IMG/VR virus record: IMGVR_UViG_3300006916_000214
Span: 1 to 30,717 of that record
DNA length: 30,717 nucleotides
Source: a virus
Taxonomy: Duplodnaviria; Caudoviricetes
Direction: 5' to 3' (one strand)
Of the stretch, positions 1 to 30,717 are shown one piece after another. Numbering within the stretch: the first letter of the stretch is position 1; every line of letters starts with the position of its first letter. A program made the translations under genes and the position numbers. Below the pieces are notes generated by a model. That model made no database searches. It saw nothing but the letters and a program-made list of their open reading frames with translations, and was not told the DNA's origin.

Positions 1-413
1 CCAAACCCGTCATTTGTAATACCATCATAGGTTTCAGATAAAGCAGGAACCCGCTCTTCTTCTCTTTGAGCTGCCGCCATGTCAGCGTACTTAGCTTCTT
101 CAAATCTCTGTCGAGACTCTTGCATCATACGTTGCTGATCTTGTGGGCTGATTGGAGAACCACTACGTTCAGGCGGAAGTTGTACCTTTTCTTTTGGATC
201 TCCTAATTGTATTTCACCAGCCGCAGCTTGTCTTGCCAGCTCTTGAATATTACCTTCACGAGTCTGTACAGGCTGCTGTTCAAGAGAAGGAGGACCAGCT
301 TCAATCATTCTTTCAACGACAGTCTTAGGCCGCAAAGAAAGCTGACGCTGACTACGAGCAGCAGCTTCTTGGCCAGCCTGTTGACCAACGTTTTGTGTTA
401 CTTTAATTGCCAT
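1..413 (-). CDS. N-terminus of a protein truncated by the window edge; probable further internal virion/ejection-cluster protein
   Basis: Not in the ORF track. Read manually: GGAGG RBS, ATG at 413, MAIKVTQNVGQQAGQEAAARSQRQLSLRPK..., frame open to base 1; overlaps the end of the 1316-aa gene. Confidence 0.8.
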   Translation of the reverse strand, partial: MAIKVTQNVGQQAGQEAAARSQRQLSLRPKTVVERMIEAGPPSLEQQPVQTREGNIQELARQAAAGEIQLGDPKEKVQLPPERSGSPISPQDQQRMMQESRQRFEEAKYADMAAAQREEERVPALSETYDGITNDGF

Positions 414-3400
414 CCGGACCTCCGAAACCCCATTGTGGTAGATCTTTAGTTTGTTGATGTATTGCTTGAACTAACGGCGAAATGCGAACTGCTGCATAAC
501 CCGGAGTCTTTTCACCTGTTGCTACATCCACGCCTAGACCTCCCAATCTTAATGCTTTACTTAATGCAGCTGACTCGCCTGACACGGTGCCAAACGCCCA
601 GCCAATATTTGTTTTGTATCTTTCTTCATACATCGGAAAGACAAAGTCAATTACACGCTCACCTGTACCAAGCAGACCACTAGCTCCTACACCACGACGA
701 ATGTACTCAGCTCCGCTAAAGTAAGGAGTTGTCTTGCCGTATTTCAGCAGGTCTTTCAAATGCTGTGATACGAATCCAAGCAAGATCATTGTAGACATGG
801 TCGCAAAGATATTATACTTCATAGCCGGTGTACCACGCTTTACGTATTCTCCCCACATCTTTGGAATATGGTTAGCTGTAAACGTAGCAATAAAGCCTTG
901 GAACTGAGTAAAGAACGCAAACCTTGGATCTTGAAAAATCTTAGGTCTGTTAGCCGCTTGTGGCATGGCTACAGCTTCATTAACAAAGTTAAATGTAGCG
1001 TCACGCATAAAGTCGTCAAACAACTTATTACGTTCTTCAGTAGCTTCAAAAGGATTACCGTCAGCGTCTTTACCACTAATGTAGTTCATCATAAACTCAA
1101 CATCAATGCCAAGATTACGAATAGCTTCTTCAGCTTCAGCAGCTTCGTTAGTAAATACACCAGTATTTCTAGCAGCGATTACAACAGACAGATGATCAGT
1201 AATAAAATCACCAGCAATCGCAGCCCGTGAGGCACGCGTAGCATTAGTCCATTGCTGTAGCAGTATAACTTTAAAGTACATGTCAAGGATCTTTTGACGC
1301 CAATGACCTGTTTCACTAACACCTGTAGTATGAGCAGCACCAACTTCCCAATCGAAGAAGCCAAGATCTTTAGCTACTGCATGGCCACCACTATCACGCT
1401 TGTGAGGTGTTGGCATATTTGTAGCAGCGCCATAAGCTCTTGTTGCAGTGTTACCAATCTCATCTACAAAGGCTCTAGCCATAGAGTTTAGACTACCATC
1501 TTTCTCTTTGCCTTTGCCGAAGATCTGATCGACAGTCATGCCTTTGAATACAAGCGCAGCTTCAACAAAGTTTGAGATAACCGCAAGCGGTAGACCAGTA
1601 ATAGTAGTAACAAACAACAGGTTCTTTTGAACCCAGTTAATTACAGGATTATTAAGTCTCTTGTAGTTACCAGACTCTGCGTCAAAGTAGTCTTTCATCT
1701 CTTTAGCAAGCGCGTCTACTCTAGCCTTTGCTTCGTTAGCTCCCATGCCGGACTGAATAAGTTCTTTCTCAATCTTAGCAAGACGGTAGTTAAGCTTTTT
1801 GTTATCACTACCAACGTACTCTTCAAGCACGGTATAACGAACAGCAGACTTAGCCGCGTTAGAGATGTTTGTGAATAGGTCGTTTTCCATAAATGGCGCA
1901 AACGCTTCTCTTTCAGACAGACCAAGATCACGCTGTTTATGAGAACCTGGTTTGAACTTCTTACGGTCAGTTACTGAGAAGGCGTCATCAAGAGAGGCTA
2001 CACCATCCATATTAAGAATAGCTTCGGCCACTTCTTTTGCCTGATCAGGGTTCATATTATACTCTTGCATAAGAGCAGCTTCAAACCCAGCTTGATTAGC
2101 TTCAACAGCTTCTTTGTTAATTGACTTGAACTTAGACAGATAGTCGAAAATATAACCAAGATCTTTGTTATGTACTGCCTGCATTGAGTGCAGCCGGTCG
2201 CCAACGTCTCGAAGTAGTTTATTAAATGCTATAAACTCAGCCTTCTTATCAGCAAGCGGGCCTTCAAGATCTGTATCCCAGTTTATTTCTCTACCTTCGC
2301 TCTTTGCCTTGGCAAGCGCGCGTTGATATGCAGTATAGTACTCTTCACTAAACTGAATACGTGAACTACGCTTATCGTTTCTATCAAAGGCAGCTAGCAG
2401 TCTATCTACTCCACCCATCATGTTACGAACTTCAGTAATCAAATGGTGTTTACGATTCTCGTATGTAGCGCCACTAGTAGATCTTTGAAGATTAGATCCT
2501 ACACTTTCACCAAATACACGTGCTTCAGTAGACTTGTTTTGTAGGTCTTCATCAAAAGCTTGACGAGTAAGACCACGCCATAGACCTGGTATAGCACGCC
2601 ATAGGTCTGCTCCGACTTGCATTACAGTCCGCTCTCTGCGACGCTTCATCTCACGATCTACACGTTGGTTCAAGTCTTCTATAAGATCTGGATCAGTAGC
2701 GTTGGCCTCAATACCAGCTGCTATGTTCTGATCTTGCACGTTAAACTGTACGCCACGCTCAGCAATATCTTGCTTTGCCTTATTTCCGGCCCAAGACCTT
2801 CGCTTCATATCGTCTGGAGCTTTACGGTGAGCTACGTCTACCCAAGCACCATAGTCGTATAGTGTTCCGGGAACGGAGAACGCTCCACCCAAAGTACCAC
2901 CGGCGATCGAGGCCTCAATAAGACGGTCGTTGAATTCGTTTGCATCCCAATCACGGAAATTATTAGCAGCATGAGCAGCCGTGTAACCAATACCCTCTTG
3001 AATTGCTTCAGTTCCAGCTTCACCAAGACCACCTACTCCTACCTTTTTTAAAGCAGTACGTGCTACGTTTCTAGCTCCAATCTGTTGCTTTGCAAACTTA
3101 GCAGCATCAGTTGCTAGTGCTGCTGTCTCTGCACGAGAAGCTCTAAGCAAGTAATCTTTAGCTTCATTTGCGGTCTTAATGTTTACATGATCGCCTTTCT
3201 TACTTTTAATCAAAGCTTGAACCGCTTGATCACGCCCTTCTTTTGTAAGCAAGGTACCTTTAGCGAGGAACGACAAACCAACTCTATCAAGAACAGCTTG
3301 CGCGATACCGGTAGTTACAGCAAGAGCAGGATTTTTATTATCTCCTTCCATCTCATTGTAAACAGTGCCTGCATACAAAGCCGCAGGTGCCGCCATTGAT

Positions 3401-4353
3401 AGGCCACCTGTTGCAGGAGCTGCTACAGCGCCAAGAATAGATGTTGCCATGTAAGGAAGTGAGATAGCTGCGTTGTTAGCTATATACTGTAAGGCCCCTG
3501 ACTTACCCCAGAATGCATCAACATCCTTGTATGAGGTGATTATTTCAGGCTTGGCTTTAATGGCCTGACGAGCACGGTAAATACCTGCTTCGCCAACGTT
3601 ATCAGCCCACTCCCAGCCAGTAGCATCGCCAACTAGATCAAGAGCGCCATATAAACCTTCAATAGCGCCAGTAAGGCCTACATCCCAAGCTGTAGACAGC
3701 GGATTAGTGGCCTTATTTCTAAGATCTCGGTCAGGATGACGGAACATTACAGAGCCAGGAGCATAGCCGTAACCATGTTCAAGAGCTACTTCATTTAAGG
3801 CTTGTGTACGAAACTGCGCTTCGTAAATAGTCTCATCTTCAATAGCTTGAGAAATGGCGTCGCTTGCCAGGTCCCAGTCGTTCTTTTGTTCTGAGCCTGA
3901 TCCGAAAACTTTGGCAACCTCGAGAGAGCGAAGTGCCTCGTTGCTTGTGTATCTATTAGGATCTAAAACTCCTGATGAGATAACCATTCTTTCCCAGCTA
4001 CGACCAGCATCGTCTTGTAGATCAATGATTTCTCGACCGAAGTCGTCGAACTCGCCAGTCTTTACTACATTCGTAAATCCCTGCTCGCGTGCAAGGTTTT
4101 GCAAAGTAGTCGTAGCTGTAGCGCCCCCAACGGTACCTGGAGCGATAGCGTTGGGGCCAAAGATTTTAGTTATTTCAGGAGCGTCAATACCCTTCAAACG
4201 ATAACGTAAAGGATTTCCATTATCGTCTTTGTCAGATGTAGAAGCCAGAGTATCAGCATCGACGAAGTAATAATCTGGTGACAGTTGATTTGCTGCTACA
4301 AATTCGCCGTCTACGCGGGTAAACTTCGTAGCTAGCTGTTCAATTGCACTCAT
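403..4353 (-). CDS. Large internal virion (ejection) protein with N-terminal thermonuclease (SNase)-like domain
   Basis: 1316 aa, helical Ala/Gly-rich body with hydrophobic stretches; lies downstream of the tail/ejection genes. N-terminal motifs VDADT, RYRLKGIDAPE and DDFGRE match the SNase signature. Confidence 0.7.
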   Translation of the reverse strand: MSAIEQLATKFTRVDGEFVAANQLSPDYYFVDADTLASTSDKDDNGNPLRYRLKGIDAPEITKIFGPNAIAPGTVGGATATTTLQNLAREQGFTNVVKTGEFDDFGREIIDLQDDAGRSWERMVISSGVLDPNRYTSNEALRSLEVAKVFGSGSEQKNDWDLASDAISQAIEDETIYEAQFRTQALNEVALEHGYGYAPGSVMFRHPDRDLRNKATNPLSTAWDVGLTGAIEGLYGALDLVGDATGWEWADNVGEAGIYRARQAIKAKPEIITSYKDVDAFWGKSGALQYIANNAAISLPYMATSILGAVAAPATGGLSMAAPAALYAGTVYNEMEGDNKNPALAVTTGIAQAVLDRVGLSFLAKGTLLTKEGRDQAVQALIKSKKGDHVNIKTANEAKDYLLRASRAETAALATDAAKFAKQQIGARNVARTALKKVGVGGLGEAGTEAIQEGIGYTAAHAANNFRDWDANEFNDRLIEASIAGGTLGGAFSVPGTLYDYGAWVDVAHRKAPDDMKRRSWAGNKAKQDIAERGVQFNVQDQNIAAGIEANATDPDLIEDLNQRVDREMKRRRERTVMQVGADLWRAIPGLWRGLTRQAFDEDLQNKSTEARVFGESVGSNLQRSTSGATYENRKHHLITEVRNMMGGVDRLLAAFDRNDKRSSRIQFSEEYYTAYQRALAKAKSEGREINWDTDLEGPLADKKAEFIAFNKLLRDVGDRLHSMQAVHNKDLGYIFDYLSKFKSINKEAVEANQAGFEAALMQEYNMNPDQAKEVAEAILNMDGVASLDDAFSVTDRKKFKPGSHKQRDLGLSEREAFAPFMENDLFTNISNAAKSAVRYTVLEEYVGSDNKKLNYRLAKIEKELIQSGMGANEAKARVDALAKEMKDYFDAESGNYKRLNNPVINWVQKNLLFVTTITGLPLAVISNFVEAALVFKGMTVDQIFGKGKEKDGSLNSMARAFVDEIGNTATRAYGAATNMPTPHKRDSGGHAVAKDLGFFDWEVGAAHTTGVSETGHWRQKILDMYFKVILLQQWTNATRASRAAIAGDFITDHLSVVIAARNTGVFTNEAAEAEEAIRNLGIDVEFMMNYISGKDADGNPFEATEERNKLFDDFMRDATFNFVNEAVAMPQAANRPKIFQDPRFAFFTQFQGFIATFTANHIPKMWGEYVKRGTPAMKYNIFATMSTMILLGFVSQHLKDLLKYGKTTPYFSGAEYIRRGVGASGLLGTGERVIDFVFPMYEERYKTNIGWAFGTVSGESAALSKALRLGGLGVDVATGEKTPGYAAVRISPLVQAIHQQTKDLPQWGFGGPDGN

Positions 4354-4362
4354 AGTTTTCTC

Positions 4363-7300
4363 CTATTCTGCTGTTTTGACTGTGACTCCTTGAGTTTTAG
4401 CCATAAAGTCTGCAAGATCTTTTTGTACAAAGACCATAAACGGTGAAAGGCCTGTACCTTTAGCCATTCTCGTATACTGCTTGCGATCGTCATCGGTAAG
4501 TGTATTGTTCCACTCTTTAATCGCTTGCGTATAATACTGATTGGCCAAAACAAAGTTACTGCCTTTTCCACCAATTTGCTGCATAACAAAAGCTACATCA
4601 TCGTTAAGAGCCATGAACTGCTCAGGATCTACGGCTTGTCTATCATCGCCTTCGCCTACCATAAACAAGTCTGGATACTCGGTCTTCTCACGAATAACAA
4701 GACTATCTAGATAAGGAATCAAGCTTTGAGCTCGTGAACCATCTTGACGATCGTCGTTAATAGCATCTTGCATAGCTAACTGAAGTAGACCACCAACTCT
4801 TTCCATGTCAACGCCATTCTTGACAGCCCATTCAGCTACCTTACGGCCTTCAACTTCTGGATTGATGTCAGTCTTGTACATTGCACTACCATCTTTACCT
4901 TCTCCGATCTTAGTCTTCATAGACTTGATGATAGCTACATTGTCTTTAGAGTTTGAACTTACTCTAGACTCGTAAGCTTCAGTACCAGGTACATCACGCT
5001 CGTCTTCACGATAGTTATATTGATTAATAACCTTTCCGTTTTGATCTACGTAGAATGTATTATCTCCTTGTACTACCTTTTCGCCAGTAATTTTCTTACC
5101 GCCTTCTCCATAGAAAGTCTTATATTCGCCTTTACGCTGAATAGGCTTTCCAACTGGAATAAGATCAGAAATTTTACCGGTCTCACGGTAGAGTTCAAGA
5201 GAGTCTGGCGTAAACTTGCCAACGTTTGTTTGTAGGAACTTATCACGATTAGCCACCTTTGCGTCAACACGAGTAATGTAGTTCTTAGCTGCAAAGCCCA
5301 TAGAACCTTGATGAGAGTAACCCATTGCACGAGAACCAAGATACATAACAGCCATACGTGCAAGCTCTTTCTTGTCGAACAAGTCGCCAAACAAAGACTT
5401 AAACATTGACTCAGCTTCTTTCTTCTTGCCGTCGTCTTGTTTATCACCTTCATTTTGAACAGAGCCAGCGTCAGAGTTATCTCCTGGCTGGTCTTCAGCA
5501 GGACCAGTATGGTTTTGTCCTTTCTGAATAATGCTTGCAATAGTCTCTGACTTCTTAGTTTCTTTGTCAGGTTCTGTAGTAGGAGTCATGTTCGATGCGG
5601 TGTTAGCATCTGATGATGAGCCACCTTCGTTAAGAACTTCAGCCGCTGCTTGGTTATCTTCAAGAGCCTGTGTCTGAGATTCAGAAGCACCGGACAAAAT
5701 GGCATGACGAGAAGATTGTGATTCACCAGTCTTGTCTGGAGTATTGTACTCACGCCACTCAGACGGCGACTTAGGCTTAACGCCTGCTGACCGAGCTCTA
5801 CGCAAGTAGGCTTGATAAGCTTCAGAGTTTTCAGTATTGTAATCCATACGAGCTTCAGGAGTATCTCCAAACTGACGTGGATCTGCACGCTCTACCACTG
5901 GTTTTGGTGGAGCTGTAGGCGCTGTACCAAGATCGTCACCATCCTTTTCAGGTGGCGCTACCATAGTAGGAACAGTGCCAAGGTCTTCCCGATCAGTCGT
6001 ATCTTTAGCTACTTCACTCTCCGCTCTAAGCACGGCCCTTTCAACATCCGGATCTTTCATTATATTACTAGCAAACGGCAAATCCTTAGGCTCTGGCGGA
6101 GCCTGAGAGGCCACTGGCACGCCAGTCGGGGCAGTACCAAGGTCGTCAGCTGAGTCTCCTACAGCGCGATCGTAGAGTTCGGCTTGTTGAATGCCATAAT
6201 TAAACTCTGGAATGTTTGATCTCATGCCTCTTACGCCAGTAACAAGATCAGTTGGGTCAACCATTTCGCCGCCAAGTTGCTTATAATCTACAAACGAACC
6301 TTGCCTTGACTGGTTGAAGATAGGTAAGCCACCAAATAGCGTCTCCAATAACGTAGGTGGACGCGAACCGTCATCAACAGGACGCGGTGGAGATTCTTGG
6401 TTTGACGGTGGAAGAGGTACTTGTGGTGCAGGGTCTTCTCCTTTTTGATTAGTAATAAAGTCTGAAAATTCTCTAGCATATTGCATTCTACGTTCAGATG
6501 CAGGCTTACCTGCTTTTTCGTAGTCTTGTAGAAAATATTGAGTCGCAGCTTCAGGACTTTGAGAGTTACTTAGATTATCACGAACGTTCTTAAATTCGCC
6601 ACCCATCTCTTGCATCATAAAGTCTAACTGCGTATTGATGTCATCCATCGGCATATCTTTGTCTGCAGCAAACTTTTTCAAGTCATCACGACGAGATTCT
6701 GTCCATTGAGCAAGACCGTAGCCTTGACCTGGAAAGTAAGAGTCTACAGGCTTTACGCCAAAATTAGGGTTTTTACTGCCGTCAGACTTGTATTTATTTG
6801 CATACTTTTGATTATGCTGCTTAGCGCCTGGATTAAAGCCCGACTCAGTTTCAAAGTTAGCAACAATACCTACTGCTGCGTTATGACTAAAACCTCTATC
6901 ACGAAGTCTATCGTAAATAGATGAGGCTGCTAGATATGGAGGACGAGGCTGTGGCATAGGAACATTGCCGCCATCTTCAAAGTAATTTGTGATCTTAGAC
7001 AGCAAGCCTTCTTCCTGATTACGGCGCCTTTTAATTTCTTCCCGATAATCTTGCATCGCTTCTTTTGCTTTGCCACCGCGTCTTCCTTCTCCCCACATGT
7101 ATCCAGGTATTTGTTTAATAGTATCGACTATTGAATAGCCACCTTCGCTACGATGTACTGGATGATACTTGCCGCCCTCAACAGAGCCACCATCATGCAT
7201 CTTAGCGTCTTGTATTTCACGACCGTGATCGTTCATTTTCTCAATGACATCGCCGTACATGTCTGTAGCTTCTTTGTTAACTACAAACTCGCCCGGAGTA

Positions 7301-7458
7301 AGCCATGCAGGTACAGTATCAGTACCTTTTGGCTCGCCTGGATGGTCATACACCATAGGTATTTCTTGTAGCATAGGCACAGGCAAACCTTCAGTGTCGA
7401 ACTCCATGGAAATCATATTACCATAACGGTCTTTTCGCTCAAACTTTTTAAGCTTCAT
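4363..7458 (-). CDS. Internal virion protein with phage tail lysozyme-like (Phage_lysozyme2-type) peptidoglycan hydrolase domain
   Basis: 1031 aa, RBS TAGGAGG. Motifs RGFSHNAAVGIVANFETESGFNP, GYGLAQWT..RR, TQLDFMMQEM, FLQDYEKAG and ERRMQYA (~6460-6925). Also has the DTVPAWLTPGEFVVN motif seen in tape-measure/ejection proteins. Confidence 0.75.
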   Translation of the reverse strand: MKLKKFERKDRYGNMISMEFDTEGLPVPMLQEIPMVYDHPGEPKGTDTVPAWLTPGEFVVNKEATDMYGDVIEKMNDHGREIQDAKMHDGGSVEGGKYHPVHRSEGGYSIVDTIKQIPGYMWGEGRRGGKAKEAMQDYREEIKRRRNQEEGLLSKITNYFEDGGNVPMPQPRPPYLAASSIYDRLRDRGFSHNAAVGIVANFETESGFNPGAKQHNQKYANKYKSDGSKNPNFGVKPVDSYFPGQGYGLAQWTESRRDDLKKFAADKDMPMDDINTQLDFMMQEMGGEFKNVRDNLSNSQSPEAATQYFLQDYEKAGKPASERRMQYAREFSDFITNQKGEDPAPQVPLPPSNQESPPRPVDDGSRPPTLLETLFGGLPIFNQSRQGSFVDYKQLGGEMVDPTDLVTGVRGMRSNIPEFNYGIQQAELYDRAVGDSADDLGTAPTGVPVASQAPPEPKDLPFASNIMKDPDVERAVLRAESEVAKDTTDREDLGTVPTMVAPPEKDGDDLGTAPTAPPKPVVERADPRQFGDTPEARMDYNTENSEAYQAYLRRARSAGVKPKSPSEWREYNTPDKTGESQSSRHAILSGASESQTQALEDNQAAAEVLNEGGSSSDANTASNMTPTTEPDKETKKSETIASIIQKGQNHTGPAEDQPGDNSDAGSVQNEGDKQDDGKKKEAESMFKSLFGDLFDKKELARMAVMYLGSRAMGYSHQGSMGFAAKNYITRVDAKVANRDKFLQTNVGKFTPDSLELYRETGKISDLIPVGKPIQRKGEYKTFYGEGGKKITGEKVVQGDNTFYVDQNGKVINQYNYREDERDVPGTEAYESRVSSNSKDNVAIIKSMKTKIGEGKDGSAMYKTDINPEVEGRKVAEWAVKNGVDMERVGGLLQLAMQDAINDDRQDGSRAQSLIPYLDSLVIREKTEYPDLFMVGEGDDRQAVDPEQFMALNDDVAFVMQQIGGKGSNFVLANQYYTQAIKEWNNTLTDDDRKQYTRMAKGTGLSPFMVFVQKDLADFMAKTQGVTVKTAE

Positions 7459-7467
7459 GATTCCCTC

Positions 7468-8139
7468 CTACTGAGACAATGGTCCTTTCATTTGTAGTTG
7501 TAGCTCTTCTGAGATGCCACCACCCTTATTTTTATATGTTACCTTTGAGATACCTGCTAGTGACAAAGGTCCATGCACTTCACCACCACGATTAAATAGT
7601 CCAAACGCCTTACCAGCAAGTAGGCCCATACCAATGTAAGGAACAGCGGCGCCAAGAGCGGCCATACCTCCGCCGGCAGCTGCACCTCCGCTCATTCCTG
7701 CTAGCTTAGCCGCGGCGGTTGTTCCGCCTGTACTAGCTAAAGTTCCAGCACCAGCCTTTGCGGCTAGTGTGCCAGGCAAGGCACCTGTAGTAGGAGCTGC
7801 TAGCATATTGGCTTTAGCCATAGTAGGCCCTAGCGACTGCGCCGCAGTACTAGCATTAGCGATTGTTGGTCCACCAGGCAAAGCGGTAAGAGTAGGAGAA
7901 GCAGGAGTAAAAGCTCCTTTAATGCCTGTCATAACCTTATCAAAGCCTGTCTGCATGGCAGTTTCTACTGGTGCAGTAGCCATTTCAACGCCTTTCCGCA
8001 TGACCATATCTTTAGCCATGCCAGTAGCCTGGTCTGTAAGAGAAGGCTTAGAGGCTAGCGGACCAGGAGGAGGCGCTTGAGTAGGGCGAATGTTTTGACC
8101 TGTACCTTTAGTATCAGGAGTTGCAATACTTACAGCCAT
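7468..8139 (-). CDS. Ala/Gly-rich internal virion/ejection protein
   Basis: 223 aa, low-complexity A/G/T/M composition with a hydrophobic segment (ALGAAVPYIGMGLLAGKAFGLF); position in the ejection cluster. Confidence 0.6.
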   Translation of the reverse strand: MAVSIATPDTKGTGQNIRPTQAPPPGPLASKPSLTDQATGMAKDMVMRKGVEMATAPVETAMQTGFDKVMTGIKGAFTPASPTLTALPGGPTIANASTAAQSLGPTMAKANMLAAPTTGALPGTLAAKAGAGTLASTGGTTAAAKLAGMSGGAAAGGGMAALGAAVPYIGMGLLAGKAFGLFNRGGEVHGPLSLAGISKVTYKNKGGGISEELQLQMKGPLSQ

Positions 8140-8777
8140 TACTTACCTCCACCGCCGCTTTGAGTTTGTGTTGTAGTTTGTGGAGCACCTGACAAATAGC
8201 CAAAGTAGCGTTCAGCACTTGTGTGTGGTGCATCAAGCCGGCGTTGTGCGTATTCTTGATAAGCACTACCAACTTCTCCAAGAGCGCCAACTCCGCCTTC
8301 TGAAATCTTCATACGGTCTTTGGCAAATTCATATCCTTTATCTGCTAGCGCAGCTTGTTGTGCACGTATAGATCTCGCAGAACCGAGAGCAGTAGGACTA
8401 GCAGCCATTTGTTGACCAGCAAGATTTTGCAGCTGTCGTTGTGTTTCACCTTTTACGTCATAGATACCTGTACCTGAGATAGCATCACGGGCCAAGCGTT
8501 CTTGTTCTCCAAGCGCTTGTGTTTGGCGAGGATCTAGCTTAGCTACGATGGCGTCAGGACCTTGTGCTACTTCGCGTTCGTATCTATCTGTTACGTCGCT
8601 AAGCGCACGTTCAAGGTAAGGCTTAAACTCTTCGTCGATACCTGATTTGGTAACGGTTTGGCCTCCACCTCCTCCGCCTTTATAGCAGATATGGGAGTTC
8701 AGTTTCTTGTCAAGCGGCGCATAGCCAGTCTCAACAACTACTCCCATTAAGTCTTCAAAAATTTCGTCTTCAAACAT
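8139..8777 (-). CDS. Small ejection/DNA pilot protein (positional analogue of P22 gp7)
   Basis: 212 aa, Gln/Ala-rich helical body, KGGGGGG after a 32-aa leader, Thr/Gly-rich C-terminus; follows the GNAT-like gene. Confidence 0.6.
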   Translation of the reverse strand: MFEDEIFEDLMGVVVETGYAPLDKKLNSHICYKGGGGGGQTVTKSGIDEEFKPYLERALSDVTDRYEREVAQGPDAIVAKLDPRQTQALGEQERLARDAISGTGIYDVKGETQRQLQNLAGQQMAASPTALGSARSIRAQQAALADKGYEFAKDRMKISEGGVGALGEVGSAYQEYAQRRLDAPHTSAERYFGYLSGAPQTTTQTQSGGGGK

Positions 8778-9167
8778 TTATAGCTCCTTGATTAGGACTG
8801 TGTATGGTTCATGATAGTCTTTCAATACACGCTTCCATCCTTTACGTCCCCAGATGGAAACGTTCCGACAGCCAATATCTCGAGCGAATTGCTCCATCAC
8901 TTCGAGAAAGGCCGGACCTACTTCAAACCAGTTCTTGCCACCACAGGCGACAATTTGTAGCTGGTTGTATTGGCTAAATCGGATTATGCGAGTAATACAA
9001 AAACCATCCTCATGTGCCCAACACTGGGCTATACCATCTAAACATTCTAGAAACAGGTCATGAGTAGAACTTTCGCCAAGGCCATGGGCCACAGCTCGAG
9101 CAATTTGCGGTTCTATCTCACCCCATCGTAAAGCAAGTTCTTCTTTGTCTAGTAGTTTAGCTGTCAT
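8778..9167 (-). CDS. GNAT-fold-like virion assembly protein (positional analogue of P22 gp14 / T7 gp13)
   Basis: Start moved to ATG 9167 (MTAKLLDK) behind GAGG; 129 aa. Motifs LQIVACGG and GCRNVSIWGRKGWKRVL are typical of this podophage family. Confidence 0.6.
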   Translation of the reverse strand: MTAKLLDKEELALRWGEIEPQIARAVAHGLGESSTHDLFLECLDGIAQCWAHEDGFCITRIIRFSQYNQLQIVACGGKNWFEVGPAFLEVMEQFARDIGCRNVSIWGRKGWKRVLKDYHEPYTVLIKEL

Positions 9168-9174
9168 TATATCC

Positions 9175-9342
9175 TCATATTTTCTTAGCTTTTTCTTGCA
9201 AGTCAGATAAACTGGTTGCAGTCTTAATCGCACGAAGCAGCGCGTTTAGACGCTGCTCCGTTTCATTTACTTTTTCGTTTGTTTCAAACTGCCACGCGTT
9301 ATGGCTAAGGTCTTCTGAAACAGGTGGATTATTTACCGGCAC
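9175..9342 (-). CDS. 55-aa short coiled-coil protein, possible tail plug/needle-like protein
   Basis: Not in the ORF track (under 60 aa). GTG start overlaps the upstream TAG, with GGAGGAG upstream: MPVNNPPVSEDLSHNAWQFETNEKVNETEQRLNALLRAIKTATSLSDLQEKAKKI*. It fills the gap exactly. Confidence 0.7.
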   Translation of the reverse strand: MPVNNPPVSEDLSHNAWQFETNEKVNETEQRLNALLRAIKTATSLSDLQEKAKKI

Positions 9343-12300
9343 TACTTTTCTCCTCCTTTATCGATATCTAATTGATACCCGGATACAGACCAAGCTCGAC
9401 TATTATTTGCTGCTGCGCCATCTGTAGGCTCTGCGTCATCAATACGCAGGTTTGCAAATCGACCGTTGACACGCATATCGACTTTATAATTGTCGCCAAT
9501 AATAAACTCGTTTTCGCGATCAGCGCTTGTTTGTAAGCTTGGAAGTTCAGCAGTATTATCTGTGCCAGTCATACGCAAGTTAATAGTAGCTCTAAACAAA
9601 GGACCACCAAGAACTTGACGTGTACCACCATCTGCCCACATAGCTACACGACTTATCTCTTCTGTATCAAACTCAGGCGAGACCGGAAGATCTCTACGTT
9701 CTACAAATGAGATGTACTGAGTACCGGCTACATTATTGTATGGATCTGCTCCAAACTCGTAGCCAATGTCAGCTGCGCGTATGCGGTTAGATGTAACTAC
9801 ACCGTTAGCATTACTTGACGTTTGAATAAAGATAGGATAGTTACGTCCTTTCTTTACTTGATCAATAGGCCAAGGCCTGTCAGGATCAAACGTACTAACA
9901 ACACTAATAGTCTCAGCTATTGTTGCGTCGACTATTGGTGTAGGAACTGTAACAGCTAATGTAGAAGGTGATGTAGTTCCTCTACTCAAAACTTGAATAG
10001 ACTGAACCCACAATCCATTTTGACTGTACTGTACTGGAGTTGCTGACACCTTTTCGTTTGCGCTATCTCGAGTAACAGACAATCTACGACCTGCAAAACT
10101 CTTAATCTCAGTGAAAAGCTCAGTAGAGATTTGAGTTATATTGTAAGTTGTAGAACTGCTGCCACCTGAGTAAATGTCAGTAACAAACGCAGTGTTAGTA
10201 GCTAACGCACCGTTGTAAGTTCCTCCAAATACAAAGTCTTGGAAGTCTCCGTTAGAGTAGTTTACACGATACACAGTTGGTTCAGAATACCTAACAGTAA
10301 TACCAGCAGTAGTTTCAGTTGCTGTAGACGCAGACACCGGATCAAGATAAACCTTAAACAGATTATTCTTGTCGTCAGGAGTTTGCTCATACAGATAACT
10401 TTGAACTACACCTGTTCCTAAGCCGTTGTCTAGCCTATTTACCGAGTAGTTTCCTACTGTAGTAAACGTAACGGTAGATCCTGTTCCACCTGTAGTCCAC
10501 CCTGTAAACGTTGCAGCTCTAATTAAGGCAGCGATATCAGACGAGCTAAGCTCAGCATCTGTCGTGCCAGTCATAGGTACTGTTACGTTTTGTGCAGGCA
10601 AAAACTGACTAGCAGGTAAGCTAACTACTACATCAGCAGTTCCTGTACTTGAGTTCTGACCAGGCTGTAGCTCTGTGAAAGCTCCAGCAAAGTTAGATGG
10701 AAGCAAGTTATCAGGGTCTGAAACGACAGACACATTGATAAAGTTACTATTAGGACCTTTAGCAGTTCTCGTAGCTGTAATGATTGCACCACTACTATTT
10801 GCTGTCCATGCCGCAGTATTTTGCAAGGCAAGAGCCAGCTTAGACGCAATGTCATCTTGATCGTTTGTACCAAACAAAACTGTATCGGTATTAGTACCAT
10901 CAAAAGACAAGCGAACAATAGGAGCAGTAACTGATCCAATACCTCCACTTGCAACTACTGCAAGATTAGCAGAAACATTACCACCAAACGTGGTCTCTGG
11001 ATATTTAACTCCATCCTTCTCAGTGAAGAAGCTAAACGAAAGAGAGCCGTCGTTAGTAGAACCTGCAACAACGCTATCTACTGTAAGAACAAGATCGTTA
11101 GCTGGCGATGTACCTCCTAACGAAGTTCCTGCAATTGTGATAGTATCGTTTACAGCGTATCCGCTTCCTGGACTGTTGCTTTTATCTGGATCAGCAAACG
11201 TAACAAGATAAGCTCCTTGTCCGTCTGTTGATATGTCAAATGTAGCGCCTGTTCCTGATCCACTAGTGGAAGTTTGACTTACGCCAGTGTAATCGTTTTG
11301 ACCTGCTGAAGTACCTGTTGTAGTAGACGATATAGATCTTATAGCGCCTGCTTGAATAGGTACACGCGTGATCAACACAGGATCTGCGCCAGATTGCTTA
11401 GTTACGTAGTAATAGGCTCCAATTGGCTGCGTTTGATTAGGGATACCAGGATCTCTACCACCAAACTCTACATATGTTTGTAGCTCGTTAACGATATGGT
11501 CGCTAAAGTCGGACTCGTCAGTAATGTCTGTTACAAACGGAGACAAGTCAATGTTAATAGCTGGTACGTTAGATGTAGCTGCTTGAGATACTGTAGTAGA
11601 AATAGCTGGGCTATCAGCCGCAGATATTCCGTAGTATCCTACTCCTGGATCTACGTTAGTAGACGATGCAGTAACACTTGCGCTTGTACCATCAGACACT
11701 GTATACGAGCCTTGTACGTTAATACTTGAAGACTGCGTATTAGCAAGCAGTGTTTGATAGCTAGTAGTAAGTGTTAATGCTGCTGGTACAGTTGTTGAAG
11801 CTGGACCAGTATTAGCTGACTTACGAACCTTAAAGTCGTAACCAATACCTGTAGCATTATTAGCAAAAGAAAATCCAAACGAAGCAGAAGAAGTACCCGG
11901 TTGATAAGTATTAAAATACCACTCAACTCTACAACTAGTTAAATCGTAAAGATAATAGATATTACTTTCAACTACTCCAGATCCACTAGCCATACTACTT
12001 TGATTTGGATTACCTGGATTACTTGTGTGTCGTCTTGCGGGTGCTTGACCATCACTAAGATGATTACGAGTAATTTCCATTGTATAATAATGTGTACCAG
12101 TTAAAAACGTACCATTTGAAGTTGTTCTGTGTCTACCTGTTACAACCATGGTAATGTAATAAGGTTGTTGGGTATAACCGCTTTGACCTGCAGTCCAACG
12201 CCAGCCATGCCTACCTGCAGTTACACTTGATGCATGTAAATAACAAACTTGCTGGTCAGTTTCACGAACCATTGAAGTTCCCCAACCATTTTGATTACCA

Positions 12301-15300
12301 CTAAATGTTCGGTTATGCCATTGAAAACTAAAGCTACTACCTAAGTTTGAGCGATAGTTAACTGGCGGTGAACCATGCGGTGCATTCAAATCTTCGTATG
12401 TAATAGACTTAGTATACGTTGCTGAACTATCAACACGATCAATTTCAATAGTTGAACCAGCAACAGTGGCTCCGTTAGGATCAGCTACGTTAGTGTTTAT
12501 GTTTTGAGTAGTCGTCTGAACCATGTTACCGGTCCAGTTTGTATTCGTATAAACACCATTAAAGCTTGCCGTAGCGCTTTGACCCGAAGGTAAAGAGCCT
12601 ACGTCTTGAGAAGTACTAGATCCAGCCGCTGCAAGATGAACGTTAAACAGCTCTGTTTGAAGCGGATGAGTGGCGTTTGTACGATTGTTTGTAATCGTAT
12701 AATCAGTGCGAATAGGATCTTGCCACAAAAACACTACGCCCGGAGGAATAGCATTCCATGTACAACATGCTGGATTATCAGAGTGGGCTTGTGTACCATC
12801 ACCCCAAGCACGGCCACTTGGCGTCCATCTTAGACTACTTGGTTGTGTACGACCTTGGTATTGAGAACCACCGCCGTTAAGCGTAAAGTAGCCACGACCA
12901 CCGTTACGACTACCACCACGATTGTTTTCGCCCGATAGTACAGAACTAGTTGATCCTTCTCCTCTAAATCTTACGTAATTAGTTACTCCACTAGGAGCAG
13001 ATGTAGGTGTAACAACGTTTGATTGGCCAGCAGGAGAACTGTTATAGCCTTTCTTACCACCTGGAGCAGTAATGTCAGCTAGCAAAGTTCCACCACGATA
13101 CCAACGAATACGCGAAGCTCGGCCATCATAGCCTTCACCACCAAACCTGTCAAACCGCATAGCTGCACCTGCAGTTACGCTAATAGTATCTCCTACTTGC
13201 GCTGCAATTGTGCCTTTAGCTGCTGCAGCTGCGCCACCACCGTAGTTGTGGTCAGCACCACCTCCACCTGAGCCAGACAAAATAAAGTATAGATTACCTT
13301 GGCGAGTAACTGTGTATGTGGCATTTAAGTCAGTACCATCAGGACCGCCAGCTCCGGCGCTTGTCCATCCACCAAGAAAGGCTTGCAAAGCGTTAATGTT
13401 ATCTTGGCTTGTAGGAAATATGTGACCGTTTCTGTCGTTGTTACTTGTGTTGCCCCAATTTGACCAACTGTTTGTTTGATAGTAAGGTACAGCAGAAGTT
13501 CCACCAGTACCCGGTACTGTAAATTGTCCTGACGACCCAAGGTTTACATGCTGGTACGTGACTGAAACGCCGTTGTTAGTACCTGTACCACTTGTCGAGG
13601 TAGTTGTACCGGTGTATGACAAGGCAGAAATATTAGATATGTTTCTAATACCTACTGCGTTAGACGTTAGCGTAACCGTTTGACCAACTGCTGTAGCTGT
13701 GTAATCAAATATTGGATCAGTGCTAGCCGTAATGCCATTAATATAATTAGCAAGTGCTGTTGCAACATCTGAACCAGTTTTTGCTAAACCATCGTTAGTT
13801 GGAAATAGCTGTGAGCCATTAATAGTAAGGTTAGTTGCAGTACTATTATTAGTTTGCGTCCAACTTACTTGAAAACCACCACCAATAGCTGTCGATCTTG
13901 TAAACAGTGTAGCATTAGGAAAGGTTATTGTGTGAGAAGCTACTTCAGTATCTTCACCTGCATCTCCAGAAACTGTAACTTCAATTTGCTCGTATCCTGC
14001 TGCAGTATATGAAGGTACCGTAGGCAAAGTACGACGCTGAATTTGTGGAACGCCAGTATGTGGAGCACGTATCTTACCTGAAACAGTAAGCGACTGTACT
14101 TCTTGGCGACCTAAGTTCATTGCTGTATCGCTACCTGAAGTGCCTGATGTAGGCTGAATCGCAGCTACTGGAATACCACCACCTCTTACCGGTGAAGTAT
14201 CTCCTGAAATAACGTCATTCAAATCGCGCTTAGTCCAAGTAGAATCACGATAATTCCAAATCAAAGCTTCATCGCATTCACCTGCTACTGAGTCGATTGT
14301 AGGATAGCAAATCCAAATCTCATCATGAGCCACATTAAGCAACGTAAACAGCGACGCTTCATGCAGCGGGCTAAGCTGATCAAAGAAGTACTGACGTACT
14401 TTAGAGTCCGCCACCGATTGAATGTTTGCTGGGTGACCAGGAAATAGGTAAATATCGTTGTTACCGATAACAAAGTGTTTACCATCATATTCAATAACGG
14501 CATCAGTAGACAAAGCACCATAGCTGTCTGTAACAGGATTAAACGAAACAGGAACATCAGCGTTACCGGTAAGACGCATGACATGAATACTGTTAGTGGT
14601 ATAAATGTACAGCGCGCCTTGTAAGGATACAAGATCCTGAACCACGTTAGTATCAGACAAGATAAATTCTTCAGCGGTACTTACACCACTTGCAAACGGA
14701 TTCCAGTTATGTGGCAAAGCGCCCGGTAAGGCCAAGTCTGAGGTACGTACAACACCTGCAAGTTTACGTACAATGTTTCCGCTGCTCTGATTTACTTCTG
14801 TCAAATCACCTGCAACAAGCAACTGCCCAAACGATCTGATAATATTACAGCGAACCTCTACAGGCTGCAAAGACTCTAGTATAACCTTCATAGCGTTGCC
14901 GTCTGCAATAGACTGCGAATTAAACGTTAACGTATGAGTATTTGTGCTAGCATTAAGAGCTAGCGTAATATTGTTTGTAGTTCCTACGGCAGTAAACGTA
15001 TAATTTGAGTTATGAACTTCGACCTTAAGTCTATACTCTGTAAAGTCAATCTTAACTCCAAGGTCGAATGTATAGCCAAACTCGGTACGCCAAGTCATGT
15101 CATATAAGGCGCTTTCAATATTATATGAGTCCCAACCCGGCAACTCAAATAGGTTGCCAAGCTGGGTTACGTCTACTGTTGTAGTCTCGTCTTTAATTGC
15201 ATGAGGCTTTTGAATACCATTATTAATGATAAACGTAAAACCACCTGAGAAAAGTGTATGCTGCCACCTACCGTTTGTTGCAAAACCTGGATAGCCGTCG

Positions 15301-15695
15301 GCATTCGTCAAGCCAGTTGGAGTAATATCTTCACGGTTTCCTGATTGGTCTTGCACATAAACTCTATGGGCGATAGGAACTCCTTGTGAGTTAAGGACTT
15401 CCATGACATAGATGTAATAGCCATACAGATCTCCAAGATTTGGATTAGGCCAATAGGCAATATACTTAGAAGCTCCAAGCTCGTTGCCAGTACCTGTATA
15501 AATCGTATCCAAGTTTGAATCAGCTGCAATATTATTTAGAAGAACTTCGCCTTCCATTTTATTTACTGCACCATTACCAAACCGTACATTTTTGCCGTCG
15601 CTAAAAGCGTTTTGCGCGATGCTGGAAGGAGCTGTGTCAATCACTAGTCCGTACTGAGACAGATTAGCAATTGGTGGCGTATTCATTTCAGCCAT
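9342..15695 (-). CDS. Tail nozzle/stabilisation protein (tail tubular B, P22 gp10-like) with a very large inserted region
   Basis: 2117 aa. The N-terminal ~500 aa (AFSDGKNVRF, GALYIYT..SIHVM, HFVIGNNDIYLF, DEIWICYP, WNYRDSTWT) and the C-terminal ~180 aa (SFVERRDL, KVDMRVNGRF, WSVSGYQLDI) look like a podophage beta-propeller nozzle. The middle is Ser/Thr/Gly-rich beta domains. Confidence 0.7.
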   Translation of the reverse strand: MAEMNTPPIANLSQYGLVIDTAPSSIAQNAFSDGKNVRFGNGAVNKMEGEVLLNNIAADSNLDTIYTGTGNELGASKYIAYWPNPNLGDLYGYYIYVMEVLNSQGVPIAHRVYVQDQSGNREDITPTGLTNADGYPGFATNGRWQHTLFSGGFTFIINNGIQKPHAIKDETTTVDVTQLGNLFELPGWDSYNIESALYDMTWRTEFGYTFDLGVKIDFTEYRLKVEVHNSNYTFTAVGTTNNITLALNASTNTHTLTFNSQSIADGNAMKVILESLQPVEVRCNIIRSFGQLLVAGDLTEVNQSSGNIVRKLAGVVRTSDLALPGALPHNWNPFASGVSTAEEFILSDTNVVQDLVSLQGALYIYTTNSIHVMRLTGNADVPVSFNPVTDSYGALSTDAVIEYDGKHFVIGNNDIYLFPGHPANIQSVADSKVRQYFFDQLSPLHEASLFTLLNVAHDEIWICYPTIDSVAGECDEALIWNYRDSTWTKRDLNDVISGDTSPVRGGGIPVAAIQPTSGTSGSDTAMNLGRQEVQSLTVSGKIRAPHTGVPQIQRRTLPTVPSYTAAGYEQIEVTVSGDAGEDTEVASHTITFPNATLFTRSTAIGGGFQVSWTQTNNSTATNLTINGSQLFPTNDGLAKTGSDVATALANYINGITASTDPIFDYTATAVGQTVTLTSNAVGIRNISNISALSYTGTTTSTSGTGTNNGVSVTYQHVNLGSSGQFTVPGTGGTSAVPYYQTNSWSNWGNTSNNDRNGHIFPTSQDNINALQAFLGGWTSAGAGGPDGTDLNATYTVTRQGNLYFILSGSGGGGADHNYGGGAAAAAKGTIAAQVGDTISVTAGAAMRFDRFGGEGYDGRASRIRWYRGGTLLADITAPGGKKGYNSSPAGQSNVVTPTSAPSGVTNYVRFRGEGSTSSVLSGENNRGGSRNGGRGYFTLNGGGSQYQGRTQPSSLRWTPSGRAWGDGTQAHSDNPACCTWNAIPPGVVFLWQDPIRTDYTITNNRTNATHPLQTELFNVHLAAAGSSTSQDVGSLPSGQSATASFNGVYTNTNWTGNMVQTTTQNINTNVADPNGATVAGSTIEIDRVDSSATYTKSITYEDLNAPHGSPPVNYRSNLGSSFSFQWHNRTFSGNQNGWGTSMVRETDQQVCYLHASSVTAGRHGWRWTAGQSGYTQQPYYITMVVTGRHRTTSNGTFLTGTHYYTMEITRNHLSDGQAPARRHTSNPGNPNQSSMASGSGVVESNIYYLYDLTSCRVEWYFNTYQPGTSSASFGFSFANNATGIGYDFKVRKSANTGPASTTVPAALTLTTSYQTLLANTQSSSINVQGSYTVSDGTSASVTASSTNVDPGVGYYGISAADSPAISTTVSQAATSNVPAINIDLSPFVTDITDESDFSDHIVNELQTYVEFGGRDPGIPNQTQPIGAYYYVTKQSGADPVLITRVPIQAGAIRSISSTTTGTSAGQNDYTGVSQTSTSGSGTGATFDISTDGQGAYLVTFADPDKSNSPGSGYAVNDTITIAGTSLGGTSPANDLVLTVDSVVAGSTNDGSLSFSFFTEKDGVKYPETTFGGNVSANLAVVASGGIGSVTAPIVRLSFDGTNTDTVLFGTNDQDDIASKLALALQNTAAWTANSSGAIITATRTAKGPNSNFINVSVVSDPDNLLPSNFAGAFTELQPGQNSSTGTADVVVSLPASQFLPAQNVTVPMTGTTDAELSSSDIAALIRAATFTGWTTGGTGSTVTFTTVGNYSVNRLDNGLGTGVVQSYLYEQTPDDKNNLFKVYLDPVSASTATETTAGITVRYSEPTVYRVNYSNGDFQDFVFGGTYNGALATNTAFVTDIYSGGSSSTTYNITQISTELFTEIKSFAGRRLSVTRDSANEKVSATPVQYSQNGLWVQSIQVLSRGTTSPSTLAVTVPTPIVDATIAETISVVSTFDPDRPWPIDQVKKGRNYPIFIQTSSNANGVVTSNRIRAADIGYEFGADPYNNVAGTQYISFVERRDLPVSPEFDTEEISRVAMWADGGTRQVLGGPLFRATINLRMTGTDNTAELPSLQTSADRENEFIIGDNYKVDMRVNGRFANLRIDDAEPTDGAAANNSRAWSVSGYQLDIDKGGEK

Positions 15696-15873
15696 TATAT
15701 TCTCTCCATTTATCTATAGGACATGACGCAGAAGCCAGTCTAGTTTTAAGTGACATTATACATTTACATTGAGAACAAAAGTCAAGAGCAGATTTATAGT
15801 ATTCACATTGATTGCATATACTCTTCCGCTCCTGTCTGATTTCCGGTGGCGGGCCAACGACCTCTATGCGCAT
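15688..15873 (-). CDS. Small Cys-rich protein (DUF6171-like, putative metal binding)
   Basis: Likely start ATG 15873 (MRIEVV), 61 aa; pattern R..ICNQC-x9-CSQCKC...K......CP..KW; overlaps both neighbouring genes. Confidence 0.65.
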   Translation of the reverse strand: MRIEVVGPPPEIRQERKSICNQCEYYKSALDFCSQCKCIMSLKTRLASASCPIDKWREYNG

Positions 15874-17639
15874 TCTTTTTGGCCAGTGAGCGGGTCGATG
15901 AAGCAAGCCTCAACCTTTCCCTCTTCTTCAGCCACTTCCGTAGTCTCGCTAGGTACCTCCGCTTCTTCTTCCACGGTTTGGAGTACCCCAAATCTTTTAC
16001 CACTAAGTCGGAACGTTGTGCATCCCTTCGCCCCGCCTTTCCAGGCATCAACATAGACCTGTTTGAACTCATCATATGAGACGTCATCTCCTACATTACA
16101 CGTTTTTGAGCACGCAGAATCAATGTAGTTTTGAGCTAAAAGCAAAACTGCTAAATGATCCTGTACTGAAATATCATTTGCTGTTTTACCTTCTACACCA
16201 TGAGCATAAGCATAATCCTCCACTCTTTCAACCTTCGGGCCCTCAAAGGTTTGAATGGTACGGTCATAGTAATGACTAAATACCGGCTCAATTCCTCCAC
16301 TAATGTTATCAGCAACTAGGCTAATAGTACCTGTAGGAGCGATTGAAGTGAGATGTGAGTTACGAATGCCATGTTCACGAATCTCCTTCTTAACTGAGGC
16401 CGGTAGACCTCTAATAAAGTTTGACTTCAAGTAGTCTTCACGATAGAGCGGGAATGCGCCCTTTTCTTTTGCAAGTCGAGCTGATGCTCTGTAGCAATTG
16501 TCACGCAAGCAGGCGAATACCTTTTCTGCCCACACAAGGAACTCGTCTGAGGCATACGGCATACCGAGCATTTCTCCGGCATTAGCCAAACCAGTGACGC
16601 CAAGTCCCATACGGCGCTTGTTCTTTGCTTCGTCTGATTGCTGTTTGAGTGGATAGATAGTTCTATCAATGACATTATCCATAGCCCTCACGACTTCCTG
16701 AATGTCCTTCTTGAATTGATTAAAATCAAAGTGGGCGTGCCTTACTTCAGCGTCAGTATCTGGAAGCGTGATCGGCATAGTGACATACTTTGTTAGATTA
16801 AAGGAACCAAGCAGGCAAGCGCCATAAGCAGGCAAAGGCTGCTCACCACACGGGTTTGTGGCGCTGATGTCTTCGCAATAAAATAGGTTATTGTATTCAG
16901 CAATGCGGTCAATGAACAGCACACCAGGTTCTGCCCAATCCCAAGTCGACGACATGATTTCGTCCCACAATGCTTTCGCATCAATGGTCTTGTGTTCGAC
17001 TCCATTGAAGCGCAGTGTAAAAGAACTATCCCCATCATTGAGAACGGCCTCCATAAATTCGTCTGTGATACCTACACTAACGTTAAAACCAGTAAGCTTG
17101 TCAGAATTACGTTTAGCAGCAACGAACTCCTCAATGTCCGGATGGTCAACCCTAAGAACGCCCATCTGTGCACCTCGCCGATGTCCCGAACTCGCGATGG
17201 TTTGGCATACAGCATCAAATATGCCCATAAAACTAACCGGCCCCGACGACTGGCTATCAAGTGATTTAATCCTGTCACCACGTGGGCGGATCTTAGAGAA
17301 GTCATAACCGATACCGCCTCCTCTACGCATAGTTTCAGCTGCTTCACTGGCCTTCTCCATAATGCTATTCATACTGTCTTCAATATCACCACTTACAAAA
17401 CAGTTGTAGGCAGTAGTAATTCTGTTTGATCCAACGGCTGCTTGTACTCGTCCTGCTGGCAGAAAACGCATATTACCTAGAATATCTTCCAGATTATAAC
17501 GATGTTCTTGACCATCACAGAGAGCCCTTGCAATACGTTTAATCTTTTCATCAAAGCTTTCGTTTTCTTGACGATACTTCATCATGTCGATCTCTTGCGA
17601 CAACGAGCTTTGAGGTCCGAGATATTCTGTGTTATGCAT
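15864..17639 (-). CDS. nrdJ: Ribonucleotide reductase class II, adenosylcobalamin-dependent
   Basis: Start ATG 17639 (MHNTEY) behind GAGGA; 591 aa. Motifs AYNCFV, RRGGGIG, TNPCGEQPL, GACLLGSFNL, IAPTGTIS and a C-terminal Cys pair (CFIDPLTGQKEC). No class Ia YY pair, no ATP cone and no nrdB in the window. Confidence 0.88.
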   Translation of the reverse strand: MHNTEYLGPQSSLSQEIDMMKYRQENESFDEKIKRIARALCDGQEHRYNLEDILGNMRFLPAGRVQAAVGSNRITTAYNCFVSGDIEDSMNSIMEKASEAAETMRRGGGIGYDFSKIRPRGDRIKSLDSQSSGPVSFMGIFDAVCQTIASSGHRRGAQMGVLRVDHPDIEEFVAAKRNSDKLTGFNVSVGITDEFMEAVLNDGDSSFTLRFNGVEHKTIDAKALWDEIMSSTWDWAEPGVLFIDRIAEYNNLFYCEDISATNPCGEQPLPAYGACLLGSFNLTKYVTMPITLPDTDAEVRHAHFDFNQFKKDIQEVVRAMDNVIDRTIYPLKQQSDEAKNKRRMGLGVTGLANAGEMLGMPYASDEFLVWAEKVFACLRDNCYRASARLAKEKGAFPLYREDYLKSNFIRGLPASVKKEIREHGIRNSHLTSIAPTGTISLVADNISGGIEPVFSHYYDRTIQTFEGPKVERVEDYAYAHGVEGKTANDISVQDHLAVLLLAQNYIDSACSKTCNVGDDVSYDEFKQVYVDAWKGGAKGCTTFRLSGKRFGVLQTVEEEAEVPSETTEVAEEEGKVEACFIDPLTGQKECA

Positions 17640-17689
17640 TTGTCTTTCCTCTTTACATAGTTTTCGGGTCTGTAATAGGAGACACGACA

Positions 17690-18133
17690 CTACGCAAGAG
17701 CATGCATTCTATTCACCAATCTTTCTGCTCTATTAGGAACTTGCTTATACCAACGACTATCAACCATCTCATATCCAGCAGCATTCCAATCTCTAGCATC
17801 TACAGCTTCTTTCATCTTTTTGAATTTGCTTAGACGTGGCCTACCCATGTTAAACATCATATTCGCTATGACCCTCTGGGCTTCTTCAGGTAGATCTTCG
17901 AAGTCAGGATATAGTATCATGCAATCGTTAAGAACCAGCTCAACGTCGTTGTAGAAACATGTATTCACTCGGCTTTCCGAGACTGGCGTTCCGATAGGTT
18001 GTCCATGTTCAGGATCAGCCTCAGTAATAAGGTGACCAATGCCAAAAGTAGGCAGACCAAGATGATCGAGATAAATTTCATACTTTACACCTTCGTCTGC
18101 TATAATCTCTTCTTTAAAAGCGTCTATGTTCAT
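17690..18133 (-). CDS. Endolysin, GH24 (T4-type) lysozyme
   Basis: Catalytic triad E-x8-D-x5-T (EGVKYEIYLDHLGLPTFGIGH), plus MMFNMG and SRWYKQVPNRA. Confidence 0.92.
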   Translation of the reverse strand: MNIDAFKEEIIADEGVKYEIYLDHLGLPTFGIGHLITEADPEHGQPIGTPVSESRVNTCFYNDVELVLNDCMILYPDFEDLPEEAQRVIANMMFNMGRPRLSKFKKMKEAVDARDWNAAGYEMVDSRWYKQVPNRAERLVNRMHALA

Positions 18134-18525
18134 TGAGTTTTACCTTTAATCTTTTCGAAAGTACGTAGTCCACCAAGACCTAGCATACCCATCAATACAG
18201 TCATAAGAGTTTCCATATCAAATGTAGGCAATTCAGGAATATCTACTGCAAACCAGCTCACAGCAAACAGTGTAATAGGTAGACCTACAAAATGCCAAAA
18301 TAAAGCAACGCCACAAGTCCAACCAATAAATGGACGCCAACCAGCCACGAAAATATTTCGATGCGACGCTTCAGCTTTGTTAATTTCAAGTTGACCTTTT
18401 GCCAGATCATGGGCGTGTTTTTCCGCCATCGTTGCAAGATCATGGGCAAGTGCAGCCTTTTGATCTTTATCTTCTATAAATTTATCCAGCAATCCTGTTA
18501 CTGGTCCAATAAGAGCCTGTATCAT
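18130..18525 (-). CDS. Holin, 3TM (GTA-holin type)
   Basis: Motifs EINKAEA, FVAGWRPFIGWTCG and MGMLGLGGLRTFEK; hydrophobic segments; ATGA overlap with the lysozyme gene. Confidence 0.85.
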   Translation of the reverse strand: MIQALIGPVTGLLDKFIEDKDQKAALAHDLATMAEKHAHDLAKGQLEINKAEASHRNIFVAGWRPFIGWTCGVALFWHFVGLPITLFAVSWFAVDIPELPTFDMETLMTVLMGMLGLGGLRTFEKIKGKTQ

Positions 18526-18977
18526 CCTGTCCTCCTACTATGTTCTAATCCAAGCCATACAAAAAATACAATAACCAAACCAAACAACACTATAAGAGTA
18601 CTAATCAAAGCAATCTCGCCAATAAACGCTATTCGCTTTTTACGAGCCTCTTTCTCTTGCTGTCGTTTTACTCGAGCCTGACCTTGAAACCTAACCCAAT
18701 CATTCCATAGACCAGGTCTTCCAGCATAGATCATGTATTGTTTTAGCTCTTCTTCTTGTTGCCGTATTTTTTCTAGTGCCATAAACTCTTCTAAGTCATC
18801 TGCCTTTTGGCTATTGAATAGAGAGTTTTTACGGCGATTTCCTTTCTTTTGCAAGTCCTCTTTTGCATTCACAAACTTTGAAATAGCTGACGCGCAGTCT
18901 GCGATTTCTTTACCGTTTGAGACAGCCTTCTTAATTACAGCAAAGGCCGCGTTAGCTGCTGCGAGTTCTGCAAGCAT
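18522..18977 (-). CDS. Hypothetical protein with C-terminal transmembrane helix (lysis-cassette associated)
   Basis: 151 aa, soluble helical N-terminal part, basic patch followed by IALISTLIVLFGLVIVFFVWLGL. Confidence 0.7.
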   Translation of the reverse strand: MLAELAAANAAFAVIKKAVSNGKEIADCASAISKFVNAKEDLQKKGNRRKNSLFNSQKADDLEEFMALEKIRQQEEELKQYMIYAGRPGLWNDWVRFQGQARVKRQQEKEARKKRIAFIGEIALISTLIVLFGLVIVFFVWLGLEHSRRTG

Positions 18978-18987
18978 TTGTATAGCC

Positions 18988-19191
18988 CTAAAGTTTAATT
19001 AACATTGTCGCTGCAAGTGTTACTACAAGAATAGTAGAACCCATAATCATGGCTTCAAGTCGCCACATCCGTTTGTCGAGGCTCTCAAGTTTTCCATGCA
19101 CCATCTCATAGCGGATGGCACATTCCTTCTCGTGAGCATCTAGTTCCATCTGAACCTTTAGTTCAGGTTCTAGTTGCTGTGACATTTTCAT
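18988..19191 (-). CDS. Small coiled-coil protein with C-terminal TM helix (XhlA/holin-accessory-like)
   Basis: 67 aa; HEKECAIRY..V..KLESLDKRMWRLE followed by a hydrophobic tail; GAGG RBS. Confidence 0.65.
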   Translation of the reverse strand: MKMSQQLEPELKVQMELDAHEKECAIRYEMVHGKLESLDKRMWRLEAMIMGSTILVVTLAATMLIKL

Positions 19192-19199
19192 CTATGACC

Positions 19200-19538
19200 T
19201 CACGGCTTCGTAGGCCAGACTACAGTGTCTAGCGAAGTGTAGGTATCTGTAATGTCACGCAGTGCTTGACGATAGTCTCGCTGTGCTTGCGTTGCTGTAC
19301 GGTCTGGTAAAACCCACCAATCAGTCTCTGCCAAAAGACGATTACGTTCTTTACGCAATTCGTTCAGAGGCTTTTCAGCAATGACAGTATCCAATGCGGT
19401 TTGAATTGCGGCTTGTGTGGGCTGAGTTCTGTCATCTTCCCAAACGATTGTGCTGATGTCTTCGTTCTGAACTGTAAATGAAGCGTTAGGAACAAGGGAG
19501 CGAACAGCCTTTAGAATATCTAAGTTTGTTATTGTCAT
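19200..19538 (-). CDS. Tail fibre assembly chaperone-like protein
   Basis: Signature LRKERNRLLAETDWW...YRQALRDIT...WPTKP. Confidence 0.85.
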   Translation of the reverse strand: MTITNLDILKAVRSLVPNASFTVQNEDISTIVWEDDRTQPTQAAIQTALDTVIAEKPLNELRKERNRLLAETDWWVLPDRTATQAQRDYRQALRDITDTYTSLDTVVWPTKP

Positions 19539-20437
19539 CCCTCAAACTCCATAATCAAAATCTGACATTTATTGTTGCCGTGACCAAAATCAAATGTGCC
19601 ACCAGAGCCTGTCATCGCTCCTTGTAGTTTGTAAGTAACAGCACTTGTAGTATTTGGGTGGTCAATCAGCCAGTTACTTGAACTTTCGTGTTGAGTGCTT
19701 GCGTTGCCAGCAACCCGCTCATTTAGGTAAATTTGTGTGCCGTTTCTTAGGACACGACCTTTTGCATCGCCGTTTGGCTGAAAATACCCCCCCCACCGAG
19801 CCATAATAAGAAAGCGGCTATCAGTAGATAATGGGGTTAATGAGATTGAACACCCAGCAATATCGGCCCAACTGTTGTTAGTCTTTATCATTGTGCCGCT
19901 TTGTTGGGCAAAGTTTCTGCGGAACGAATATGTTGTTAAAACTTTTTCCCAAGGGTGCTGGGTTGTTCCCTGCTTTGCGCGAATGGAAAACCGACCAACA
20001 GTGCCACCATCCTGACTACCACGAGTATCTGTGAACCATAGTTGCGCGGCTCTTGAGTTCGTAGCATCGTCGCTCGTGCCACCTAGACCTTCAGTGCTAA
20101 AGTTAAGAACAACAGAATTGACGCCTTGCATTGGGGCGTTTGTATGTGAACTGCCCAAAGCGTAGGAAATAGAATTGGGACTGACAGTGTGCCAGTCGGC
20201 ATTTGTTTCGTCAGCATTGTTCTTCAAATTTAGCTGAAGCCTGTTATTCAGTGTTAAATCACCAGTCGTATTGATGTCACCAGTGCCAGTAATATCGTTG
20301 GAATTTAGGTCAAGATTGCCACCAAGCTGGGGCGTAGTGTCATTCACCAAGTCTGCCGCAGGGACGTTATCTAATGCCCCTGCAACGATATCCCCGTTGG
20401 CATCAACGAGGTTTGCAATGTCTCTTGCTCTAGTCAT
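19535..20437 (-). CDS. Tail fibre/adhesin protein
   Basis: Start moved to ATG 20437 (MTRARDIA) behind GGAGG; 300 aa. DTTPQLGGNLDLN fibre motif; C-terminal beta-sandwich ending TYKLQ...ILIMEFEG. Confidence 0.75.
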   Translation of the reverse strand: MTRARDIANLVDANGDIVAGALDNVPAADLVNDTTPQLGGNLDLNSNDITGTGDINTTGDLTLNNRLQLNLKNNADETNADWHTVSPNSISYALGSSHTNAPMQGVNSVVLNFSTEGLGGTSDDATNSRAAQLWFTDTRGSQDGGTVGRFSIRAKQGTTQHPWEKVLTTYSFRRNFAQQSGTMIKTNNSWADIAGCSISLTPLSTDSRFLIMARWGGYFQPNGDAKGRVLRNGTQIYLNERVAGNASTQHESSSNWLIDHPNTTSAVTYKLQGAMTGSGGTFDFGHGNNKCQILIMEFEG

Positions 20438-20786
20438 TTGCCGCCTCCCATGATTGATTTTCTTCGTTCCATGAATAATAATTATTATCAGTAGGCATTG
20501 CAACAGGAGCTTCCCAACGACATGTTGTTTCGTTTAATGTCCAACTTGCATAAGGCTGAGAAGGATAAAATGCATCTAATTCACGATCATATGTATAGCC
20601 AATCGCTGCATAGTTTTTTCTTAAAGGAATTCCGCCATCAGAATGAACGCCATTAACAGTATTATAACTAGTTTGTACGTATTCAATATTTGGTTCGTTA
20701 GCAAATTTATTAACGTATTCTTCGTCTGCAACGATTACGTTAACAACTTTCATATTATGTAATGTTACTTTTGCGTAATGTGCCAT
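20430..20786 (-). CDS. Hypothetical protein of the type usually found after Gly-rich fibre genes
   Basis: 118 aa; MAHYAKV, VVNVIVAD, QTSYN, RKNYAAIGYTYD..LDAF, PYASWTLNETTCRWEAP. Confidence 0.75.
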   Translation of the reverse strand: MAHYAKVTLHNMKVVNVIVADEEYVNKFANEPNIEYVQTSYNTVNGVHSDGGIPLRKNYAAIGYTYDRELDAFYPSQPYASWTLNETTCRWEAPVAMPTDNNYYSWNEENQSWEAAND

Positions 20787-22369
20787 TATACTGCATACCT
20801 CACTACTACAATTCCACTGCCGCCGTTTGTGCCATTTGTCTGAGTGCCATTTCTTTCAAGACCGCCACCGCCGCCGCCAGTATTTACGCCGCCATTAGTA
20901 CCAGTATGATCAGTAGCACCATTTCCACCGCCACCAGCACCGCCAGAACCAACGTTAGCAGCTGATGATCCTCCGCCACCTCCAGCATAATAAATATTTG
21001 ATCCTGTGCGGAAATTATTTTGAATTCCAGCTCCACCATCTCCGCCTTTAGCGTTACTTTGTTGAGCATCTTGTCCGCGTGCGCCAGCTCCACCGCCACC
21101 ACCAGCGGCCCAATCCGCAACATTGTAAGCTGTTAGGTTTCCATCACCACCATCGTTTCCGTAGTGTGTATATCCTGTTACCGCGCCTTGAATAGTATGA
21201 CCGTTGCGAGTTGAAGCAAGGTTGCCATTACCTGCACCACCTCCTCCACAACCACCATCGTTTCCTGGAGTGTTTTGATAAGTGCCACCAGCACCTCCAC
21301 CAAGAGCAACTGCAGTATCAAACGAAGAATTTCCTCCGTTTTGACCGTTATCAGTAGTATCCCCTTGTACTGTACCACCAGCACCACCAGCACCTACGAC
21401 TACGTTGTATTGGCCTGGAGAAACATTAACATTTGTTCCAACTAAAACTGCACCACCGCCAGCTCCACCATTATGATATTGAGTAGCACCTGTGCCGCCG
21501 CCTGCTGCAACAATAAGAATATCAACATTGCCAGCTGCACCTGTTACTGTAAAAGTTCCACTTGAAGTAAAAGTGTGTACTTTATATCCTGAATAAGTCG
21601 ATTCAGTGCCGCCTTCAGCTTTGAACGAATTAGACATTGTTATCCATTCAGTTCCATTCCAATGGACTACTTCATTTGTACCAGAATTATAATATATTTC
21701 ACCAGTAGTAGGTGAACTTGGGGCAGAAGACTGCGGGTTAAGTTTTACAGTGTTTGAAGTAACGCTACTACTTGATGTAATGCTAGGCGCACTTAGTCCA
21801 CCCGTCATAGTATCGCCAGACTTTTTAACCATATCTGCCAATACAAACTTTTCATACACTACAATTTCTACAAGTTGACCAGCAGTAAGAGCAGTAAGAC
21901 CACCTACTGTGTTTGCTACTGTAGTATTATAGTCATCACCTTGCTTTAGTGATACACCATTAAGTCGTACGTCTATCTGCGCTCCAGCAGTAAATGTAAT
22001 AGTAGCACCGTTGTCATCTGTACCACTTATGCTTGTTTCACCGCCAGTAGCCGTGACGTAATACTTTGTACGTTGTGCTTCACTGTTTGTTTTAGCAAGA
22101 CTATAAATGTCATACACGATTACTTCAAGTACATCATTAGCAGCTAGTGCAGCAAGTCCTGAAATAGTATTAGCAGTAGCTGTGTTATAGTCTGATCCAG
22201 CAACAAGAAGACTACCGTTAAGGTATACGTCTACGTACTCACCATCTTCAAACTTTAGTGTAAGACCATTATCATCTGCACCTGATTTAGAGGTTTCACT
22301 GCCTGTAGCAGTATAATAATAACGTTGTCTAACCCCTAACTTTCCAGGAGATTTTCCTATATATGGCAT
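20786..22369 (-). CDS. Tail fibre protein with duplicated N-terminal beta domain and C-terminal glycine-rich domain
   Basis: 527 aa; MPYIGKSP start, two 79-aa repeats, KKSGDTMTGGL, and YKVHTFTSSGTF...GGGGG...GGSGIVVVRY Gly-rich domain. Confidence 0.8.
   Translation of the reverse strand: MPYIGKSPGKLGVRQRYYYTATGSETSKSGADDNGLTLKFEDGEYVDVYLNGSLLVAGSDYNTATANTISGLAALAANDVLEVIVYDIYSLAKTNSEAQRTKYYVTATGGETSISGTDDNGATITFTAGAQIDVRLNGVSLKQGDDYNTTVANTVGGLTALTAGQLVEIVVYEKFVLADMVKKSGDTMTGGLSAPSITSSSSVTSNTVKLNPQSSAPSSPTTGEIYYNSGTNEVVHWNGTEWITMSNSFKAEGGTESTYSGYKVHTFTSSGTFTVTGAAGNVDILIVAAGGGTGATQYHNGGAGGGAVLVGTNVNVSPGQYNVVVGAGGAGGTVQGDTTDNGQNGGNSSFDTAVALGGGAGGTYQNTPGNDGGCGGGGAGNGNLASTRNGHTIQGAVTGYTHYGNDGGDGNLTAYNVADWAAGGGGGAGARGQDAQQSNAKGGDGGAGIQNNFRTGSNIYYAGGGGGSSAANVGSGGAGGGGNGATDHTGTNGGVNTGGGGGGLERNGTQTNGTNGGSGIVVVRYAV
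21836..22330 (-). repeat. Two diverged intragenic 79-codon repeats (aa 14-92 and 100-178)
   Basis: RQRYYYTATGSETSKSGADDNG...VDVYLNG..L..GSDYNT..ANT aligns with RTKYYVTATGGETSISGTDDNG...IDVRLNG..L..GDDYNT..ANT. Confidence 0.9.
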
Positions 22370-22378
22370 TTAAACCTC

Positions 22379-22969
22379 CTATGTTTTTGCAAATTCAATA
22401 ACTTGAATGGTTGGGTCAGAATGTTCTCCCCAAAACATATAATTAGCACCATTGTAAGCCTTTAACGCGTATGTATATGTTCCTGCAGTTAAATTATCAT
22501 CCCAATGATGCGGATGAAAATTATCATTCCAACCTGATTGTTCAACTGAAATAGTACTAGTGCCAATCATAGAAGTTCCTCTAAACAAGGCAACCCATTG
22601 CCATCCATCAGTTCCATTAACGTTTTGATCTGCATTAGCCATTACTAGACAACTAGAGCCTTCTCTAACAGTAATACTAACATCTACAATTGTTGTCCAA
22701 CTACTAGAATTAATTGTTACTCCAGTTATTTGTCCTTGGACTCGTTGTCTTTGAACTCGCATTGATTCACCAGATAATTTAAAGTTACCTAAAACATCAA
22801 TATCTGTTGCAGAAACGTTTCCTGTTCCTGAAATATTAAAATTATTAAGGCTTAAATTACCACCTAGTTGAGGGGTTGTGTCAAGCGATAAATCAAGGTT
22901 GCTAAGGTGTCCTGACTTGACATCTCCTGATGTATCAAGCAAATCGGCAAGATGTCTAGCGTTACTCAT
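22379..22969 (-). CDS. Short tail fibre/adhesin protein
   Basis: 196 aa. N-terminus MSNARHLADLLD...DTTPQLGGNL is paralogous to 19535..20437; C-terminal beta-sandwich ending TYTYALKA...IQVIEF. Confidence 0.75.
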   Translation of the reverse strand: MSNARHLADLLDTSGDVKSGHLSNLDLSLDTTPQLGGNLSLNNFNISGTGNVSATDIDVLGNFKLSGESMRVQRQRVQGQITGVTINSSSWTTIVDVSITVREGSSCLVMANADQNVNGTDGWQWVALFRGTSMIGTSTISVEQSGWNDNFHPHHWDDNLTAGTYTYALKAYNGANYMFWGEHSDPTIQVIEFAKT

Positions 22970-22980
22970 TTAACTCTCCT

Positions 22981-23382
22981 TTAAGGCTTAGTAGGCCAAG
23001 TGATTCCTTGTAATTCACCATTACTATTAAGTGTAGGTGTTTGTGTAGTAATATCTCGAAGTGCTTGACGATAAGTAGTTTGATCATCTGTCATAGTATG
23101 ATCCGAACCAGCCCACCAATCAGTTTCTGCAATACGCCTATTACGCTCTTCACGAAGAAGACGCGTTGGTTCTGCGGCTACAAGTTCATCCTTCTTGGCT
23201 GATACTTGTGTCCATGTGACACCCCAATCAGATGGGTTGTCGCTTTCGATTGCTGTTCCGTTGGCGTCTGCGCCAGTTACTTTGCGGAACATTGAGTTAA
23301 ACTCAGCTTCAGTAGTAGGTTCTCCGCGTAATACCCACTCTGTAATATTAAGCTCAGTAAGAGCCTTTGCGACATCTGTCAT
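22981..23382 (-). CDS. Tail fibre assembly chaperone-like protein
   Basis: Signature LREERNRRIAETDWW...YRQALRDIT...WPTKP. Confidence 0.85.
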   Translation of the reverse strand: MTDVAKALTELNITEWVLRGEPTTEAEFNSMFRKVTGADANGTAIESDNPSDWGVTWTQVSAKKDELVAAEPTRLLREERNRRIAETDWWAGSDHTMTDDQTTYRQALRDITTQTPTLNSNGELQGITWPTKP

Positions 23383-23394
23383 TGATTTCTCCTG

Positions 23395-23901
23395 TTATCC
23401 TATTAAATGCCCGTGAAAACCGCCATGAGTTCTATAGTATGAGCCAGCTGGACTACTAGTAGTTTTTATTCGCACGTCAACAGTATCATTAACGTTGCAA
23501 TCAAGAATTACTGATCCAGAAACATTTTGTTCTGTAGTTCCTGTGATTGCTCTATATTGCGGCAATTTCTCTGTGCCATTTAAGTGAAATGATATGTTAC
23601 TAGACATACTTGAAAGTTGAAGAACACTCATATTAAACAAATAAATTCCAGCAATTGGTACTACATATTGATCATTTGTAAAATTAAACGCATTATGACT
23701 GTCATAGTTTGTAGAATCATATGGTAATTTTACATAAGAAGCAGTAGCAGCAATTGACGCAGGACTATTATGATAAACACTAAATGCTACAGCTTTACTT
23801 GTTAGTACTTGAGGCATATTTATATTACCGCTACTATCAATGCTTAGTGCATTAGTACCAGTTGCATTTTGAATAGCATCAACTTTAATAATACTGCTCA
23901 T
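23395..23901 (-). CDS. Small fibre head protein with C1q-like domain
   Basis: MSSIIKVDAI start; AFSV...LPYD....D..NAF....YVVPIAGIYLF...DTVDV...FHGHLIG C1q pattern. Confidence 0.75.
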   Translation of the reverse strand: MSSIIKVDAIQNATGTNALSIDSSGNINMPQVLTSKAVAFSVYHNSPASIAATASYVKLPYDSTNYDSHNAFNFTNDQYVVPIAGIYLFNMSVLQLSSMSSNISFHLNGTEKLPQYRAITGTTEQNVSGSVILDCNVNDTVDVRIKTTSSPAGSYYRTHGGFHGHLIG

Positions 23902-24446
23902 CCTGCTATCTCCATTGCTGTAAATTTCAGCGGAATGATGTCATTCCTCATTCGTGCTAGTTGGTTGGCATTTTGATTTCTGACATACACTCTGTAGCGA
24001 TGTGTTTGGGTGCTGGAAATCGCATCATAGAATTGCATTTCCTGACCAATAATTATTCGTTCACCAGTGTCGTGAACCCTAGCTAGAGCGTCATAATTGT
24101 TAGAGTTATTGGGCGTTACATTAGTGTATGAGCCGTTGTTTACACTTTTGAAAAAGGTGTACATAGCCCTGTAATCAGTACCCGCATTGTCGGTGTTGAT
24201 TACGGCTGTCAGCAGAATGTAGGAGTTAGCGAACTTAGGTGTGATTGTAAGTTCGCTTTCTGTACCGCCGCTAACCCAACTGTTTGAGCTTGCTTGGATT
24301 TGACTGCCAGACACATTACCAGAATAGACATCAGACGATGTGCGGTGAACAACTTGAATGACACTACCTGTCGGCAACGTCAGGTTAGGCGCACTAATCT
24401 TGCTCTGGAGATTAGGCGCAATGTTATCTACATATATAGTTGTCAT
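23898..24446 (-). CDS. Small fibre head protein (GxVxQVV...MEIA class)
   Basis: MTTIYVDNI start; GSVIQVV, ITPKFANSYILL, and MEIAG end. Confidence 0.7.
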   Translation of the reverse strand: MTTIYVDNIAPNLQSKISAPNLTLPTGSVIQVVHRTSSDVYSGNVSGSQIQASSNSWVSGGTESELTITPKFANSYILLTAVINTDNAGTDYRAMYTFFKSVNNGSYTNVTPNNSNNYDALARVHDTGERIIIGQEMQFYDAISSTQTHRYRVYVRNQNANQLARMRNDIIPLKFTAMEIAG

Positions 24447-25006
24447 TGTGCAATCTCCATTACTGTTACAAAGGCTTGGCCTGTATTGTCATTTACCCTA
24501 GCGTTTCCAGTTCCAGCCCCTCTATTAAACCAATGAGAAAAGTAAAGAGTGTCCGTAGTAGAATAAGCGTCATACCAAGTTACTGTATTACCTCTCGTAA
24601 TTATGTAACCGCTGTTATCGTTTCTATAAGACTCATCGTGGCTAAATGATTCAACAGGGTTGTTAGTCACAAAATTATCCGTGCTAACATACGCCTTTAC
24701 TCCCATTCGGGTGTTACCTTGTACCGCCGCACCATAAGTAAATGTGATAAGCATTTTACTGTTAGCTTGTTTTGGGGTAATCGTGACTCGATAGTCAGGA
24801 GTTATTTCTGAGTAAGAAGCAGAAGTTGCAGCACTACCACCAGTTCTCACATATGTGCTTCTAACAACCTGTAACACACCATTAGTAGGGGTCAGTAAGT
24901 CTCCACCACTAGCATCCAGCGTTACCCCCGAAGGAATAATCACCTTATTAGCATTAGCACCTGTAGTAGGCGCGCTTATTTCATTAACAATTATTTTACT
25001 AGCCAT
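24443..25006 (-). CDS. Small fibre head protein (GxVxQVV...MEIA class)
   Basis: MASKIIVNEI start; GVLQVV, ITPKQANSKMLI, and MEIAQ end. Confidence 0.7.
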   Translation of the reverse strand: MASKIIVNEISAPTTGANANKVIIPSGVTLDASGGDLLTPTNGVLQVVRSTYVRTGGSAATSASYSEITPDYRVTITPKQANSKMLITFTYGAAVQGNTRMGVKAYVSTDNFVTNNPVESFSHDESYRNDNSGYIITRGNTVTWYDAYSTTDTLYFSHWFNRGAGTGNARVNDNTGQAFVTVMEIAQ

Positions 25007-25007
25007 A

Positions 25008-25244
25008 CTACACCACCGTCAAAGTTCCGTTTACTGTTAGCGTTGCGTTAAACGTAAGTGGTCCTGCAGCAAGCGCATTTGTGTTAGCAGGGATAGTTGT
25101 AGCCGTATCAAGAGAAGCTTCGTGTACACGGAAAATATCGCCTTGCCCGTTAGTAACATCCCCAGTGTTACCATTTTCGCCTGTAAAATAACCAGCACCT
25201 AACTGGCCTGATATTCCTTCGGCAGGTATTTTGCTAAGTGCCAT
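25008..25244 (-). CDS. 78-aa fibre 'anchor/connector' protein
   Basis: GGAG RBS. The last 65 aa match the C-terminus of 26824..27360 at 50 of 65 positions by manual alignment. Confidence 0.8.
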   Translation of the reverse strand: MALSKIPAEGISGQLGAGYFTGENGNTGDVTNGQGDIFRVHEASLDTATTIPANTNALAAGPLTFNATLTVNGTLTVV

Positions 25245-25254
25245 GTTGTTCTCC

Positions 25255-25788
25255 TTATCCTAGATACTTGATTGTCATATTATTATGGACATTATTATTA
25301 CCATAGATATCGCCATTAGCAAGGTAATATAGATGCACGTCAAGTATATCATTTACTGCACACTGAACAATAGTGCTAGCAGACACGGTATGTTCTTCTG
25401 CACCATTACTATACTGCCAAACTAAAGACCTGTCTGATGAAGTTGAAGACCAACCAACACTTTGTGGAATTGCGTTTTTACGAATATTTGTCCTATGTCC
25501 ACTTGTACAACCACGAAGAAGATAATTAAAAGAAACTTCATAATATCCTGCTCTTGGACATGTATATCTAGAAGTAGATGTATCATGTGCGTTAGCAGTA
25601 TCAATAGTTATATTATTATAAGGAATAATTCCTGCTGTTGTTAATGTTGTATTTGAATAAGCAGAAAGAATAATTGGTGTTGTAATAATAGGTGGACTAG
25701 GTAATGTTGCTGTTCCATCACTTGCTAGCGTAATTGAATTAGTTCCAGAAGAATTCTGGATGCTATCTACTTTAAGTACTCCTGTCAT
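25255..25788 (-). CDS. Small fibre head protein with C1q-like domain
   Basis: MTGVLKVDSI start; IPYN...IDT.NA....RYTCPRAGYYEV...NDILDV...IKYLG. Confidence 0.75.
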   Translation of the reverse strand: MTGVLKVDSIQNSSGTNSITLASDGTATLPSPPIITTPIILSAYSNTTLTTAGIIPYNNITIDTANAHDTSTSRYTCPRAGYYEVSFNYLLRGCTSGHRTNIRKNAIPQSVGWSSTSSDRSLVWQYSNGAEEHTVSASTIVQCAVNDILDVHLYYLANGDIYGNNNVHNNMTIKYLG

Positions 25789-25798
25789 CCTATCCTCC

Positions 25799-26293
25799 TT
25801 ATCCTAACAAACAACCACTAAAATTACAATGTCCCATATAAAACAAAACATCGCCTACACTGAGCCTTAACCTAACACCAAATGTATCGTTAGCATCTAA
25901 CCCAATAATACATTGTAAACTAGAAGAAGAATTAGCAGGGGTTCTAGCTTCATCAATATCGCCGCCTACATTAAACTGACTTCCGTTACGTTCCCAAGTT
26001 GTGCGGCTTATATTACTAGAACTTCCAGCAAGAAATGTATTGTGAACAAATAAATATAATCCTGTTACTGGTGCTGTAAACAAATATGTTGAAGTTGAGA
26101 ATGCATTGCCAACATTTTGATAGGTTGCATTAAAAGGTAACAAACTTCCAGCAGTTACAGTTGTATCTCCGTTAGTTGATCCTGCATAAAAATGTACTTT
26201 TTGTGAATTTAATACACGACCACTACTATCAATAGTTAATCCAGCAGTACCATTAGTATGCTGGAGAGTTTCAACGCCTAGTATACTTGCCAT
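25799..26293 (-). CDS. Small fibre head protein with C1q-like domain
   Basis: MASILGVETL start; LPFN....NVGNAF....FTAPVTGLYLF...LDANDT...FSGCLLG. Confidence 0.8.
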   Translation of the reverse strand: MASILGVETLQHTNGTAGLTIDSSGRVLNSQKVHFYAGSTNGDTTVTAGSLLPFNATYQNVGNAFSTSTYLFTAPVTGLYLFVHNTFLAGSSSNISRTTWERNGSQFNVGGDIDEARTPANSSSSLQCIIGLDANDTFGVRLRLSVGDVLFYMGHCNFSGCLLG

Positions 26294-26303
26294 TTGAAAT
26301 CTC

Positions 26304-26831
26304 CTATCCTGCTATTTCTGTAAGTGTAATTGTTGAAATATAGTTTCCGCCAACATTATTGTTTTGGTCATTCTCAGCCCTATTAATAAAAATACTTCGA
26401 GAGTTATCATTATTAACAAAAAATGTATAGCTAACTTGTGATGTTGATGCAGGGCTGTCTAAAAAATTAAATGTACCAACTTGACCCTGATTGCCATCAC
26501 CAGTAAAACCTAAAGGAATTGTAGCATTTTGTCGGCTACCTCTTGCATCTCCTAAACTTGCAGAAACAAGTGCGCCATTTCTTTTAAAGTACAATTTATA
26601 TGTTGTTGCTGTACAAGAATAGCTTACGTTTGCTGTAATTAAAATTTTACTTGATGTAGAAAGGGGAGTAATGTTTGCTGCTAAACCACTTATTTCTTTT
26701 TCTACTGTGTTTGATGTAAGTATTTGTGTGTCAGTTTTAGTTACTTGAACAACTTGAACTACATGACCTGGGATATATACACCATTACCTATGGTTTTTT
26801 CATTAATTGTGTCAACATTTAAACTAGACAA
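26304..26831 (-). CDS. Small fibre head protein (GxVxQVV...EIA class)
   Basis: TTG start overlapping the upstream stop; (M)SSLNVDTI, PGHVVQVVQ, ITPLSTSSKILI, LDSPASTSQVSY, and TEIAG end. Confidence 0.75.
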   Translation of the reverse strand: MSSLNVDTINEKTIGNGVYIPGHVVQVVQVTKTDTQILTSNTVEKEISGLAANITPLSTSSKILITANVSYSCTATTYKLYFKRNGALVSASLGDARGSRQNATIPLGFTGDGNQGQVGTFNFLDSPASTSQVSYTFFVNNDNSRSIFINRAENDQNNNVGGNYISTITLTEIAG

Positions 26832-27360
26832 TGGTCAATGCTCCGTTAATAGTTAGGGTTGCATTTAAAGAAAGTGGACCATTGGCAGATGCGTTAGTAT
26901 TAGCCGCAATAGTTACATTAGTATCTAGTTGCGCTTCATGAACTCTAAAAATATCTCCAAGTCCATTTGTTGTATCACCTGTTGTTCCATTCTCGCCTAA
27001 AAAATATCCTGCGCCTAGCTGTACACCTGAAGCTATTTTAGCCTGGGTAACACTACCATTAGCTAATTTAGCTGTAGTAATGCTTCCATCATCAGGCGTC
27101 GTAGTACCTTGAGCAAAGCCATCATATATTACATAAAAGTCATCTGTTGAAGCCACGTTACCTGTCATAGTAAGAGTAGTGCCTGTCGCAGTGTATGCCA
27201 CGGCAGGCTCTTGTCTTACATTATTAACAAAGACTTCAATATCTTTTGCGTCACTTACAGAGTGTGTTAGCGTGTAAGGCCCAGTTGTACCATTACCAGT
27301 TAAGGTTTGTTTTCTTTTAGAGACGTATAGCTCTAATGGTTCGTTACCAACGTATCCCAT
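26824..27360 (-). CDS. Fibre 'anchor/connector' protein
   Basis: 178 aa; MGYVGNEP start, beta domain (IEVFVNNVRQEP..AYT), ITTAKLA/VTQAKIA repeats, and conserved C-terminal GDIFRVHE...GPL...LTINGALTIV. Confidence 0.75.
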   Translation of the reverse strand: MGYVGNEPLELYVSKRKQTLTGNGTTGPYTLTHSVSDAKDIEVFVNNVRQEPAVAYTATGTTLTMTGNVASTDDFYVIYDGFAQGTTTPDDGSITTAKLANGSVTQAKIASGVQLGAGYFLGENGTTGDTTNGLGDIFRVHEAQLDTNVTIAANTNASANGPLSLNATLTINGALTIV

Positions 27361-27369
27361 TTAAACCTC

Positions 27370-27705
27370 CTACTGACTAATGTCATCAACGGCAGATACC
27401 CACGCATCTAGACTTGTTGCTAGGCTCGACTTAATCCAAAGTCTGTCGCCGCTTTTAACTACGATTTTAGCTCCACCATCCAATACCTGTAAAGCTGAAC
27501 CTGAAGGAATTGGAATTTCTTTTGCAAGGTAAATGTCGTTAGTGCCGTCATTAATATAAACATCTACCAAAGCTTGGTTAGGATCTTTGTTTGTGATATG
27601 AATACCTACAATAGTATCAAAGCTATCAAACGCTGCCGCATTAGGAATACTAGCCGCAGTCGTGCCGATATTATGTAAAGTATATCGCCTAAAATTCTGT
27701 GCCAT
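27370..27705 (-). CDS. Small beta-sandwich structural protein (fibre-associated)
   Basis: 111 aa; MAQNF...YLAKEIPIPSGSAL...KIVVKSGD...LDAWVS. In marine phages this type usually follows genes ending in AIAMAIAL. Confidence 0.7.
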   Translation of the reverse strand: MAQNFRRYTLHNIGTTAASIPNAAAFDSFDTIVGIHITNKDPNQALVDVYINDGTNDIYLAKEIPIPSGSALQVLDGGAKIVVKSGDRLWIKSSLATSLDAWVSAVDDISQ

Positions 27706-27714
27706 GTTATTCTC

Positions 27715-29244
27715 CTATAGTGCGATTGCCATAGCGATAGCAAAACCATTTGTAGCACCTTCTTGAGTAGGCGTCCAAACCTGAGTACCAGTGTCGTAAA
27801 CCTTTAGCTTGCCGTTAGTGCTATCATAATATAATGCGCCGTTGATAAGTGCATTTCCGTCGTTGTCTAGAGTAGGATCAGAAGACTTTGCGCCAAGATA
27901 AGTATCATCGAAGCTATCAAACTGAGAAGCCGCCTGTTCTGCCCAATATTTTGCAGAGTAATTTGTGCCGTCAACTGTTGTGTTAGTTGCATAGCTACTT
28001 CCACCACCTATCGCCCACTGTTTTGCAGAGCCATCTGTCTGGCCCGCCTGGCTTCCTACAGCCCACTCTTTAGATGAGTAACCAGTACCATCAACAGTGC
28101 CTGTAGTTTTAACTGCCCATTCCTGAGAGGCCCCAGATCCTGCAGTGTTGGTTACCCCAGTACCACCAATAGCCCAAGCTTTAGAAGAGTATCCTTCTCC
28201 TGTTACAGCTTCGCCATTAATCTTTTGGGCCCACGCTTCTGCTTCATCTTCAGATCCTTGGGCGTCTGTAGCAGAGTTTGCCGCATTAGTCTCGCTAGTT
28301 GCAGCATTTGTTTCCGATGTAGACGCGTTGCTTTCTGACGTAGCAGCATTCGTAGCAGAGGTGGCTGCGGCAGTAGCTGAATTAGCTGCGGCAGTTGCTG
28401 AGCTAGACGCGGCTGTGGCACTTGTCGATGCGTTTGTCTCAGAAGTAGAGGCATTAGTCGCAGACGTAGCAGCGTTAGACTCGCTTGTTGCTGCGTTACT
28501 TGCGCTAGTCGCTGCATTCGTAGCTGAAGTCGCTGCTGCTGTAGCTTGCGTTGTCGCTGTCGTAGCAGAGGTAGCTGCGTTAGTGGCACTCGTTGCCGCA
28601 TTAGTCTCGCTAGTGGCTGCGTTCGTCTCACTTGTCGCGGCGTTGGTAGCGCTAGTAGCCGCTGCCGTGGCGCTATTAGCTGCAGCAGTAGCTTGTGAAG
28701 AAGCCGTAGCTGCGTCTGCCGTAATAGAGTTAGCATAGTGCTTTGCAGAATACTCTGTACCATCAACTGTTCCGCCAGTTTTAGTAGCCCACTCTTTCGC
28801 CGCTCCAGCTGCAATGCTATTGGTTACACCTGTACCGCCTATAGCCCAAGCTTTAGAGCTGTAATCAGTACTTTCAACAATGCCGTTAGTCTTTACTGCC
28901 CAGTCCTGAGCGTCATCAGCGGAATCATCTGCGTTAGTCGCAGAAGTTGCGGCAGCAGTAGCTGATCCTGACGCCGCAGACGCGCTACCAGAAGCTGCAG
29001 TTGCGCTATTAGCCGCGTTAGCGGCGCTAGTAGCTGCGTTAGCCTCGCTTAAAGCCGCATCATTCGCGGACTGTTGAGCAGCGGCAAGGTCAGCAGCAAT
29101 GGCCGGTGTAATGCTTTGATAGTTAGCTTCTTCAGCTCCAAAGAAGGAGCCTGCTTGAGCCTTTGTTGTGGCGCCTGAAGCAGCAACGCTATGTTCTGCA
29201 TCGTTCAAGTTAGTTACAGTAGAGGGTTGAGCTGGTGTAGCCAT
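27715..29244 (-). CDS. Tail fibre shaft protein with Ala/Thr/Ser/Asn heptad coiled coil
   Basis: 509 aa; AATSATN/AATSETN heptads, YSSKxWA repeats, FDDTYLGAKSSDPTLDNDGNAL..GALYY motif, and GFAIAMAIAL C-terminus. Confidence 0.8.
   Translation of the reverse strand: MATPAQPSTVTNLNDAEHSVAASGATTKAQAGSFFGAEEANYQSITPAIAADLAAAQQSANDAALSEANAATSAANAANSATAASGSASAASGSATAAATSATNADDSADDAQDWAVKTNGIVESTDYSSKAWAIGGTGVTNSIAAGAAKEWATKTGGTVDGTEYSAKHYANSITADAATASSQATAAANSATAAATSATNAATSETNAATSETNAATSATNAATSATTATTQATAAATSATNAATSASNAATSESNAATSATNASTSETNASTSATAASSSATAAANSATAAATSATNAATSESNASTSETNAATSETNAANSATDAQGSEDEAEAWAQKINGEAVTGEGYSSKAWAIGGTGVTNTAGSGASQEWAVKTTGTVDGTGYSSKEWAVGSQAGQTDGSAKQWAIGGGSSYATNTTVDGTNYSAKYWAEQAASQFDSFDDTYLGAKSSDPTLDNDGNALINGALYYDSTNGKLKVYDTGTQVWTPTQEGATNGFAIAMAIAL
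28263..28710 (-). repeat. Degenerate 21-nt (7-codon) tandem repeat encoding coiled-coil heptads
   Basis: About 20 heptads of AA[TN]S[AE][TS][NA]; a shorter block lies at ~28920-29060. Confidence 0.85.
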
Positions 29245-30113
29245 TAGATTAGTCCTCCTGCGCTGTAGTTAACTTGTACATTACCACCTTTAGCATTACG
29301 CTTCTTATCTTCGTCGTTAAGTTCAGTAATCTCGTTCATGAACATTGCTGCGTACTTTTGAACTTGATCGTCTTCTTGTAAATATGAAAATACTTCCGCC
29401 AAAGCACCCATCAACAACACACGCTCGTTTTCGTCGCGTAGCCAGTGAGATACTTCGTTACCTACAAAGTAAACTGTTTGCGCTGTACCAACTGCTTGCG
29501 CAGCGGCTAAGGTATCATATGCAGTTGTTACACCACCGAGAGTAACCAAGTAAAGCGGCTGAGATCCGGTAGTACCTTGTGTAGATTGAGTAAGTAGACC
29601 TGCTGTATAGTTAGCAGCTGTTACGTTGTACGTGGCATCCAAAGCAGGAAGACGTTTATAGTAAAACAGTTCAACTGCGACTGGGCTACCTACAGAGCCC
29701 TCTTGTTGAAAGCCTGGTGAAAGTAGAATAGTAGTCCCTTGACGAGACCAATGAGGCCCTGAAACCTCTGCTTGATAATCGTTATAAGTACGAATATCTA
29801 GCTTTTCATTAAAAATCCGTGTAGTATTACCTGATGCATCAACTTCTCTAATTTGAATAAACTCAATCAAATCGGCAGGAACTTTAAGCTCTGTACGACT
29901 GTCGTTATATGTAGATGAAGAAGTCGTTGCGGCTGTTAAGGCAGCGGAGTCGTAGGTAACTGTCGCTTCAAGTGGTACAATTCTCAGGTAACGATAAGAT
30001 TTATCTGCCGCATAACGCAAACAGTCTTTAATAATATCATCACTAAGAACTTGTACATCACGGTTCGACCAATCACGGACTAATGAAATCAGATCAGCAT
30101 GAGTTCTTGCCAT
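29244..30113 (-). CDS. Head-tail adaptor (tail tubular A-like)
   Basis: 289 aa; N-terminal L...VRDWSNR, ..LRI..LE, VPADLIE, ELFYYKRLPAL, and HWL.....LLMGALAE...YL..D pattern of podophage adaptors. Confidence 0.7.
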   Translation of the reverse strand: MARTHADLISLVRDWSNRDVQVLSDDIIKDCLRYAADKSYRYLRIVPLEATVTYDSAALTAATTSSSTYNDSRTELKVPADLIEFIQIREVDASGNTTRIFNEKLDIRTYNDYQAEVSGPHWSRQGTTILLSPGFQQEGSVGSPVAVELFYYKRLPALDATYNVTAANYTAGLLTQSTQGTTGSQPLYLVTLGGVTTAYDTLAAAQAVGTAQTVYFVGNEVSHWLRDENERVLLMGALAEVFSYLQEDDQVQKYAAMFMNEITELNDEDKKRNAKGGNVQVNYSAGGLI

Positions 30114-30126
30114 AAGAACCTCCTAA

Positions 30127-30465
30127 TTAAGTATTGATGAGAAGCTCCGGATACTCAGTCATTAGGATATAGCGTAGCCTTTTCATGTTATTTGGATCTT
30201 TCATAAACACTGGATCATGAAGATCTAGCTTATGATCTTGCAGCATTTTAAGAGCTACAATATCAGGAATAGTAGCAAGCTTTCTATAACCATCTTTACG
30301 ATGACCATAGTACTCTTGCTTTTCACGCTCTTCTTTGGCGTGTTCGACATACTGAGTAATATCTTGCTCAGCTTGCCACTGTTCCGTTTTAACATCAAAT
30401 CCGGCCTTAATGCCTTCCTTTCCTACAGTAGCACTGTGGAACTTCATTTCTGTTTCTTTAGCCAT
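30127..30465 (-). CDS. Hypothetical phage protein (capsid-adjacent family)
   Basis: 112 aa; GAGG RBS; RKLATIPDIV...L......D....KRL...L..EYP pattern. Confidence 0.75.
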   Translation of the reverse strand: MAKETEMKFHSATVGKEGIKAGFDVKTEQWQAEQDITQYVEHAKEEREKQEYYGHRKDGYRKLATIPDIVALKMLQDHKLDLHDPVFMKDPNNMKRLRYILMTEYPELLINT

Positions 30466-30480
30466 GTCCTCATAACTCCT

Positions 30481-30702
30481 TTACGGCGCGTCTGTATATG
30501 ATACAAAGCGGCCTGATTTGCCAATATAGCCAAGACGTGCGCCAGTAGAGCCAACAGCCGTAGGTGCGGCAGTAGTTCCTACAGACGGTGTGCCAACTGA
30601 CAAGTGAGTAATCTTATATCCACCATTAGCGTCGTCAGCTGTACGCCATACACATGTTTCTGCGGGGTAAACGTTCCCGTTGTCTAGTTTAATTACTAGC
30701 AT
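30481..30702 (-). CDS. Small hypothetical structural protein
   Basis: Start moved to ATG 30702 behind GGAGG; 73 aa. A TAA at 30715-30717 is probably the stop of the upstream gene. Confidence 0.7.
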   Translation of the reverse strand: MLVIKLDNGNVYPAETCVWRTADDANGGYKITHLSVGTPSVGTTAAPTAVGSTGARLGYIGKSGRFVSYTDAP

Positions 30703-30717
30703 TGTTACCTCCAATTA

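Follow-up and report, generated by a model that had tools for sequence, protein, structure and literature searches.

The window, the whole 30,717-nucleotide stretch of Caudoviricetes DNA analysed here, encodes two tandem units in which a fibre anchor with a C-terminal socket domain is followed by three small head genes. This layout is common to many phages, including P-SSP7, and three different tips are likely to assemble jointly on the end of the fibre. On balance, we favour a 1:1:1 three-chain tip that docks non-covalently on a homotrimeric fibre and has been diversified by recombination between phages rather than by competition of tips on one virion, a docking and a stoichiometry that we infer. 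The first-pass annotation had proposed a fibre split into a constant socket and receptor-binding tips with genes of their own, and this part of it is borne out: the socket is always terminal, it ends the trimeric fibre gp17 of P-SSP7, and it lies upstream of the heads.

The minus strand carries all eight open reading frames of the two units, with the sizes originally described (Table 1). As claimed, the anchors resemble each other closely (50 of 65 aligned residues identical, 76.9%; E 2e-33 in a local all-against-all comparison), with 31 of 51 same-meaning codons, stop counted, differing synonymously. The motif [LI]xV[DEN]x[IL] lies within the first 14 residues of all six heads and in none of 11 neighbouring proteins; a looser form matches 8 of 202 other 100–270-aa genes of related loci, at least three of these eight being heads whose socket is cut off or displaced. 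The Phage_tail_APC chaperone, although beyond the coordinates first assigned to the cassette, is part of it. Upstream of anchor A, the 509-aa fibre is the probable proximal shaft and the 111-aa protein a candidate hub that may join the anchors to this long fibre; genes related to that of the 111-aa protein stand before socket genes in many loci.

Table 1. Features of the two anchor-head units and their flanking genes (positions within the window)
Feature	Position	Strand	Description
509-aa Ala/Thr-rich tail fibre	27715-29244	minus	PHROG tail-fibre families, best E 1e-35
111-aa protein upstream of anchor A	27370-27705	minus	candidate hub
Anchor A	26824-27360	minus	178 aa; N-terminal fibre beta-domain and C-terminal socket
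Socket core of anchor A	26824-26961	minus	final ~45 codons and stop
Head A1	26304-26831	minus	175 aa; TTG start; QVV-type body
Head A2	25799-26293	minus	164 aa; C1q body; Pfam C1q E 4e-8
Head A3	25255-25788	minus	177 aa; C1q-like body; Pfam C1q E 7e-4
Anchor B	25008-25244	minus	78 aa; short N-terminal peptide and socket
Head B1	24443-25006	minus	187 aa; slot-1 adaptor and QVV body
Head B2	23898-24446	minus	182 aa; slot-2 adaptor and QVV body, predicted TNF/C1q-like jelly roll
Head B3	23395-23901	minus	168 aa; slot-3 adaptor and C1q body; Pfam C1q E 2e-11
Phage_tail_APC tail-fibre assembly chaperone	22981-23382	minus	133 aa; Pfam PF16778 E 3e-10

The first head of each unit is tightly coupled to its anchor, as had been noted: A1 overlaps anchor A by 8 nt, with the same TTG start and overlap in loci L003 and L004, and B1 starts 1 nt past the anchor B stop. 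Both first heads are in the +1 frame near the anchor stop, as would be expected if a programmed frameshift or read-through joined them covalently to the anchor. The junction frame, however, varies between cassettes (98, 32 and 19 of the 149 in the three frames), the first heads have their own start codons, and fusion would leave heads 2 and 3 unexplained; we therefore reject this highly improbable reading. A 40.8-kb IMG/VR contig contains an identical stretch, and the sequencing runs holding most of the DNA are labelled freshwater or aquatic metagenome; the phage is aquatic, a marine origin of the phage itself not being established. Within the window, which is shorter than the matching contig, all genes lie on one strand, repeats are only short and imperfect, and there is no invertase or reverse transcriptase among the 29 proteins. 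Promoter and terminator counts are at chance level, and contigs of RNA run X7 cover 27 of 30 bins, a coverage that does not demonstrate transcription.

The anchors match over the 65 C-terminal residues first taken as their shared domain, but the conserved socket core comprises only the last ~45 aa, with invariant T, N and G columns in a 55-row alignment. The socket ends 0–1 aa from the stop in 248/248 sockets within loci. A socket search gave at least 2322 protein clusters; among the matches listed (the best 120 of 2322), the socket is likewise terminal in 119 of 120 proteins, the remaining one continuing for 11 residues. Residues 22–113 of anchor A match the P-SCSP1u fibre gp28 (8i4m, E 3e-5), and this anchor also matches PHROG tail-fibre families, while anchor B has no family in Pfam or PHROGs. 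In the ESM Atlas, the matches of anchor B are unnamed viral clusters and 28 of the 30 matches of anchor A are unnamed. The anchor B model reaches a pLDDT of 81–90 over residues 31–66 of the folded piece, with a modest pTM of 0.52, and the socket core is predicted to be a short open-ended β-solenoid, whose short repeated strands would be compatible with continuation of a β-helix. The socket has no match among PDB sequences, and its model no Foldseek fold match at E ≤ 0.001. The six Foldseek rows returned for it (E 4–9) are all β-solenoid-type proteins, which we regard as a lead only.

Head genes in genomes lacking the anchor domain had been named as the pattern that would speak against a split fibre; instead, the socket stands upstream of the heads in 51/51 and 43/43 distinct head-first loci with visible upstream DNA. 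This placement also bears on whether the heads attach elsewhere on the virion, the socket being a terminal domain in itself and the linkage a matter of operon history. Further small proteins of the region do bear conserved N-terminal peptides of their own, which makes other docking routes probable, and the head of phage Hodr is not adjacent to its socket. We nevertheless consider such attachment improbable, since socket and heads co-occur in podovirus-type as well as myovirus-type genomes, on carriers ranging from 63 to over 3000 aa, T7-type fibre N-anchors among them, and the socket stops at a fixed residue. Hodr and Lederberg, candidates for heads without sockets, were ruled out as such: both have one. 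The divergent Lederberg socket (E 7e-4 against a small local database) was missed by the genome search. HTVC010P has a QVV domain and no socket.

The bodies of the heads are divergent, as initially described, but the division into two separate types, C1q-like and QVV, probably does not hold. A2 and B3 score above the curated Pfam C1q cut-off and A3 below it, A3 matching B3 by blastp (E 4e-20). The model of the QVV head B2 (pLDDT 83) matches the TNF-like lectins PLTL and BC2L-C, RANKL and Pgp3 in Foldseek, with a TM-score of about 0.5 by query, and A1 and B1 are assigned to this TNF-like jelly-roll body by homology to B2. Given this TNF/C1q-like prediction for the QVV body, the six heads are likely to have a single fold in common, although alignment between the QVV and C1q head profiles is confined to the first ~31 columns. 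The QVV profile also matches the C-terminus of the LME-1 fibre orf22 (E 3e-22), and in Kolga a QVV body is fused to a 581-aa protein. The heads of Sf-FR1 carry the glycine-rich domain PF21722. B2 has no match among cultured phages, and no fused, longer form of B3 was found among 1284 candidates, which is weak evidence.

Of 149 distinct cassettes whose end is visible, 134 have exactly three heads behind the socket, and three is the modal count for 22 of the 24 socket lineages. Among the 15 cassettes not counted as three-head, 10 do have three on reading; one metagenomic cassette (L149) has four. Of 47 three-head cassettes, 22 have a Phage_tail_APC-type chaperone as their fourth gene. In cultured phages, three heads stand behind 9 of 16 sockets, with four in P-SSP7 (three, a chaperone, then one), P-SSM4 and Syn33, two in P-HM1 and S-CAM4, and one in Syn1 and Hodr. 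The N-termini of the heads (~25–40 aa), which we call adaptors, are slot-specific, whereas the bodies swap between slots and between phages. Indeed, 135 of 141 heads have their nearest adaptor in their own slot, and at 60% clustering an adaptor class is repeated in only 4 of 134 cassettes, compared with a mean of 68 in within-lineage shuffles; at 50%, where classes become chained together, the observed value is 116 against 121.5 and the comparison no longer discriminates. Within one slot and lineage, adaptors have a median identity of 59% and bodies one of 23%. Head bodies change slots in five pairs, and the B1 body shares 86% identity with a slot-2 head of locus L058; contigs from the runs holding this DNA link conserved head flanks across the A1, B1 and B2 bodies. 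The triplet sample is redundant, 86 of the 134 having three bodies of one family, and slot fidelity can also be explained by inherited gene order, that is plain synteny, with recombination at junctions. Alignment A10 was built from heads later found with it, and only its lack of further matches counts.

Two other arrangements could place the heads on the socket. A homotrimeric head on every one of the socket's three protomers, nine head chains per fibre in all, would account for the number three, for the chaperones adjacent to individual heads in MEP402 and HMO-2011 and for cassettes with mixed body families, and TNF/C1q folds are usually homotrimers. Symmetric sites need neither three genes nor slot-specific adaptors, however, as one gene would suffice, and we regard such branching as rather unlikely. 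Alternatively, each head could be a homotrimer, any one of which caps the socket trimer, with the six fibres of a virion randomly mixed, much as the first-pass annotation envisaged in its mixed virions. Here, the variable count in one-, two- and four-head phages, the motif common to all adaptors, the homotrimeric nature of the fused QVV form in LME-1 and the trimer-on-trimer docking through N-terminal hairpins proposed, in the available part of the source, for A-1(L) neck fibres (PMC10966104) are all favourable. Yet competing tips predict a free number of heads and adaptors converging on one sequence, whereas adaptors inside one cassette are only 23% identical (median) and their classes seldom repeat. 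A fixed three-chain tip fits better, because the count is near-constant at three and the three N-termini are different and slot-specific, and we consider competition between tips unlikely. The single head of Syn1 and Hodr implies that a homotrimer can dock in some lineages, and the per-head chaperones are consistent with heads folding as separate homotrimers.

In the fixed three-chain tip that we favour, the three genes behind each anchor would provide three different proteins that dock together on the socket, each adaptor extending the open strand of one socket protomer and the three adaptors fitting only as a set. The bodies could then pack like C1q A/B/C, or splay where folds differ, with the Tfa-like chaperone helping them to fold. 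Diversity would arise by recombination of co-occurring phages at the conserved adaptor and gene-end sequences, and the phage of the window would have two tips of this kind, A and B.

P-SSP7 offers the same system in a cultured phage. Its gp17, a trimeric fibre whose distal parts are unresolved in the structure, ends in a socket (E 1e-14), and genes 37–39 are QVV heads forming a paralogous triplet, followed by a probable chaperone and, unlike in the window units, a fourth head behind it; their adaptors do not match the window motif. The accessible part of the published work on this phage (PMC5520035, Schwartz and Lindell 2017) describes genes 37–39 as a cassette of three paralogues carrying resistance-breaking mutations, cites gp37 and gp38 as virion proteins and considers them, among T7-like cyanophages, to be peculiar to P-SSP7. 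The listed mutations (residues 126–166) fall within the head body. Absence of the heads from virions, also named beforehand as evidence against a split fibre, is thus not what these homologues indicate. In that part of the paper, the location of the heads and the mechanism of attachment are not given, nor are the socket and the rule of three described.

Few stretches in the genomes of abundant marine phages vary as much as that behind the fibre gene, whose small genes have been tied to host range but lack an explanation in structural terms. The socket would offer them one shared point of attachment, with a stoichiometry that can be tested in P-SSP7, HMO-2011, Melnitz, Lederberg and MEP402, and it is a marker for locating receptor-binding genes in metagenomes. 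If our reading is true, the resistance-breaking gp37 and gp38 would sit at the end of the fibre, and a tip built as a heterotrimer would depart from the homotrimeric pattern of tailed-phage fibres. In its strongest form, to which we give slightly less than an even chance, the tip is an obligate C1q-like A/B/C heterotrimer from three genes, seated on a ~45-aa β-solenoid socket that is an undescribed universal connector of aquatic phages. Such a connector would serve podoviruses and T4-like myoviruses of cyanobacteria, SAR11, SAR116, OM43 and Vibrio; the homotrimer rule for fibre tips would be broken, with three specificities reshuffled independently within one tip.

Several known systems share parts of this arrangement. 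In the T-even phages T2, T6 and S16, a separate hypervariable tip, gp38, binds non-covalently to the trimeric fibre gp37 as one monomeric copy per fibre encoded by one gene. The cassette likewise has its tip encoded separately and directly downstream of the fibre, but by three C1q/QVV heads rather than a single gp38-like glycine-rich adhesin gene. In K1-5/SP6 (gp37), KP32 and CBA120, one headless anchor bears several receptor-binding proteins, which are large homotrimeric tailspikes on distinct sites. Here too a headless anchor precedes several receptor-binding genes, whereas the socket is terminal, ~45 aa long and without a sequence match to solved structures, and the heads are small (164–187 aa) rather than large enzymatic tailspikes; homology of the socket to a known adapter is not indicated, as it gave no PDB, Pfam or PHROG match. 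In the A-1(L) neck fibre gp82-gp81-gp80, N-terminal β-hairpins dock on the C-terminal domain of another fibre protein, but the available part of the report describes homotrimers chained head-to-tail, not a three-gene tip (PMC10966104). The QVV body recurs as the C-terminal domain of LME-1 orf22 (PDB 9efk), which, as far as the accessible text goes, is a fused single-gene homotrimer with its distal part not modelled (PMC12407071).

The novelty is smaller than first suggested, as the P-SSP7 triplet and C1q genes beside fibres were already in print, though with no mechanism given. In marine metaviromic islands, Mizuno et al. 2014 (PMC3909814) report small C1q genes beside fibres that, like the window heads, combine a conserved N-terminus with a variable body and are candidate receptor-binding genes; the available part of that paper contains no socket, triplet or docking model. 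In the literature we found no description of this socket or of the rule of three, and the accessible parts of the phi92, cryoconite, Melnitz and P-SSP7 tomography papers hold nothing on the module. A similar gene arrangement is that of the virophage DSLV2, for which three consecutive paralogous tail-protein genes with position-specific clades are reported to form a 1:1:1 heterotrimer, in the part of the source available (PMC12724248). As there, the cassette has three consecutive paralogues with position-specific classes. The DSLV2 proteins have, according to the same portion, a T4 gp37-tip-like collar and needle fold and a proposed docking to capsid protein, not to a fibre socket, whereas the B2 model is TNF/C1q-like and the heads show no collar family in Pfam or PHROGs. 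Split tips and a heterotrimeric virophage fibre are already known.

The window contains two units in which an anchor, a fibre protein ending in a C-terminal socket, is followed by three small head genes (A1–A3 and B1–B3). The tandem repeat of this unit proposed in the first-pass annotation is confirmed, and the likeness it reported between the anchors holds, with 50 of 65 positions identical and 31 codons differing synonymously. The motif that it assigned to the heads is present in all six and in none of 11 neighbouring proteins.

The socket is a terminal module. Relatives of anchor B longer than itself comprise 103 proteins of 147–823 aa, and the domain is C-terminal in the 91 matches listed and in 12 inspected ends of anchor-B relatives, a truncated socket being present at the end of three. 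A 55-row socket profile matches 2322 of 7999 scored proteins; among the 120 profile matches listed, the socket is terminal in 119 and followed by 11 extra residues in one. Within the fetched loci, redundancy included, all 248 sockets end 0–1 residues before the stop. Many socket carriers begin with a T7 fibre N-anchor, and no fused socket-head protein was seen among those examined. Fusion of anchor to head by frameshifting is unlikely, because the frame of the junction varies among cassettes. The socket core, in which T, N and G residues are invariant, spans ~45 aa; its monomer model is confident over residues 31–66 and contains short repeated strands. Below an E-value of 0.001 Foldseek returned no match to this model, its hits being limited to weak ones of beta-solenoid type. 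We note that in the fibres P0099, P0101 and P0103 the socket stops early and gives way to an unrelated tail, presumably through a frameshift or assembly error, and that L100 and L101 each carry three tandem socket cassettes, giving up to nine heads per genome. On either side of the socket of phage Hodr (L202 2671–3781) lie genes of 106 and 190 aa that have in common a different conserved C-terminus, which may represent a second socket family.

Fibre-related and neighbouring genes in the window
Feature	Position (nt)	Strand	Remark
Ribonucleotide reductase gene	15864–17690	-	between lysis genes and large virion genes
Three additional fibre-like genes (196, 527, 300 aa)	19535–22969	-	
Phage_tail_APC chaperone gene	22981–23382	-	after unit B
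Anchor B	25008–25244	-	
Anchor A	26824–27360	-	
Ala/Thr-repeat fibre, 509 aa	27715–29244	-	

Of 194 distinct cassettes (a socket gene with its heads), 45 cut by contig ends were dropped and 149 with a visible end were used. By a motif-and-size rule, three heads are present in 134, two in nine, one in five and four in one, in a redundant set where 86 of the 134 triplets belong to one body family; three is the modal number in 22 of 24 socket lineages. When the 15 exceptions were read individually, four proved to be motif or start-call misses and four were cut by contig ends, the third head lay one gene later in two and directly upstream of the socket in three, one contained an insertion with a different adaptor type and its own chaperone, and one had four heads. 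Head genes in genomes lacking the socket, which the first-pass annotation had named as evidence against its proposal, did not turn up in searches starting from the heads: in two such sets of distinct loci, a socket precedes the heads by 1–3 genes in every case (51 of 51 and 43 of 43), after 5 and 9 loci with <1.5 kb of upstream sequence were set aside. With B3 as query, 14 of 16 loci carried a socket, the other two being cut. An adaptor type starting MV(Q/S)(I/R)xxGDD fills one of the three slots in some loci (L046, after the socket; L200 5226–5594).

Each head in the window consists of an N-terminal adaptor (~25–40 aa) and a C1q- or QVV-type body, and its rank defines its slot. For 135 of 141 heads, the closest adaptor from another cassette occupies the matching slot, and within one lineage and slot the median identity is 59% for adaptors versus 23% for bodies. 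The adaptors of one cassette are 23% identical to each other, and at 60% clustering an adaptor class is repeated in 4 of 134 cassettes, compared with 68 expected and a minimum of 52 in 1000 shuffles; the same test at 50% clustering is uninformative. Part of this slot-fixed pattern could stem from shared ancestry of gene order. Bodies also cross between slots: in L058 a slot-2 adaptor is followed by the body of B1 at 86% identity, and this is among five cross-slot body pairs versus 11 same-slot pairs. In A1, B1 and B2, metagenome contigs span the body and connect the flanks on either side of it, consistent with replacement of bodies in co-occurring variants; the contigs were matched at 85% likeness and could belong to other phages.

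Docking of the heads on the socket, in whatever arrangement, is, we infer, very likely. One chain of each head would then dock on the terminal socket of the fibre trimer; we lean towards such a 1:1:1 set, which would explain most simply why a trimer ends in a fixed socket and why there are three genes whose adaptors are not equivalent.

Among cultured phages, 16 sockets were surveyed in 15 phages. Three heads are present in HMO-2011 (two cassettes), SS120-1, MEP402, Mel-JY33 and Sf-FR1, as well as in Vibrio 1.232 (third adaptor type, by eye), Melnitz (one upstream) and Lederberg (divergent socket). Four are found in P-SSP7, P-SSM4 and Syn33 (one of only 86 aa in Syn33), two in P-HM1 and S-CAM4, and one in Syn1 and Hodr; HTVC010P lacks a socket. 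Thus, the three-head rule is strong, not universal, and is weakest in T4-like cyanophages. Phages with one, two or four heads, together with per-head chaperones, count in favour of homotrimers competing for the socket, which we regard as rather improbable, and of three homotrimeric branches, which appear a shade less probable still. In T4-like cyanophages, genes that carry the annotation or the look of 2OG-Fe(II) oxygenases, and in Sf-FR1 of a halogenase, lie close downstream of the heads (L194, L195, L197, L017).

P-SSP7 connects the socket module with experimental data. Its fibre gp17 has a T7 N-anchor at its start and a socket at its end (E 1e-14); in a 2026 preprint on the gp17 trimer, 117 N-terminal residues are modelled and the distal domains unresolved (10.64898/2026.08.19.745834), as is the fibre tip in the 3 Å map. 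According to Schwartz and Lindell, genes 37–39 are three paralogues behind the fibre, resistance-breaking mutations fall in genes 37 and 38, and gp37 and gp38 are present in virions, cited to Lindell 2007, at a location stated to be unknown (PMC5520035). The mutation positions listed there agree with the gp37 and gp38 sequences and lie in the body, and the adaptors of genes 37–39 depart from the head motif of the window. Outside this triplet, gene 41 (L190 5828–6469), after a chaperone, encodes a fourth QVV head with a canonical adaptor motif.

The bodies probably share a TNF/C1q fold in all six heads, as indicated by Pfam C1q matches (A2 and B3, with A3 below cut-off), by a match of the QVV profile to the C-terminal end of LME-1, a homotrimeric fibre whose distal part is unmodelled, and by a model of B2 (pLDDT 83) resembling TNF-like lectins and ligands. 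Alignment between the QVV and C1q profiles is confined to the adaptor. C1q is itself a heterotrimer, and a shared fold would allow a C1q-like A/B/C assembly.

The window is the late region of a phage of podovirus-like type, with the minus strand encoding an SU10-type adaptor, the 509-aa fibre, the two-unit cassette, additional fibre proteins and chaperones, a holin and a lysozyme, a ribonucleotide reductase, and large virion proteins. Sequencing runs containing most of its DNA carry freshwater or aquatic metagenome labels. The sole cultured match of the SU10-type adaptor is Roseobacter phage CRP-7 (37%), whose fibre genes show no socket at their ends by eye; its ribonucleotide reductase gene is placed as in the window and is split in two by a 157-aa ORF (L093 19937–22555). 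The Ala/Thr-repeat fibre measures 364, 460 and 446 aa in relatives L003, L004 and L008. A single chaperone gene lies behind the six heads; in MEP402 and HMO-2011 a chaperone accompanies individual heads. The 196- and 300-aa fibre-like proteins have a common N-terminal peptide, and the N-terminal peptides of these proteins and of both anchors recur across loci, which suggests that the fibre hub has multiple branches and more than one type of docking.

Known systems for comparison include T-even gp38, the SP6/K1-5 adapters and the Tfa chaperones. Full-text searches of main articles, mostly outside subscription journals, turned up no description of the socket or the three-head rule. Already published are the gene triplet of P-SSP7, the occurrence of C1q genes next to fibres (PMC3909814), the docking of trimer on trimer through hairpins in A-1(L) (PMC10966104) and the 1:1:1 composition of a virophage fibre (PMC12724248).
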